Source: Polyangiales bacterium
Lineage (GTDB): Bacteria; Myxococcota_A; Polyangia; Polyangiales; Ga0077539
Length of the DNA: 64,000 nt
Direction: 5' to 3'
Assembly: GCA_044229975.1 (NCBI GenBank)
Contig: JBGARZ010000001.1
Location: forward strand, 672,001-736,000
The notes beneath the pieces are model-generated. The model saw nothing but the letters and a program-made list of their open reading frames with translations, did no database searches and was not told the origin of the DNA. Below, in pieces: positions 1-64,000 of this stretch. Both the position numbers and the translations under genes were made by a program. The first letter of the stretch is position 1, and each line of letters opens with the position of its first letter.

Positions 1-1827
1 CCCATCGAGCGCATGGACCGCGTCGAGGTCGTCCGCGGCAGCGGCCAGATTCTCTGGGGTCCGCAGACCATCGGCGGCGTCATCAACTACATCACGCGCG
101 AGCCGCCGCGCCGCCCCACGGCGGGCGTCGACCTCCGCTACGGAACCTACGGCTACCTCCTCGCGCAAGCCTTCGCGGGCGCCACGCAAGGCCCCATCGG
201 GTGGCGCCTCGACGTGATCCACCGCCGCTTCGACGGGCCGCGCAACCTCAACCTCGCGCTCACGGACATCGCCGGTCGGCTGCGGCTCCAGATCTCCCCG
301 CGCTCGATCGTCCAGCTCAAGCTCAACTACTACGACGAGTCGTCGAACGCGACGTACCTCGGCGTCACGTCGCCGCAGTTCGCCCTCGACCCGACCATCA
401 ACGTGGCCGGCAACGACCACTTCCAGATCCGCCGCTACGCGCTCGCGCTCATGCACCAGTTCACCGCGTCGCCGACGGTGATGCTGCGCACCAACGTCTA
501 CGCCTACCAGACCAACCGCGCGTGGCGCCGCCAGGAGTACGACCGCAGCGACACGGGCGCGGACTACGAGCGCGTGTGCGACCCGATGGGCCGCTGCGGC
601 GCGCCCGGCGCCTCCGGCATCGCCCCCACCAACAACGGCGGGAGCGTCTTCCTGCGTCGCACCGCGGCCACCAACGACCGCTCCTTCGACGTCTTCGGCG
701 TCGAGCCCCGCCTCACCTGGAACTGGACCCGCGGCACCGTCTCCGGCGAGCTCACGACCCTCGTGCGCTTCCACTACGAGAGCGCCAACGACGCGCGCTT
801 CATCTCGTCGTTTCCGACCGGGCGCTCGGGGGTGCCCATCGCCGACGAGATCCGCAACGGCTACGCGCTCGCCGCCGCGGTGCAGCATCGCTTCGGCTTC
901 AACGACCGCTTCTTCGTCACGCCGGGCGTGCGCTTCGAGGGCTTCTGGAGCAACCGACGCGTGACGCGCGAGTCGTTCATCGACCCGATGGGTCAGACGG
1001 CCTACCGCGACGTCGACGTCTTCGGCAGCTCATCGAGCGCGGCCCTCATCCCGGGCCTCGGCCTCTCCTACCGCTTCGGCTCCGCGCTCACGATCTTCGC
1101 GGGCGTGCACCGCGGGTACGCCCCGCCGCGCACCAAGGACGCCGTCTCCCCCGCGGGCGCCAACCTCCAGCTCGACCCCGAGCTCTCCTGGAACACCGAG
1201 CTCGGCTTCCGCACGCGCCTCGGCCGCTGGCTCAACGCCGAGGTCGCGGCCTTCCACCTGGAGTTCGAGAACCAGATCATCCCCCCGAGCGAGTCGGGCG
1301 GCGCGGTCTCGGCCGCGGGCTTCAACACCGGCCACAGCCGCCACGTCGGCCTCGAAGGCAGCCTCACCTTCGACGTCGCACCCGTGTTTCAGCGCGGCGC
1401 GTCGACCTTCTCGCTGCCGCTGACGGTCAACTACACCTATCTCCCCGTCGCGGACTTCGTGGGCGGGCTCTTCGGCGGCAACCGCCTGCCGTACGCGCCC
1501 GAGCACATGCTCTTCGCGCAGCTCCGCTTCGTGCACCGCGCGGGCTTCTCCGCGCAGGTGAGCGCCACCTACGTGGCCAGCCAGTTCGCCGACAAGGAGA
1601 ACACCGTCGCCCAGTCCGTCGATGGCGTGGTGGGACGCCTCGACGGCTACCTCACCATCGACGCTCGCGTCGGCTACACGATCCGCGTCCCCAACCTCAC
1701 GGTCTACGTCGCGGGCCGAAACCTCACCGACCAGATCTACGTGGCCAATCGCGCCCCGCAAGGCATCCAGCCCGCCGGGTGGCGACAGGTCTTCGTCGGC
1801 CTGGAGTGGTCCTGGCCCCGTTCGTAG
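1..1827 (+). CDS. TonB-dependent receptor (FecA-like), 5' partial
   Basis: Plug-end motif IERMDRVEVVRGSGQILWGPQTIGGVINYIT, beta-strand-rich body, C-terminal NLTDQIY...RQVFVGLEWSW; frame is open from base 1. Confidence 0.9.
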   Translation, partial: PIERMDRVEVVRGSGQILWGPQTIGGVINYITREPPRRPTAGVDLRYGTYGYLLAQAFAGATQGPIGWRLDVIHRRFDGPRNLNLALTDIAGRLRLQISPRSIVQLKLNYYDESSNATYLGVTSPQFALDPTINVAGNDHFQIRRYALALMHQFTASPTVMLRTNVYAYQTNRAWRRQEYDRSDTGADYERVCDPMGRCGAPGASGIAPTNNGGSVFLRRTAATNDRSFDVFGVEPRLTWNWTRGTVSGELTTLVRFHYESANDARFISSFPTGRSGVPIADEIRNGYALAAAVQHRFGFNDRFFVTPGVRFEGFWSNRRVTRESFIDPMGQTAYRDVDVFGSSSSAALIPGLGLSYRFGSALTIFAGVHRGYAPPRTKDAVSPAGANLQLDPELSWNTELGFRTRLGRWLNAEVAAFHLEFENQIIPPSESGGAVSAAGFNTGHSRHVGLEGSLTFDVAPVFQRGASTFSLPLTVNYTYLPVADFVGGLFGGNRLPYAPEHMLFAQLRFVHRAGFSAQVSATYVASQFADKENTVAQSVDGVVGRLDGYLTIDARVGYTIRVPNLTVYVAGRNLTDQIYVANRAPQGIQPAGWRQVFVGLEWSWPRS

Positions 1828-1893
1828 CCTGACGCCCCGTCACGCGACGGGTGCCCCACGATGCCCCGAATTCGATGATTGTGGTCTTCACTT

Positions 1894-1910
1894 TCACAAT
1901 TGGTTTGTGA
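1894..1910. promoter_or_regulatory. Inverted repeat TCACAA-N5-TTGTGA in an AT-rich intergenic patch; candidate operator
   Basis: Perfect 6-bp arms ending 14 nt upstream of the ATG at 1925. Confidence 0.35.
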
Positions 1911-1924
1911 TAGCCAACCCGGCC

Positions 1925-3511
1925 ATGAAGCTCCGGCACACCTCTTCTTGGCGTTCGATCATCTCCCTCTGCTCGCTCGGCCTGCTGCTCGCGGCCGGCT
2001 GCGACGACACCGCCGCGACGACCGACGCCGCGACCGACTCCGGGGTCATCAACGACACCGGCACGACCCCGACCGACGTCGGCACCCAGCCGACCGACGC
2101 GGGCACCCAGCCGACCGACGTGGGCACCCCGACCGACGTGGGCACCCAGCCGACCGACGTGGGCACCCCGACCGACGTGGGCACCTCCCCGACCGACGCG
2201 GGCACCCCGGCCGCGACGCCGCAGATCGTCCCGGTGTCGGCCACCGGCCACGACCGCTTCTTCGGCGTGACCTATGAGCCCGGCGGGAGCTTCTACGCGG
2301 TGGGCGTGGTCTCCAACGGCAACGTCGCCGCGACGGCCGACTTCGAGACCGTGGTCGCGAAGTTCACCCCGGCGGGCGCGCTCGACACCACCTTCGGAAC
2401 CGGTGGCTACGCCCGGCGCAACCTCGCGGTGGGCCTCGGCGGCGAGGTCGCCCGCGGCATCGTCGTGCAGGCGAGCGGCAAGATCGTCGTCGTCGCCACC
2501 GTCGAGCACGCCGGCGCCACCGACCCTCGCGACCGCGACATCGCCCTCATCCGCTTCAACACCGACGGAACCGTCGACTCCACCTTCGGCACCGCGGGCG
2601 TGGTCACCCTCGACCTGAGCGCGGGCGAGGTCGTCGGCACCAGCTACGTCGCCGACTCCGCCTGGAGCCTGCGCAACTACCCCGGTGACCGCCTCGTACT
2701 CAGCGGCTCGCAGAAGCGCTCGGGCGCCACGGACAGCGACTTCGTGGTCGTGCGCCTCACCACCGACGGCGCGCGCGACACCACCTTCGGCACCAACGGC
2801 GTCGCGTCCGTGGACATCAACAACCGCAACGCCAGCGCGCGCGGCCTGACGGTGCTCGCCGACGGAAGCATCCTCGGCGGCGGCTACATGGAAGAGGGCG
2901 GCGTGACCAACCCGGTGGTCTTCAAGCTCACCGCGGCGGGCGTGCTCGACACCTCGTTCAACACCACCGGCATCTTCGCGCGCCCCGTGCTCGCGGCGGT
3001 GACCGAGGTCTATGGGACCATCGCCCAGGGCGCCAACGTCGTGACCGTGGGCTACGGCCGCGGCGCCACCACCGACGCGGGCGTCCCCAGCATCGACATC
3101 GTCTCGCTGCGCCTCTCGGCGACGGGCGTGCTCGACACCACCTACGGCAACACCGGCGCCACCGGCGCGGCGCAGGTCGACTTCATGGGCCAGAGCGACC
3201 AGGCCCGTAACCTCATCGGCCTCCCCGACGGCCGCACGCTGTACGTGGGCGGCGCGCGCCCCACCGCGTCCAACGTCAACGGCATGTTGGGCGTCCTCAC
3301 CGCCGGTGGCATGCCCGACGCCACCTTCGGGACCAACGGCCTCCGCACCTTCGACTTCGGCGGCGTGGGCGACTTCTTCTGGGACGTCGCCATCAACCCG
3401 GCCGGCACCCGCGCCGCTGTCGTCGGCGTCCGCGGCGTGGCCGTCCCCGCGGCCGACGCGGGCGTGAGCACCGAGAACGACGACGGCGTCGTCTACGTCC
3501 TCCCGCTCTGA
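1925..3511 (+). CDS. Lipoprotein with delta-60 (LDTTFGTGG) beta-propeller repeats
   Basis: Lipobox LLAAGC, Pro/Thr linker, repeated G-x-LDTTFG-x-x-G motifs; ATG 1925 preferred over the ORF-track start. Confidence 0.8.
   Translation: MKLRHTSSWRSIISLCSLGLLLAAGCDDTAATTDAATDSGVINDTGTTPTDVGTQPTDAGTQPTDVGTPTDVGTQPTDVGTPTDVGTSPTDAGTPAATPQIVPVSATGHDRFFGVTYEPGGSFYAVGVVSNGNVAATADFETVVAKFTPAGALDTTFGTGGYARRNLAVGLGGEVARGIVVQASGKIVVVATVEHAGATDPRDRDIALIRFNTDGTVDSTFGTAGVVTLDLSAGEVVGTSYVADSAWSLRNYPGDRLVLSGSQKRSGATDSDFVVVRLTTDGARDTTFGTNGVASVDINNRNASARGLTVLADGSILGGGYMEEGGVTNPVVFKLTAAGVLDTSFNTTGIFARPVLAAVTEVYGTIAQGANVVTVGYGRGATTDAGVPSIDIVSLRLSATGVLDTTYGNTGATGAAQVDFMGQSDQARNLIGLPDGRTLYVGGARPTASNVNGMLGVLTAGGMPDATFGTNGLRTFDFGGVGDFFWDVAINPAGTRAAVVGVRGVAVPAADAGVSTENDDGVVYVLPL
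2069..2206 (+). repeat. Seven in-frame 18/21-nt tandem units encoding PTD(V/A)GT(Q/S) linker
   Basis: ccgaccgacg(t/c)(g/c)ggcacc repeated seven times. Confidence 0.9.
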
Positions 3512-3589
3512 TCGCCCTCCCTTCGCGGCCGATGGCGACGACGTTCGATCGTCACCCGCCGCGCCCCTTCGGGTAACGTGCCCGTCGCC

Positions 3590-5152
3590 ATGACGGACGC
3601 CCTCTGGAGTCTCCCCGCCACCACGCTCTGTGACCTGCTCGCCCGGGGAGAAGTCTCCTCTCGCGAGGTCGTCGACGCCCACCTCGATCGCATCGCCACC
3701 CTCGACCCGACGCTGCGGGCGTTCACGCAGGTGTTCGTCGCCGAGGCCCGCGCCGAGGCCGACCTGCGCGACGACGAGCGACGACGCGGCATCTCGCGCG
3801 GCCTGCTCCACGGCCTCCCGATGACCATCAAGGAGTGCTTCGACCTGGCGGGGCTCCCCACCACCCTCGGCATCCGCGCCCGGCTCTCCCACCGCGCCGC
3901 GCGCGACGCCGCCATGGCCACGCTGCTGCGCGAGTCGGGGGCGGTGCTCCTCGGGCGCACCAACCTCTCGCAGACGATGCTCTTCGCCGAGAGCCGCAAC
4001 CCCATCTATGGGCAGACGGCCAACCCCTTCAGCCTCGCCCACTCCTCCGGCGGATCGTCGGGCGGCGAAGCCTCCGCCGTCGCCGCGGGTCTCTCACCCC
4101 TCGGCGTTGGAACGGACATCGGCGGCTCCATCCGCTCGCCCGCCAGCTTCACCGGCATCGTGGGCTTCAAGCCCACGCTCGACCGCCTCCCCACGCGCGG
4201 CCAGGGCAGCGTGCTCAAGGGGCAGGAGGCCGTTCGCTCACAGGGCGGCCCCCTCGCCCGCACCGTCGCCGACCTCGACCTCTTCTTCCGCGCCATGGAC
4301 CCCAACCGCATGAGCGCGCTCGACCCCAAGGTCGCCCCCATCCCGTGGCGCCCGCTCGGCTCCATCGCCGTCCGCGGCCTGCGCGTCGGCTACTACGCCA
4401 ACGACGGCGTGCTGCCCGTCTCGGCCTCCATCGCGCGCGGCATCGAGATCGCCCGCAGCGCCCTCTCCGCGGCGGGCTGCGAGACGGTGCCGTTCACGCC
4501 GCCCGACGTCGCGTCGCTCTTCGACGAGTACCTCGCGGCCATGAGCGCGGACGGCGGCGAAGGGCTCCTCGATGCCCTCCGCGAAGACCCCATCGACCCG
4601 ACGCTCGCCCCGCTGCTCAGCCTCGCGCGGGTTCCTGACTCGGTTCGCAAGGGCATGGCCCGGGCCGCGCGCCTCGCCGGTCAGGGCTCTCTCGCGCGCA
4701 TGCTCGACTCCATGGGAGCGAAGACGGCGCGGGCGTTCTGGGGGCACATCGACGCGCTCCGCAGCTACCGCGTCGAGCTGCTCGACATGATGGATGCCGT
4801 CGGCGTCGACGTGATCCTGTGTCCGGCCTACGCGACGCCCGCCCTGCCGCACGGGATGTCCAGGAACTTCACGGCGGCTTCGACCCCGGCGCTGCTCTAC
4901 AACGCCGTGCAGTTTCCGGGTGGTGTGGTTCCGGTGACGAAGGTTCGCACCGACGAGACGAAGCGCACCTCGCCGCAGGGCCTCGTCGAGCGCCACGCCG
5001 CGAAGGTCGACGCGAAGAGCGCGGGCCTCCCGGTGGGCGTGCAGATCGTCGCGCGTCCGTGGCAGGACGAGGTGGCGATGGCCGTGATGGCGGCGCTCGA
5101 AGGGGCAGTGCGCGGTCGGCCGGACGTGCCGCTTACGCCGGTGACGCCGTGA
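3590..5152 (+). CDS. Amidase signature family protein (FAAH-like)
   Basis: [28 protein letters not shown] motifs (Ser-cisSer-Lys triad). Confidence 0.92.
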
Positions 5153-7731
5153 CCGACGGCGTGCTCGCGAAGCACCTCCCGGAGACGCCCGGCGAGGTGA
5201 CCTCCGACGAGGTCTTCTCACGCTTCCTGGAGTACGTCGGCGAGAAGGGCCTCTCGCTCTACCCCGCGCAGGAAGACGCCCTCCTGGAGATCATCGCGGG
5301 CAAGAACGTCATCCTCAACACCCCCACCGGCTCGGGGAAGTCGCTCGTCGCGACGGCGATGATCTTCCGCGCGATGAGCCTCGGGCTGCGCGCGGTCTAC
5401 ACCTGCCCCATCAAGGCGCTGGTGAGCGAGAAGTTCTTCGCGCTGTGCGACGACTTCGGGCCCGACAACGTCGGGATGCTCACGGGCGACGCGAGCATCA
5501 ACCGCGACGCGCCCATCCTCTGCTGCACGGCGGAGATCTTGATGAGCATGTGCCTGCGCGAAGGGCACCTGGCGCGGGCTGACGTCGTGGTGATGGACGA
5601 GTTCCACTACTACGCCGACAAGGAGCGCGGGGTGGCGTGGCAGGTGCCGCTGCTTACGCTGTCGAGCGCGACCTTCCTGCTGATGAGCGCGACGCTCGGG
5701 GAGACGGAGTTCTTCGAGCGCGAGCTGACCAGGGTGACGGGCCGGCCGTCGGTGACGGTGCGCTCGATGAAGCGGCCGGTGCCGCTCAACTTCAGCTACT
5801 CGGAAGACCCGCTGCACGAGGCCGTCGCCGAGCTCGTGAAGCTCAACCGGCATCCCATCTACCTGGTCAACTTCACCCAGCGGGCCTGCGCCGAAGAGGC
5901 GCAGAACCTCATGAGCGTCGACTACTGCTCCAAGGAGGAGAAGAAGGCCCTGCGCGACGCGATGCGCGGTGAGCCCTTCGAGAGCCCCTACGGCAAGGAG
6001 CTGCAGAAGTTTCTCCAGCACGGCATCGGGCTGCACCACGCGGGCCTGCTCCCGCGCTACCGGCTGCTGGTGGAGAAGCTCGCGCAGCAGGGGATGCTGA
6101 AGATCATCTGCGGGACCGACACCCTCGGCGTCGGGGTGAACATCCCGCTGCGCACGGTGCTCTTCACCAAGCTGTGCAAGTACGACGGCGAGAAGACCGC
6201 CATCCTCACGGCGCGCGACTTCCACCAGATCGCGGGCCGCGCCGGTCGCAAGGGCTTCGACGACGAGGGCTGGGTCGTCTGCCAGGCGCCCGCGCACGTC
6301 ATCGAGAACTTGAAGGCCGAGATCAAGGCGGGCGGCGACGCGAAGAAGCTGCGCAAGCTGGTGAAGCACAAGCCCCCGGAGAAGGGCTACGTGCACTGGG
6401 ACCGCGCGACCTTCGATCGACTCGTGAGCGCGTTGCCGGAGCCGCTGGTGTCGCGCTTCAGCGTCAACCACGCGATGGTGCTCGCGATGTTGCAGCGACC
6501 GGGGCGGCTGCACGACGGGTGTCGCGCGATGCGGCGGCTCATCAAGAGCGCGCACGCGGGGCCGAAGGAGAAGCGGCGGCACGGGCAGATGGCGTGGACG
6601 ATGTTCCGCTCGCTGGTGGGCGCGGGGATCGTGCAGAAGGTGCCCGCGGTCGATGCGGCGGGTGAGCGCTTCGAGGTGCGCGGAGACCTCCAGGTGGACT
6701 TCAACCTCCACAACACGCTGTCGCTGTGGCTCATCGACACGCTGCCGAAGCTCGACCCCGAGTCGCCGATGTGGGCGCTCGACGTGCTGACGTTGTGCGA
6801 GAGCATCGCGGAGAACCCCGACGCGATCCTCTTCCGTCAGGTCGACATGCTGAAGCGCGAGGCGATGGCGCGCATGAAGGCCGAGGGCGTCGAGTTCGAC
6901 AAGCGCATCGAGGAGCTGGAGAAGATCACCTACCCGAAGCCCGGCGCGGACTTCATCTACGAGACCTTCAACGCCTTCGCCGAGGCGCACCCCTGGGTCG
7001 GCACCGAAAACATCCGCCCGAAGGCCATCGCGCGGGAGATGTTCGAGAACTACAGCACCTTCGCGGACTACGTCCGGGAGTACGAGCTCCAGCGCAGCGA
7101 GGGCGTGCTGCTGCGGTACCTCTCCGACGTCTACAAGGTGCTGTCGCAGACCGTCCCGGTGACCGACCGAACCGTCGAGCTCACGGAGATCCTGGTCTTC
7201 CTGCGGGCGCTGGTGCGGGACGTGGATTCGAGCCTGCTCGACGAGTGGGAGCGGCTCCGCGCGCCTGATCCCGACGAGGCGTTGGCGCCTCCGCCCATCG
7301 ATGAAAACGCGCTGCCGCCGGACGTCACGCGCAACCGCCGGGCGTTTACGGCGATGGTGCGGAAGGCGATCTTCTCGCTGGTGCGCGCCATCGCCAACGG
7401 CGACTGGAACTACGCGTCGCGGCAGATCGACGCGCCCGAGGGAGAAGGCTCGCCGTGGTCGCCGTCCAACCTCCAGGCGGAGATGTGGCGGTACTTCGAG
7501 GTGCACCCACGCCTGCGCGTCGACATGGAGGCACGGGCCCCGAAGAACACCCAGGTGCTCCGCGAGACCGACGCGGTGTGGGACATCCAGCAGACCCTGG
7601 TCGACGACGAGGGCGACCTGGATTGGTTCCTCGACGTGGAGGTCGACCTGAAGCGGTCGCGCGCGGCGGGGCGGCCGGTGATGCTGCTCAAGCGGCTGGG
7701 CGACCGACCGATGGAGGACGGGACGGACTGA
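5149..7731 (+). CDS. SF2 DEAD/DEAH-box helicase with DUF3516 C-terminus
   Basis: [42 protein letters not shown] overlap with the amidase stop. Confidence 0.9.
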
Positions 7732-7785
7732 ACGACCGCCCGTCGCCTGCGACGGAGCCCAGGCGGCGAGCATCAAAGGGACACG

Positions 7786-8217
7786 ATGCACCCGACGCAA
7801 GCGCCGATGGAGGATGGGAAGGTCGTCGAGGTGTTCTTCGACGGCGAGTGTCCGCTGTGCACGCGCGAGGTCGACATGCTCCGTCGGCTCGATCGTCACG
7901 GGCGCGTGCAGTTTACCGACATCGCCGCGCCCGACTTCGTGGCGGCGGTGACGCCCGAGGAGCACGCCGACTTCATGGCGCGCATCCGCGGTCGCCTGCC
8001 CGATGGGACGATGCTCGAAGGCGTCGAGGTGTTTCGTCGGCTGTACGCCGCCGTGGGGTTCGGTCCGATCGTCGCGGTGACGCGGGCGCCCGGCGTGGCG
8101 CAGCTCCTCGACCTTGGCTACCGGGCGTTTGCACGCAACCGGCTGCGGCTCACCGGGCGTTGCTCCCCCGACGGAGTCTGCGCCGTGCCAGTGGCCGAGA
8201 AGGCGCACCACGGATAG
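7786..8217 (+). CDS. DCC family (DUF393) thiol-disulfide oxidoreductase
   Basis: FFDGECPLC motif and YRAFARNR C-terminus. Confidence 0.85.
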
Positions 8218-8254
8218 CGGCGCCATCGACGACGCGTCGTCGTACCGTCGCCCG

Positions 8255-9295
8255 ATGCTCCCACCGTCCCGCGCGCTGCTCGCCGCCGTCCTCGCGCCGA
8301 CCCTGGCCGCCTGCCACCGCACGACCAACGCACCGCGCCCCACCGTCGCCGTCGCTGTCGCCGCGCCTCCGCCCGCGACCGGGCCTGCGCCCGCGCCCGC
8401 GGTCGATGTGTGCGAGCGCGTCGCCGAAGCACAACGCACGCTGCGAGCCGCCATCCCGACGCCGCCCGAAGGAACCGAAATCCCCGATGACTTCGCGGCC
8501 TGCATCCCGACGCCGCACGGCGCGTGGTCGCTGGAGTTCGACTCGCTACGCGTCACCGACAGCGGCTCGTGGCGCGGGCACTGGTCCGTCGCGCACTACG
8601 ATGGTGCGGGTCGACGTGTCGCGATCGCGCTCACGCAGCCGGGCGACGAGCGCGCCGAAGACCTCACCCCCGCGGCCGACAACCTCGACGTGAGCCCGCC
8701 CTACTCCGCGCTCCGCCCCAACACCGAGACCTTCGACTACGACGGCGACGGCGAACCCGAGCTCGCGCTCGTCCTCACCCTCGGACAGAACGAAGCCGAA
8801 GACCCGGTGCGCGGCCGCGTCTGGACCTTCCGCGACGGCGCCATCGCCGCCTTCGCGCCCGCGATCAACGTCGAGGTGACCAACATCGAGGACGTCGACC
8901 GCGACGGGCGACCCGACCTGCTCACGCCCATCCCCTTCAGCACCACCGCGGAGGCACCGGGATCGGGCTTCACCTACGCGATCGACGGTCCCATGTGGGT
9001 GTTTCACAGCCTCGCGGGCGGGGCCTTCTCGTCGACCGACACCGTCGCCGTCGGCGCCGCGCGCACCGCCTGCCCGAGCGCCCCCGGCCGCGCCCTCCGC
9101 ACGCCCACCGAGGTGGCCTGCGCGCGCGCCTGGAGCCTCCCGATCGCCGCCGTCCGGGCCGCGATCACCCGCGGCTGTCGGCGCCCGGTCAGTGGTGCCA
9201 GCGGTGACCCGTGCACCGAGGTCGAAGCGATGAACACCTTCGCCCCGCTCGACGCGCCCACCCACCTCGGCCCCGCGACGGCCGGAACACCCTGA
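8255..9295 (+). CDS. Hypothetical lipoprotein with DxDGDG (FG-GAP/VCBS-like) motifs
   Basis: Lipobox LAAC, DYDGDGEPEL and DVDRDGRPDL motifs. Confidence 0.6.
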   Translation: MLPPSRALLAAVLAPTLAACHRTTNAPRPTVAVAVAAPPPATGPAPAPAVDVCERVAEAQRTLRAAIPTPPEGTEIPDDFAACIPTPHGAWSLEFDSLRVTDSGSWRGHWSVAHYDGAGRRVAIALTQPGDERAEDLTPAADNLDVSPPYSALRPNTETFDYDGDGEPELALVLTLGQNEAEDPVRGRVWTFRDGAIAAFAPAINVEVTNIEDVDRDGRPDLLTPIPFSTTAEAPGSGFTYAIDGPMWVFHSLAGGAFSSTDTVAVGAARTACPSAPGRALRTPTEVACARAWSLPIAAVRAAITRGCRRPVSGASGDPCTEVEAMNTFAPLDAPTHLGPATAGTP

Positions 9296-11580
9296 TGCCG
9301 CGCACACCCCCATCACGCTCGTGCGCCGCGTGCTTCGCCGCCGCGATGCTGCTCACCACGGGGTCGGCGGTCGCCCAGATGCGCGCCATCCCGCCGGGCC
9401 AGGAGGCGCTCGTCGCCACGATGCTCGGAAGCCGCGCGACCTTCCCTGCGGGCTGCCGTCTTACCGGCGCCGAGATCCGCGCGACGGCCATCCGCGCGCG
9501 CTACGCCTGCGACGCCGGGCGCTCTCCGACGCTGGAGCTGCGCGACGTCGAGGGCTCACCCGAGGGATCGCTCCGCGCGGGCCCCTTCGCGATCACCACC
9601 CCCGACGGTCCGGCGCCCGACGGGCTCACCGACGCCGTCGCCGCGCTCGTCCGCGCCAACGCCGGCGCGTGGCGCTGGCAGACCCTCGGCGGCCGAACCC
9701 CTCCCCCGGCGATCAGCACCTTCGATGGGCGCCTCTTCAATGGGCCGCTCGCCGTCCTCCTGCTGGTGCTCCTCGCGGTGGCGGTCGGTCGCAGGCGCGC
9801 GCCTCGTGACCTCGCGGCCGCGCTCGCGGTGATGGCCGTCACTGCGCTCGTGCTGCGGGCTCGCCACGTCGGCGTCCCGCTCCACCCCGACACCGTGCGC
9901 GACATGCTGTATGCGCGGGACTGCGTCGACGCCCGCGCCTGCCACGCGCTCGGCCCCCCCGCGAGCTTCGCCGGGCTCACGCACGGAACCTCCTGGCTAC
10001 GCCTGTTGGAGTTCGTGGGTCGCCGGGGCTTCGGCCCCGACGGTGCGCGCACCGCGGTCGACCTCCTCGCCACCCTCGCCGCGGGCGTCGTCTTCCTCGC
10101 CGCCCGACGTCGCGCTGCCACCGGCCTCGCCGCGCTCGCCGGCGTGGCCTTCGTCGTCACCAGCGCCCAGGCCTCCGGCCGCCCGCTGCTCTGGAACCCC
10201 TCCGCCCTCTCCCTCCCCACCGCGATCTTCTTCGCGCTGGCCTCCTCCGCGGCCGCCACCGGCGCCACCGCCACCTGGGTCGCCGCGGCGGCGGCGCTCG
10301 CCTTCTCGGTCGACCTCCACGTCGCCAGCGGCGCGCTCATCCCGCCCTTCGTCGCCGCGCTCGTCGCGTGGAGCCACACTCCCCGCCGCGCCATCCCTTT
10401 GGCGGTGGTGAGCCTGCTCGGCACCCTCGCGCTCCTCTCCCACGTGACCCTCGCGCGCAACCTCGCGGTCGCCGGGAGGCACTGGGAGTTTCTGCTCGCC
10501 CTCGCGCTCTCCATCGCGGTCGGTGCCGCCGCGCGCCGCCGCGCCCTCGCGCTCGCCGAAGGCCCACGCGTCGCCCTCGCGCTCACGACCCTCGTCGTCC
10601 CGTTTGCGCTCGCGCTCGCCCTCGCCTCGGCGCCGTCGCGCCCCTTCGCCAACCGCTACCTCCTCCCCATGCTGCCGGGTCTGGCGCTGCTCGTAGCGAT
10701 CGCCCTCGACGCCTTCGCAGCGCGCGTCGCAGCCATCACCCGTCGCCCCGCGGCGCAATCCCCCATCGCGTGGGCGCTCGCGGCGGCCACCATCGCGGTC
10801 GTCCTCACGCGCCCCGGTGCTCCGGTGCCGCGCGGCTGGCAACTGGGCGAACTGCGCCCGCTGGCGACGCACCTCGACGCGCGCGGCTGGCGCTGGCCCG
10901 ACCTCTACGTCCACCTCCAGGGCCCCGGAAACTGGGCGCTGCTCTCGGGCCTCGGGGTCTTCCAGCGAGACGTCAGGACGAGCGGTCGCGACGACGACGT
11001 GGTGATCGTCCGTGCGCCGCGCGCGAGCCTGCCGCCGAGCATTCCGCCGCGCTGGGACGTGGCGACCATCGGACCTGGGATGGTGGCCGTGGTGCGCTCG
11101 CTGCCGTCCTTCATTGACCGGAGCCGCGTGCGCGCGTGCCTCGCTCATGACTGCGTCGAGGTCGACCCCGCGGCCGAGGCGCACGAGCCTGGCATGGGGC
11201 CGTTCATCCGGCGCGCGTACCTGTCGTGGTCGGCCGCGGCGCGACGCTTCGCTCGCGGTGGACCAGCGCGCGATGGGGCGGGGCCCAGCTATGAGTTCGC
11301 GGTGCGCGTTCCGGGTGGAGGGGCGCCGCATGAGTTTGCGCTGTGCGCCTCGGCGGGGTGGCGCATCGAGGGCGTCGCGGGTGACCTCACGGCGACCGTG
11401 GCGGGCCCGCACCGCGTCGTGATCGACGGAGCGAGCGCCGGTCGCGGGCGAATCATCCTCTCACTGGAATCGGGCGCCAACACGAACGGATGGCCGCCCG
11501 AGATGCTGGAGACCGACGACGACGATGACGGCCTCCGGCGATTGATCCGCGCGACGGACGATCGTCGCTGCCGCTGGTGA
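9295..11580 (+). CDS. Polytopic membrane protein, possible GT-C fold glycosyltransferase
   Basis: Many hydrophobic segments; PDTVRD...GPPAS...HG and WNPS motifs resemble ArnT/PMT-like proteins. Confidence 0.5.
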   Translation: MPRTPPSRSCAACFAAAMLLTTGSAVAQMRAIPPGQEALVATMLGSRATFPAGCRLTGAEIRATAIRARYACDAGRSPTLELRDVEGSPEGSLRAGPFAITTPDGPAPDGLTDAVAALVRANAGAWRWQTLGGRTPPPAISTFDGRLFNGPLAVLLLVLLAVAVGRRRAPRDLAAALAVMAVTALVLRARHVGVPLHPDTVRDMLYARDCVDARACHALGPPASFAGLTHGTSWLRLLEFVGRRGFGPDGARTAVDLLATLAAGVVFLAARRRAATGLAALAGVAFVVTSAQASGRPLLWNPSALSLPTAIFFALASSAAATGATATWVAAAAALAFSVDLHVASGALIPPFVAALVAWSHTPRRAIPLAVVSLLGTLALLSHVTLARNLAVAGRHWEFLLALALSIAVGAAARRRALALAEGPRVALALTTLVVPFALALALASAPSRPFANRYLLPMLPGLALLVAIALDAFAARVAAITRRPAAQSPIAWALAAATIAVVLTRPGAPVPRGWQLGELRPLATHLDARGWRWPDLYVHLQGPGNWALLSGLGVFQRDVRTSGRDDDVVIVRAPRASLPPSIPPRWDVATIGPGMVAVVRSLPSFIDRSRVRACLAHDCVEVDPAAEAHEPGMGPFIRRAYLSWSAAARRFARGGPARDGAGPSYEFAVRVPGGGAPHEFALCASAGWRIEGVAGDLTATVAGPHRVVIDGASAGRGRIILSLESGANTNGWPPEMLETDDDDDGLRRLIRATDDRRCRW

Positions 11581-11736
11581 GCTCGTCGGCCCGGCGCTCG
11601 AAGTAGTGCGCGCCATCGAGGTCGGAACCATGGTTCGCCGCGCGCCGCGATGGGGCAGACCTGGCGGATTGCTCGTCGCTTCGGGTGCGCCAAGAACGCC
11701 CAAGCCCGGACTCCGCTCGCGCCGTATGATCGCCCG

Positions 11737-12573
11737 GTGCCCCACCTCAACGAGCAGCGTCGCGGCAGTCGGGTGGTGGTCCACGTGCCCACGTCGTTGC
11801 GCGGCGTGGCGGTGATTCGCACGACCAACAGCGGCGAGCTCCTGCGCGCGCTCCCCGAGAGCTTCTCCAGCGTCCTGCAGATCGGCGGTCGCGCGGAGTG
11901 GACGATGCGCGGTGCGGCGTGGTCGAGCGCACCCGGGATGGTCAGCGTGAAGATCCCGGGCGAGGTCTACGCCGAGCGCAAGCGGGACGGCGTCGGCCGT
12001 TGCCAGGTCGTGAAGTTCGACGACTCGCTGGTCGAGGATGTGCGCTTTGCTCTCGGCCGCCACCTCGGCGCACCAGCGGACCACGCGATGGACGGCCGCG
12101 ACCCGCGCGTCGCCGCGCTCGCGACGTTGCACAGGCGCCTCCTCGACGACGATGCAACGCCGGCGGCATTGGAGCAGGGCCTCTGCGAAGCGCTCACGGC
12201 GCTCGTCGAGCTGACGAGCGTGGAGCGCGGTGCTCGCCGCATCCCGAGCGCATCGACCGCGGCCGTGGCCCGCGCTCGCGCGATGCTCGAAGAGCGACTC
12301 ACGGAGGCGGTCACGCTCGACGAGCTGGCAGCGCACGCGCGCCTCGACAAGTACCGTCTGTGCCGGGCCTTTCGCGACGAGCTCGGCCTGCCGCCACACG
12401 CGTACGTCACGCACCGTCGCATCGGTCGCGCGCAGGGTCTGCTCGCCCGTGGGCTCTCGCAGGGCGAGGTCGCGGCGCGCGTCGGGTTGTACGACCAGAG
12501 CCAGTTGCACCGGCACTTCAAGCGCATCGTCGGGGTCACGCCGGGCGCGTATGCGCGCGCCGTTCGCGGGTGA
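11737..12573 (+). CDS. AraC family transcriptional regulator
   Basis: C-terminal HTH LDELAAHA...FRDELGLPPHAY...GLYDQSQLHRHFKRIVGVTPGAY; start uncertain (11650 or 11737). Confidence 0.9.
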   Translation: MPHLNEQRRGSRVVVHVPTSLRGVAVIRTTNSGELLRALPESFSSVLQIGGRAEWTMRGAAWSSAPGMVSVKIPGEVYAERKRDGVGRCQVVKFDDSLVEDVRFALGRHLGAPADHAMDGRDPRVAALATLHRRLLDDDATPAALEQGLCEALTALVELTSVERGARRIPSASTAAVARARAMLEERLTEAVTLDELAAHARLDKYRLCRAFRDELGLPPHAYVTHRRIGRAQGLLARGLSQGEVAARVGLYDQSQLHRHFKRIVGVTPGAYARAVRG

Positions 12574-12594
12574 CGTCGGTAGACTCGGCGCACC

Positions 12595-12882
12595 ATGCCG
12601 AAGGCCCACCATGCGAGCGAGGTCCGCGCCTTTACCGACATCCCCAACGTGGGCAAGGCGATGACGCGGGACTTCCAACTGCTCGGCTTCCAGACGCCGC
12701 AAGCGCTCGCGGGTCAGGACGCCTTCAAGCTCTACCAGCGGCTCTCGAAGCTCACCGCGACGCGGCAGGACCCGTGCGTGCTCGACACCTTCATGGCGGT
12801 GGTCGACTTCATGGACGGCGGAACCCCGAAGGCGTGGTGGGAGTTCACCGAAGCGCGCAAGAAGCGGCACCCGGACCTGTGA
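12595..12882 (+). CDS. Cdd1/pathogenicity-locus family helix-hairpin-helix protein
   Basis: IPNVGKAM...DPCVLDTFMAVV...WWEFT pattern. Confidence 0.8.
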   Translation: MPKAHHASEVRAFTDIPNVGKAMTRDFQLLGFQTPQALAGQDAFKLYQRLSKLTATRQDPCVLDTFMAVVDFMDGGTPKAWWEFTEARKKRHPDL

Positions 12883-12927
12883 AGGCACACGTCTGGAAGG
12901 CTCTCGTGAGCTGACGTACGATCACGG

Positions 12928-13806
12928 GTGATGGACCCGAAACCGCCCGCGGGAAGTGTCTGGACCGCCCCCGGTCGTAGGACGGGACCGTTCGGTGAGC
13001 CTCTGGAAGACCAGCGACCGCGCGTCGATGAGCGGCTCGTCGAGCCGGAGTCGCGTTACGAGATCGTGCGCGGCGAGCGCGTCGAGGCGTCGCCGTCGTT
13101 GCCCGATCACGCTGACCCGCACATCCAGCTCGACGCCGTGGTCTTCGCGCACCTGCGCCCCGGCTGGCGCGGCGCCACCGACCTGTTGACCCGCGCCCAG
13201 GAGCAGTCGGACTTTGCCACCGACACCAGTGTGCGGCGCGAGGGCGTCGACCCGTCGACGGGCGCCCGCTACCTGGAGGAAATCGCCTTCGAAGTGGTCA
13301 ACCCCCAGCGCGCGGGCGACCTCACCTCGAAGGCGCAGGACCTCGTCGCGCGAGGCGTCCGTCGGGTGTTCGCGCTGTGGCCGCGGCAGAAGCGCGTCTG
13401 CGAGTGGCGCCATGGTCTGTGGGAGGTGCTTCCGATCGCGGGCGCCATCGACGACCCGTGCTTCGCGCGACCGATCCCGGTGCAGGCGCTGCTCGACGCG
13501 TCGAGCGCCGACGACGCGATGGCCGAGGCGCTCCTCGCGCGCGGAAACTCGCGACTCGCCGCCGTCATCGCGGCGGCGGCGCAGACCGGCGAGACACGCG
13601 GAGAGGCACGCGGAGAGGCGCGCGGAGAGGCGCGCGGGCGGGCCGAGGCGTTGTTGATGATGCTGGAGGCGCGCGGGCTTCCCATCGAAGACTCGGCGCG
13701 GGCTCGCATCTTGAGGTGTGATGACCCGACGGTGCTCGCGGCGTGGATCGGCCGCGCCCTGTCGGCGGCGAGCGTCGCCGACGTACTCGCCGACGCCACC
13801 CCCTGA
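12928..13806 (+). CDS. Uma2-like PD-(D/E)xK nuclease-domain protein with GEAR-repeat helical tail
   Basis: RYEIVRGE..SP..PDH, FATD, EIAFEVV, GVRRVF; tail (GEAR)n...LEARG...WIGRALSA. Confidence 0.75.
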   Translation: MMDPKPPAGSVWTAPGRRTGPFGEPLEDQRPRVDERLVEPESRYEIVRGERVEASPSLPDHADPHIQLDAVVFAHLRPGWRGATDLLTRAQEQSDFATDTSVRREGVDPSTGARYLEEIAFEVVNPQRAGDLTSKAQDLVARGVRRVFALWPRQKRVCEWRHGLWEVLPIAGAIDDPCFARPIPVQALLDASSADDAMAEALLARGNSRLAAVIAAAAQTGETRGEARGEARGEARGRAEALLMMLEARGLPIEDSARARILRCDDPTVLAAWIGRALSAASVADVLADATP

Positions 13807-14010
13807 TCGAGGGACCCTACCGCGCTGCCCGCGACAGCCTCCCTCACACGCGAGTTGCCCCGTTGCGCGCGCCGCGACGGCCTCCCTCCGCCTACATCCC
13901 CCGCCCATTGCTCGCGGCCCCACTGGATTTCGATCGAGTCGACCGGGACCGCCCCGCGAGACTCCCACCTGCCGCGGCGCCCGATCACGCCCCGCCCCCG
14001 GAACCCGCCG

Positions 14011-14919
14011 TCAGACCGCCGTAAACACCTCGTCGAGCGACACCTGCAGCACCCGCGCGTCGGCGTAGCGCGTCGCGAGATCCCGATCGAGGCACCGCTT
14101 GATCACCGCCCACGCGCCCGCGCGCACCAGCCCCTGTGCGGCCAGCGACTCGGGCTCCTTCGAGGCGATCTCCACCATGATGCCGTAGAGCGTCTGCGCG
14201 CCGATGCCGAAGGGCGCCTTGCCCGCGATCATCTCGTACAGGATCACCCCGAGCGCCCACACGTCCGTCCGCGCGTCGACGTTGCGGGCGTTCATGAACG
14301 ACTCCGGGGACATGTACGCGGGCGTCCCCATGATGTCCGACGAGCCGGTGAGCCGCGCGTCGCTGAGCTGCGCCGTCCCGAAGTCCAGCACCTTGGCGAT
14401 CGGGCGACCGTCGCCCTCGACCATGAAGATGTTCTCGGGCTTCAAGTCGCGATGCACCACGCCCGCTTCATGGGCGCAGGCCACTGCGTCGATCACGGGC
14501 ATCAAGAGCGCGAAGGCTTCGACCGCCGACACGCGATGCCCCGGAATCTGATCGAGGTACGCATCGAGCGTCTCGCCGCGGAGAAACTCCTGCACCGTGA
14601 AGAAGCGCCCCGAGTCGCGGTCGCGCCCGACGTCCACGCAGTCGACCACGTTGGGGTGGATCTTCCCGCCGAGGCGCACGCGGTTGGCGATCTGCGCCTC
14701 GCGCACGAAGCGCTGGAGGGCCATCTCGCGGTTTTCGCCCTCGTAGTGGAACACCTTCACGGCGCACTCGCGGCCGGCCCACACGTTGGTCGCGCGGTAC
14801 ACCGCCCCGGTCGCGCCCGCCCCCAGGAACGAATCCAGACGGTACTTCCCGTCGATGAGCGAACCCACCCTGGCCGCGCACAGCTTCGCGAGCTGGCTTG
14901 CGTCGTTGGCCTTCAACAT
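14011..14919 (-). CDS. Eukaryotic-like Ser/Thr protein kinase (kinase domain only)
   Basis: GAGATG, AVK, HRDLKPEN, DFG, GTPAYMSPE, DVWALG. Confidence 0.95.
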   Translation of the reverse strand: MLKANDASQLAKLCAARVGSLIDGKYRLDSFLGAGATGAVYRATNVWAGRECAVKVFHYEGENREMALQRFVREAQIANRVRLGGKIHPNVVDCVDVGRDRDSGRFFTVQEFLRGETLDAYLDQIPGHRVSAVEAFALLMPVIDAVACAHEAGVVHRDLKPENIFMVEGDGRPIAKVLDFGTAQLSDARLTGSSDIMGTPAYMSPESFMNARNVDARTDVWALGVILYEMIAGKAPFGIGAQTLYGIMVEIASKEPESLAAQGLVRAGAWAVIKRCLDRDLATRYADARVLQVSLDEVFTAV

Positions 14920-14941
14920 CCCGGCACCACTGTCTCGGACA

Positions 14942-16213
14942 CTACACCGTCAGGTGGGCGTTCAACAGGGCGATCAACCGCGGGTGATCGTCAGCCGCAG
15001 CGCACTCGCGCGCCGAGTGCATCGACAGCATCGGGTTGCCGAGGTCGACCACAGGCATCCCGAGCCGCGACGCGCAGATGGGCCCGATGGTCGAGCCACA
15101 CCCGATGTCCGTGCGGGTGACGAAGTCCTGAAGCGTGACACCCACCTTGTCGGCCATGACCCGCAGCGCCGCCGCGGTCCCCGCGCTCGACCCGTACCGA
15201 AGATTGAAGTTGGTCTTGAGCACGGGCCCACCACCGAGGGTCGGCTTGTGCCGCGGCTCATGCTTGTCGCCGTAGTTGGGGTGCGCCGCGTGGGCCATGT
15301 CCGCCGACAACATCAAGCTCGACGCGATGGACGCGTGCCAGGCGCTGCGGGTGAGGCCGCGCTCCGTGGCGATGCGCTCCAGCACCACGGAGAGCAGGGT
15401 CCCGTCGGCGCCGTCGAGGCTCGACGAGCCGACCTCTTCGTGGTCGAAGCACGCGAGCACGCCGCAGGTGTCATCGCGCCCCACCTCCGCGGCCTCCATC
15501 GCGGCGAGCCCCGCGTGGGAGCACGCGAGGTTGTCGAGCCGCGGCGCGAACACCAGCGACTCGTCGAGGCCACCGAGCGCCGATGGGGTGAGGTCGTAGA
15601 GCGAGACGTCGTGCGCGCGGATGGCCTTGGCGTCGACCCCGGCGGCGTCGGCGAGCAGTGCGAAGAGGGCCTCTGGCGCGTCGAGCCCGTTGCGCGCGAG
15701 CCCCCAGGTGGGCGCGAGGTGGAGCTGCGGGTTGAGCTTGAGCCCGTCGGTGTTGACCCCGCGATCGAGGTGGATGGCGAGCTGCGAGACACGCGCGATG
15801 GGGCGATGAACGCGCAGCGGGTGGGCCACGCCATCGTGGGTGAACACCACGCCGGCGAGGCCGAGGTCGCGGTCGAGCCAGGAGTTCCAGAGGGCTCCAC
15901 CGTAGACCTCGACGCCGAGCTGGAGGCAGCCCTCCGAGGTGTACGCCGCGCGTGGTTTGAGCCGGAGGTTGGGCGAGTCGGTGTGGGCGCCGACGACGGC
16001 GAAGCGCTTGAGGGCGCCGCCGCGCAACCGCCACGCGATGACGGTTCCGTTGCGGTGGACGAACCAGTTACCGGGTTCGAGGTCCCACGACGGGGCGGTG
16101 AGGTCGAGGCGGCGGAAGCCTGCCGCGACGAGGCGGTCGGCGAGGGTGTAGGCGGCATGCCAGGGCGACGGCGAGGCGTCGACGAAGGCGCAGAGGTCGC
16201 GAGCGGCGTGCAT
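14942..16213 (-). CDS. apeB: M18 family aspartyl aminopeptidase
   Basis: SPSPWHA, GAHTDSP, RLDNL, DHEEVGS, DMAHAAHPNY, CGSTIGP, LSMHSARE. Confidence 0.92.
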   Translation of the reverse strand: MHAARDLCAFVDASPSPWHAAYTLADRLVAAGFRRLDLTAPSWDLEPGNWFVHRNGTVIAWRLRGGALKRFAVVGAHTDSPNLRLKPRAAYTSEGCLQLGVEVYGGALWNSWLDRDLGLAGVVFTHDGVAHPLRVHRPIARVSQLAIHLDRGVNTDGLKLNPQLHLAPTWGLARNGLDAPEALFALLADAAGVDAKAIRAHDVSLYDLTPSALGGLDESLVFAPRLDNLACSHAGLAAMEAAEVGRDDTCGVLACFDHEEVGSSSLDGADGTLLSVVLERIATERGLTRSAWHASIASSLMLSADMAHAAHPNYGDKHEPRHKPTLGGGPVLKTNFNLRYGSSAGTAAALRVMADKVGVTLQDFVTRTDIGCGSTIGPICASRLGMPVVDLGNPMLSMHSARECAAADDHPRLIALLNAHLTV

Positions 16214-16335
16214 GGGTTGGTAGGGGGAGGAGAAACCAGCGCGGGGTGTGACTTGTCAACGTCGACCGTCAAGACGGGCTTTGCGTCGCGGGGACTACCC
16301 GTTAGTGTCGCTCTCCTCCCGCCCGAATCCACCGC

Positions 16336-16815
16336 GTGATGAACGAACAACTCGACCACGTCCACTCGGGTCTCCTCCGCGACGCCGAGGCGCGGCGTGA
16401 GGTGCTGGCTCTCTGCGAGGGTGTTCGCGAGGCGATGGAGGCGGTCGACGGCGCCCGCCTGCTCGACGACGACACGCCCGAGATCGCCCTCGACGCGCTC
16501 TCCCGCTGGAGCGACGGCTACGCGAGCACCGAAGAGCTCGACGGGCTGGTGCATCAGCTCAGCGGTCGTGCGCGCTCGATGCAGGACGAGGCATCGGGTG
16601 CCGCGCCCGCGCTGGTGGCGCTGGTGCACGCCGTCGACTCGGTGGCGCGGGTGGCGAAGGACGTAGCGTCGGCGGAGGGTCGTCCCGTGGCGGTCGACCG
16701 CACCGCGCTGTGGTGGGCCGAGACCGCGCTCGAACTGCTGGGTGAAGCGGCGGACGCGGCCGTGGCCCGGGTGGCCATGCGCTGGGACGCTGCGCTCCGA
16801 CAACGCGAGCACTGA
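16336..16815 (+). CDS. Hypothetical helical protein
   Basis: Fills the intergenic space with normal GC3 bias; no motif recognised. Confidence 0.55.
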   Translation: MMNEQLDHVHSGLLRDAEARREVLALCEGVREAMEAVDGARLLDDDTPEIALDALSRWSDGYASTEELDGLVHQLSGRARSMQDEASGAAPALVALVHAVDSVARVAKDVASAEGRPVAVDRTALWWAETALELLGEAADAAVARVAMRWDAALRQREH

Positions 16816-16819
16816 CCCG

Positions 16820-17857
16820 GTGCCTTCGCGGCGACGAGGGCTGACGGCGGCGGCGACGCTCGCCGGGTTGCTGGCGATGGCCCCCGCGGTGAGCGCGCAG
16901 AGTCTCGGCACCGAGCCGTTGCCACCGGCCCCCAGCGACGCGGCCTGGGAGCGCGCGGTGCTCGACCAGGTGACGTCGCTCCTTGGTAGTGGTCGAGCGA
17001 GCGACGCGAGGTCGCTGGCGGAGGGAGAGCTCCGTCGGAGGCGGGAGAGCGTCGACGGATACTCGACGCTCGCGGTGCTCCTGCGGGTGGCGCGGACGAT
17101 GGAGGGCGTCGCGCCCACGGCGACGCTGCCGCCGCCCACGCTGGCGCCGCGGCGCGATCGCTACGAGGCGGTGACGCTCTACGGGAGCACCATCGTGTAC
17201 GGGGCGGCGGTGGGTCTGTGGGTCGACGCGCTCGCGGGCCTCGACCGGCCCGAGACGGCGCCGTGGCTCCCGGCGGTCGGCGCAGCGGCCGGGGCGGTGA
17301 CGGCGTGGGCGATCGACCGGAGGCCGGTGCGGGCGGGCCTCGGGGCGGCGGTCAATGCGGGGCTGGTCGCGGGCACGCTCGCGGGCGCCGGGCTCGCGCT
17401 GGAGCTGACCGGGGGCGCGCCGTGGGGGGAGGTTCCGCTGGCGTCGTCGGCGATGCTGGGCGGGATGACGCTGGGTCTGGGGCTCGGGGTCGCGCTCGGG
17501 CTCGGGGTGCAACCGCGGCCGGGGACGGGGTCGTTCGTGGTGTCGGGGTCGGTGTGGGGCACGGCGCTGGGTCTCGTGACGGGCATCGCGGCGCAGTCCG
17601 ACGAGCACCTCGGGGTGTTCGCGCTGTCGGGCACGGTGCTGGGGACGGCCGCGGCGATGATCACCGCGGGCGCGCTGGAGCCGACCCCGGCGCAGACCCG
17701 ATGGCTCGACCTCGGCGCGCTCGGGGGCGGACTGCTGGGCTTCGGTCTGGGTCTGCTGCTCTTCGAGGCGGCGGCCCCACCTGCCGCGCGGATGGCGGTG
17801 ACCGAGCTGGGGATCATCGGCGGAGGGGTTGCGGGCTTCATGTTTGGTCGCAGATGA
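16820..17857 (+). CDS. Hypothetical Gly-rich membrane protein with signal peptide
   Basis: Signal peptide ending AVSA-Q, repeated GxxxG hydrophobic helices. Confidence 0.6.
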   Translation: MPSRRRGLTAAATLAGLLAMAPAVSAQSLGTEPLPPAPSDAAWERAVLDQVTSLLGSGRASDARSLAEGELRRRRESVDGYSTLAVLLRVARTMEGVAPTATLPPPTLAPRRDRYEAVTLYGSTIVYGAAVGLWVDALAGLDRPETAPWLPAVGAAAGAVTAWAIDRRPVRAGLGAAVNAGLVAGTLAGAGLALELTGGAPWGEVPLASSAMLGGMTLGLGLGVALGLGVQPRPGTGSFVVSGSVWGTALGLVTGIAAQSDEHLGVFALSGTVLGTAAAMITAGALEPTPAQTRWLDLGALGGGLLGFGLGLLLFEAAAPPAARMAVTELGIIGGGVAGFMFGRR

Positions 17858-17974
17858 GCGACATGGCTCCGACCGTCGACGTCATGGTCGCGATGAATGC
17901 ACCGCCCCCCAACGGACACCCATCCTCCGGCGACCGAGACGATGACCCACCGGCCCGTCGGCTCGCGCGCAGCG

Positions 17975-18002
17975 TTGACATCTTGGTGATGGTCGGTAGA
18001 GT
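17975..18002 (+). promoter_or_regulatory. Sigma70-type promoter TTGACA-N16-TAGAGT
   Basis: Consensus -35, near-consensus -10, followed by GGAAGGA RBS and the start at 18042/18045. Confidence 0.55.
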
Positions 18003-18041
18003 GGCGGCCCTGATTCCTCAGGGTCGTAGGAAGGATGACGC

Positions 18042-18626
18042 GTGATGATTCTAGCGGTACGACGGGTTGCGTTCGGTGCGGTGCTCGCACTCGGACTCTC
18101 CGTAGGGGGTGCCGACGCGCAGACGGTGACGCCTCAGGCGCGACCCGACGCAGAGGTCGGCAGTCGGCGCACGGCGAACCTCTCGGGAGCTGATCAGCTT
18201 CGCGAGGCTACTTCGACCATGGACTCGATCACGGGGTCGCGCCGTCGGGTGAGTGACCTCCTCGATCGGGCTCGCACCGACCGGGACATCATCAAGGTCA
18301 ACTGCCTCAACGACAAGCTGACCCAGGTCGACGTGACGCTGCGCTCCGCGCGCGAGCACCAGGAGCTGCTGCAGAACGCGGTGGGGCTCAACAACGACGG
18401 GCAGCGCAACCACGAGTTCCAGCTGATGAACATCTTCCGATCGCGGTCGGAGGTGTTGGAGACCGAGGCACGGCAGTGCATCGGCGAGGAGACGGGCACC
18501 TTCGATCCGACGCGCACGGTGCTCCGGGTGACGATCGATCCGAGCATCCCCGAAGAGGACCCGACACAGTTGACGCCGGACTCGCTCGCCCCCGAGCGGC
18601 CGTTGGTCACCAGCCCGGTCCTGTGA
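18042..18626 (+). CDS. Secreted helical protein with two Cys, upstream of a beta-barrel gene
   Basis: Signal peptide (ADA-Q), DIIKVNCLNDKL and EARQCIGEE. Confidence 0.7.
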   Translation: MMILAVRRVAFGAVLALGLSVGGADAQTVTPQARPDAEVGSRRTANLSGADQLREATSTMDSITGSRRRVSDLLDRARTDRDIIKVNCLNDKLTQVDVTLRSAREHQELLQNAVGLNNDGQRNHEFQLMNIFRSRSEVLETEARQCIGEETGTFDPTRTVLRVTIDPSIPEEDPTQLTPDSLAPERPLVTSPVL

Positions 18627-18687
18627 CGGCTCGTGGGGTGGTTGGGTTCGGATCGGTGGAGCCTTCGCGGAAAACGGGTTGGGAACG

Positions 18688-20049
18688 ATGAATCGTAGAT
18701 CGCTGGCAGCGCTCGCGGCGGGCATGGTGTTTGGTCTCGCAGCGCCCGCTTCGGCGCAGGTCTGGCTGCAAGACCGGCAGCTCACGCAGGGTCGCGGCAT
18801 CCGCGCCGGCAACTTCGAGCTCCACCCCGGAGTCGGCGCGGAGTTCGGGTACGACTCCAACGTCTTCTACTCGCCCGCCCTCCCGGTCAGCGCGCTCCGG
18901 CTGCGCGTGACCCCGAGCTTCACCGTCAACAGCCTGGGGCCGCAGCGCAGCGCCAACTCCGACGCCCCGGCGACGGCCCTCCCCACGGTCAACTTCCGCG
19001 GCGGCGTGGCGCTCATCTACCACGAGTTCATCTCGCTCGACTCGACCCGCTCGACGAGCAACCTCCGCAACCTCGGCGTCGAGGGCAACCTCCGCTTCGA
19101 GTTCTTCCCGGGGCGCACGTGGCAGTTCGTGCTGGCCGACGACTTCACCCGCACGATCCAGCCGGGCGCGCAGACCGCCGCTGGTACGGACGTCGACGCG
19201 CTGCCCAACCAGACCTTCAACCGCAACTACAACATGGCGACCGTCGAGCTCGCCTACGCGCCGCCGCGGGGCACGCTGGAGTTTCGCCTCGGCTACAACT
19301 TCATCGCCAACCTCTTCGATAGCGGCAACTACACCTTCTACAACTACCTCGGGCACCAGGCGTATGCGCGCATGCGCTGGCGCTTCCTGCCGAAGACCGC
19401 GTTGATCTGGGAGGGGTCGATCAACCCCACCAGCTACATCAACACCACCGGCGCCACCACGGGGTTGTTCTCGTCGTTTCCGGTGCGGACGCGCGTGGGG
19501 CTCAACGGCCTGCTCACGGAGAAGATCTCGCTGCTCGCCCTCGTGGGCTACGAAGCGACCTTCTTCGACCAGGGCGACAACGCCGACACCGTCATCGGTC
19601 AGGCCGAGCTGCGCTGGCTCATCAACCCAAGGGCCAACCTGCGCTTCGGCTTCAACCGCGACATCCAGAACAGCTTCTTCAGCAACTACTACATCCGCAA
19701 CCGCGGGTACCTGAGCTACTCGCAGTCCTTCAACGGGCGCTTCCTGCTGTCCGTCGAGGGCGGCGTCGGGCTCTACCAGTTCGGCTACCTCGCCACCACC
19801 TCCGGCGGCGTCAGCCGGGCGGGCTCTGGCTTCGACGCCGACGGTCGCTACTCCGCCGTGCGCGTCGACGGCACCGTGTTTGGCGAGTACCGCGTGAGCG
19901 AGGTGTTTGGCATCAACGCCACGCTCCGCGCGCTCTCCAACATCTCCGACGCGCGGCTCGGCACCAGCACCGGCCTCGACGGCCAGCCCGGCCAGTCCGT
20001 TGCGTGGACGCGCTTCGAGGCCTTCCTCGGCGTCCGCGCTGCCTGGTAG
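18688..20049 (+). CDS. Outer-membrane beta-barrel, BBP2/DUF2320 (Wzp/EpsX-like) family
   Basis: Signal peptide, GIRAGNFELHPGVGAEFGYDSNVF N-terminal signature, alternating strands, C-terminal Trp. Confidence 0.7.
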   Translation: MNRRSLAALAAGMVFGLAAPASAQVWLQDRQLTQGRGIRAGNFELHPGVGAEFGYDSNVFYSPALPVSALRLRVTPSFTVNSLGPQRSANSDAPATALPTVNFRGGVALIYHEFISLDSTRSTSNLRNLGVEGNLRFEFFPGRTWQFVLADDFTRTIQPGAQTAAGTDVDALPNQTFNRNYNMATVELAYAPPRGTLEFRLGYNFIANLFDSGNYTFYNYLGHQAYARMRWRFLPKTALIWEGSINPTSYINTTGATTGLFSSFPVRTRVGLNGLLTEKISLLALVGYEATFFDQGDNADTVIGQAELRWLINPRANLRFGFNRDIQNSFFSNYYIRNRGYLSYSQSFNGRFLLSVEGGVGLYQFGYLATTSGGVSRAGSGFDADGRYSAVRVDGTVFGEYRVSEVFGINATLRALSNISDARLGTSTGLDGQPGQSVAWTRFEAFLGVRAAW

Positions 20050-20144
20050 TCCTTCTCCCCTCCCCTGACATCCTCTCTGGTTGCCCGGTCGCTCCTGCGC
20101 GGGGCGTGACAACCTGCGCGATCCGATGCTAGGCAGCCGCGGCG

Positions 20145-22007
20145 ATGAAGACCCGCTACGCCCTCGCGCTCCTTTGCATCCTCGGCTGCAACAAGCCCCC
20201 CCCCGTCACCGCCCGCGCGGACGTCCCGGCGACCCACGCCGACGCCGCGGTCGAGGCCGCCGACCTGACGGTGCCGGAGGTTCCCGGAGCGGCGCTGCTC
20301 GCTCTGCGAGGCAGCAACCTCCGCAAGGTGCTGGGGCTCGTCGCGCCGGGCGTCCCGACCCGCGTCGCGCTCGGCCAGGTCGCGCCGGGGCTCTCGCCCG
20401 GCATCGGCGAACACGGCGTCGACATCGACCCCGACGCTCCCTTCTCGGCCATCTTCGCGACGGTCGGTGACGGCACCAGCGGGCGGGTCGTTCCCATCAT
20501 CGCGTGGCCCATCCGCCCTGGGATGGAGGTCGTTCGCGAGGCGCAGGCGGGGCACGGGTATCGCGACACGGGCGGCGGGCTGTACGAGCCCACCGGCACG
20601 GCGCGCGACGTCCTCAACGCGGCCGACGGTGGCGCCGCGGGTGCCCCGTGCTGGGTCGCCCGGCGCGCGTCGGCGGGCTGGCTGATGCTCTGCGGTCCCA
20701 CCGAGCACGTGCGGCCGCTCTCGCGCTGGCTCATCCGTGCCGCTTCGAGCGCGCCGGCCAACAGCGCCCTCCTCGACGCCGTCGTGCGACCGCAGTCGGT
20801 GCGGCAGCTCCTCGACACGCAGCTCGCGGCGCTCGAAGCGCAAGACCCGCGTCGCCACGACGCCGGCACCAACCGCCCGCTCGTGGCCCAGTACGAGGCC
20901 GTCCACGAGAGCGCGCAGAACATGAAGCAGCTCTTCACCGACCTCTCCAACGCCCACGCCGCGCTCGTGCTCGACGAGGCCAACTACCACCTGCGCGCCG
21001 AGGTCGAGTTCGCCAACGCCACGGGCGCCAGCACCCGCGCCATCGTCGGCTCGTCCGTCGGACAGCGCGCCGCGCTCGACCTGCTGCGCCGCCTCCCGGC
21101 CAGCGCCACGGCCTACTTCGCGACGGGCTTCGACGTCGCCTCGCTCTCTCCGCTGCTCTCCGAAGATCCGCCCGACCCGCGCCTCGCCGCCGCCTTCGGC
21201 CCCGAGATGGCGCGCTTCCAGGAGGCCCTCAAGCGCCTCACCGGCTTCCGCGATCACGGCCAGCGCGCGATGGGCTTCATCCCCGCCGAGGGCATGTCGC
21301 GCATCGAGATCGTGCGCGTCCCCGGCGCCGCCGCCGCCATCGCCGCCCTTCGCACCAGCGCCACCGCGGTGCCCCGCACGCCGCGTCCCTCCGGGGCCAA
21401 CCCGGCCGACCAGTTCGCCATCCTCCCGTCGCCCGCGGGCATCCCCGCCGGATCGCTCCGCCTGCGCCTCGGGCCCGACCCGGCGCGGCTGCCGCCCAAC
21501 GTCCCCGCCGAGGTGCGCGCCCAGTACCAGCGCACCGTGCTGCTCGTGCCCGACGGCGACACCCTCGTGCTCGTCGACGCGCTCGACCCCGTGGCCCGCT
21601 ACCGCGAGATGCAGTCCGGCGCCCACCTCGCGCCGACCGCGCCCGAAGACCGCGCGGCGCTCATCCACCTCACGCCCGCCGCCCTCATCTCGCTCCTCGG
21701 CGCGCCGCCGCCCGCGGACACCAACAGCACCGACGCCATCGACGGCTCGCTCCAGTCGACGCGCGTGGGCGACACCGGCGCGCGCTTCGAGCTCGACCTC
21801 ACGGCCCCCATCGTGGCCGTCAACAGCGTGCGCGACACCCTCGCGGCGCTCCAGGCCCAGCAGCAGCAGATGATGCAGCAGGCCCGTCAGGCGCAGCAGC
21901 AGGCCATCGCGGCCCAACGACGCATGCAGCAGCAGGGAGGGCGACCGGTTCCGCCGTCGCCGTCGATGCTCCCCGACCCCGACTTCCAGCTTCAGCCGCC
22001 GCGGTAG
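20145..22007 (+). CDS. Hypothetical lipoprotein with Gln-rich C-terminus
   Basis: Lipobox ILGC, typical codon bias. Confidence 0.7.
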   Translation: MKTRYALALLCILGCNKPPPVTARADVPATHADAAVEAADLTVPEVPGAALLALRGSNLRKVLGLVAPGVPTRVALGQVAPGLSPGIGEHGVDIDPDAPFSAIFATVGDGTSGRVVPIIAWPIRPGMEVVREAQAGHGYRDTGGGLYEPTGTARDVLNAADGGAAGAPCWVARRASAGWLMLCGPTEHVRPLSRWLIRAASSAPANSALLDAVVRPQSVRQLLDTQLAALEAQDPRRHDAGTNRPLVAQYEAVHESAQNMKQLFTDLSNAHAALVLDEANYHLRAEVEFANATGASTRAIVGSSVGQRAALDLLRRLPASATAYFATGFDVASLSPLLSEDPPDPRLAAAFGPEMARFQEALKRLTGFRDHGQRAMGFIPAEGMSRIEIVRVPGAAAAIAALRTSATAVPRTPRPSGANPADQFAILPSPAGIPAGSLRLRLGPDPARLPPNVPAEVRAQYQRTVLLVPDGDTLVLVDALDPVARYREMQSGAHLAPTAPEDRAALIHLTPAALISLLGAPPPADTNSTDAIDGSLQSTRVGDTGARFELDLTAPIVAVNSVRDTLAALQAQQQQMMQQARQAQQQAIAAQRRMQQQGGRPVPPSPSMLPDPDFQLQPPR

Positions 22008-22029
22008 CGCGGCGAGCATCTCACCTCCC

Positions 22030-22932
22030 ATGCGAGTCGGCGTGATCGGTGCGACGGGCTTCGTGGGCAAGGCGCTGACGGCGGCCCTCGTGGCCCGCGG
22101 CGACGAGGTGGTGGCCTTCGGGCGCGAGGCCGGGCGCGTGCGCGCAGCCCTGCCCGCGGCGAAGGAGGCGTGGTCGCTCGACGAGCTCTCGGGGCCTCGG
22201 GTCGCGAGCCTCGATGCGGTCGTCAACCTGGCGGGCGAGTCGGTCGCCGCGAAGCGCTGGAGCCCCGCCCAGAAGGCCGCGATCCGTGACAGCCGGGTGC
22301 GCACCACGCGCAAGGTGGTCGACGCCATTGCCGCCGGCGACAAGCGACCGCGGGTGCTCGTCAACGCCTCGGCGGTGGGCTTCTACGGGCCGCACGGCGA
22401 CGAGGAGGTCACCGAGGCGACGCCCGCGGGCCAGGACTTCCTGGCGGGCGTGTGCCGCGACTGGGAGGCCGAGGCGCTGCGGGTCGTCGCGCTCGGCGTG
22501 CGCGAGGTGCGGCTGCGTACGGGGCTCGTGCTCGGCGACGCGGGCGGTCCGCTCGAACAGATGATGCTGCCCTTCAAGATGTTTGTCGGAGGAGCGGTGG
22601 GCGACGGGCGACAGTGGTTTCCGTGGGTGCACCTCGCCGACGTCGTGGGCGCCATCCTCTGGGCCATCGACCACGAGACCCTGTCGGGACCGGTCAACGT
22701 CACGGCCCCGAAGCCGGTGCGCTACGGGGAGTTTGCGGCGGCGCTGGGTCAGCGGCTCCGGCGGCCGTCGTGGGTGACGGTGCCGGAGTTCGCGCTGCGC
22801 CTGGCGGTGGGTGAGATGGCGGAGGTGCTGGTGACGGGGCAGCGCGCCGTGCCGACGGCGCTGCAAGCGGACGGTTACGTGTTCAGGTATGCCCGCGTGG
22901 AAGACGCGCTCGCGGACGTCGTCAGGACGTGA
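22030..22932 (+). CDS. TIGR01777 family NAD-dependent epimerase/oxidoreductase
   Basis: GATGFVG, VNLAGE, SAVGFYG, CRDWE, WVHLAD. Confidence 0.92.
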   Translation: MRVGVIGATGFVGKALTAALVARGDEVVAFGREAGRVRAALPAAKEAWSLDELSGPRVASLDAVVNLAGESVAAKRWSPAQKAAIRDSRVRTTRKVVDAIAAGDKRPRVLVNASAVGFYGPHGDEEVTEATPAGQDFLAGVCRDWEAEALRVVALGVREVRLRTGLVLGDAGGPLEQMMLPFKMFVGGAVGDGRQWFPWVHLADVVGAILWAIDHETLSGPVNVTAPKPVRYGEFAAALGQRLRRPSWVTVPEFALRLAVGEMAEVLVTGQRAVPTALQADGYVFRYARVEDALADVVRT

Positions 22933-23332
22933 CGCGGGGCGAGCGGCTCCAGCCGTAGAACACCGGCAGGCGCACCGAGGCCCACGAGCGCCCCGTGTCG
23001 AGCGCCTCCCAGTCCTTCTTCAAGCGCTCCTCCAGCACGGCGTCCCACGCGATGTGGTCGTGGTAGTCGGGCGAGAGCGCGGCGCCGTAGCCGTAGCGCA
23101 CGGCGGCTTCGTCCGACCACTCGACCGGGTTGGCGACGTGCTTCGGCGGAATGGGGTCGGCGCCCGCGGCCTGGCGAACGGTGTCGGTGAGGTCCTGGTT
23201 GAGGTCCTGGCCGTACTCCATGCCGAAGTCGTGGCGGGTCTGATCCCAGTCGCGGCGGAGTGCTTCCTTCACGCGGTCCCAGGTGTCGGTCTGTTGCGCG
23301 GTCCACCAGGCGGGTTGTTGAGCTGCGTTCAT
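22922..23332 (-). CDS. Hypothetical protein (WDRVKEAL / YGYGAA motifs)
   Basis: GAGGAGG RBS, protein-like composition, follows the regulator on the same strand. Confidence 0.65.
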   Translation of the reverse strand: MNAAQQPAWWTAQQTDTWDRVKEALRRDWDQTRHDFGMEYGQDLNQDLTDTVRQAAGADPIPPKHVANPVEWSDEAAVRYGYGAALSPDYHDHIAWDAVLEERLKKDWEALDTGRSWASVRLPVFYGWSRSPRVTS

Positions 23333-23345
23333 ATCAGCGACCTCC

Positions 23346-24766
<1,421 letters not shown>

Positions 24767-24770
<4 letters not shown>

Positions 24771-25702
24771 GGGGTCGCCCCGGCCGCGACGAGCGGCTTC
24801 TCGATGAGCTCGACGACCTCCGCGGTGCGCTCGAACTGGGGCATGCCCAGCGTCGGCGCCACGCGATGGGCCGAGATGAGTGGGTTGGCCTGCGTGAGCG
24901 CGTCGAGGCGGTCGAAGCTGCTGTACGCGTCGCGGTCGTAGACCACCCGCGTCGGCACCTTCAGCGGCGAGTAGAGCGAGCCGAAGGCGTCGGCGTCGAA
25001 GAGGTCACCGCGCACGAAGGCGACGGGCGCGTGCTGGGCCTCGGGCACGGCCGCGGTCTGGAGCGCGTAGCGGACGAGGCCCTCGTCGGGGCGACCGACG
25101 AAGGACTTCGCGAGGAAGTACCGGATGGACCCTTCGGTGTGGAGCAGGCGGAAGATCCCGGAGGCGACGGGGCCGACGCCGAGCGCGCCGCAGAAGATGC
25201 CGCGGGCCGCGCCGCCCGAAGCGCGCGGTTTGCCGAGGCCCGTCGGCGAGAGGAGCGTCAGCGCGCGGAAGAGCGCGGGCGAGCGGTTGGCGGCGAGGGC
25301 GGCGAACTCCGACGAGAGGGAGAGCGCGACGAGGTCGACGGGCTGACCCTGCGGGCTGGCGACGTCGATGATGAAGCGCTCGATGGCCTCGGCGTAGAGG
25401 GCCGGGGTGTACGCGCGGGCGCCGCGCTGGGAGCGGCCGAAGCCGGGGAGATCAAGCGCGAAGACGCGGCGCCGCCCGCGGAGCGCCTCGAAGAGCGGGC
25501 GCATCTCATAGGACGAGGCGGCGGCGTTGATCGAGTGCAGGAGCACCACGGCCGGGCCCTCACCCGTGGTGTCCTGGTAGTAGCCGAGGGTTCCGACGCC
25601 GCGGACGGCGAGCGAGCCGGTGTCGGCGCCGATGGCGGCGGGAAGACCAGGGGCCGCAGCGCCGTGCTGGGGACCCGCGAAGACCGAAGCGGTGTTTTGC
25701 AT
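24767..25702 (-). CDS. Alpha/beta hydrolase fold protein
   Basis: LLHSINA, DLPGFGRS, VALSLS elbow; ATG 25702; ATGA overlap with the regulator. Confidence 0.8.
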
Positions 25703-25716
25703 GGGAGGGCTGCATC

Positions 25717-25731
25717 GCACCGACCGTGCCG
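25717..25731 (-). promoter_or_regulatory. Putative sigma54 promoter CGGCACG-N4-GTGC
   Basis: GG-N10-GC spacing, 14 nt upstream of the hydrolase ATG; the operon encodes a sigma54 activator. Confidence 0.5.
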
Positions 25732-25823
25732 AAGCCGCGAAGGTCGGGAGATGCGTCGTTCGCGGGAATTCAAGGCAATCGAGGCCCCGTGGCGGGCCGC
25801 CACACCTGGGGTGCGATGGCCGT

Positions 25824-26999
25824 TCAGGGTGCGCGTTGGAGGGTTCCGCCGGGCGCAATGCGGAGGGTTCGACCGCGCCAGCGCACCGAGCGGGTGGAGA
25901 GCGCCTTCGCCCACGCCATCCCGAGCAGCAGGTCCGCGAAGACCGCGTCGATGACCCACGCGACCACTCCACTCGATCGACCCGACGCACGCGCCGCGGC
26001 CCAGGCCACCGCCAGCCGGGCGAGCACCGCGGCTCCTTCGGCCGCGAGTGACGCTCCGCCGCCGAGGCCCGCGGTCACCGCGAGCGTCGAGAGGAGCACC
26101 AGCAGCGGCGTCGCGAAGAACAACGCCGGGTAGCTCACCAGCAGCGCCGGTCGCTGCGCGCGGATCACCGTCAGCCAACGCCCGTAGCGGGCCACCACCG
26201 CCCGCAGGTCGCGCCCCGAAGCCCGCGACAGCGCCACCCCGGTCGAGGCCCTGACGGAGGCTCCGGAGGCCACCAAACGGCGGGCGAGCTCGGCGTCTTC
26301 CCCGAGGTGTTCGCGCAGTGCAGCGAAGCCCCCGACGGCGTCCAGTGCGCTTCGTCGCAGGGCCACGACCTTGCCCACCATCCCATCGCGATCGATACCC
26401 GCGAGCAGCGCGAACGCGTGCAGCGACCCGCCCAGCAGCGCCTCGGACGCGCGGTCGGCGACGGTCTCGCCGGGGGCCTCGGAGGGAGGCGCCCACACCG
26501 CGGCGAGGCGTGGGTTGGAGAGCGGGGCGAGGAGAGCGTTCCAGTCGAAGGCGGTGAGGTCGACGTCGCTGTCGACGTTGACCACCACCGGGGCGTCGGG
26601 CTCGGCGGCGATGACCCGCGCGAGTTGCTCGCTCTTCTGGTTGGGCGCGGTCGCGTCGGTGACCACCATCCGGGCGTCGACGCCGCGAGCGAGGAGACCC
26701 TCGACGGCCGCGGTGATCGCGGGCACCGCGGGGTCATCGGTGGTGGCGACGGCGAAGCGCACGCGGACGAGCGCGCGGTGGGCAGGATCGTCAACGAGGG
26801 CGCCGAGGCCCGCGAGGTTGCGGGCGAGCGAGGGCTCCGAACCGGCGCAGGGGCGCACCACGAGGAGGGCAGCGGTGAGAGCAGGGGCGACAGAGGTGGG
26901 CGACGGGCGCGGGCGGCGGAGCGAGCGTCGGACTGCGACGAGGGAGACGACGGAGACGACGGCGCTCCAGGCAAGCAGGGCGGCGTCGACCGGGGTCAC
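25824..26999 (-). CDS. GT2/GT21 glycosyltransferase (ceramide glucosyltransferase-like), likely carotenoid glycosyltransferase
   Basis: RPCAGSEP, PNQK, DSDV, GEDAEL, RYGRW motifs; GTGA overlap with crtC. Confidence 0.75.
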   Translation of the reverse strand: MTPVDAALLAWSAVVSVVSLVAVRRSLRRPRPSPTSVAPALTAALLVVRPCAGSEPSLARNLAGLGALVDDPAHRALVRVRFAVATTDDPAVPAITAAVEGLLARGVDARMVVTDATAPNQKSEQLARVIAAEPDAPVVVNVDSDVDLTAFDWNALLAPLSNPRLAAVWAPPSEAPGETVADRASEALLGGSLHAFALLAGIDRDGMVGKVVALRRSALDAVGGFAALREHLGEDAELARRLVASGASVRASTGVALSRASGRDLRAVVARYGRWLTVIRAQRPALLVSYPALFFATPLLVLLSTLAVTAGLGGGASLAAEGAAVLARLAVAWAAARASGRSSGVVAWVIDAVFADLLLGMAWAKALSTRSVRWRGRTLRIAPGGTLQRAP

Positions 27000-28036
27000 G
27001 CGCCGCGTCGCATGCGAAACGGAATCAGGAAGCGCACCCACGACGAGGCGAAGCGATCGAGGTCGACGCTCTCGTGGACGGCCTTCACGCGGGTCTTGAG
27101 CAGCTCGGTGGAGAGCACGCTGCGAGCATAGAACGGCGCGTCCTCCAGCGTGCGGTGCACCGTCACGTCGGCGCCACGATCGGCCCGCGTGTCGCGGCGG
27201 ACGCCCCAGCGCGAGCGGGGCAGCGAGACCTCGCGGGCGACCTCGATGAGGTCTTCGGTTCCGTCGGGGCGGTAGCGGCGGGCCATCCGCTCGCGGGTGC
27301 GCCGACCATCGCGCATCGTGGCGTCGTAGAGAACGACAGGGCTGCCATCGACGTCGGCGCGCGACCAGTCCCAGCCGTGGAAGGTGTCCTCCAACGGACC
27401 ATCGCCCGCGTTGGCGTCGTGGTAGCCCGTGCCCGACCAGCGCAGCGCGGGTTCGGTGAGCTCGACCTCGACACGCGCCAGCGGAGCGACGGCCCACCAC
27501 AGGTGACGGCCCTTGCCATCGAGCGCGTGGGGTCGGCCGTGAACCACCTGCGGGATGAGACGGATCTTGCCCACGATGCGGCCGGGGATGGGCGACGGAA
27601 AGGGCGAGGTGCTCTCGCAGAGGTCGACGTGAAGCTCACCGCGCTCCCAGCGGAGGTTGCTCGCGCCGATGGAGAGCTGCGACGACGTGCGGTGGACGTC
27701 CTTCGCGCCGCGCTCGGTGAGCGCCCAGGTCGAGGCGCGCGGGCCGTAGAGGGCGACGTTCATCGTGCAGTGCGACAGCGGGTTGGCGCGCGGGCCGCCG
27801 TCGCGGGCGATGCCACGCGCCCGGGCGTACCAGGGCGAGAACACGTTGCCCACCATGCCGATGAGGGTGACGCCGTGCTGGCCGTCGTCGCTCAGCGCGT
27901 CGAGGTACCACCACGCGTAGCCGCCATCGGGGACGGCGCGGTCGAAGCGAGGTCCGAGAGCACGCTCTCCGCTGCCAGCAGGCCGCTCCTCGTGACCATC
28001 GGAACCCCTGCCCCCGGGTGCGTGCTCCCCCCGCAC
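26996..28036 (-). CDS. crtC: Carotenoid 1,2-hydratase (hydroxyneurosporene synthase)
   Basis: GGYAWWYLDALSDDG, GNVFSPWY, NVALYG, LEDAPFYARS, HESVDLDRF, PFRMRR; start uncertain, lies inside crtD. Confidence 0.88.
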   Translation of the reverse strand: MRGEHAPGGRGSDGHEERPAGSGERALGPRFDRAVPDGGYAWWYLDALSDDGQHGVTLIGMVGNVFSPWYARARGIARDGGPRANPLSHCTMNVALYGPRASTWALTERGAKDVHRTSSQLSIGASNLRWERGELHVDLCESTSPFPSPIPGRIVGKIRLIPQVVHGRPHALDGKGRHLWWAVAPLARVEVELTEPALRWSGTGYHDANAGDGPLEDTFHGWDWSRADVDGSPVVLYDATMRDGRRTRERMARRYRPDGTEDLIEVAREVSLPRSRWGVRRDTRADRGADVTVHRTLEDAPFYARSVLSTELLKTRVKAVHESVDLDRFASSWVRFLIPFRMRRGA

Positions 28037-29460
28037 AGGTAGAGCCCCGGCACCTTCGAGCGCGACGGCGCGCGGGCGAGCGGGGACGTCCACCCGTGCG
28101 ACGGCGGGCCGTACAGCGCGCCCTCCGTCGACGGGAACCTCCGCGCGAAATCCGTGGGCGTGGTGATCACGCGCCGGGAGGAGTCCCAGTCCAGGCGCAG
28201 CCCCATGGAGTCCAAAGTTCGTCGGGTCGTGGTCTCGCATCGATCGATCTCCTCCGCGGAGAACGGGCGTCGGTCTCCGCGGGCGGGGGCGTTGACGATC
28301 AGGAACATCCGCTCCCTCCCGTCATCGGTGGCAGGAGCGAGGGCCGCGTCGTCGCGGTCCTGCGCGCAGAGGTAGACGGTCGGATCGGAGGGGAGCGTGT
28401 CCCCGTCGGTGAGGTCGCGAAACTCGCGGTGGTAGTCGCGGCTGAAGAAGACGTTGTGCCGCGCGAGGGGGAAGCCCTCGGCCTTTGCCACCACGCTGAA
28501 GGTTACCGCCGACAACGAGCGCTCGACCTTCGCGTCGACGGTCCACGCCTTCTTTGCGGCCGTCCCGAGGCGCCCGCTCGCCAACGCATGGACGTCTCCA
28601 TTGAACACCACCGCGTCGGCGTCGAGGGTCGTCCCGTCTTCGAGACGAACGCCCGTGGCGCGATCGCGCTCGATGAGCACCTCGTCGACGCCGCGGCCGA
28701 GCGAGAGGGTCACGCCGCGCTCGGTCGCGAGGCGGGCCATCGCTTCGGCGAGGCGGGCCATGCCACCACGAACGACCCAGACGCCTTCGCGCTCGACGTG
28801 GGCGATGACGTTGAGGGTTCCGGGGGCGAGGAAGGGCGACGAGCCGCAATAGGTCGCGTAGCGCCCGAAGAGCTGGAGCAAGCGCGGGTCGCGGAAGAAG
28901 TCACCGAGCGACGACCACATGGTCTTGAGCGCGTCGATGCGCGTGAGGGCGACCATCCCCCGCAGCCCCTGCTCTCGCAGAACGCTCCCGAGCGTCGGGC
29001 GCTGCGAGCGCATGAAGGGGCCCTCGACGTTTTCGTGGATGGCCTTCGAGTGCGCGCAAAACGCCCGGTACCCTTTGGCCTCCTTCGCCCCGGCGAAGAC
29101 CCCGATGGCGTCGGCGGTGCGGTCGATGTCGCGGTAGAGGTCGAGGCGCGACCCGTCGGGCCAGGCGTGGCGGGCGAGCACCTCCACCGGGTCGAGCGTC
29201 ACGTAGTCGGAGAGCGAGGCGCCCGCGCTGGCGAAGAGCTCCTCGAAGACGGCGCGCACCGTGAGCACCGTGGGGCCCGAGTCGATGAGCCGACCGGCGA
29301 CCTCGACCTCGCGCATCTTGCCGCCGACGTTCGGTGCCCGATCAACCACGGTCACCGCGACGCCGCGGCCCGCGAGGGCGATCGCTGCGCTGAGTCCCCC
29401 GACGCCGGCGCCGACGACGATCGCGCGGTGGGAGTGCCTGGTGGTTCCGTCTGCCATCAT
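27892..29460 (-). CDS. crtD: 1-hydroxycarotenoid 3,4-desaturase (phytoene desaturase family)
   Basis: GAGVGG, DSGPTVLT, GRYATYCGSSP, HNVFFS, HPGAGVPM; adjacent to crtC. Confidence 0.88.
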   Translation of the reverse strand: MMADGTTRHSHRAIVVGAGVGGLSAAIALAGRGVAVTVVDRAPNVGGKMREVEVAGRLIDSGPTVLTVRAVFEELFASAGASLSDYVTLDPVEVLARHAWPDGSRLDLYRDIDRTADAIGVFAGAKEAKGYRAFCAHSKAIHENVEGPFMRSQRPTLGSVLREQGLRGMVALTRIDALKTMWSSLGDFFRDPRLLQLFGRYATYCGSSPFLAPGTLNVIAHVEREGVWVVRGGMARLAEAMARLATERGVTLSLGRGVDEVLIERDRATGVRLEDGTTLDADAVVFNGDVHALASGRLGTAAKKAWTVDAKVERSLSAVTFSVVAKAEGFPLARHNVFFSRDYHREFRDLTDGDTLPSDPTVYLCAQDRDDAALAPATDDGRERMFLIVNAPARGDRRPFSAEEIDRCETTTRRTLDSMGLRLDWDSSRRVITTPTDFARRFPSTEGALYGPPSHGWTSPLARAPSRSKVPGLYLCGGSTHPGAGVPMVTRSGLLAAESVLSDLASTAPSPMAATRGGTSTR

Positions 29461-29503
29461 GCGGTGTGATGCCTCATGAGAGCGTTTGGGCGCACCAACA
29501 ACG

Positions 29504-31135
29504 TCACTGCCCCCTCGCGACCTCCCAGGTCAGCTTGTAGCGCGCGAGGTATTTCCGTAGGCGATCAGCGTCGTTGACCGAGGTCTTGCCGGTGCGCGAG
29601 ACCGCGAAGAGAGCGCGACCCGCGGCCGAGAGTGTCGGCGAGGCCCGACAGACGCGGATCACCTCCGCGAGCTGCGGGCGGTCGAAGCGGTCGAGCGACG
29701 CGGCGCCATCGTCCCCGAGCGCCGAGCGCAGGAGGTCGTCGTCGGCCGATGGTTCGGTGGGCGAACGACCGCCTGCGATGCGCCAGCGGGCGCGGAGGCG
29801 AGCGACCTCCTCGTCGACGCCATCGACGTCGATGCGGCCGCCGCGAGACAGCGTCGCGAGGCGCGTGACGGCGGCCGAGAAGTCGCGGAAGTTTCCGGTC
29901 CAGAGAGCGTCGGCAGAGGTGGCGAAGGCGACGAAGCGGGCGCGGGCCTCGCGGCTCATGGTGACGTTGACGCCCAACGCGCGGCCGCACTGGGCGAGCT
30001 CGAAGTCGAGGTTGGGGTCGATGTCCTCGGGACGATCACGCAGGCCGGGGAGCGCGAAGGTCCACAGCTCGATGCGCGCGAGCAGGTCTTCGCGGAAGCG
30101 GCCCTCGGCGACGCGGGCGACGAGGTCGCGGTGGGTTCCGGCGATGAGCTGGAAGTCGCTCTTCACCTCGCGGTCGCTGCCCATGGGGCGGAAGCTCTTC
30201 TCCTCGACCGCGCGCAGGAGCATCGCCTGCTCGTCGAGACCGAGCTCGGCGATCTCGTCGAGGAAGAGCACGCCGCCGTCGGCCTTGCGGAGGAGGCCCT
30301 CGCGCTCGGACGCCGCGCCGGTGAAGGCGCCCTTGGCGTGGCCGAAGAGCGTCGACATCGCGCCGTCGCCCCGCAGCGTCGCGCAGTTGACCTCGACAAA
30401 CTCCCCGGCGACCTGCCGCCTGGTCTTCTTGAGTGCGTAGATGCGGCCTGCGAGCTGGGACTTCCCGGCGCCCGTCGGGCCGGTGAGCAGCATCGGGGCG
30501 CGCGAGGCGACGGCCACGCGCTCGATGCGGTCGATGAGCGTGTTGAAGGCGGCGTTGCGGGTGTCGATGCCGGCCTTGAGGAGCCCGGTGCGGGCGCGGG
30601 CCTCGGCGGCGAAGCGCGACGCGAGGCGGTCGTAGCGGGAGAGGTCGAGGTCGATGGCGCGCCAGGTTCCGACGAGGCCGGCGTCGCGGGTGGCGCGGGT
30701 GGGGGGCGCGGTCTGGAGCAGGGTCGCCGGGAAGTGTCGCGACTCGGTGAGCAGGAAGAGAACGATCTGCGCGACGTGCGTGCCCGTCGTGATGTGAACG
30801 AGGTAATCCTCGCGCTCGGGGTCGAAGGGGTAGGCGCGCGCGAAGTCATGGAGGGCGGCGTAGACCTGTTCGAGGTCCCACGGGTCGGCGATGTCGAGGG
30901 GGACGAGGTTGACCGCCGTCTCGGGGGAGACGGAGCCGATGTCGCGGCGGATGGTCTTGGCGAGGTTGAGGTAGTGCGGCTGGTGCAGGAGCTCGAAGCG
31001 CGAGACCAGCAGGTCGGGGTGCTGACAGACGGCGACGGAGGGGCGCCAGCGCTCCCAGCGCTTGTCCTGGGCGCCCGAGTCGAGCATCGGGCCGATCAGA
31101 CCGAGGACCACGGTGGGCTTCTTCGTCTTCGCCAT
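29504..31135 (-). CDS. rtcR: RNA repair sigma54 activator RtcR (CARF-like + AAA+ + HTH)
   Basis: RWERWRPSV, DPWD, HITTGTHVAQI, GPTGAGKS, GAFTGA, NDADRLRKYL; divergent from rtcBA. Confidence 0.96.
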   Translation of the reverse strand: MAKTKKPTVVLGLIGPMLDSGAQDKRWERWRPSVAVCQHPDLLVSRFELLHQPHYLNLAKTIRRDIGSVSPETAVNLVPLDIADPWDLEQVYAALHDFARAYPFDPEREDYLVHITTGTHVAQIVLFLLTESRHFPATLLQTAPPTRATRDAGLVGTWRAIDLDLSRYDRLASRFAAEARARTGLLKAGIDTRNAAFNTLIDRIERVAVASRAPMLLTGPTGAGKSQLAGRIYALKKTRRQVAGEFVEVNCATLRGDGAMSTLFGHAKGAFTGAASEREGLLRKADGGVLFLDEIAELGLDEQAMLLRAVEEKSFRPMGSDREVKSDFQLIAGTHRDLVARVAEGRFREDLLARIELWTFALPGLRDRPEDIDPNLDFELAQCGRALGVNVTMSREARARFVAFATSADALWTGNFRDFSAAVTRLATLSRGGRIDVDGVDEEVARLRARWRIAGGRSPTEPSADDDLLRSALGDDGAASLDRFDRPQLAEVIRVCRASPTLSAAGRALFAVSRTGKTSVNDADRLRKYLARYKLTWEVARGQ

Positions 31136-31218
31136 TGGGATAGGGCGGCTTGATACCATGGGATCAGACCGGGACGCTCGCGCGGCTCGATGGGCGGGAA
31201 GCATAGAGATTCGAGAGG

Positions 31219-31233
31219 TGGCACGAGGGCTGC
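31219..31233 (+). promoter_or_regulatory. Sigma54 promoter of rtcBA (TGGCACG-N4-CTGC)
   Basis: Canonical -24/-12 spacing, followed by AGGAGG RBS and the rtcB ATG. Confidence 0.85.
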
Positions 31234-31263
31234 GATGGGGGTTGCCCAGGAGGCACACGAGCC

Positions 31264-32493
<1,230 letters not shown>

Positions 32494-32499
32494 AGGGCC

Positions 32500-33537
32500 A
32501 TGAACGACTGGATCACGGTGGACGGGTCGGAGGGTGAGGGCGGCGGGCAGATGCTGCGCTCGTCGCTCTCGCTCTCGCTCGTCACGGGCAAAGCCTTCCG
32601 CATGGTGCGGGTGCGCGCGGGTCGGCAGAAGCCGGGGCTGCTTCGGCAGCACCTGACCTGCCTGCGCGCGGCGGCAGAGGTGAGCGGCGCGACCATCGAA
32701 GGGGCCGAGCTCGGCTCGCAGTCGGTGAGCTTCGCGCCGGGCCCGGTGCGCGGCGGCGACTACGCGTTTCGCATCGGGTCGGCGGGCAGCACCATGCTGG
32801 TGATGCAGACGGTGTTGCCCGCGCTGCTGCGCGGGGTGGCGCCGTCGACGCTGCTCTTCGAGGGCGGGACGCACAACACCATGGCGCCGTCGTTCGACTT
32901 CATCGAGCGGGTGTTCGTCCCGGCGGTCAACCGCATGGGGCCGACGGTGACGTGCGCGCTGGCGCGGGCGGGTTTCTACCCGGCGGGGGGTGGGCGAGCG
33001 ACGGTGACGGTGACGCCGTCGGCGTCGCTGGCGCGCATCGAGCTGATGGAGCGCGGCGCGGTGGTGTCCCAGCGCGTGGTGGCGCGCGTCGCGGGCCTGG
33101 GCGACGGCATCGCGCGGCGCGAGGTGCTGGCGGCGGGCGAGGTGCTCGGCTGGGGCGAGGAGTGCCTGCGGGCGGAAGCGCTTCCGAGGGAGTGGGGGCC
33201 GGGCAACGTGGTGCTGGTGGAGGTGGTCTGCGAGCGCGGGACGGAGGTGTTCATGGCGTGCGGCGAGAAGGGTCGCAGCGCCGAGAGCGTGGGCGCCGCC
33301 GTGGCAAAGGAGGCGAAGGCGTGGCTCGACGCCGGGGTGCCCGTAGACGAACACCTCGCGGACCAGTTGTTGTTGCCGATGGCGCTGGCCGGCGGCGGGC
33401 GCTTCATGACGACGGAGCCGTCGCTGCACACGACGACCAACGCGAAGATCATCGAGCGCTTTCTGCCGGTGACGGTCACCATGGAGGCGCGCGGCGAGCG
33501 GGCGTGGGAGGTCCGCGTCGAGGGGCCGCGGGGGTGA
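32500..33537 (+). CDS. rtcA: RNA 3'-terminal phosphate cyclase
   Basis: GEGGGQMLRS, PGLLRQH, GGTHN, GFYPAGGG, HLADQL, SLHTTTN. Confidence 0.97.
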   Translation: MNDWITVDGSEGEGGGQMLRSSLSLSLVTGKAFRMVRVRAGRQKPGLLRQHLTCLRAAAEVSGATIEGAELGSQSVSFAPGPVRGGDYAFRIGSAGSTMLVMQTVLPALLRGVAPSTLLFEGGTHNTMAPSFDFIERVFVPAVNRMGPTVTCALARAGFYPAGGGRATVTVTPSASLARIELMERGAVVSQRVVARVAGLGDGIARREVLAAGEVLGWGEECLRAEALPREWGPGNVVLVEVVCERGTEVFMACGEKGRSAESVGAAVAKEAKAWLDAGVPVDEHLADQLLLPMALAGGGRFMTTEPSLHTTTNAKIIERFLPVTVTMEARGERAWEVRVEGPRG

Positions 33538-33589
33538 TCTTCGTGGCGCGGCGCCTCACGCCGACCCGGCAGGTCAGCCGCCGCGATAC

Positions 33590-33625
33590 AGTCTCCTTCA
33601 ACCCGTTACCCCGTTGAAGGAGACT
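33590..33625 (+). promoter_or_regulatory. Perfect 13-bp hairpin covering the Shine-Dalgarno of the next gene
   Basis: AGTCTCCTTCAAC-N10-GTTGAAGGAGACT; AAGGAG lies in the 3' arm. Confidence 0.6.
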
Positions 33626-33633
33626 CCCCACCC

Positions 33634-34560
33634 ATGGCCCGCATCCGCACGCCCCTCGCCGAGCGCCTCGGCCTCCGCTACCCCATCGTCTGCGCGCCGA
33701 TGTTCATCATCTCCAACAAGGAGATGATCGTCGCCGCGGCCGAGGCCGGCATCCTCGGCTCGATGCCGTCCATCAACCTCCGCTCCCACGAGGAGTTTCG
33801 CGCGGCCCTCGCCTGGATCCGGCAGCGCACCGACCGGCCCTTCGCCATCAACCTCACCATCAAGCTCACCGACCCCGAGCGCCTCGAACGCGACTTCGCG
33901 GCCTGCATGGAGTTCAAGGTCCCCGCGATCATCACGAGCTACGGCAACCCCACCGAGCTCGCCCGCCGCGCCCACGACCAGGGCGCCGTCGTGCTCCATG
34001 ACGTCATCCATCTGAAGCACGCGCTCAAGGCCCAGGAGGCCGGCGCCGACGCCATCATCGGCGTCGCCGCGGGCGCCGGTGGACACGCGGGCACCACGAG
34101 TCCGTACGTTCTCTTCCCCTACCTCCGCGAAAACCTCCGCGTGCCCGTCGTCGCCGCGGGGTGCATCGCCACGGGCCGCCAGCTCGCCGCCTCCCTCAGC
34201 CTCGGCGCCGAGCTCGCGTACATGGGAACGCGCTTCATCGCCTCGACCGAATGCGGCGCCGACGAGCGGTACAAGGCAATGACCATCAACGGCGCGCCCG
34301 ACGACGTCGAGTACACCGACGGCGTCAGCGGGGTGCACGCCAACTTCCTCCGCAGCACCCTCCCCGGCGGCGCCGCGTCCAGCCGCGCCGAGGCCCAGAG
34401 CGCCGCGCAGAAGGACGGCGGCAAGAAGTGGAAGGACATCTGGAGCGCCGGACAGGGCGTCGCCCTCGCGCGCGAGATCAAGCCCATCGGGGCGATCGTC
34501 GAGGACATCGTCCGCGAGTATCACGACACCATCCGCGCGCTCCCCGCCGTCGAGGACTGA
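33634..34560 (+). CDS. Nitronate monooxygenase / FabK-like flavin oxidoreductase
   Basis: PIVCAPMF, GAGGHAG, AAGCI, YMGTRFI, DIWSAGQG. Confidence 0.88.
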   Translation: MARIRTPLAERLGLRYPIVCAPMFIISNKEMIVAAAEAGILGSMPSINLRSHEEFRAALAWIRQRTDRPFAINLTIKLTDPERLERDFAACMEFKVPAIITSYGNPTELARRAHDQGAVVLHDVIHLKHALKAQEAGADAIIGVAAGAGGHAGTTSPYVLFPYLRENLRVPVVAAGCIATGRQLAASLSLGAELAYMGTRFIASTECGADERYKAMTINGAPDDVEYTDGVSGVHANFLRSTLPGGAASSRAEAQSAAQKDGGKKWKDIWSAGQGVALAREIKPIGAIVEDIVREYHDTIRALPAVED

Positions 34561-34602
34561 CCACTACCCGTCCCACCACCCGAGCTCCATACGAGGCACG
34601 CG

Positions 34603-34905
34603 ATGCCGACCCCGAAGCACCCCATGGGCGAACGCCCGAGCATGTTCGACCGTCGACCCGGGTTCCGACAGAGCGTCGAGCTGGTGCGTCGCACCATGCT
34701 CCCGCCGAAGACCGAGTCGCGCTGGAAGCGCATGGTCCTCGCGGTCGGTGGCATCAGCGGCCTGGGGGTTCTCGCGTACGTCATCACCGAGAGCATCGGG
34801 TGGGCGCTGCTGCTGCTGGTCGTCGGCATCCCGGTGGTGGTGCTGCCGACGATCCTCATCGTCGGGATGATCCTCGAAGCCCGCGAAGAGGCCGCCTCCC
34901 GATAG
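34603..34905 (+). CDS. Small two-TM membrane protein
   Basis: Two hydrophobic helices, GAGG RBS. Confidence 0.55.
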   Translation: MPTPKHPMGERPSMFDRRPGFRQSVELVRRTMLPPKTESRWKRMVLAVGGISGLGVLAYVITESIGWALLLLVVGIPVVVLPTILIVGMILEAREEAASR

Positions 34906-34936
34906 CGGCCATCGTCGGCGTATCCTCCGCGCCGCG

Positions 34937-35824
34937 GTGCCGCTCCCTCCCCCTCGCCCGTCGCGCCTCAAGCTCCTCCCCGAAGCCGCCCTGGTCGCGA
35001 CCTTCCTCGGCATGGCCGCCTATGAGGCCGCCGAGGTGTTCTTCCTCGAAGCGCCCACCGGGTCGGCGGTGTCGCTCACCATCGTGCTGCACTCGTTGCA
35101 GGTGCTCGCCATCCTCGCGGGCGCCGCGGGGCTGCTGCGCGCGCTGCGACAGCGGGCCGCCCACGAAGAAGCGCTCGCCCGCATGGTGGAGAAGGTTCTC
35201 TTCGCGCAGGAACAGGAACGCCGCCGCGTCGCCTACGAGCTGCACGACGCCGTCTCGCCGCTCATCGTGAGCGCCAAGCAGCACGCCGAGACCTGCCGCG
35301 ACGCGTGGTCGGATGACGACACCCGCGCGCGGTCCGAGCTCACCCGCGGCATCGACCGGCTCCAACAGGCGATCGTCGAGACCCGGCGCATGCTCCGCGC
35401 GCTGCGCCCCTCGGACGTCGACGCCGACGGGCTCGCCGTCGCGGTGCGCCGCTGCCTCGACGAGTCCGCCGAAGAGTCCGGTTGGACTGTCGCCTTCGAG
35501 CACGACCTCACCGACGACCGGCTCCCTGCAGCCGTCGAGATGGCGGCGTTTCGCATCGCGCAGGAGGCCGTTCGCAACGCCGCGAGGCACGCCCGCGCCG
35601 AGCGCGTCGAGGTGCGGCTCCGACGCGACGGAGACGCCTTGCGAGTGCGGGTGCACGACGACGGCGTGGGCTTCGCGGCGGGCGACACCCCCTCGCGCGG
35701 ACTCGGACTGGTGAGCATGCGCGAGCGGGCGAGCCTCCTCGGCGGGCAGTGCGTGGTGGAGAGCGGGCGGGGCCGCGGGACGACGGTGGACGTCTCGCTG
35801 CCGTTGCGTGCGGAGCAAGCGTGA
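34937..35824 (+). CDS. Sensor histidine kinase (HisKA_3, NarX-like)
   Basis: Two TM helices, QEQERRRVAYELHD, QEAVRNAARHA, DDGVGF, GLGLVSMRERA. Confidence 0.93.
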   Translation: MPLPPPRPSRLKLLPEAALVATFLGMAAYEAAEVFFLEAPTGSAVSLTIVLHSLQVLAILAGAAGLLRALRQRAAHEEALARMVEKVLFAQEQERRRVAYELHDAVSPLIVSAKQHAETCRDAWSDDDTRARSELTRGIDRLQQAIVETRRMLRALRPSDVDADGLAVAVRRCLDESAEESGWTVAFEHDLTDDRLPAAVEMAAFRIAQEAVRNAARHARAERVEVRLRRDGDALRVRVHDDGVGFAAGDTPSRGLGLVSMRERASLLGGQCVVESGRGRGTTVDVSLPLRAEQA

Positions 35825-35886
35825 CCGCTTCACCCGGCTACGGACCGGGGTTGGTCGCGTCCCGCGCCTGCACCGCCGGGCAAGCG

Positions 35887-37811
35887 ATCGGCATAGGGGC
35901 GGCCCCTCCGTGAGGAGGAGCCGACCCCTGCCACACCACCGGACAAGCGGGTCCGCATCCGGCGGTTCGGACGGTTGAGGTCACCTCCGTAGCCTCCACA
36001 ACCCGAGGCTGTCGAACCAACTGGGTCGGAGCGTGAAGCCCAGGCGGAGCGCGCGGCGCCACCAGCCACCGGCCGAGGCCACCGACTTCCAGCTTGCTTC
36101 GTCCCCTTGTCCAAGGGCGCGCAGCGACTGGTAGATCGTGATGCCTCGCTTCCAGTGCTTCAGTTGCACCATCCGAAGGCGACGGCGAATCCACTCGTCC
36201 AGCCCCTCGAAGAGCTTCGTCTGCTGCGTGAGGCGGTAGTACGCCCACCACCCACGCAGGTACCGATTCAGCCTCTCGATCAGTTGCACCAGACTGCGAC
36301 CCGCCGTCCGGCTCGTGAGCTCCCGCACACGCGCCTTGAACGCCTCTTGCGACTTCGCCGACACCCCTCGCTTCACTTCTCCGCCGTGCGCGTAGAACTG
36401 AAAGCCCAGGAACTTCCGTCCCTTGACCGGCGCCACCGCGCTCTTGGACTCGTTGACCCGGAGGTGCAGCGACGCGAAGCGCTCCCGCAGGAATGCCATC
36501 ACTCGCTCGCCCGCCCGCTCCGACCTCACGTACACGTTGAGGTCGTCGGCGTAGCGCACGAACGCGTGACCGCGCTGCTCCAACTCCTTGTCCACTTCGT
36601 CCAGAAGCACGTTCGCCAGCAGTGGTGACAGCGGGCCGCCTTGCGGCGTTCCCTCCGTCCGCGCCGTCGCGATCCCGTCGGCCATCATCCCGGCCTCCAG
36701 GTAGCGACGGATGAGCCTCAGCAGGCGCTTGTCCTCGATGCGTTTGGCCAACCGGCCCATCAGCACGTCGTGGTTCACGCGGTCGAAGAACGCTTCGAGG
36801 TCCACGTCCACCACCACCCCGCGCCCCTCCTGGACGTAGCGCTGTGCGACGACAATCGCGTCGTGCGCGCTGCGCCCCGGGCGGAACCCGTAGCTGTGCT
36901 GTGAGAAGGTCGGATCGAATCGAGGCTGAAGCACCTGGAGGATCGCCTGTTGGAGGAGACGATCCAGGGCCGTCGGGATGCCGAGAGTCCTCGTGCCGCC
37001 CGACGCCTTGGGGATCTCGCACGATCTCACCGGCTGCGGTTGGTAGCGCCCCGCGAGGAGGTCCTCGCGCAGACGCGGCCAGTGCACACGCAGGTGGGCC
37101 GCGAGATCCTTCGTCTCCATCCCGTCCACTCCGGGGCTGCCCCGGTTGCTCTGCACCCGCTGGAGCGCCCGCAAGAGGTTGTCCCTTCCGAGGACCGCCT
37201 CCAGCAAGGCGCTGGTGCCCGAGTGCTCGTCTCCTTTCGTCGCCGTGGGGTCTTCCTCGCGGGGCTGCGCGTTGAGGGCTTCACCCTCGTCGCGCCTCCC
37301 TCGCCCCGGTGGTGTCCCGGGCATCTGAGGCGGTTCCCTTTTGAGACTCATGGTCGATGCACCCTCCCTTCCGTTTGGTCCTTTGCGCGGCCGTCGGCCC
37401 TTCGTCGTGGCGTTCCCCGTCGTGTCTCCGACGTCGTTGGCGACGTCGGCGCGGGAGCCCAGGTTTTCGGACGCGCTACTACGACCTCTGCTGACTTCCT
37501 GCGCCGCACGTTGGTGTGTGTCGCCCTTTCAGGCGTGAAGCAGGATCTCCCCGGGTAAGAAACGCTGGCTTTCACGGCGCAACCGCCCGATCTACCGCAC
37601 GGTCTCTTGGTCATTGGAGCTTCGCGGCTCCTTGCCCGCTCGCCCCAGACCGCACGGCCTCACATCGGCTTTCTGTCCGTCGGCTCGCCGTTTCGCGTCG
37701 GGCTTCCTTCAGACAGTCCGTTGCCTCGCTGCCCTTGCCTCTCGCGTGGATCGTCATGACCTACTTTCCCGGGGACTTGCACCCCGAAGCCAACGCCCAT
37801 GCCGGGCGCAC
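35887..37811 (-). mobile_element. Complete class IIC group II intron (1925 nt)
   Basis: 5' end GTGCGCCCGGCATGGG at 37811; domain V GAACCGCCGGATGCGGACCCGCTTGTCCGGTGGTGT with CGC triad (~35933-35968); domain VI ending CCTATGCCGAT at 35887; RT ORF inside. Confidence 0.93.
35981..37351 (-). CDS. ltrA: Group II intron reverse transcriptase/maturase (no endonuclease domain)
   Basis: GSPGVDG, RTLGIPT..DR, SYGFRPGRS, DLEAFFD, GTPQGGPLSPLLAN, YADD, FLGF, domain X LRGWWAYY. Confidence 0.97.
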   Translation of the reverse strand: MSLKREPPQMPGTPPGRGRRDEGEALNAQPREEDPTATKGDEHSGTSALLEAVLGRDNLLRALQRVQSNRGSPGVDGMETKDLAAHLRVHWPRLREDLLAGRYQPQPVRSCEIPKASGGTRTLGIPTALDRLLQQAILQVLQPRFDPTFSQHSYGFRPGRSAHDAIVVAQRYVQEGRGVVVDVDLEAFFDRVNHDVLMGRLAKRIEDKRLLRLIRRYLEAGMMADGIATARTEGTPQGGPLSPLLANVLLDEVDKELEQRGHAFVRYADDLNVYVRSERAGERVMAFLRERFASLHLRVNESKSAVAPVKGRKFLGFQFYAHGGEVKRGVSAKSQEAFKARVRELTSRTAGRSLVQLIERLNRYLRGWWAYYRLTQQTKLFEGLDEWIRRRLRMVQLKHWKRGITIYQSLRALGQGDEASWKSVASAGGWWRRALRLGFTLRPSWFDSLGLWRLRR

Positions 37812-38017
37812 AAAGCAGGCGCCCCTCCGGGGCTTCCGGAAGCCATCGACCGCACGATGGGTTCTTGTTGAGTGCCTGGAATGCACTTCGTGACGCTCGT
37901 GGCGACCTTCCGAAAGCCCCGCTGGGGCGCTTGCTTTCGCTTGCCCGGGGTGCAGGCGCGAGGCGCGACCAACCCCGGTCCGAAGGCAGGCCGAGCGAAC
38001 CGGAGAGACGAGCCGTG

Positions 38018-38614
38018 ATGCGCGTGTTGCTGGTCGACGACCACCCCGTGGTCCGCGAGGGCCTTCGCAGCATGCTGGTGAGCGACGGCGTCGAGGTCGT
38101 CGCCGAGGCCGCGACCGGCGCCGACGCGGTGTCCCTCGCGCGGCAGCACGCGCCCGACGTGGTGCTGCTCGACATGCAGCTCCCGGACATGGAGGGCGTC
38201 GCGGCGCTGCGGCAGATGAAGCAGACCGGTGTGCGCAGCGCGGTGCTCGTCCTGAGCATGCACGACGACCCCGCGATGGTGCGCCGCGCGATGGACGCGG
38301 GCGCCTCTGGCTACCTCCTGAAAGGAACCAACCGCGGCGATCTCCTCGCCGCGATGCGGGCCGTGTGCGAGGGAGCGACGGTCATCGACCCGACCCTCCA
38401 GGCGGCGCTCGCACCGACCGACGACGCGCTCACCGCGGTCGAGCGCGAGGTGCTCCGACTGCTCGCCGAGGGGCTCACCAACCGCGAGATCGCCGAGCAG
38501 CGGAAGTGGAGCATCGCGACGGCGAAGAAGTACGTGCAGCGCGTGCTGGAGAAGCTCGGCGCCACCGACCGCACGCAGGCCGTGGCCGTCGCGATACGAC
38601 GCGGGCTCGCGTAG
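38018..38614 (+). CDS. NarL/LuxR family response regulator
   Basis: VDDHPVVREGL receiver, LTAVEREVL..GLTNREIA..KLGATDRTQA HTH. Confidence 0.95.
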   Translation: MRVLLVDDHPVVREGLRSMLVSDGVEVVAEAATGADAVSLARQHAPDVVLLDMQLPDMEGVAALRQMKQTGVRSAVLVLSMHDDPAMVRRAMDAGASGYLLKGTNRGDLLAAMRAVCEGATVIDPTLQAALAPTDDALTAVEREVLRLLAEGLTNREIAEQRKWSIATAKKYVQRVLEKLGATDRTQAVAVAIRRGLA

Positions 38615-38765
38615 TCGACCCGTCGGCCTGAGCCGACGAACGCGCGCGGCATCGACGTCCGCGCCGCGGACTCTTCCCCATCAGGCTCGACAATGGGAGG
38701 TCGAGGGACAAGGTGCGTGTACGGTCGCGGGGGCCACACGCCAGAGAGGAGGATCGACAACACCG

Positions 38766-40790
<2,025 letters not shown>

Positions 40791-40925
40791 CGGGGGTGAA
40801 TGTTTCAAAGGCCCGCTTGGAGGCGAAGCGGTCTACCCCCGCAGTTCGAGACGAGGGCCGTCGGCGGCCTGAGCCGGACCCCGAGCGTGAGCGAGGAGGG
40901 CACAACCTCGGGTTGCACACCGGCA

Positions 40926-41140
40926 CATCGATTGGAGAGACCCCTACCCCTCTTCGATCGATGGGTTGCATCGGTTGGAGAGACCCCCACCCCTCTTCGA
41001 TCGATGGGTTGCATCGGTTGGAGAGACCCCCACCCCTCTATTGCCGACACCGCGCATCGTGCGAAGAGACCCCTACCCCTCTCCCATCGATGCGTCGTTT
41101 CGGTTGGAGCGACCCCTCCTCTCTGCCAACACGATCCCGT
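40926..41140. repeat. Five 43-nt tandem units (core GAGACCCC(T/C)ACCCCTCT)
   Basis: Unit starts at 40926, 40969, 41012, 41055, 41098; units 1-2 nearly identical, later units diverge. Confidence 0.88.
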
Positions 41141-41380
41141 CGACCGGCGGCGTCGCGGTCGCGTCCCTCCGGGCAGGTTCGTCGACCGCGGGCGTCGCGG
41201 GCGCTCCCCGCCGGGTAAGGTCGTCGACCGCGGGCGTCGCGGGCGCTCCCGCCGGGTAAGATGCCGACCGTCGGCCGCGCGGTCGCTTCCCTTCGACCCT
41301 AAAGCGAGGTCGAACTAACGCCCGCGGTCGACGACCTTACCCGGAGGGACGCGACCGCGACGCCCGCAGTCGACGACCTC
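41139..41380. repeat. Three ~42-nt tandem units (GTCGACCGCGGGCGTCGCGG...CCGGGTAAGGTC) plus an inverted copy
   Basis: Unit starts at 41139, 41181, 41223; reverse-complement copy ~41319-41380 after hairpin TTCGACC-N9-GGTCGAA. Confidence 0.85.
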
Positions 41381-41424
41381 CAGCGCTTCCCCTCGCCTGG
41401 ACGAGCGGCAGCGCGAAGCACCCA

Positions 41425-41742
41425 ACCCTCTACGACTGGGTCGCGGCCTACCTCGACGCGGGCGCCCACCTCGACGAGCTCCTCGCGGCCCGCGCCGACG
41501 CCGCGCCCGGATCACGCGCCGACGCCGGTGCCCTGCGCGCCGCCACGCTCGGGCTCATCGGGCGCTTCCGCGCCGGGCTTGCCGACGAGCTGACGGCCAA
41601 CCCGAAGCTGCCGCGCGACCTCGACACGAAGGTCTTCGCCTACCTCGATCTGCTGACCGACCTGCGCGCGAAGGGCAGCACCGACGAGGCCCCCGCCCCG
41701 CCCGCCGATCCGACGCCCGCCGACCCGACGCCGCCCGCCTGA
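41425..41742 (+). pseudogene. 5'-truncated gene remnant without a start codon
   Basis: Frame 41260-41742 is open with no ATG/GTG/TTG; the distal part reads TLYDWVAAYLDAG...LPRDLDTKVFAYLDLL with strong coding bias; absent from the ORF track. Confidence 0.6.
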
Positions 41743-41859
41743 CGCTCCATCCCCTGGACGAGCCTGCCACCGCTGGACGTCGGCGGCGATCCGTGGCGCG
41801 CTCGTGTGGGCAGTTCGGTCTCACCATCCATCGCAGACGACGCGGCGGTACCATCGCTC

Positions 41860-42771
41860 ATGGCGAAGAAAGCCCCCGCACCGCCCGCACCGCACCGCGT
41901 GATCGGCCGCCACCGCACCGGCGTCGACGGAGTCTCCTTCGCCGACGCGCTGCGCGTGCTCAGCACCGCCATGGAAGAGCCGCAGGTCGCGCTCTGGGAC
42001 GTCACCGCGGAGGCCGTCGCGCTCGGCCGAGTCGGCACCGGCGACGGCTGCGTCTGCTGGTACGCCGCGATGGCGCCCGACGGCCGCACCGTCGCCGCGG
42101 GCTTTGGCGACCTCACGCTCCGGCTATGGGACGTCGACTCCAGCAAGGTCCGCACGCTCGCCACGCCGGGTGGCATCGTGGCGTCGCTCGCGTGGTCGGC
42201 GGACTCGTCGCGGTTGTTCACCGGCAACTGCGGCGACAACACCGTGCGCCTGTGGGACGCCGCGACCGGCGCCGTCGTCGCGGAGGGCAAGACGAAGAAG
42301 AGCGCGACGTGGTTCGTGGCGATGACCCGCGACGCGCACCGCGGCTTCTCGGGCGCTGGTGACAAGCTCGTGCACGTGTGGGAGCCCGCGACGGGGCGCG
42401 AGGTCGGGGCGCTCTCGGGTCACACGGGGAAGATCCTCGGGCTCGCGGTCTCCCACGACGGCAAGCGGCTCGCCTCGGCCTCGCAGGACCGCACCGCGCG
42501 CGTCTGGGACATCGAGACCAGCACGCTTATCGCCTCGCTCGAAGGTCACGACAAGCAGGTCACCGGCGTCGCGATGTCACCCGACGGTGCGCGCGTCGCG
42601 ACGGCCTCGACCGACGCCACCCTCCGTCTCTGGAACGCCGCCACCGGCACCGAAGAGCGTCGCCTCTCGCTGGGTGCAACGACCGCATCGTCCGTGGCGT
42701 ACGCGCCCGATGGCGGGTCGATCGTCGCGGGCTGCGCCGACGGCACGGTGCGGCTGTTCGCGCTCGACTGA
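41860..42771 (+). CDS. WD40 repeat beta-propeller protein
   Basis: Repeated GH...SxDxTxRxWD units. Confidence 0.92.
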   Translation: MAKKAPAPPAPHRVIGRHRTGVDGVSFADALRVLSTAMEEPQVALWDVTAEAVALGRVGTGDGCVCWYAAMAPDGRTVAAGFGDLTLRLWDVDSSKVRTLATPGGIVASLAWSADSSRLFTGNCGDNTVRLWDAATGAVVAEGKTKKSATWFVAMTRDAHRGFSGAGDKLVHVWEPATGREVGALSGHTGKILGLAVSHDGKRLASASQDRTARVWDIETSTLIASLEGHDKQVTGVAMSPDGARVATASTDATLRLWNAATGTEERRLSLGATTASSVAYAPDGGSIVAGCADGTVRLFALD

Positions 42772-42785
42772 GCCGCCACGCTCGC

Positions 42786-43181
42786 TCACTCGACGACTAC
42801 GCGCACCTCGACGTCCGCGCCGACCCCCCGCAACGCGACGGCCGCGGTCTCCGCCTCCCCGTAGTTCGCGAAGCGCCCGATCTCGCACGGCGCCGAGTCG
42901 ACGACCGCCTTCGCCTGGGCCATCGACACCGAGAGCGCGACGCGCACCCGCGCGATCAACAGCTCGCGGAAGCGCCCCACCGCGCGCAGGTCAACGACGT
43001 GCGGGAGGTAGTAGGTGCTGCCCCACTCTGCCCGGGGCGGCCCGCCGTAGGCCGCCGCGGCGCCGCCCCAGTCGTCGGGGCCATCGCCGACCGCGAGGCG
43101 CGCCCGGAGCGCTTCGACCAGCACGAGCACCTCCTCCCGCGTCAGCCCGGCGATGATGGCGGTGAGCTCCTCGACGGTCAT
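42786..43181 (-). CDS. Divergent ribosomal protein L7/L12-like protein
   Basis: N-terminal helix pair LTREEVLVLVEAL; C-terminal AQAKAVVDSAP...EAETAAVALRGVGADVEVR resembles bL12 CTD. Confidence 0.65.
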   Translation of the reverse strand: MTVEELTAIIAGLTREEVLVLVEALRARLAVGDGPDDWGGAAAAYGGPPRAEWGSTYYLPHVVDLRAVGRFRELLIARVRVALSVSMAQAKAVVDSAPCEIGRFANYGEAETAAVALRGVGADVEVRVVVE

Positions 43182-43187
43182 GGTCGC

Positions 43188-43877
43188 TCAGCGCTTGAGC
43201 ACCGCGAGGATGCGCGCCTTCACCTCATCGCTCACCCACGTCGGAATCAGCTCCGCGACCGACCCCTGCGCCGCCGCGATCACGCCCTCGCGAATCGACC
43301 GCTTCGTCCCCGCGTAGGCCCCGCGCGGGTGCGCGGCCAGCGTCGCCAGCACCGCCCTCGCCCTCGCCTCGGGCTCGGCCGCCACCTCATCGAGCAGCCC
43401 CAGCCGCAGCGCCTCCGCGGGCGAGTGCAGCCCCGCGCCCAGCAGCACCTGCTCGCGCGCCGTCGACGGGATGCGCGCGTTGACGATGCCCCAGATGCGC
43501 GGCGGGAATTGCAGCCCCAGCGCCACCTCGTTGAGCCCGTGGCGGGCCTTCTCGTCGGCGCCGGACACGCGCCAGTCGCAGCACTGCGTGAGCACGCAGC
43601 CGCCCGCGATGGCGTGCCCCTCGATGAGCCCCACGACGGGCGCCGGGTGCAGGTACAGCTCGGTGATGGTGTCCTCCAGCAACACCAGGAACCGCGCCAT
43701 GCCGTCGGCGTCGAGCGAGGCCAGCTCTTTGAGGTTGAGGCCGGCGGAGAAGGTTCCGTTGGCGCCGCGCAGGAGGATGGGATCAGACCCCGCGGCCCGC
43801 ACCGCCTCGCGCAGGTTGGTCAGCACCACCGTGCTCAGGGCGTTGCGCCCGGCCCCTTCGATCACGACGTCGATCAT
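43188..43877 (-). CDS. Enoyl-CoA hydratase/isomerase family protein
   Basis: RNAL, FSAGLNL, GHAIAGG, GLNEVALG, EALRLGLLDEV. Confidence 0.9.
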   Translation of the reverse strand: MIDVVIEGAGRNALSTVVLTNLREAVRAAGSDPILLRGANGTFSAGLNLKELASLDADGMARFLVLLEDTITELYLHPAPVVGLIEGHAIAGGCVLTQCCDWRVSGADEKARHGLNEVALGLQFPPRIWGIVNARIPSTAREQVLLGAGLHSPAEALRLGLLDEVAAEPEARARAVLATLAAHPRGAYAGTKRSIREGVIAAAQGSVAELIPTWVSDEVKARILAVLKR

Positions 43878-43983
43878 GGGACCGGGCGATATCACACCCC
43901 GCGCCGCAGCGCTGATGGATCACTGCTTGGGTGGTGTCCGACTTGGGACACTGATTTCTCTCCGTCTCCAAAGTAGGACAAGT

Positions 43984-44224
43984 CGCCGCGTTCACGCCGG
44001 AGTTCACCGTGCCGCCCCCGCGCCCACCGCGCTCGGTTCACTCCGGGCTATTTCACGCGGATCGCCCCGCCGAAGCGGGGCTCAGGAGGCCGAGGGCACT
44101 TCATGGTCCCTGGGCGGAGGCACGGAGCCCCGCTTCGGCGGGGCGATCCGCGTGAAATAGCCCGGAGTGAACCGAGCGCGGTGGGCGCGGGGGCGGCACG
44201 GTGAACTCCGGCGTGAACGCGGCG
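43984..44224. repeat. Perfect 100-bp inverted repeat with 41-nt spacer (REPIN-like, family B)
   Basis: 43984-44083 is the exact reverse complement of 44125-44224; each arm contains hairpin GCCCCGC-CGAA-GCGGGGC. Confidence 0.95.
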
Positions 44225-44265
44225 GATTCTCAACTTGGGACACTGCGCCTCAAACTCGGACACTA

Positions 44266-44790
44266 CTACTGCTTGATGAGCTCGACCTCGAGCTGGATCT
44301 TCACCTCGTCGCCGACGAGCACGCCGCCGGCTTCGATGGCGCTGTTCCAGGTCATGCCGAAGTCCGAGCGCTTGATCTTCGTCGAGGCCGAGCCGCCGAT
44401 GCGGGTGTAGCCCCACGGGTCCTTGTGCTCGCCGGTGATGTCGGTGACCGCGAGGACGACCTCGTGGGTGACGCCGTGGATGGTGAGGTCGCCCGTGACC
44501 GCGATGCCGTCACCGCTGGCCTTGGCGCTCTTCGACTTGAAGGTGATCGCCGGAAACTTCTCCACATCGAAGAAGTCGGCGCTGCGGAGGTGCGCGTCGC
44601 GCTTCTCCTCGCGGGTGTTGATGGAGGCCACGTCGAGGGACACGCTCGCCGTGGTGGCGCCGGGGTTCGCCGGGTCGTAGCTCACCTCGCCGCTGAACTT
44701 CTGAAACTCCCCGCGCACGTTGGACACCATCAGGTGGCGAACGGAAAACGCGGCGTGGGAGTGCGACAGGTCGATGACGTAGCTGCTCAT
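44266..44790 (-). CDS. yceI: YceI family polyisoprenoid-binding protein
   Basis: ID.SHS..FSVRHLMVSNVRGEF, RDAHLRSADFFD, GDLTIHGVT, RSDFGMTWN. Confidence 0.93.
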   Translation of the reverse strand: MSSYVIDLSHSHAAFSVRHLMVSNVRGEFQKFSGEVSYDPANPGATTASVSLDVASINTREEKRDAHLRSADFFDVEKFPAITFKSKSAKASGDGIAVTGDLTIHGVTHEVVLAVTDITGEHKDPWGYTRIGGSASTKIKRSDFGMTWNSAIEAGGVLVGDEVKIQLEVELIKQ

Positions 44791-44969
44791 GGTGGTGCTC
44801 TTTTCTTGGGCTGACGCGCGCCAACTGCTGGCGTTCCTCTCGTCAGGCAGCGCGAACTTGGACCGTTGCTCGCCCGCGCACTACTCCCTCGAAAGGCAAC
44901 GCCACGTTGCCGCAACAGCAACACCGCCAACCCTCCCCGCAGGGCGTCGTGATAGCGTCCGACACCGCC

Positions 44970-46511
44970 GTGAGCGACGCGCCCGATCCGACCCCTACCA
45001 CGGTTTCTGCGCGGCTCCGACTGCACCTCGTGCCGTGGCTCATCGCCCTGCTCGCGCACGCGCCGGGGCTCGGCGGCGGCTTCGTCCTCGACGACGTGCG
45101 CGCCATCACCGGTCACCCCGGCGTCAACGGTCACGGCGCCCTGTCCATGGTCTTCAGCCGCACCTTCTGGGGGCAGGCGCTCGGCACTCCGCCCGCGTCG
45201 TGGCGGCCGCTCACGACGCTGTCCTTCGCCCTCGATGCGCGCGTCTTCGGCCTCTCGCCGGGGCCGATGCACGTCGAGTCGCTGCTGTGGTTCCTGGCGC
45301 TCGTGGCCGTCGCCCATCGCTTCGCGCGCGACCGCCTCGCGCCCACCGCGGCGCTGCTCGCCACCTGCCTCTTCGCGGCGATGCCGCTGCACGTCGAAAA
45401 CGTCGCCTCGCTCGTCGGCCGCGCCGACGTCATGGGCCTGCTCTTCGGGCTCATCGCCCTGCGCGCCTCTGCCACCACGCGCGGCCTCGCGCTCAGCGCC
45501 CTCGCCACCGCCCTCGCGCTGCTCTCCAAGGAGAGCGCGCTCAGCCTGCTCGGCGTGGCGGGCGTGCTCGGGTTCTTCCCGCGCGCTGGCGAGACCGCCC
45601 GCGATGGCCACAAGCGCACCGCCGTCGTCGCGGTCGTCGCCGCCCTCTACCTCGCCGCCCGCCTCCTCACGAGCGGAACCGTCGCCCGCTGGTGGGCCCC
45701 CGACGACGTCCTCGCAGGCGCCGCGCCGTGGCAGCGGGTCGTGTACGCCGTCGAGTACCTGAGCCGCGCGCTGCGTCTCGTACTGGCGCCGCTCGACCTG
45801 TGCACGGGGCGAAAGTTCGCGATGTTGTGGCGACCGTCGACGCCGCTCACGGCGCACTTCGCGGTGGGCGTGGTCTGCCTCGCGGCGGGCGCGTGGTCGT
45901 CGTGGGTGGCGTGGCGCGCGAAGAAGGCCCCGTGGGCGCTGTGCATCGCGATGACGGGGGTGATGTTCACGGGGCTCGCGTGGAAGGTGCCGGAGGCGAT
46001 GGCCGATCGGTTCTTCCTGGCGCCGACGCTCTTCCTCGCGCTGCTGGTGGCCGAGCCGACGCTCGCGTGGTGGCGGGAGGGCGGCGCGCGTCGGGCGCTG
46101 GTGGCGCTGCTGGTGACGATCAACCTCGCCGCGGCGGGGTTTCTGTCGACGCGATGGCACGACGACACGACGCTCTACGAACACTCGGTCGCGGCGTGCC
46201 CGGACTCGGCGCACAACCACTTCCGCTACGCGGGGCTGCTGGAGTCGCGGCGGGCGTACGAAGAGTCGGCGTGGCACGCGGCGCTCGCGTACGAGGCGAT
46301 CCGGCGCTTCCCTGGGCGGTGGGAACACCCCGCGGTGGAGGCCGAGGAGACGCTCCCGCCGAGGGAGCGTGTGCGGCAGATGCACCGGCTGCTGCGGGTG
46401 GAGCGGCAGGAGTTCGAGTGGCGCAACGCGGTGGCGGGCTATGCGCACCGCAACGGGATGCCGGGCGCGGCCGCGACGATCATGGCGGGGTTTGGTCCGC
46501 CGCGACGGTGA
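44970..46511 (+). CDS. TMTC-like GT-C membrane glycosyltransferase
   Basis: GFVLDD, WRPLTTLSFALD, PLHVENVA..VGRAD, SKES, ADRF motifs; helical C-terminus. Confidence 0.7.
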   Translation: MSDAPDPTPTTVSARLRLHLVPWLIALLAHAPGLGGGFVLDDVRAITGHPGVNGHGALSMVFSRTFWGQALGTPPASWRPLTTLSFALDARVFGLSPGPMHVESLLWFLALVAVAHRFARDRLAPTAALLATCLFAAMPLHVENVASLVGRADVMGLLFGLIALRASATTRGLALSALATALALLSKESALSLLGVAGVLGFFPRAGETARDGHKRTAVVAVVAALYLAARLLTSGTVARWWAPDDVLAGAAPWQRVVYAVEYLSRALRLVLAPLDLCTGRKFAMLWRPSTPLTAHFAVGVVCLAAGAWSSWVAWRAKKAPWALCIAMTGVMFTGLAWKVPEAMADRFFLAPTLFLALLVAEPTLAWWREGGARRALVALLVTINLAAAGFLSTRWHDDTTLYEHSVAACPDSAHNHFRYAGLLESRRAYEESAWHAALAYEAIRRFPGRWEHPAVEAEETLPPRERVRQMHRLLRVERQEFEWRNAVAGYAHRNGMPGAAATIMAGFGPPRR

Positions 46512-46549
46512 TCCATTCGTGGTCCCCGACCCGTGGGCCGCTGACAGAG

Positions 46550-46738
46550 CGGGGTTGGTCGCGTCCCGCGCCTGCACCACCGAGCAAGCGAACGCAGGCG
46601 CCCCTTCGGGGCTTTCGGAAGGGCGCTTCGGTCATCCAGCAGCCGGCGCGTTGTGTTGGCCGATCGCTTCGGGAAGCCCCGGAGGGGCGCCTGCGTTCGC
46701 TAGCCCGGTGGTGCAGGCGCGGGACGCGACCAACCCCG
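46550..46738. repeat. Intact REP/REPIN-like palindromic element (family A)
   Basis: 72-nt arms 46550-46621 and 46667-46738 with a few mismatches, 45-nt spacer; same arm sequence as the intron-invaded copy. Confidence 0.92.
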
Positions 46739-46819
46739 GTCCCTCAGCGGGTCATGCCCGTTGACACCGATGCTCAACCATTGGCGACGGAGCGGGTCGT
46801 TGCCCATGATGCGCGGACC

Positions 46820-47293
46820 ATGACCCACCCCACCGAAGACTTCGCCCCGACCCTCAACGCCCAGCGCGACGGCTGGAACGCTGCCATGGGCGTCCGCTAC
46901 GTCCGCGCCACCCTCGACGAGGTGGTCGCCGAGTGGACCATCGGCCCGCAGCACCTCCAGGCGTACGGCATCGTCCACGGCGGCGTGTACGCGGGCATCA
47001 TCGAGACGATCGCGTCCATCGGCGCGGCGCTCAACGCGATGCCGCGGGGACAGTCCATCGTGGGGTTGGAGAACAGCACGTCGTTCATCCGGGCGGTGCG
47101 GGGTGGGACGCTGCGGGCGACGGCGACGCCCATCACCCGCGGGCGTCGCTCGCAGGTGTGGGAGGCGACCGTCACCGACGAGGAGGGGAAGATCGTCTCG
47201 ACGGGGCGGGTGCGGCTCTTGGCGCTGGACGGGGGGTCGCCCATCGCGGGCGAGACGGTCACGGTGAAGGTGGGCGCGGCGCAGGAGGGGTGA
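46820..47293 (+). CDS. PaaI family thioesterase
   Basis: QAYGIVHGG...ET, hot-dog fold strand pattern. Confidence 0.9.
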   Translation: MTHPTEDFAPTLNAQRDGWNAAMGVRYVRATLDEVVAEWTIGPQHLQAYGIVHGGVYAGIIETIASIGAALNAMPRGQSIVGLENSTSFIRAVRGGTLRATATPITRGRRSQVWEATVTDEEGKIVSTGRVRLLALDGGSPIAGETVTVKVGAAQEG

Positions 47294-47346
47294 ACGGTCG
47301 CTGGTTTTGTGTGGCTGCTGGAGACCTCACCCTCGCTGCCGCACGT

Positions 47347-47625
47347 CCCTCTCCCTGCCAGGTTCGCTTCGGGACACATCTCTAGAGAGAGCTCGTTTTC
47401 TCGATGGATTGAGATAGTGCAAGCCGTCACACGTCGCTGGGGTGCGGGCCAACGCCCAAACCCCAGCCCCGCAGCGGGTTGCACCCCATCGAGCAACGTT
47501 GGTTGCGCATCTCGTGGGCCGAACGAGCGGAACAAAGGGGTCGAGACTCCGCCGCGTCGCTTCGGAAGCGACTCAACGCAGGATCGAGTCCCCGGCGTGT
47601 CTGTTCGGGAGCCGTGCAGGAGGGG
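47347..47625. ncRNA. Candidate structured non-coding RNA (6S-like rod architecture)
   Basis: Ends pair with each other (CCCTCTCCCTGC..GGGACAC / GTGTCTG..GCAGGAGGGG) and enclose nested stems; non-coding-looking gap between convergent genes. Confidence 0.4.
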
Positions 47626-47633
47626 TCATCCCA

Positions 47634-48860
47634 TCACGGTAGCGGCAGCAGATCCTCCACCCGCACGTCGGCGTCGCGCTGATCGGTGACCACCCGGCGG
47701 CTCTGGCCCTCGGTCCCCAACAGCAACGCGTCCACCGTGTCGCGCGACATCCCGGCGACGGCGGTGCCGTCGATGGACACCACCCGCTCGCCCATCCTGA
47801 AACCGCGGTCGTACGCGTTGGTCCCCATGGGCACCTCCCCGGTGAAGATCTCGCCCGCCGCGTTGGCCACCAGGAACATGCCCACCCGGGTCATCGGGTC
47901 GCGCACATGCGACGCGTCGCGGTAGCGCCGCAGCACCACCTCGTGGGCCGGATAGTCGATGGTCGTGAGCCACGGCCGCAGGAAGTCCGCCCCGAGCAAC
48001 CCGTCGACGGTTCCGCCCACTTCGCCCGCGACGTTCGCGAGGTTGGCGGCGCTGTACCCGATCACGAGCGACCCCTCGCGCGACACGCCGAGCGCGTTGA
48101 TGCGGCGCACGCGGAAGAGCTGCTGCTGCATCGTTCCACCCTGAGCGACAACCGTGAGCGTCCTGCTGCGACGCCCGTCCGCCGTGAACGCCGCCACCAT
48201 GGCGTCGCTGATGCCGGTGCTCGCCGCGCCCGTGTCGAGGAGCATCCGCAGCCGACGCGACTCGATCTCGACGTCGACCATGAGGCGGGTCGCAGGGATG
48301 GGCACCGTCGTCCCGTTGGCGAGCCGCAGCGTGCCGCCGCCGACGAGCGTAAACGGCATCCGCACGACCTCCTCGGTGACCGCCGCGTCCGTGGGCGGGG
48401 CCCCGAGGGAGAAGCGACTCCGCTGCCAGTCCCAGGTGCTCGTGAACTGGCAGATGAGGTTGACCCCGAGCACGCCACCCACCGCAGGCGCGAGCCCGAG
48501 GGGGTCACCACCCACGATCGGAACACCCACCAACGACAGCGCCCCGAAGGCCAGCGTGGCGGTGCCGACGTTGCCCTCGGCGACGTTGGTCCCATACGAC
48601 TCGCGACGCACGAAGGTCGCCGGTGACCCGGTGTCGACGAGCATGGGCGGACCGCTGCGCCCGTCGACCGTCACCGGGACGGTGAACAGCCCGAGCAGGG
48701 GCGTCGCCATCACCGGCACGCCCATCGGCCCGTCGACGCGGCGCGCGTGGTGCCCCGGAATCGTCGTCATCATCATGTCGCTGGTCGTCGGAGGCCGATC
48801 GTCGCCACCACAACCAAACGCGCCGAGAGCCAGGAGGAGTGCAAGACCGTGAGACCGCAT
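47634..48860 (-). CDS. Lipoprotein with tandem aspartyl protease domains and a PDZ domain
   Basis: Lipobox AFGC, VDTGSP and LDTGAA, GVLG/GLLG motifs, C-terminal GERVVSIDG PDZ. Confidence 0.85.
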   Translation of the reverse strand: MRSHGLALLLALGAFGCGGDDRPPTTSDMMMTTIPGHHARRVDGPMGVPVMATPLLGLFTVPVTVDGRSGPPMLVDTGSPATFVRRESYGTNVAEGNVGTATLAFGALSLVGVPIVGGDPLGLAPAVGGVLGVNLICQFTSTWDWQRSRFSLGAPPTDAAVTEEVVRMPFTLVGGGTLRLANGTTVPIPATRLMVDVEIESRRLRMLLDTGAASTGISDAMVAAFTADGRRSRTLTVVAQGGTMQQQLFRVRRINALGVSREGSLVIGYSAANLANVAGEVGGTVDGLLGADFLRPWLTTIDYPAHEVVLRRYRDASHVRDPMTRVGMFLVANAAGEIFTGEVPMGTNAYDRGFRMGERVVSIDGTAVAGMSRDTVDALLLGTEGQSRRVVTDQRDADVRVEDLLPLP

Positions 48861-48880
48861 GCGCGCAGTCTCGCGCGGGC

Positions 48881-50806
48881 TCACACGGTGCTGTCAAGCG
48901 CGCCGTCGCCCACGCGCACGGCGCCGGTGGCCCGGAGCACCGGGCTCCACGTCGCCGCGGACGTGAGCGCGAGCTGGTGCGACGCGCGGGTCATCGCCAC
49001 GTAGAGAGCGCGGCGCGCCTCGTCGCCGTCGGGGTACGCGCCCACGTCGCAGTCGGCGACCACCACGTGATCGAACTCCAGGCCCTTCACCTCCTGCACG
49101 CAGGTCACCTCGACGCCCGCCACGAAGCGGAAGTCCCCGCCGCGCACCAGGCGCACGAGGTCGTCGCCGCGCTTCAACAGCCCCGCCGTGCGCGCTGCCG
49201 CTTCGGGTGTGCGGCACACCACCGCGACGGACGCCTCCGGGTCGGACGCCCGCAACGCCCGCAGCGCATCGACCAACGCCGCCACCAGATGAAACGTCGT
49301 CGGCGCGCGCCACGTCGCGACGGCCTCGTCGAGCGGCGACTCGATGGGCGCCTCTCGCAGCACCGCCCGCGCGAGGGTCGTCACCGACGGCGGGCAGCGG
49401 TAGCTCACCGCGAGGCGCACCAGCTCGTGGTCGTCGGCGCCGAGCTCGCGCATGGCCTCGCCCCAACCCGGGAAGTACGCCGTCGGATCAACCTGCTGGC
49501 CCTCGTCACCTGCGACGATGAGGGTTCCGCCGGGGCGCACCGCGCGTCCGATGAGGGACAGCTCCAGCGGCGCGAACTCCTGCGCCTCGTCGAGCACCAC
49601 GCAGTCATACGCACCCGGCGACGGAGCGGGTGAGCCAGGCGTCGCGCGCAGGGCCGCGAGGGCGAAGAGCACGGCGTAGTCCTCGGGGTCGATGGCCCCG
49701 GCGTCCTCGAAGGGAGTCCCGGCGTCGAGGCGCAGACCATCGACGGCGGCGAGGCGGTCGGCGTCGACGTGGCGGTGGGACTCCTCGGTGGTGGCCGTGA
49801 ACTGCACGTTGGTGTGCTCCAGCACGCGCGTGACGACGTGCGGCCCGACGACGCCGCCCGAGGCTGCGGCGACGCGATCCATCAAGAGGCGCTCGCCGAA
49901 GAGATGCTGGAGGTCTTCGCGGTTGGCGGTCGCACCTGGTGGGCGCCCCGCACGCGTGGCCACGTCGGCGAGCGCGACGCGGAGCGCGGGGTGTCGCTTG
50001 AGGCGGTTGACGGCCGCCGCGTATCCGCTGCCCTCGCGCCGCGGAATGCCGGGAAACGCCTTGCGCGCCTGCACGGCGGCCCAGCGTTCGTAGCTCCGCA
50101 CCTCGACGTCCTCGGCGCCGAGGCGGGCGAGCAAGGTCTCGGACAGGCGCCGCAAGCCTTCGACGGGGACGAGCACCAGCGCGCGGAAGGGACGCCCGGA
50201 TTCGAGCGCACGACGACGGAGCGCGACGAGGCGATGGAGCGCGACGGTGGTCTTGCCGCAGCCGGCCTCACCGAGCGCGAGGAGCGGGCGACGGCGCGGG
50301 AGGTCGACCGCGCGGCGCTGCTCGGCGTCGAGGGCCTCGATGGTGAGGGGCGAGGCGGCGCGGGAGGTTCCGCGAGGGCGCGGACGCAGGAGCGTGAGGG
50401 CGGGGTGCGCGGTGCGACGCCACGGTCCGCCGTCGCGGCGGGTGAAGACGGCGTCGGGCGTGGCGACCTCGACGAGCGAGCCCCCGGCGAAGTGGAGGAG
50501 GGCGCGGGCGCGGAGGGTTCCGTCGAGGGTGCGGCCGTCGACGGTGAGCTCGTAGTCGTCGCCGACGGACGTCGAGAAGAACATCGACGCCAGGGGCGCG
50601 GTCTGCCAGTGCAGCACGGAGACGGGGCCGTGGATGTCGGTGCGCCAGCCGAGGAGGTGCTCGCGGGTTCGGCCCGCGGTCTCGACCTCCATCCAGCCGA
50701 AGCATGGTGTTGCCTCACCCGGTGAAGTCAGCGCCGCCTGGGCGGTGATGGCTTCGAGGTGGCGGATGAGGTGTTGTTCGCGGTCGCTGAGCGCGTCGTC
50801 CATCAC
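48881..50806 (-). CDS. SF1 UvrD-fold ATPase, HelD-like
   Basis: HWQTAPLA (HelD DWRAP-like), GEAGCGKTTVALHR, DEAQE, GDEGQ, SYR, KGLEFD, LYVAMTRA. Confidence 0.8.
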   Translation of the reverse strand: MMDDALSDREQHLIRHLEAITAQAALTSPGEATPCFGWMEVETAGRTREHLLGWRTDIHGPVSVLHWQTAPLASMFFSTSVGDDYELTVDGRTLDGTLRARALLHFAGGSLVEVATPDAVFTRRDGGPWRRTAHPALTLLRPRPRGTSRAASPLTIEALDAEQRRAVDLPRRRPLLALGEAGCGKTTVALHRLVALRRRALESGRPFRALVLVPVEGLRRLSETLLARLGAEDVEVRSYERWAAVQARKAFPGIPRREGSGYAAAVNRLKRHPALRVALADVATRAGRPPGATANREDLQHLFGERLLMDRVAAASGGVVGPHVVTRVLEHTNVQFTATTEESHRHVDADRLAAVDGLRLDAGTPFEDAGAIDPEDYAVLFALAALRATPGSPAPSPGAYDCVVLDEAQEFAPLELSLIGRAVRPGGTLIVAGDEGQQVDPTAYFPGWGEAMRELGADDHELVRLAVSYRCPPSVTTLARAVLREAPIESPLDEAVATWRAPTTFHLVAALVDALRALRASDPEASVAVVCRTPEAAARTAGLLKRGDDLVRLVRGGDFRFVAGVEVTCVQEVKGLEFDHVVVADCDVGAYPDGDEARRALYVAMTRASHQLALTSAATWSPVLRATGAVRVGDGALDSTV

Positions 50807-50828
50807 CCTCTATGGGAGGACGCGCTAG

Positions 50829-50916
50829 CGGAGAGAGTGGGATTCGAACCCACGGTACCCTTTTGGAGTACACCGCATTTCCAGTGCGGCGCCTTCGACC
50901 ACTCGGCCATCTCTCC
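50829..50916 (-). tRNA. tRNA-Ser (GGA)
   Basis: GGAGAGA acceptor, anticodon arm CCGCA-CTGGAAA-TGCGG, long variable arm, GGTTCGAATCC; CCA not encoded. Confidence 0.96.
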
Positions 50917-50964
50917 CAACGGCGTCGGTCGCGGGGACCGACGCCGGGAACTTCTATGATTGAG

Positions 50965-51049
50965 CGGAGAGCAAGGGATTCGAACCCTTGGTACCTTTCG
51001 GCACACCTGATTTCGAATCAGGCACCATCGACCACTCGGACAGCTCTCC
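50965..51049 (-). tRNA. tRNA-Ser (CGA)
   Basis: GGAGAGC acceptor, anticodon arm CCTGA-TTCGAAA-TCAGG, long variable arm, GGTTCGAATCC; CCA not encoded. Confidence 0.96.
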
Positions 51050-51056
51050 GCCGCGG

Positions 51057-51085
51057 AAACTACGAAAGCCCCCCTACCGTGTCAA
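51057..51085 (-). promoter_or_regulatory. Sigma70 promoter of the tRNA pair (TTGACA-N17-TAGTTT, GC-rich discriminator)
   Basis: Consensus -35, 17-nt spacer, CCGCGGC immediately before the tRNA. Confidence 0.7.
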
Positions 51086-51543
51086 CGCCGAACCCCACGA
51101 CGTGCACGGAAGAACGCCCGGAGCACCTCCGCACACGCCTCAGCCTCGACTCCGCCCACGACTTCGTAGCGGTGATTGAGCCGCGCGTCCTCGCCCAACC
51201 GGTAGAGCGTCGCGACGCCGCCCGCCTTCGGATCGTCGCAGCCGTACACCACGCGCCCGATTCGCGCGTTGACGAAGGCCCCCGCGCACATCACGCACGG
51301 CTCCAACGTCACGTACGCGGTCACCTTCTCCAACCGCCACGTCCCGAGCGTCGTCGCTCCGGCGCGCATCGCGACCACCTCGGCGTGCGCCGTCGGGTCT
51401 TCCAGCGCCTCGCGGAGGTTGTGCCCGCGCGCGAGCTCGACGCCGTCCGCGCCCACGAGCACGCAGCCCACCGGAACCTCTCCCACTGCGGCCGCCGCTG
51501 CCGCCTCGGCGAGCGCGACCTGCATCCAGTCGGAGTCGGTCAC
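51082..51543 (-). CDS. tadA: tRNA adenosine(34) deaminase
   Basis: GEVPVG, DPTAHAE, TLEPCVMCAGA, DPKAG, LNHR, FFRARR. Confidence 0.93.
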   Translation of the reverse strand: MTDSDWMQVALAEAAAAAAVGEVPVGCVLVGADGVELARGHNLREALEDPTAHAEVVAMRAGATTLGTWRLEKVTAYVTLEPCVMCAGAFVNARIGRVVYGCDDPKAGGVATLYRLGEDARLNHRYEVVGGVEAEACAEVLRAFFRARRGVRR

Positions 51544-51995
51544 CGGTCGAGTTCGCGGCGGATGTTGTAGACGCCCATGGCCTCGGCCACGGACTGATCG
51601 GGGTCGCTCGCGTGGTAGGCGCGGATGGAGGTCACCCCCATGCGGTTGCCCACGCGGCGGATCTTCGCCTCGGCGTAGAGGTCTTCCAGTCGGCCGGGGC
51701 GGAGGTAGTCCACGCGGATGTCCACCGTCGAGACGCGGTCGCCCACCGCGAGCTCGCTGAACACCGCCGCCCCCCCAGCGGTGTCGAGCACCGTCGCGAT
51801 GACGCCGCCGTGCAGCGCCGGTCGAAACGGGTCGCCCACCAGCTCGGGCTTGAAGGGCAGGAGCAACGTGGCCGTGCCCCGCTCCAGCGACACCAGCCGC
51901 AGACCGAGGTAGCGGTTGAAGGGAATCTCCTCCGCGAAGAACCTCTCGATCGACCCGCGCACCTGCGGATCCAGCACCGTCAGCGACTCGCCCAT
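51540..51995 (-). CDS. PaaI/hot-dog fold thioesterase
   Basis: IPFN..LG, LVGDP...LHGG...LD, STVDIRVDYLRPG. Confidence 0.88.
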   Translation of the reverse strand: MGESLTVLDPQVRGSIERFFAEEIPFNRYLGLRLVSLERGTATLLLPFKPELVGDPFRPALHGGVIATVLDTAGGAAVFSELAVGDRVSTVDIRVDYLRPGRLEDLYAEAKIRRVGNRMGVTSIRAYHASDPDQSVAEAMGVYNIRRELDR

Positions 51996-52168
51996 GGCGG
52001 GGGTTCTACTCCTGGCGGGCGAGGCGTTGAATGGCCCGCGGATGGGCGCCGTACCTCATCCCGACCGTGCCTGTCAGCCTCTGTGACCGCGGCAGATTCC
52101 GCTGTACTTCCGATTGACCGATCCGGCGCTATGCTGCCGTTGGTTCGTTCGAGCGAAGGAGCATCACC

Positions 52169-52432
52169 ATGAAGCGCTTCCTGGGCCTTGCGTTTGCCGT
52201 CACCGTCGCCGCCTCTCCCCTCGCCAACGCGCAGCCGCGCCAGTCGCCCGCCCCGGTCGCAGCTCCGGTCGCGCTCCAGACCCCGGCTCCGATCGTGACC
52301 CCGGCCCCGGCCCAGCCCGCGCCGGGCCTCTGTTGCTGCCGCGCCTGGTCCCACGGCTGGCAGTACTCGTGGCGCGACAACGCGGCGTGCACCGCCGCGA
52401 ACGGCACGTGCGTCAGCCCCGACCACTGCTGA
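52169..52432 (+). CDS. Small secreted six-cysteine protein
   Basis: AAGGAG RBS, signal peptide ANA-Q, Pro/Ala linker, CCC-x16-C-x6-C-x5-C. Confidence 0.65.
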   Translation: MKRFLGLAFAVTVAASPLANAQPRQSPAPVAAPVALQTPAPIVTPAPAQPAPGLCCCRAWSHGWQYSWRDNAACTAANGTCVSPDHC

Positions 52433-52467
52433 TCGGCCCGCCGCCCCTTACCCCCCCTCTCAGCCCC

Positions 52468-52989
52468 TCATTCCAGTTCGCGCGTCACGATCATCCGGTC
52501 GCGGCGAATCTCGCCGTTCACCACTGTTCCGGTGATGGAGAAGGTCGACTCGTTGCTGTCACCGTCGAGGTCGCCGATGGCGCGGGAGTAGAAGTACGCC
52601 CCTTCGCCGGTGCCCGCCGTGTACGACGCGTACGCGTAGTAGTGCGGGACGTCGATGGAGAACCCGATGGCCACCCACTGCGGATCATTGGCCCAGATGC
52701 TCGGGCGCGCGGGGTACTTGTTGCGACCGGGAGTGCTGTTGGGCGTGTACGTCGCCGCGGAGGCGAAGTTCTGCGACGTCCCACGGTCCAGGTTGCGCTG
52801 GTAGTAGGTCATCTGGCCCTGGAAGATCGCCCGGATGTTGCCCACCGCCTCGGTCGTCTTGGTCCGCTTGACGTAGCGGCTGTACGCGGGGATGGAGATG
52901 CCCGCGAGGATCCCCAGGATGACCACGGCGATCATCAGCTCGACCAACGTGAAACCCCACCGACCCCACCGAAACGATCGCATCGTCAT
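52468..52989 (-). CDS. Type IV pilin-like protein (PilA/PilE type)
   Basis: G|FTLVELMIAVVILGILAGISIP prepilin motif, KTTEA, GDLDGD. Confidence 0.92.
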   Translation of the reverse strand: MTMRSFRWGRWGFTLVELMIAVVILGILAGISIPAYSRYVKRTKTTEAVGNIRAIFQGQMTYYQRNLDRGTSQNFASAATYTPNSTPGRNKYPARPSIWANDPQWVAIGFSIDVPHYYAYASYTAGTGEGAYFYSRAIGDLDGDSNESTFSITGTVVNGEIRRDRMIVTRELE

Positions 52990-53106
52990 CGTTCGCTCCT
53001 CGTCGGAAGCGACCAATGGACCAGCCCAGGATTTCCCGCAAGATCCCCTCCGCCAACATCGCGGTGACAAGACGGCGTCGGTGACCGTCGGGTATATTGG
53101 TGGGCC

Positions 53107-53886
53107 GTGCGCCTGACGGTGCTCGCGAGCGGTTCGGGCGGCAACGCGATGCTCGTCGAGGCCGGCGCTACGCGGCTCCTCGTCGACGCGGGCCTGCCGC
53201 TGGTCACGCTGCGACGACAGTTCGTCCGCGCGAAGCTCACGGGCAACCCCACCGCCATCATCATCACCCACGCCCACGGTGATCACTGCCGCCACGCGGC
53301 GGAGCTCACCGAGCACTTCCAGGTTCCGCTCTACGTGAGCGAGGCCACGCGCCGCAGCGTGCGCCTGAGCGGGCGACGCGCGCCGCAGGTGTTCGGCACG
53401 CGGGGCGCCTTTCCCATTGGCGACCTCAGCGTGTCGGCGATGGTGGTCCCCCACGACGCGCCGCAGGTGTCGCTGCGCTTCGAGCACCCGAGCGGGAGCG
53501 CGGCGCTCGCGACTGATCTCGGAGAGGTTCCGTCGGGTCTGCTCGGGCACTTCGCCGGGTGCGACACGGTGCTCATCGAGTCCAACCACGACAGCGAGAT
53601 GCTCGCCAACGGTCCGTACCCGTACCACCTGCGCCGCCGCGTCGCGGGCGACCACGGGCACCTCTCCAACGCGCAGACCCACGGCTTCCTGCGCGCGCTC
53701 GACCGCGGCACCCGCACCGTCGTGCTCATGCACCTGTCGCAGACCAACAACACCGCCGAGCTCGCGCGCGACTCGGCCGCCCACGCGCTCCGCGACCACA
53801 CCGCGACGCTGCTCGTGGCGTCGCAGTTCGGCACCACCAGCATCGACATGGCGCCGCCTGCTCAGCAGGAGCTCTTCCCGCGTTGA
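53107..53886 (+). CDS. MBL-fold metallohydrolase (YycJ/WalJ-like)
   Basis: LASGSGGN, THAHGDH, PHDA, TDLG, ESNHD, GHLSN, HLSQTNN. Confidence 0.92.
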   Translation: MRLTVLASGSGGNAMLVEAGATRLLVDAGLPLVTLRRQFVRAKLTGNPTAIIITHAHGDHCRHAAELTEHFQVPLYVSEATRRSVRLSGRRAPQVFGTRGAFPIGDLSVSAMVVPHDAPQVSLRFEHPSGSAALATDLGEVPSGLLGHFAGCDTVLIESNHDSEMLANGPYPYHLRRRVAGDHGHLSNAQTHGFLRALDRGTRTVVLMHLSQTNNTAELARDSAAHALRDHTATLLVASQFGTTSIDMAPPAQQELFPR

Positions 53887-53899
53887 GGCCGCGCTCGGA

Positions 53900-54184
53900 C
53901 TACGGCTTGTTGGCTTCGAGCACCGCGCCACTATCGGGTGACGCCGCGGGCTGCGCGCGGTGGGGCTCATAGGTCTGCGGCCGGGGCGGGCCTCCGTAGC
54001 AGGCGGCCAGCGAAGCGCTCGCGGTGAGGGCAGCGGCGAGAGCAACGACGACCCGCGTGGCCTGTGCGCCCGACGGCGTGCGCTCGGTCGGAGCGCGCAA
54101 CGGCGCAGCACAGAACGGACACGCGCCATCGTCGTGGCGCACGTGGCGGGAGCAGGACGAGCAGGGGACGAGCACTTGCGACAT
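53900..54184 (-). CDS. Small protein: CxxCxRH...CPFC ribbon, hydrophobic helix, CYGGPP motif
   Basis: GGAGG RBS; PCSSCSRHVR..CPFC; LAAC-YGGPP. Confidence 0.7.
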   Translation of the reverse strand: MSQVLVPCSSCSRHVRHDDGACPFCAAPLRAPTERTPSGAQATRVVVALAAALTASASLAACYGGPPRPQTYEPHRAQPAASPDSGAVLEANKP

Positions 54185-54250
54185 GAGTGGACCTCCAATG
54201 GGGATGACGAGGAGCAACGCGCACCGCCCGGTGGCGCTTACAGCCCGACG

Positions 54251-54691
54251 TTACCCTCGACGGCTGCGGAGCGCGTCGTCCGCGGAGGTCACCCGCAGCG
54301 CCCAGGTCACGGTGAAGGCCACCATCGCCATGCCCACCGGGGAGAGGGCGTTGAGCATGCGGTAACCCGCGGTGCCGATGGGGTAGAGGGCGTGCAGCCA
54401 GGGGAAGACGACCCCGCACGCGGTCGCCGGGAAGGCCGCGAGGTAGACCCAGCGCCGACGCTCCGGGGCGGTGGTCAGAAACGAGGCGACGGTGATGCCG
54501 GCGAGGAAGGAGATCTGGTTGGAGAAGAGTTCTCCCGCCGGGTCTTCGGTCTGGTAGCGCGGCCCGAGGCCCGCGTGGAGGAACAACACCAGCAACGCCC
54601 CGAGCGCCCCCGCGACGGAGAGCCAGCGGGTGGGCGCGTCGTGCCCCTGCGACGACAGCTGCGGTGTGTTGGGTTCGGGTCGCTCGGCCAC
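54251..54691 (-). CDS. Hypothetical four-TM membrane protein
   Basis: Four hydrophobic segments; start uncertain. Confidence 0.5.
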   Translation of the reverse strand: MAERPEPNTPQLSSQGHDAPTRWLSVAGALGALLVLFLHAGLGPRYQTEDPAGELFSNQISFLAGITVASFLTTAPERRRWVYLAAFPATACGVVFPWLHALYPIGTAGYRMLNALSPVGMAMVAFTVTWALRVTSADDALRSRRG

Positions 54692-54737
54692 GGCCGCGAC
54701 AGCGTCGCACAGGTGCCGCGTCGAGCGAGAGTACCCG

Positions 54738-55880
54738 TCACCCCGCCCCGAACTCACTCAGCAGAAACCTCACCAACGCCTCGCACTTGGGCACCAGCGA
54801 GTCGAGCTCGACGTACTCGTCCGGCGTGTGAAACCCGCGACCGCGCGGCCCCAGTCCATCGATGGATGGGACCCCAATGGATGCCGTCGTGGAGGCGTCG
54901 CTACCGCCGCCCTGAAGGTCCGCCTCACCATCGAACAGGCCCGCGGCGCGCTGGCAGATGCCGTAGCGCTCAGCCCATCGCGCGCTCTCGGCGCTGCGCT
55001 CCAGGGGCCAGCGGGCGACGCCGCCTTGCAGCGCCATCGTGACGCCCTCGACCGTCGGATGGCTCGCGGTGTCGCGCAGGAATGCCTCCAGGCGGGCGGC
55101 GTCTTCGGTGCGCTCGAAGCGCCCGTCGAGCTCGGCCTCGCAGTGGGCGGGGACGGTGTTCTTGGAGGTTCCGCCGCGGACGGTGCCGACGTTGACGGTG
55201 ACGCCGCGCGTGTAGTCGGTCTGCGCCTCGGCCGCCTCGATGAAGCGCGCCATCGCCCGGATCGCGCTCGCGCCCTCGTGGTGCGCGTTGCCCGCGTGCG
55301 CTGCCCGCCCCGTCGCGCGCGCCGTCATCGCCATGGTGCCCTTGCGGCGCGTGATGATCGCGTCGCCGCGTCGCCCCGCCTCGAACACCAGCGCCACCGT
55401 CGCGCCCTTCGCGGCGGCAGCGAGGTGCGGCGCGCTCTCGGGTGATCCCACCTCCTCGTCGGCCACCACCGCCATCGTCAACGGAACCCTCCCCAGCGCG
55501 CCCGCCGCTCGCAGCGCGTGGAGCGCGAAGGTCATCACCACCAGTCCGCCCTTCATGTCGAGCACACCAGGACCACGCGCGATGTCTCCGTCCGCGCGGT
55601 AGCCCGCGAACACCTCGCGCGGAAACACCGTGTCGTGGTGACCCACCAGCACCACGCCGCCATCGCCCGCCGTGCGCACGTTGTCGAAGAAGAGGTGCGC
55701 CCCGAAGCGCTCGCTCGCCACCGCCCGACACGGCAACGGAACCGCCGCCCGCAACACCGCCCCCGCCGCGTCGACCCCGCGGCGATCGAGCGTGTACGAG
55801 CTCTCCTCCACCAGCGCGCGGAGGAGCGTCTCCATCGCCGACCGCTGCCCCCGCAACCACGCCACCGCGTCGTCGATCAT
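54738..55880 (-). CDS. M20 family metallopeptidase (glutamate carboxypeptidase-like)
   Basis: GHHDTV, GPGVLDMKGG, DEEVGS, AAHAG, GGSDA, DGLGPRG..FHTPDE. Confidence 0.92.
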   Translation of the reverse strand: MIDDAVAWLRGQRSAMETLLRALVEESSYTLDRRGVDAAGAVLRAAVPLPCRAVASERFGAHLFFDNVRTAGDGGVVLVGHHDTVFPREVFAGYRADGDIARGPGVLDMKGGLVVMTFALHALRAAGALGRVPLTMAVVADEEVGSPESAPHLAAAAKGATVALVFEAGRRGDAIITRRKGTMAMTARATGRAAHAGNAHHEGASAIRAMARFIEAAEAQTDYTRGVTVNVGTVRGGTSKNTVPAHCEAELDGRFERTEDAARLEAFLRDTASHPTVEGVTMALQGGVARWPLERSAESARWAERYGICQRAAGLFDGEADLQGGGSDASTTASIGVPSIDGLGPRGRGFHTPDEYVELDSLVPKCEALVRFLLSEFGAG

Positions 55881-56008
55881 CGGACCATGCAACGCCTCCG
55901 CAGCCCTGCCAGCAAGGGCGTTCGCATCGTTGACAGGCTATGTCCCACCCCCTGTTGCTGCGCGCTCGGTCGCTGCCTACGGTGACGGTCATCGGAGGCA
56001 CTGCCGCG

Positions 56009-57382
56009 ATGACGAGCTTGATGGACACCGACACCCTGCGCCGACTCGATCATGCCCTGCGGCAACACCCGTGGCAGCACCCCAACGCGGGCGCCGCGCG
56101 GGGTCGCGAGCTGGGTCTGGCGCTGCTCCAGGGGCTGCGCGAGACGCTGCCCACCTGCGATGTGGCGACGGCGGTCACCATGGCCGTCGATGCCGCAACG
56201 CCACCCGCGGACAGCGTCGAGCGCGGCTTCGAAGAGCAGTGGGCGCGGTACACCCTCGCGTGGGCGGCGCACTCGCTCGTGGCGCAGTCCATCGGCGCCG
56301 AGGCCCACGTCGCCGCGGCCTTGCGCTCGGTGGCGGGCGCCATTGCGGGCGTTCCGTTGCGGGTGCGCGGCGGGCACGATGCGGACGATGCGAGCGTGTT
56401 CGAGGCGATGACCGACGCCACGCGGGCGGCCTTCGACGCGAGCGAAGGTGGTGACTTCGTGGCGGTGCTGTTGCAGCAGGTGAAACACTCGGCGTCGCTG
56501 CTCGCCGTGGGCAACCATCAGGTGGACGACCTCCTGCGCGGCGCCGTCATTCGCGCCGATCGGGTGGCCCACGCCCGCAACGTCCGCGCGTGGACAGAGG
56601 CGTCCATGGTCGACCGCCGCGCGCTGGTGGCGCATGGGCTGTCCGAGGCGGCGTGGCTGCTCGCGGCGCGGTCGACCGACGAGGGTGACCCGCGGGTGCG
56701 GCGGCGCCTCGTGCGCATCGCGTGTCAGCTCGCGGCGCGCGTCGATCGCGTGGGGCTCTGGGTCCCCGTGACGAGCGCGATTGCACCCGCCCCGACGACG
56801 ACGGTTCCGATGACTTCGACAACCACGGCGACGGTCCCGACGACCGCGGCGCCCGCAGTGCCTTCCCCCAAGACGACGGAGCGAACCATGGACGACAAGA
56901 AGACCAACCCGATGCTCAAGTCCCTCGAAGTCGACGCCACCGACGCCGCGTGGCGCCTCGCCGGGTCGCAGTTCGTGAAGCTCGCGCGCGACCCGGTCGT
57001 CGCCCTGCTCTCGCGTCACCTCGGGCCCGACGACCCGTCGCTCCGCGCGCGCATCGCCGCCTTCCTCGACACCGAGCTCGGCGCCTCGCTCATGTCGGGC
57101 ATCCTTTCGGTGGGGCTCTCGGCCATTCCCCTCCCGGCCAACGACGTGTCCCATCGGCTGTCGCGAGAGCTCCGCGTGCGGGCGATGGCGGGCGCCGGTG
57201 ACGTCATCGCCGACGTGCTCATGGGTCCGCTTCGCCAGGTGGCCGTGACCTACCTCCAGGCTGCGCCCAAGGTCGATGACGAGGTGAGCGCGCCGAAGGA
57301 GCCGCAGGGGCTGCCGGGGAGCGTCTTCCTCGACGCGCTCAAGACCGCGGCGGCGACGACCGCGGTGGAGTCCGCTGCGTAG
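56009..57382 (+). CDS. Hypothetical two-domain helical protein with Thr/Pro linker
   Basis: GGAGG RBS before ATG 56009; coding bias; possible internal start at 56888. Confidence 0.65.
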   Translation: MTSLMDTDTLRRLDHALRQHPWQHPNAGAARGRELGLALLQGLRETLPTCDVATAVTMAVDAATPPADSVERGFEEQWARYTLAWAAHSLVAQSIGAEAHVAAALRSVAGAIAGVPLRVRGGHDADDASVFEAMTDATRAAFDASEGGDFVAVLLQQVKHSASLLAVGNHQVDDLLRGAVIRADRVAHARNVRAWTEASMVDRRALVAHGLSEAAWLLAARSTDEGDPRVRRRLVRIACQLAARVDRVGLWVPVTSAIAPAPTTTVPMTSTTTATVPTTAAPAVPSPKTTERTMDDKKTNPMLKSLEVDATDAAWRLAGSQFVKLARDPVVALLSRHLGPDDPSLRARIAAFLDTELGASLMSGILSVGLSAIPLPANDVSHRLSRELRVRAMAGAGDVIADVLMGPLRQVAVTYLQAAPKVDDEVSAPKEPQGLPGSVFLDALKTAAATTAVESAA

Positions 57383-57427
57383 AGTTGACCCTCCCCTGCC
57401 GTTGGGATTACCAACGGCGCCATCTTC

Positions 57428-57679
57428 ATGGCAGCCGCTCACGGTCACGACCCCCACCACGACGACGACCACGGCCACGCCAAGGGTCACGCCCACGCGC
57501 ACCCCGAGCCCGCGGAAGACGCCCTCGTCACGCCGGGATGGATGCCCTTCGTCGGCCTCGGGCTGCTCCTGTCCGCCGCGCTCGGCATCTACCTGTTCCT
57601 GTCGCCCGGCGTGCTGGCTACGTCGGCCGACGCGGGCGCGGGTGACGGCGGCGACGTCGCGGCCGACGCGGCCCATTGA
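57428..57679 (+). CDS. Small His/Asp-rich single-TM protein
   Basis: HGHDPHHDDDHGHAKGHAHAH followed by one TM helix. Confidence 0.6.
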   Translation: MAAAHGHDPHHDDDHGHAKGHAHAHPEPAEDALVTPGWMPFVGLGLLLSAALGIYLFLSPGVLATSADAGAGDGGDVAADAAH

Positions 57680-57731
57680 GTTTCGCACTCCACCGAATCA
57701 CTCCCCACCCCAGCGAAGAGCGAGGCAGGCG

Positions 57732-58124
57732 ATGGCCGATGTCCCGTCCGACTTGAAGTACACGAAGGATCACGAGTGGGCCCGCATCGAGGGCAACCGG
57801 GTCACCGTCGGCGTCACCCAGCACGCGGTCGATCAGCTCGGGGACATCATCCTCGTGAGCGTCGACGCCAAGGTCGGCGCGGCCGTCGCGGCGGGCAAGG
57901 TGTTCGGCGTGGTCGAGTCGACCAAGTCGGTGAGCGACCTCTTCGCGCCCGTCAGCGGCACCGTGCTCTCGGTCAACGAGGCCCTCAAGGACTCGCCCGA
58001 GAAGGTCAACGAGTCCCCCTACGACGCCGGCTGGATGGTCGTCTTCGAAGTGGCGGGAACGCCCACCGACCTCGACGGGTTGATGGACGCGGCCGCCTAC
58101 GGCGCCTATCTCGGCTCGCTCTAG
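57732..58124 (+). CDS. gcvH: Glycine cleavage system H protein (lipoyl carrier)
   Basis: LKYTKDHEW, VESTKSVSDL lipoyl-Lys motif, NESPYDAGW. Confidence 0.96.
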   Translation: MADVPSDLKYTKDHEWARIEGNRVTVGVTQHAVDQLGDIILVSVDAKVGAAVAAGKVFGVVESTKSVSDLFAPVSGTVLSVNEALKDSPEKVNESPYDAGWMVVFEVAGTPTDLDGLMDAAAYGAYLGSL

Positions 58125-58164
58125 CGCGCTCCGCCTCGTACACCCCACCTCAGGACCCAAGCAC

Positions 58165-59109
58165 ATGCACAAAGTCATCATCGTGGGCAGCGGCCCCGCG
58201 GGGCTCACGGCTGCCATCTACGCGGGTCGCGCCAACATGGCCCCCGTGGTCATCGAGGGTCTCGGGGCGGACCACCAGCCGGGCGGTCAGCTCATGATCA
58301 CCACCGAGGTGGAGAACTACCCGGGCTTCCCGCACGGGGTCACCGGGCCGAAGATGATGGAGCTGTTCCGCGAGCAGGCCGAGCGCTTCGGGACGACCTT
58401 CCTCACCGAAGACGCGCTGCGCGTCGAGCTGCACGGCCCGGTGAAGCGCGTGTGGGTCGAGAGCCAGACGGAGCCGCTCGAAGCGCACTCCATCATCATC
58501 GCGACCGGCGCCGTCGCGCGCTGGATCGGCGCCCCCGGCGAGAAGGAACTCCAGAACTATGGCGTGTCGGCCTGCGCGACGTGCGACGGGTCGTTCTTCA
58601 AGGGCCAGGAGGTCATCGTGGTGGGCGGCGGCGACACGGCGCTGGAGGAGGCCCTGTACCTCTCCAACCTCGCGAGCACCGTCTACCTCGTGCACCGCCG
58701 CGACACCCTGCGCGCCAGCAAGATCATGCAAGACCGCGCGCTCAAGAACCCGAAGATCAAGTTCATCTGGAACGCCGAGATCGCCGAGGTCCGCGACGTG
58801 GCGGCGAAGAAGGTGACGTCGGTGATCCTGCGCGACACGGTCTCTGGTGAGACGCGCGAGATGCGCATCGACGCGGTGTTCGTGGCCATCGGTCACACGC
58901 CCGCGTCGGGTCTCGTCGAGGGCGTGGTCGACGCGCACGACAACGGCTACCTGCGCGTGGCCCACGGCTCGACCAACACCAACATCCCGGGTGTGTTCGC
59001 GTGCGGCGATGTGGCCGACCACGTGTACCGCCAGGCCATCACCGCCGCGGGCTCTGGCTGCATGGCCGCCATCGACGCCGAGCGCTACGTCTCGGCGCTC
59101 ATCGGCTGA
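58165..59109 (+). CDS. trxB: Thioredoxin-disulfide reductase
   Basis: GSGPAG, VENYPGF, CATCDG, GGGDTA, HRRD, YRQAITAAGSG. Confidence 0.97.
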   Translation: MHKVIIVGSGPAGLTAAIYAGRANMAPVVIEGLGADHQPGGQLMITTEVENYPGFPHGVTGPKMMELFREQAERFGTTFLTEDALRVELHGPVKRVWVESQTEPLEAHSIIIATGAVARWIGAPGEKELQNYGVSACATCDGSFFKGQEVIVVGGGDTALEEALYLSNLASTVYLVHRRDTLRASKIMQDRALKNPKIKFIWNAEIAEVRDVAAKKVTSVILRDTVSGETREMRIDAVFVAIGHTPASGLVEGVVDAHDNGYLRVAHGSTNTNIPGVFACGDVADHVYRQAITAAGSGCMAAIDAERYVSALIG

Positions 59110-59153
59110 CGTTCGCTTTGCGGGCGACGCCGACTCGTCCACAATCCAAAGCC

Positions 59154-59642
59154 ATGAGCGACACCACCGAGACCGTCACCGCGACGGCGAACCCCATCGC
59201 GCGCATCGCGCTGTTCCAGGGTCTTTCGCCGAAGTCGCTGGCCCGCGTGGCGAGCATCACGACGGCGCAGCGCTACCCCATCGGCACGGTGCTCTTCCGC
59301 GCCGGTGACGTGGGCGACCGGCTCTACATGCTGACCGAAGGGCGCGTGCGCATCTCGCGCGAGGTGCCTGGCATGGGCGAAGAGGCGCTCGCCATCATGG
59401 GGCCGGGCGACTACTTCGGAGAGATGGCCGTGATCGACCCGGCGCCGCGCAGCGCCGACGCGCACGTCCACGAGGCGTGCTCGGTGCTGGAGATCCGGAA
59501 GGACGAGATGGAGCACCTGATGCTGGTGCACCGCGACCTCGCCTACGAGGTGCTCTGGAACGTCGTACGCACCCTCACCACGCGACTGCGCGACACCACC
59601 GACAAGGTGACGTTCCTCGCGGTGACCGGGAAGTTCTCCTGA
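59154..59642 (+). CDS. Stand-alone cyclic nucleotide-binding domain protein
   Basis: LFRAGD.GD, GDYFGEMA, PRSADA; ends after the C-helix with no HTH. Confidence 0.88.
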   Translation: MSDTTETVTATANPIARIALFQGLSPKSLARVASITTAQRYPIGTVLFRAGDVGDRLYMLTEGRVRISREVPGMGEEALAIMGPGDYFGEMAVIDPAPRSADAHVHEACSVLEIRKDEMEHLMLVHRDLAYEVLWNVVRTLTTRLRDTTDKVTFLAVTGKFS

Positions 59643-59643
59643 A

Positions 59644-60177
59644 CTACTGACTGTTGGCCGCGCCGGGTGTGCGTCGCGTGGCGGCGAACGCGCCGGTGCC
59701 GTCGGGGAAGCGCCCGTAGGTGAAGCCCGACGGGGCGGCGTTGGCGGGGTAGTGCGTCGTCGCGACGACCTGGTTCTCCGGGTCGACGAGGTGGATGTTT
59801 TCGCCGCGGCTGCCGGAGATGCCACCGGCGGTGCCGCGCGCGCAGACGTACGGCGTCGTCGACGACGGGCATGCGCCCTCGAAGAGCACCAGCACCCGAC
59901 CGCCAGCCGGAACCGTCGTCCCCGCGGGGAAGCGGATCGCGTGGCTCAGCTTGGGGAAGCCGTCCTTGCGGCTGTCGGTGACGGCGTAGCCGGAGATGTC
60001 GAGCGGTGTTGCGCCGGTGTTGAAGAGCTCGGCGAAGTCGTCGCCCGAGGCGCCAAACTCGTTGAAGGTGAGCTGCGCGGCGACCGGGTCTTCGCTCGCG
60101 CAGGACGCGCACGCCGCGGCGAGCAGCCACGCCAACCACGGAGTCTTCGGGGGGTTGGGCATCGATGGGTTCCTCAT
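59644..60177 (-). CDS. Lamin-tail domain lipoprotein
   Basis: Lipobox-like CASC, FNEF...DFAELFNTG..PLDISGY..TD, YGRFPDGTG, TPGAAN. Confidence 0.8.
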   Translation of the reverse strand: MRNPSMPNPPKTPWLAWLLAAACASCASEDPVAAQLTFNEFGASGDDFAELFNTGATPLDISGYAVTDSRKDGFPKLSHAIRFPAGTTVPAGGRVLVLFEGACPSSTTPYVCARGTAGGISGSRGENIHLVDPENQVVATTHYPANAAPSGFTYGRFPDGTGAFAATRRTPGAANSQ

Positions 60178-60800
60178 GGGGTCGCGGCGGGCGCGCGGGG
60201 CGGGCGCGCGGGGCGAGCGGGCTGGTGGAAGGAGACGGAGATGCCGAGGGTCCACCACTGGATGCTGCTGGTGTCCTGATCGGGGAGCGCGGTGTACGGG
60301 AAGTTGTAGCGGCCGAAGCCCTCGCGGCCCTCCCACACGTGACCCACGCGGAGCACCGGGCCGAGCGAGACGTTGGGGCCGAGGTCGAACGCGTAGCCCA
60401 CGCCCACGTCGAAGCCGGGACGCACCACCGTGCCCGGGAGGTACACACCGAAGTCGGCGTCGGCCCAGAGGCTTCCACGGCGACCGAGCGGTGCGCTCAC
60501 GCGGAGACCGAGGGTGCCCGCCACGAGCTGGATGTTGCGGCGGTCACGAACAAACTGACCGAAGGTTCCGCCGAACTGGAGGTACAGCGGGCCGACGAGG
60601 CGGAGGTCGAAGCGGCCGTGCGTGGTGACGGCGGGCGTTCCGAAGTCCACGCCCGCGTGGTCGAAGTCGTGGATCATCGTGCCCGCGCCGAGCTCCAGGT
60701 TGAAGCTCCAGCGACGCGGCGTGGGGCGACGCGCGTCCTGCGCGAACGCGGCCGAGGGCACGAGCAGCCCGACGAGGGCGAGTGTCGCGAGGGCCTTCAT
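60174..60800 (-). CDS. Small outer-membrane beta-barrel protein
   Basis: Signal peptide AFA-Q, alternating Gly/aromatic strands; ATGA overlaps on both sides. Confidence 0.65.
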   Translation of the reverse strand: MKALATLALVGLLVPSAAFAQDARRPTPRRWSFNLELGAGTMIHDFDHAGVDFGTPAVTTHGRFDLRLVGPLYLQFGGTFGQFVRDRRNIQLVAGTLGLRVSAPLGRRGSLWADADFGVYLPGTVVRPGFDVGVGYAFDLGPNVSLGPVLRVGHVWEGREGFGRYNFPYTALPDQDTSSIQWWTLGISVSFHQPARPARPPRAPAATP

Positions 60801-61492
60801 GGTCGCGTCATGTCCAGGGTCCAGCGGGCGCTCAAACCAAGCATGTTGACGTTGGGCTCGTCGATGAACGACGGCATGTCGCGCATGTAATAGACCCGGA
60901 ACTGCCAGCGAGAAGCCTGCACCGCGAAGCCCGCGCCGACGCGCCAGCGGTCGTGTCCGACGTCGGGGTCGATGCGCGTCCAGTGCTCGCCAAACACGTT
61001 GGCGGTGAAGGGCCCCGGCAGGTGGAACTCCACGTTGATGCGGTTGCGCCACATGCTCCGATCGTCGGCGATGGAGACGCCGTAGTCCTCCTGCGTGACG
61101 GTTCGCCACTGCACGCGCGAGCGAAACTCCACGTCGATGCGACGCCACTCCCACTGCGCCGATGCGTCGAAGTGCAGGCGGTGTCCCTGTTCGAGATCAC
61201 CGAGGCCGTTGCGGCGCCAGAGGTAGCGGTAGCCCACGCCAAGTCGCAGCGGACCGACGACGCGGTAGTCGACCTCCAGCTCCGGGATGACCCGGCGGAG
61301 GCCGTACTCCGAGAAGCGGACGTTCTCGGTGAAGGTGAGCCGCAGTCGACGGATGGGGACGAGGCGGGCGCCGAACTCGGCCCAGTACTCCATGCTCTCG
61401 ACGTTGGCGTGGGCGACGCTGGGGAGCGCGAGCGTCGCGACGGTCACCAGCGCGGAGGCGAAGAGGCGGGCGGGCGATGGAGTGGACGGCAA
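60797..61492 (-). CDS. DUF2490-like outer-membrane beta-barrel protein
   Basis: Signal peptide AHA-N, LGVGYRY, HRL, RSRVQWR, WRNRI, RWRVGAG; start uncertain. Confidence 0.65.
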   Translation of the reverse strand: MPSTPSPARLFASALVTVATLALPSVAHANVESMEYWAEFGARLVPIRRLRLTFTENVRFSEYGLRRVIPELEVDYRVVGPLRLGVGYRYLWRRNGLGDLEQGHRLHFDASAQWEWRRIDVEFRSRVQWRTVTQEDYGVSIADDRSMWRNRINVEFHLPGPFTANVFGEHWTRIDPDVGHDRWRVGAGFAVQASRWQFRVYYMRDMPSFIDEPNVNMLGLSARWTLDMTRP

Positions 61493-61584
61493 CGGGTGTC
61501 TCCAGAACGCGCCCTGACGCGGGAGCGAGTCTCTTCGGTGACTGAATGGTGACGATGCGCCGGGCGCTTCGAGAATTCCATCCC

Positions 61585-62844
61585 TCAGCGCGCGAGCCAC
61601 GCGCACGGCCCAGCGGGGACGACGGCGGGCGCACTCCGTGGTCGACGGCGTACGAGCTGACGGAGGCGCTGCCAGTCGCGGGTCACCTGCTCGGCGTAGC
61701 GCACCGCGACGTCGGCCTGTTCATCAGCGAAGGCATCACGGTCGGCGGTGACCGCCCCCATCAACGATCGCCGGTGGATGGCCGCGAGGTGGGCACCGAG
61801 CGTTTGCGCGAGGTCATGCAGCGCGGCGAACTCACCGAGCGGACCGCGCAGCTTCGTGACGCGAAGCCCACGCGACGCATCGACCTCCGCGCGCACCTGA
61901 ACGGGACAGCCGCGCCACGTCGTCGCGCCCCACAACGGGTCGGCGTCGGCGTGCGTCCAGAGCGCTCGTCGCGCGGCGATCACCCTCGCCACCGGGTCGG
62001 GTTGGGGCTGCGGCATCGGGGCGTCGACCAGCTCCTTCAGCTCGACGATCACGTCGTCACCCGGGTCGTCCGTCGGACCTCGCAGGAGCAACAGCAGACG
62101 CACGCGACCCAGACTCGCCGTCCCACGACCCAACGCGCGCACCACATCGAGCACCGTGAAGAACACCGCGTCGCGCGGCTCGACCAGCGTCGCGCGGTAC
62201 GACGTCATGAGCTCCGCGGTCGCGTCGCGCACAGGAGCACCCACGTCTTCCAGGCGCTTGTTCGGGTCGTTGCGATCGATGGACCCGCGACGCAAGCGAC
62301 GGGTGCCTCCGTCGAGCACGGTGAAGTCTTCGAGCTCGTCGCGGCGGCTCACGGCCCGTTGTGTGCGCGTGAGCAGCTCGTCGACCACGGCGCCGTTGCT
62401 CGGAGGTGGAGCGCCCGCGATGCCATCGGCGTAGGCCAGCGCGGCGGTGCGGGCGAGCTCGCGGCCGTGGCGGGGAGCGGCGAGGCACAGCGCGACCGAG
62501 AGGCGGCGCAGGTCCCACAGGTACGAGACGGGGCCCGCGCAGTCGAGGTCGTTGGCCTCGAAGGTGACGCGACCGTCGCGACCGACGAGCGTGCCGAAGT
62601 TCTCGACGTGGGGGTCGCCCACGCTGAAGGGGCGCGCGTGCTGATCGTCGAAGCGCGAGCGAGCGAGGCCGGTGGCCGGGTCGAGCCAGTCGCTCAAGAA
62701 CACCGGGAGCGCGGCGCGGTAGAAGGAGAAGGGCGACGCGATGACACGCGACGGATCGAAGCCGTCGACGAGGGAGAGCAGGCGCGCGTCGCGGTCGTCG
62801 CCCACGTCGGCGGTGACGACGGCGAGCGCAGCGGCGAGCAGCAT
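61585..62844 (-). CDS. DUF2252 family kinase-like protein
   Basis: SPFSFYR, GDPHVENFG, FEANDLD, WDLRRL, GTASLG..R, LKE. Confidence 0.8.
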   Translation of the reverse strand: MLLAAALAVVTADVGDDRDARLLSLVDGFDPSRVIASPFSFYRAALPVFLSDWLDPATGLARSRFDDQHARPFSVGDPHVENFGTLVGRDGRVTFEANDLDCAGPVSYLWDLRRLSVALCLAAPRHGRELARTAALAYADGIAGAPPPSNGAVVDELLTRTQRAVSRRDELEDFTVLDGGTRRLRRGSIDRNDPNKRLEDVGAPVRDATAELMTSYRATLVEPRDAVFFTVLDVVRALGRGTASLGRVRLLLLLRGPTDDPGDDVIVELKELVDAPMPQPQPDPVARVIAARRALWTHADADPLWGATTWRGCPVQVRAEVDASRGLRVTKLRGPLGEFAALHDLAQTLGAHLAAIHRRSLMGAVTADRDAFADEQADVAVRYAEQVTRDWQRLRQLVRRRPRSAPAVVPAGPCAWLAR

Positions 62845-62904
62845 CGCGAGGGGGCGCGTTCGGGGCACTGGATCGGGGCGCGACGCTAACAGAGAGCGGC
62901 GGCT

Positions 62905-63999
62905 CTACTCGCTCCGTCCGGGGTACGGGCGGGCCTGCTTGACGACGAGGCGCGCGGGCTCGGCCGTCCCGCCGCGGTCGAACTTGAACTCGACGTCCAT
63001 CGCGTACCAGCCGTTGTTGCCCGCGGCCGGTCCGTACGCCGCGGAGAAGCGCTGGTGGATGGCGGTGAGCGCGGTGCCGAGCTCGTGCACCTGCGTGGGC
63101 GTGAGCACGGTGAAGCCCGCGGGCACCAGGTTGGAGCGCGCGAGGTAGGTCACCGGCTGCCCCGGCTGGCTGAAGTAGTGGAGAAACTGATCGCTCGTGA
63201 TGCCGGGTCGCGGGTGCACCACCTCCACGTCGCCGCCGAACTGCACGTTGACGTAGAGCGCCGGGTCGAGGCCCGACTCGTCGAAGGGGTTGGCCGTGAC
63301 GGCGACGCCGTTCGCGTCCTCGTCGGGGAAGTTGTAGTGCACCAGCAGCGCCATGCCGACGGAGCGGTGGTCGACGCCGTAGTAGCTGCGCTCTTCGTAG
63401 GTGCGGTACGACCACGAGCTCGCGTAGGTCTCGCGGATGGCGTTGAGGAGGTTGTTCCACTCGGCGGGGTCGCCCGAGTGGGACTCGTAACAACCCGCGC
63501 AGGGGAAGCCTTCGAGGTCTTCGCTGTTGGTGCTCGTGCGGAAGCGCAGCGTGCCGTTGGAGAAGTCCGTGCGGATCTTCTCGCGGAGCTGCGCCTGTAG
63601 CCCTTCGTCGACGGTTCCGGCCATGATCGCGTCGTGAAACTCGCCGAGGCGGCTCGCGCGGTACGCCGAGTTGTCGCGAAACTGCGCGTCGGCCTGGAGC
63701 GCCGCGAGGCGATCGTAGAGCCCGTTGTCGCGCATGAACTTGTCGTAGAAGTACACGGGCACCGCGAAGGCCGGTCGCACCGGGACGCCCGGCGTACGCG
63801 CCAGGATGGAGTACTGCGCAGCCTTGCCACCGTAGGCGCGCGTCGCGGCCACGAGGTTGGCGCGCAGGGTCTGCGTGCCGGTGGGCTCCGGCGTGACGTC
63901 CTCGATGTCGACGATGGTCTGCGCCGTGAGGTCGAGCGGTGGGAGGGTGATGGCCGTGGGGCGGTGCGCGGCCCAGTAGGTCTCGGCCTCGGTCTGGGT
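62905..63999 (-). CDS. PEP/pyruvate-binding (PPDK_N ATP-grasp) domain protein, 5' partial
   Basis: GGKAA, FRTSTNSEDLEGF..AGCYES, NGVAVT, MDVEFK, KQARPY at the very C-terminus; frame open to the window edge. Confidence 0.85.
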   Translation of the reverse strand, partial: TQTEAETYWAAHRPTAITLPPLDLTAQTIVDIEDVTPEPTGTQTLRANLVAATRAYGGKAAQYSILARTPGVPVRPAFAVPVYFYDKFMRDNGLYDRLAALQADAQFRDNSAYRASRLGEFHDAIMAGTVDEGLQAQLREKIRTDFSNGTLRFRTSTNSEDLEGFPCAGCYESHSGDPAEWNNLLNAIRETYASSWSYRTYEERSYYGVDHRSVGMALLVHYNFPDEDANGVAVTANPFDESGLDPALYVNVQFGGDVEVVHPRPGITSDQFLHYFSQPGQPVTYLARSNLVPAGFTVLTPTQVHELGTALTAIHQRFSAAYGPAAGNNGWYAMDVEFKFDRGGTAEPARLVVKQARPYPGRSE

Positions 64000-64000
64000 G

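Follow-up and report, generated by a model that had tools for sequence, protein, structure and literature searches.

Among the described systems, the terminator-homing class C (IIC) group II introns B.h.I1, GsI-IIC and E.r. IIC share with the intron analysed here the reverse transcriptase (RT) family, which includes the closest solved structures, and the absence of an endonuclease. They also have in common with it a 4-bp EBS1-IBS1 pairing, an EBS3-IBS3 pair, a discontinuous fifth pair at position -6 and a stem-loop about 8-9 nt upstream, according to the passages of PMC10190682 drawn on here. In these passages, the consensus IIC target stem comprises about 12 bp and ends 8 nt before the junction; the local stem at our locus has 5 bp, which is under half of this length. 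In contrast to the sites of these introns, the target studied here is one repeat family, lacks a U-tract and offers a local stem of 5 bp instead of about 12 bp; in tandem gene pairs, the direction of transcription makes no difference to its use. The IIC-attC introns (S.ma.I2 type) are similar in that a class C sub-lineage targets a fixed base of an inverted repeat that belongs to another mobile system and is folded as a single strand, as outlined in sections of PMC4424553. In the present case, however, the target is not attC and lies among ordinary chromosomal genes, and EBS1 varies between hosts. Terminators and attC sites are the class C targets named in the reviewing sections of PMC4424553, PMC8643678 and PMC12584367.

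The insertion sequences IS1397, ISKpn1, IS621, ISPpu9/10, ISPsy8 and ISRm22 follow the same strategy, having all their copies in extragenic palindromes (extracts of PMC1525189); these REP-targeting elements are DNA transposases, whereas our element is a retro-ribozyme. A table in the same paper places two of nine group II intron copies of Pseudomonas putida at REPs, an association of 22% as compared with 8/8 here, and the extracts do not treat it as targeting. REP/REPIN systems with a RAYT (TnpA-REP) resemble the repeat described below, as they consist of extragenic inverted doublets which flank a single-copy, syntenic Y1 gene. The group 3 REPMb unit is composed, like ours, of a tetranucleotide, 2 bases and a 5-bp palindrome; the tetranucleotide is GTAG in REPMb and GCAG here (portions of PMC8266576). 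Beyond the Pseudomonas table row, no account of REP-specialised group II introns was found in the main texts of the largely open-access literature covered. The opinion of a first-pass annotation of this DNA, according to which the target class is not known to be well described, is limited by the two P. putida copies that had already been tabulated (PMC1525189, in part).

The window, i.e. the whole stretch of 64,000 nucleotides that was analysed, contains the following features:

34937..35824, plus strand: flanking histidine kinase gene, uninterrupted (context)
35841..35886, minus strand: exon 2, the outer part of the interrupted arm; its first base, C, is IBS3
35887..37811, minus strand: class C (IIC) group II intron, 1925 nt, ends seen directly; one of eight copies in the genome
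35887..35967, minus strand: domains V and VI; D5 is short and has the CGC triad, D6 contains a bulged A; z -5.4
35981..37351, minus strand: intron-encoded RT/maturase, 456 aa, YADD intact
37560..37730, minus strand: ribozyme domain I segment, Rfam group-II-D1D4-3 (RF02001), 105.7 bits (gathering 32)
37592, minus strand: predicted EBS3 (G), pairing with the first exon 2 base C
37629..37633, minus strand: EBS1 AAGG (37633-37630), from the alignment, followed in the loop by an A (37629); the A is predicted to pair with position -6
37812..37815, minus strand: IBS1 CTTT, the last four bases of exon 1, the same in 8/8 copies
37821..37833, minus strand: 5-bp hairpin GCCCC-GGA-GGGGC with a GNA loop, 9 nt upstream of the junction
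37844..37906, no strand: variable spacer of the window element, different in every copy
37907..37982, minus strand: partner (uninterrupted) arm of the window element, from arm comparison
38018..38614, plus strand: LuxR-type response regulator gene on the other flank (context); the kinase and regulator genes enclose the intron, which is antisense to them
46548..46742, no strand: empty element of the same family, CGTT replacing CTTT in both arms

Read on the minus strand from 37811 to 35887, the intron starts with GTGCG and finishes with CCGAT. Its excision in silico joins ...GGGCAAGCG to AAAGCAGGCGCCCC... with zero bases gained or lost and restores the repeat arm exactly, in agreement with the precise insertion, free of duplication or loss, that the first-pass annotation had proposed. 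Its assignment to class IIC proved correct as well: the intron has a GUGYG-type start, an AY end, a D5, a D6 with a bulged A, a 4-nt EBS1-IBS1 pairing together with EBS3-IBS3, and an endonuclease-free class C RT. A short D5 with a CGC triad is a mark of IIC introns; in the Rfam alignment, the D5 of the window intron has four deleted positions and the CGC triad. Its bulge is UU, the usual one being AY. With regard to an EBS2-IBS2 pairing, which class C introns lack, domain I is short, and the exon positions -6 to -8 differ between copies. The RT scores 418 bits against TIGR04416 (cut-off 300); Pfam gives RVT_1 and GIIM only, and no endonuclease domain was detected. The best solved relative is the GsI-IIC RT (E 2.6e-128), followed by the E.r.-type maturase (E 3.7e-93), and IIA and IIB proteins score far below these two.

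Between the restored arm and the reverse complement of about 37907-37985, the identity is 90% over 80 nt, and the restored window element matches the intact element at about 46550-46740 with 79% over 216 nt. Both similarities had been claimed beforehand (for ~37907-37982 and 46550-46738), as had the hairpin 9 nt upstream of the junction, which was located at 37833-37821; all three claims stand. In the empty element, the CGTT tetranucleotides at 46694-46697 (+) and 46594-46591 (-) mismatch EBS1. The hairpin motif occurs four times in the window, compared with 0.06 occurrences expected, and all four lie within the two elements.

The assembly searched (G000; 10.0 Mb, 71% GC, 39 contigs, 93% complete) contains eight intron copies. 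Five are whole and 99.95-100% identical; three are split by contig ends, where three 5' and three 3' pieces were found, which would pair via private arm variants to give the three further copies. A tabulation of the exon junctions of every copy, the check proposed with the first-pass annotation, placed 8/8 in the repeat and in one register: each 5' junction shows the hairpin, 9 nt, and then CTTT at the intron border. At the 3' junctions, the arm continues in seven of the eight copies. The remaining copy, on C34, has an unchanged exon 1 and an unrelated exon 2, namely a 478-nt nested palindrome from another repeat family; CTTT is repeated beyond the far side of this palindrome, and then the arm resumes. 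The simplest reading of this arrangement is that the palindromic module arrived first and that the intron needed just exon 1 and a C at +1; exon sequence past +1 appears dispensable. In three of four DNA sequencing runs, assembled into contigs, pieces run across the intron ends into repeat arms. Among the joints listed, the one without the intron resembles another empty arm and not an empty allele of the window locus.

The spacers of the elements are different at all eight filled loci, and the variants beside both junctions track each element's own partner arm. Because arms and spacers vary from locus to locus, the exons match their own partner arm and the introns are identical, we infer separate insertions into already diverged elements. 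The identity of the copies (99.95-100%) implies a recent spread of the intron.

A motif scan of the 10 Mb yielded 23 hairpin arms in 12 elements, the hairpin having the form GCCCC-GNA-GGGGC. Eight of the 12 elements are filled, none of them in both arms (P 0.11-0.13, not significant). The elements have a size of about 190-320 nt and are dispersed among ordinary genes, with no cassette layout upon inspection. Among the four empty elements, the one at 46550 is EBS1-mismatched in both arms and another is a lone arm (C11, with C at -6). The other ten comprise the eight filled elements and two that are empty despite a fully matching arm. In addition, G000 has about nine short copies that consist of just the outer unit and contain no intron.

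The recognition of the exons was deduced from alignments of homologous introns. EBS1 AAGG matches IBS1 CTTT with one G-T wobble. In 77 homolog junctions, which include kin, 255 of 308 EBS1-IBS1 positions were Watson-Crick pairs; shuffling gave a mean of 124 and a maximum of 155. Among 123 introns, the column of 37592 has the highest mutual information with the exon 2 base +1, and the G found here fits the C. The loop base following EBS1 covaries with position -6 (33/67 versus 22.0) and has no such tie to -5 or -7; this base is A in the window intron, and the target has a T at -6 in seven of the eight filled sites. A fifth pair at -6, discontinuous with EBS1-IBS1, is seen in the cryo-EM structure of an IIC particle, as described in the passages of PMC10190682.

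Nine of 30 relatives in the family carry the repeat. A 143-aa Y1 transposase is encoded at a syntenic, single-copy locus of G001 and G007, with these arms on either side in inverted orientation; the two proteins are 92% identical and match PF01797 with E 1.9e-20. Since the same arms flank a single-copy Y1 gene in two congeners, we regard the repeat as REP/REPIN-type. It is extragenic, palindromic and multi-copy and forms an inverted doublet with a variable spacer. The arm unit has the layout GCAG, 2 bases, 5-bp palindrome; a GTAG tetranucleotide 5' of the palindrome is absent, as both arm units carry GCAG. The Y1 protein scores above the threshold of the IS200 model (64.6 bits, cut-off 55) and below that of the classical RAYT model NF047646 (21.9 bits, cut-off 80), and a relative with 53% identity has three equal-scoring, IS-like copies in G002. 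The RAYT-like IS200 group gives the same outcome with these two models, according to excerpts of PMC5581495. Judged by its sequence features, the repeat thus seems to behave as a REPIN, the RAYT-family affiliation of its Y1 protein aside. In the 93% complete G000 assembly, the cognate Y1 gene was not found, the best match having 50% identity. G000 has three other Y1 genes with repeats of their own.

The closest homologs of the intron come from Myxococcota records. A tree of 105 RTs, built from close homologs only and containing no reference classes, places the window RT in a six-member clade with 99% support. Five of the six clade members (G000, G006, G025, G012, L029) are inserted in palindromic repeats. 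For G006, three empty repeat copies show both exons contiguous; G025 has three intron copies in the repeat that flanks its own Y1 gene; the target repeat of G012 has 84 matches; and L029 lies in an inverted repeat of the same layout, which is single-copy in its assembly. The EBS1 sequences of G000, G006, G025, G012 and L029 are AAGG, TCAT, GCTA, CAAC and CTAT, respectively, and each fits its own target. Three further genomes with intron ends and no usable RT add to these cases. The end in G007 is situated in the same repeat family and in the same 9-nt register. Three junctions in G009 follow the same hairpin at a distance of 8-9 nt, the bases in between being different, and the repeat has 40 matches. 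The end in G015 is in a palindromic repeat with six matches.

The closest homolog, G005 (84% aa identity), does not lie in a repeat; its insertion site is the beginning of an IS66 tnpB gene. Its target is an unrelated 10-bp stem that contains a single G-A mismatch and is situated 8 nt from the junction, and its EBS1 is GGAT. As G005 sits in an IS66 gene, repeat targeting is a preference and not an exclusive trait. Altogether, seven of the eight other genomes with a classifiable junction have the intron in palindromic repeats, with EBS1 altered to match wherever it is readable (kin are not independent). This tally leaves out G013 (3' junction only), G027 (cut by a contig end) and L155 (a more distant second intron of G006). 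Homologs at 56-63% identity are mostly found, by eye, behind terminator hairpins; elsewhere in the RT tree there are a few GTAG-REP cases and the attC-like insertions L036 and L224. An automatic inverted-repeat test flagged four of 153 homolog-junction rows; it missed the known cases L028 and L029, many rows lacked a readable exon, and it was not used as a count. There is thus sequence evidence that the sub-lineage prefers repeats and retargets via EBS1.

Taken together, the copies, their register, the EBS1/EBS3 match and the Y1 link, all of them read from sequence, make it probable that an intact class C intron, with eight copies all at one base of a REP/REPIN-type family, spreads by reverse-splicing into a single-stranded arm, where a stem-loop is read by its shape and the adjacent bases by pairing. 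By analogy to class C biology, and because the RT has no endonuclease, the intron would attack single-stranded DNA at the replication fork, and the nascent strand would prime the reverse transcription step. The stem would end about 9 nt before the junction, this end being marked by GCCCC/GGGGC, either alone or as the foot of a partner-arm stem; beside the stem-loop, EBS1 (AAGG) would pair with CTTT and EBS3 (G) with C. A small Myxococcota-centred sub-lineage would land in the repeat family of its host, changing EBS1 to fit, and would stay able to use an unrelated stem-loop, as in the IS66 case. For class C introns, a preference for the lagging template has been reported (PMC8919778, in part). 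The GC skew, which is weak in this genome, is positive on the intron strand for 7/11 junction contigs at +-100 kb and for 9/11 at +-200 kb; the third-codon-position skew is positive on this strand for 6/11. These counts fall short of confirming the preference here.

Which stem is read can be judged less clearly. In the window copy, the minimum-energy structure predicted differs from the 5-bp hairpin, and the stability of the hairpin is no better than that of shuffled sequences (z -0.70, +0.53); it stands out through conservation across copies and not through energy. An 8-bp stem straddling the junction was dropped as the signal, as the C34 copy lacks its 3' half, and a GNA loop as a requirement was weakened by the target of G007, the loop of which has 5 nt and is non-GNA. 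It is conceivable, though we lean against it, that the intron reads the long stem which the two inner arms, 100-250 nt apart, can form with the same foot as the 5-bp hairpin. The attack would then occur at the foot of the REPIN fold-back, with the outer part frayed or otherwise paired. The partner arm is indeed present at all eight filled sites, and the lone C11 arm is empty, which is a single case; the two-arm stem ends at the canonical spacing in L029 (8 nt before the junction) and in one G025 copy (9 nt); the arms of G009 mismatch exactly in the 4-5 bases preceding the junction; and a long stem would account for generic 5-bp hairpins being ignored. The arms of G000, however, are complementary across IBS1, which would hide it: full pairing of the two arms buries IBS1, and its opening costs 11-21 kcal/mol according to modelling. 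Moreover, G005, G006 and one G025 copy show a local hairpin alone, and another G025 copy is paired nearly up to the junction. The distance between hairpin and junction is 9 nt in G000, G007 and G009 and 10-14 nt or more in G006, G012, G015, L029 and G025.

A second alternative, which we consider rather unlikely, is that of an ordinary IIC intron in a genome of 71% GC with few classical terminators, where the arms are simply the best sites combining a stem-loop with CTTT and are maybe weak terminators. The non-repeat stem with canonical spacing used by the closest homolog fits this proposal, as do the partner arm, which an automated scan scored as terminator-like, and the scarcity of long-stem T-tail sites, with 31 intergenic positions. 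Yet none of these 31 positions is used by an intron copy. To compare the arms with other sites in the genome, those in which any 5-bp hairpin precedes CTTT/C by 9 nt were counted: 19 of 75 are arms, and the probability that all eight copies fall there is 4.5e-6. A count confined to intergenic sites, which is based on simple gene calls and allows for the purging of insertions in genes, gave 19 arms among 32 sites under the strictest rule (P = 0.007 for all eight), 21 among 85 with wobble allowed (P 4e-6), and 22 among 375 for a spacing of 8-14 (P 4e-11). As the rules were drawn after the fact from the same data, the P-value of the strictest rule is the conservative figure. The 13 further intergenic sites which satisfy this rule are empty, in opposition to the proposal.

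The orientation of the copies bears on the same alternative. Based on gene calls and inferred contig links, six of the eight copies are co-oriented with the upstream gene, and four of these six lie between convergent genes, which speaks for an ordinary IIC intron, although an insertion into either arm would be co-oriented there. In contrast, the copies in tandem gene pairs are two sense and two antisense, the window copy being antisense within a kinase-regulator pair. Terminator homing implies a long hairpin with a T-tract and a co-oriented gene upstream; here, 0/8 copies are at T-tail sites and 2/8 are antisense. The repeat targets in seven other genomes, with EBS1 differing where readable, further argue against this alternative. 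Read-through transcription of the sense copies could enable them to serve as donors. The first-pass annotation had raised the concern that copies or close homologues might sit at ordinary terminators without enrichment for the repeat; all eight genome copies are in the repeat, and the enrichment is strong. Its proposal of a dispersed intergenic repeat as a multi-copy landing pad is thus upheld by eight copies at one register, the enrichment among intergenic sites and the Y1 link of the repeat in congeners, and is qualified by the closest homolog in an IS66 gene, by the small size of the family (12 elements, 8 filled) and by the two-arm stem as a serious rival to the putative role of the 5-bp hairpin.

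It is very unlikely that the intron relies on the Y1 transposase and exploits a nick or a single-stranded intermediate at the boundary of the repeat modules. The C34 copy, where another palindromic module, bordered by CTTT at either end, directly adjoins this CTTT/C junction, suggests that this base is a joining point of modules; but the intron is expanding although the assembly lacks the cognate gene, the IS66 insertion requires no help of a transposase, and class C stem-loop recognition accounts for the site alone. Least plausible is one insertion followed by spread through gene conversion or through joint movement of repeat and intron: the arms would provide 25-50 nt of homology on each side, and the mobilisation of such repeats is attributed to Y1 transposases (excerpts of PMC5581495), but this reading is largely refuted by the differing spacers at all eight loci, by junction-side variants that follow their own partner arm with no co-conversion, by the C34 copy, which is wholly without downstream homology, by the cognate Y1 gene not being found in the 93% complete assembly (best match 50% identity), and by the intact RT.

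On the preferred reading, reverse-splicing into single-stranded repeat arms, the intron would follow the established stem-loop rule of IIC introns in its chemistry, applied to a different target class. More tentatively, a Myxococcota class C sub-lineage may have made REPINs a third target class. It would read the fold-back of the whole REPIN (arms 100-250 nt apart) or a very short GNA-capped stem, land at a module boundary, hop between unrelated REPIN families by means of four EBS1 bases, and nearly saturate the matched family. In such a REPIN-dwelling lineage, one mobile element parasitises the non-autonomous repeats of another. The same RT clade offers a natural series on what is needed of the stem, comprising a 5-bp hairpin at 9 nt, 9-10-bp stems at 8-14 nt and long two-arm stems, combined with five EBS1 sequences. 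The genome carries its own controls, namely the EBS1-mismatched empty element, the lone arm, and the copy with a foreign exon 2. Finally, the insertions imply that REPIN arms are often enough folded and single-stranded in cells, which bears on the movement of REPINs.

In domain V (window 35940-35967, minus strand) of the class C group II intron, the bulge is UU, in place of the usual AY; the same UU bulge is found in the introns of the related genomes G005 and G006 and of the homolog L033, and the intron has spread recently despite it. Two other groups of genes in the window are the following:

29504-33537, rtcR, divergent from rtcB-rtcA (RNA repair locus)
48881-51049, gene for a UvrD-like helicase, with two tRNA genes after it

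The RNA repair locus is ordinary; it lies 2.3 kb from the intron, and no connection between the two was seen.

Classical GTAG-tagged REP hairpins lie 8 nt upstream of the insertion points of a separate pair of class C introns (L084, L202), which is placed elsewhere in the RT tree than the window intron; this pair likely represents an independent move onto REPs. Attachment sites resembling attC are the insertion targets of two homologs (L036, L224). Tandem introns occur at L033, L216, L257, L253, and L256, where an intron uses domain VI of the preceding one as its hairpin, or a further intron starts at position +1. A highly multi-copy relative, found at many loci in Longimicrobiales-labelled records (L041-L073), has the EBS1 sequence CACT and varied 3' exons; its 5' end was not located by pattern search.

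The G005 locus L162 (G005:C176:1-6500) is a triple nesting: an ISL3 element lies within the 5' part of the intron, which itself lies within the start of an IS66 tnpB gene, and the IS66 element is truncated. At the 5' end of the G007 intron (L112 / L168, end of G007:C405), about 60 nt are missing between two short direct repeats; this copy is probably decayed.

In the window's own genome, G000, three further Y1 transposase genes (L002, L003, L004) are each surrounded by their own inverted multi-copy repeat, with a depth of about 27 to 100 BLAST pieces; the intron is absent from all three of these repeat families. A weak Y1 match (L005, G000:C26:69582-72776) lies between two long stretches, each of which has about 170-200 matches in the genome. 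At the C34 intron copy, a giant palindrome of 478 nt (L001, G000:C34:360137-360614) is nested within the target element at the intron junction and is flanked by CTTT on either side; its inner portion is of the same family as the repeats on both sides of the Y1 gene at C23:67598. The repeats of G000 are nested, modular palindromes.

Follow-up and report, generated by a model that had tools for sequence, protein, structure and literature searches.

Published accounts place the insertion sites of class IIC group II introns just after terminators or comparable stem-loops (PMC1702495, PMC8643678, PMC7923331), and a CGC triad together with an AGGAA motif is given among the features of the class (PMC1702495). 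In the published account of the E. rectale IIC structure, EBS1 consists of A184-A185-A186-G187, follows C183 and pairs with CTTT, and the base after EBS1 pairs with a T at position −6 (PMC10190682). The hairpins of other mobile systems can also serve as targets, as reported for IIC-attC introns, which use them at a fixed base and strand (PMC7923331). Dispersed palindromes are landing sites for ISPpu9, ISPpu10 and a P. putida group II intron, two of whose nine copies in KT2440 are tabulated at REPs (PMC1525189), and tnpA genes flanked by long inverted repeats, which are also found as dispersed dimers, are described as the TIRtron arrangement (PMC3733652). Save for that tabulated row, group II or class C introns in REP, REPIN, MITE or IS200-type repeats were not found as a target class in the literature within reach of our search, subscription journals lying mostly outside it.

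Here, we describe an intron in a 64,000-nt stretch of DNA from a Polyangiales bacterium (GCA_044229975.1 JBGARZ010000001.1:672001-736000; hereafter the window), where it occupies one arm of a dispersed two-arm palindrome. The intron and its target comprise the following parts:

37811→35887, minus strand: class IIC group II intron of 1,925 nt, starting GTGCG... and ending ...CGAT
35981..37351, minus strand: intron-encoded RT/maturase ORF, 456 aa, with a YADD motif
35935..35968, minus strand: domain V with the IIC-type CGC catalytic triad, as read in the sequence
35846..35886, minus strand: 3′ exon, the outer part of the invaded repeat arm, with IBS3 = C at 35886
37812..37815, minus strand: IBS1 of the invaded arm, CTTT, read from the sequence
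37821..37833, minus strand: short DNA hairpin, GCCCC-GGA-GGGGC, which precedes the splice site by 9 nt

By its sequence, the element is a real class IIC group II intron that has recently expanded. Its 5′ boundary at 37811 is preceded by ...CTTT, and its 3′ boundary at 35887 is followed by C. In a profile search the RT/maturase matches TIGR04416 with 417.9 bits against a cutoff of 300, while among PDB entries it is closest to the GsI-IIC RT (E = 2.6e-128), followed by 7uim_D (E = 3.7e-93), both far above 6me0_C and LtrA, and no C-terminal endonuclease extension is evident on its 456 aa. The AGGAA bulge motif of domain I can be read in the intron, and the Rfam model of group II D1–D4-3 (RF02001) matches 37730–37560 with 105.7 bits (E = 1.4e-20), domain I being aligned across all 170 positions of this compact model without a large insertion; IIC introns have no EBS2 subdomain. 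BLAST recovered five full copies in the genome, four identical and one at 99.95%, plus three 5′ ends and three 3′ ends at contig edges, which gives eight insertions in total; the ORF is intact in all five full copies, as judged by HMM length. Two other RT-like ORFs (G000:C38:259913-260548 and C39:340099-340455) are unrelated in DNA to the intron copies.

The general organization is that of B.h.I1, GsI-IIC and the E. rectale intron, with a 4-nt EBS1 in the ID3 loop, a single EBS3–IBS3 pair, a DNA stem-loop a few bases upstream, the CGC triad and an RT without endonuclease; the E. rectale EBS1, AAAG, pairs with a CTTT identical to the IBS1 of the present intron (PMC10190682). The differences concern the target, which lies inside a dispersed two-arm palindrome and not a typical terminator, has an evident stem of 5 bp, where that of the E. 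rectale structure is about 12 bp long, and holds all eight copies within one repeat family despite hundreds of hairpin + YYTT|C sites. The mechanism would be the hairpin targeting already known for IIC introns, applied to a target that is unusual but mechanistically ordinary. As in IIC-attC introns, a class C intron uses the hairpin of another mobile system, but that hairpin is not an attC, and IBS1/IBS3 are CTTT/C versus TTGT/T. Identity with an IIC-attC intron was rejected because insertion is at CTTT/C in a Y1-linked palindrome, not at TTGT/T on the attC bottom strand, and close relatives of our intron carry other EBS1 loops and targets, so no dedicated lineage is apparent. Compared with the REP insertions of P. 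putida, all eight copies here sit at one base of the repeat and follow a readable RNA–DNA pairing rule.

The guides through which the intron would read this target are:

37624..37639, minus strand: ID3 stem-loop GCGG-GCAAGGAG-CCGC, taken from the RF02001 structure line
37630..37633, minus strand: EBS1, AAGG, placed by covariation and in the register of E. rectale A184–G187
37592, minus strand: predicted EBS3, the G of a GTAGAT motif, pairing with the +1 C of the 3′ exon

An earlier note on this DNA had proposed that AAGG in this loop is EBS1 and pairs with CTTT through one wobble, and both parts of the proposal are supported. The motif is present at minus-strand 37633–37630 within the stem-loop (37639–37624), RF02001 folds the segment as a stem-loop with AAGG aligned to the consensus loop 'aaaa', and the loop reads C-AAGG-A, a register identical to that of the E. 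rectale EBS1. Against CTTT, AAGG forms A-T, A-T, G·T and G-C, and against CGTT the third pair becomes G·G.

Related introns were gathered by genome searches and an AAGG-loop scan of public genomes/metagenomes (49 and 96 matches). In 84 rows from the resulting 196 loci, the loop came together with a canonical intron start and an exon of 10 nt or more. Seven loci were set aside because their exons were short (three), their start was not GT (two) or they had no canonical 5′ end (two), and 70 rows were left once duplicates and our own copies had been removed. Taking one intron per distinct EBS1 (n = 14, our own included), 48 of 56 EBS1/IBS1 positions are Watson-Crick, as in GGAU/ATCC, UCAU/ATGA, CAAC/GTTG and AACG/CGTT, and position −3 pairs in 14 of the 14 cases. 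None of 100,000 shuffles reaches 48 (mean 16.9, maximum 38), and in registers displaced by 1, 2 or 3 positions the number of Watson-Crick pairs is 16, 10 or 21, respectively. The covariation spans four positions, within the 3–4 bp of an EBS1–IBS1 pairing of class IIC. The assignment of EBS1 to AAGG is well supported by sequence comparison because this covariation beats both the shuffles and the shifted registers. In three further copies of G433, GCUA pairs with TAGC.

The covariance fold, a check that the earlier note had suggested, places AAGG in the loop, and EBS3 is predicted at G37592 by covariation. An EBS3 G goes with a +1 C at all eight of our 3′ ends and in L274 and L280, and an A goes with a +1 T in L048, L073, L075 and L127; six of the seven other loci with both features readable agree, L010 being the exception. 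Some of the gathered AAGG-loop IIC introns are ORF-less or internally deleted while their ends are intact, namely L048, L073, L075 and L127, with about 350 nt from the EBS1 loop to domain V, and L082 and L109, with about 25 nt. In L127/L188, L128 and L175, an intron 3′ end is followed almost directly by the 5′ end of an intron, which is what circles or tandem copies would give.

The repeat family comprises 23 arms with an inner hairpin, arranged as 11 two-arm elements and one solo arm. Eight arms are invaded, and the free ones are 11 CTTT|C, one CTTT|T, one CCTT|C and two CGTT|C; a CGTT half-element (C32:8712) and a CTTT half (C34:360116), both without the inner hairpin, were left out of the occupancy counts, together with nine stand-alone outer-unit hairpins. 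Two uninvaded features of the window bear on what follows:

37905..37977, plus strand: free partner arm of the invaded element, with a hairpin at 37916–37928, IBS1 CTTT at 37934–37937 and the +1 C at 37938
46550..46738, both strands: uninvaded two-arm repeat copy with CGTT in both arms, at minus 46594–46591 and plus 46694–46697

All eight insertions lie at the same base, after hairpin and CTTT|C, in one arm per element, and each 5′ exon ends with the hairpin GCCCC-NNN-GGGGC, five bases and CTTT. The hairpin at 37821..37833 is likely, from its sequence conservation, to be the recognised stem, the 5′ exons keeping the stem with a variable loop in eight of eight cases and the relatives lengthening it on both sides. 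In all eight, this 5-bp hairpin stands 9 nt upstream of the junction, within the class IIC range of 3–11 nt. Single arms fold no more stably than shuffles (z from −0.95 to +0.64, with competing structures), and a terminator scan gave three sites versus 1.4 ± 1.3 in shuffles, one of them being the free arm at 37905..37977.

A generic hairpin joined to the EBS1 rule is insufficient to account for this distribution because 457 intergenic non-repeat sites with a stem of at least 5 bp placed 1–7 nt before YYTT|C, 75 of them CTTT|C, are not invaded, as counted from rough gene calls that are 88% coding. Of 94 CTTT|C sites, 19 are repeat arms, and the chance of all eight hits landing on these is p = 7e-7. 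Something in the repeat itself therefore likely contributes, for instance the exact spacing, the spacer sequence or a long inter-arm stem. The base after EBS1, which pairs with a −6 T in the E. rectale structure, finds a T at −6 in seven of the eight invaded arms. A short two-arm palindrome family with related inner sequence (C4:76779/76854, C11:600575, C36:424214/424289) carries CTTT|C only 1–2 nt past the stem, and none of its members listed here is invaded, which hints that spacing matters.

The arms themselves point to a transposase. In two relatives, G001:C223 (L022:941-1575) and G007:C794 (L230), full arms of the same repeat enclose an intact 143-aa Y1 tnpA, the two copies being 92% identical, and arms surround tnpA at four of the 30 tnpA loci examined, two with full arms and two, in G435, with partial similarity. 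The relatives' TnpA scores 64.6 bits against NF033573 (IS200; cutoff 55) and carries the Y---Q--HH signature given for TnpA-Y1 subclass 1.2 (PMC6006769). A RAYT-type transposase was rejected (NF047646, 21.9 bits versus a cutoff of 80), and, unlike REPIN/RAYT systems, the arms show no visible GTAG tag. Long inverted repeats of their own also surround many other tnpA loci in the family. Judging by sequence, the invaded repeat likely derives, as a non-autonomous form, from a Y1 (HUH) transposase element with inverted repeats at its ends, because the same arms enclose tnpA in G001 and G007. In the intron's own genome, the homologues of the cognate tnpA are distant, at about 50% identity, and none of the four Y1 loci there is flanked by the invaded repeat family.

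Related IIC introns with other EBS1 loops (L270, L275 and L274 in G433, L280/L008 in G012, L009 in G015 and L019 in G006) also seem to occupy the arms of two-arm palindromes or of Y1-flanking repeats, and that of G015 follows a similar short hairpin at a shifted position. Residence in palindrome or Y1-repeat arms may be a family-wide habit.

What an AAGG guide tolerates can be read from 56 other AAGG introns, which are not independent and fall into 14 clusters at 85% identity. Position −1 is T in 54 and −2 is T in 52 of the 56; position −3 is C in 38, T in 16, G in two and A in none, and −4 is C in 32, T in 19 and G in five. Relative to positions −5 to −8, C is enriched at −3 (p = 1.7e-10) and purines are depleted (2/56 versus 30/224; one-sided p = 0.025), both on these non-independent rows, whereas G alone is not significantly depleted (2/56 versus 23/224; p = 0.19). 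The exon end CTTT occurs in 10 of the 56 and CGTT in none. A G·G at −3 is found in L038 (TGTT) and L083 (CGTG), that is, in two of the 14 lineages, and L083, with its second mismatch, is possibly decayed. From these comparisons, G·G at −3 is likely to be unfavourable for an AAGG guide, and, having been seen twice, to be tolerated at times.

The earlier note had gone further, suggesting that EBS1 explains which arms are invadable and that one polymorphic base of the repeat may act as an immunity switch. The first suggestion is not supported by the counts, 11 of the 19 CTTT|C arms and the CCTT|C arm being empty. As for the second, both arms of the copy at 46550 do carry CGTT, a G·G against EBS1, and this copy is the sole intact CGTT element across the nine genomes of the genus searched. 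Its two arms are best counted once because they belong to one element and arms of one element often share variants (e.g. C34:219k, C4:3.4k). When arms were classified against occupancy, all eight insertions were at CTTT, with 8/19 CTTT|C arms invaded versus 0/2 CGTT arms (Fisher p = 0.37 by arms; p = 3/11 = 0.27 by elements), so that occupancy neither supports nor refutes a CGTT block.

We consider it unlikely that a T-to-G change at −3 made these arms non-invadable and that the 46550 element is empty for this reason. Such a switch would agree with 0/2 invaded CGTT arms against eight of eight insertions at CTTT, with the depletion of purines at −3, with the pairing of −3 in all 14 distinct-EBS1 cases and with the restriction of CGTT arms to the genome rich in this intron family. 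Against it, the CGTT class is a single element, and two other two-arm CTTT|C elements, a solo arm and the lone, perfectly complementary CCTT|C arm are likewise empty. The G·G introns L038 and L083 and the non-significant depletion of G alone also speak against a block, as do the relatives, in which −3 varies between T, C and A over 46 arms in five genomes, four of which gave no arm intron in the searches run here. The claim that CGTT is a poorer target is partly supported, by the scarcity of purines at −3; the depletion of G in particular is not significant. The −3 change likely lowers invasion instead of blocking it. A weaker target could account for the empty CGTT copy, and incomplete filling explains it equally well.

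The exons bear on how the copies spread. Among the eight insertions, variant bases set the 5′ exons apart within 6–15 nt of the junction, these variants match the partner arm of the same element in two cases, and the spacers all differ. At C34:360615, the intron is separated from the remainder of the arm by a 479-nt palindrome of a second family, so that only the +1 C of the usual 3′ exon is kept. Repeated retrohoming is favoured over DNA-level copying because of these junction-near differences and this unrelated 3′ exon. The simplest order of events at C34:360615 is palindrome first and intron second, which would make the 3′ arm unneeded. The 479-nt palindrome itself (G000:C34:360136-360614) lies inside the target arm and, if the intron is disregarded, has CTTT on either side; its core is repeated at a dozen or more sites and, at C23:67598-67936 (L001), borders an IS200-type tnpA. 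At this spot, two Y1-linked repeat families and the intron are nested.

Spread by recombination or gene conversion between repeats, or carriage inside the repeat by a Y1 transposase, would account for near-identical copies confined to one repeat family, a family linked to an HUH transposase in relatives. We hold it very unlikely in view of the exon variants, two of which match the partner arm, the differing spacers and the insertion with an unrelated 3′ exon; the cognate tnpA, moreover, has no close homologue in the genome (about 50% identity), and the intron ORF is intact in every full copy. In the retrohoming account, an AAGG intron would have spread recently into single-stranded DNA of a palindromic repeat, reading the short hairpin, IBS1 and the +1 C of the arm. 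EBS1 would act as a permissive rule, with a pyrimidine at −3 strongly preferred and G disfavoured yet still allowed, and not as a chooser among matching arms, and the lagging-strand template would decide which arm was entered. We give a probability of about 0.7 to this overall explanation, a class IIC intron with an AAGG/CTTT guide that likely retrohomes into single-stranded palindrome, under a permissive EBS1 and with the arm set by strand.

The strand component bears directly on the free partner arm. The earlier note had predicted the junction at 37937/37938 as a free target, and the plus strand does read CTTT at 37934–37937 followed by C at 37938. The arm is sequence-competent and oriented opposite to the intron, and to that extent the prediction stands. 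The arm is not special, however, as nearly every partner arm qualifies and none of the eight is invaded: the free partner arm is CTTT|C in seven of the eight invaded elements and CTTT|T in the other, and no element is doubly invaded, a pattern that eight random hits would give with p = 0.09. Four public DNA runs (Logan contigs X1–X4) checked over 35700–47000 all contain the intron, X1 over its full length, and cover the host flanks to a depth of about 2–4. Among the 15 of 33 joints listed, none falls at 37937/37938 or at the CGTT arms, which at such a depth cannot show absence.

Class C introns are described as preferring the lagging-strand template (PMC8919778). By codon-corrected GC skew over ±300 kb, seven of the eight intron sense strands lie on the G-richer strand (|z| 0.9–2.6; binomial p = 0.035), the skew being opposite at C23:555779 and on the small contig C16. 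With dnaA 330 kb to its left, the plus-strand insertion at C23:555779 would fit the lagging-strand model if oriC adjoins dnaA, although the skew lacks the expected switch at dnaA (left +0.012, right −0.013, both |z| 1.1) and calibration by the polarity of rplB, rpoB and rpsB was uninformative or contrary. At about even odds, we infer that the strand sets the choice, the intron entering the arm on the lagging-strand template while the opposite arm, such as that at 37937/37938, stays free. If so, eight of the 11 favourably oriented arms in two-arm elements would be filled, and 37937/37938 would be the disfavoured arm.

Single-arm occupancy could instead stem from selection or transcription and not from replication, an account we find somewhat unlikely. 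On this account, elements with a second copy would be purged, the two copies forming an inverted repeat of 2 kb with about 150 nt between them, or else transcription would open the strand that the intron enters. In keeping with this are the lack of any doubly invaded element, the equal numbers of orphan 5′ and 3′ ends (three and three), which speak against hidden double insertions, and the co-orientation of about six of the eight introns with the upstream gene, on rough gene calls. Opposed to it, the window's intron lies antisense to the sensor-kinase and response-regulator genes on either side of it, whereas its free arm is sense, and chance may account for the pattern (p = 0.09). The invaded repeat lies between a sensor-kinase-like and a response-regulator-like ORF, both on the plus strand within window 34937-38614. 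Elsewhere in the window, the translations suggest at 29504-33537 a sigma-54 regulator resembling RtcR, transcribed divergently from ORFs that resemble rtcB and rtcA, and 50829-51049 holds two minus-strand tRNA genes with long variable arms (Rfam RF00005). Short repeats at G000:C11:434121 and 439872 look similar to CRISPR direct repeats.

The relatives place the arms in a wider frame. In the genus, a pattern search over eight relatives gave 46 distinct arms, which came from five of them and were hand-tallied after merging two overlapping pairs, with CTTT in 18, CCTT in 12, CATT in 10, CCCT in four, and CCAT and CTCT in one each; no CGTT arm appeared in the eight relatives, whose genomes are fragmented and 64–94% complete. 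Position −3 is variable throughout the repeat family because these arms carry T, C or A there. In G007, a deleted related intron 5′ end lies at the equivalent arm position, with IBS1 CCTT, and an intron fragment on another contig has an AAGG loop; the two pieces need not be one copy but provide, as sequence matches, independent support for site and guide.

On a broader reading, which we consider quite doubtful, Y1/HUH inverted-repeat ends and class IIC introns would be engaged in a sequence-level arms race. Positions −3 and −2 of the arms would diversify over the genus (CTTT, CCTT, CATT, CCCT, CGTT) because mismatch or purine variants escape resident introns, and the introns would retarget by EBS1 change. 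The same reading has the intron also recognizing a repeat-specific structure, perhaps a long stem formed by two arms, which would explain why eight of eight insertions ignored more than 400 other hairpin sites.

With its 23 near-identical arms on both strands and its single-base variants at −6, −3 and +1, this genome is a natural panel for the target rules of class IIC introns, and the comparative set provides an empirical tolerance profile for an AAGG guide, in which −1 and −2 are nearly fixed, −3 is a pyrimidine and −4 is loose. The puzzle it poses is the confinement of the intron to one repeat family despite many hairpin + YYTT|C sites. A structural determinant specific to the repeat, if there is one, would take the model based on the E. 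rectale structure further, and transposon ends would then serve class IIC introns as renewable safe landing sites.
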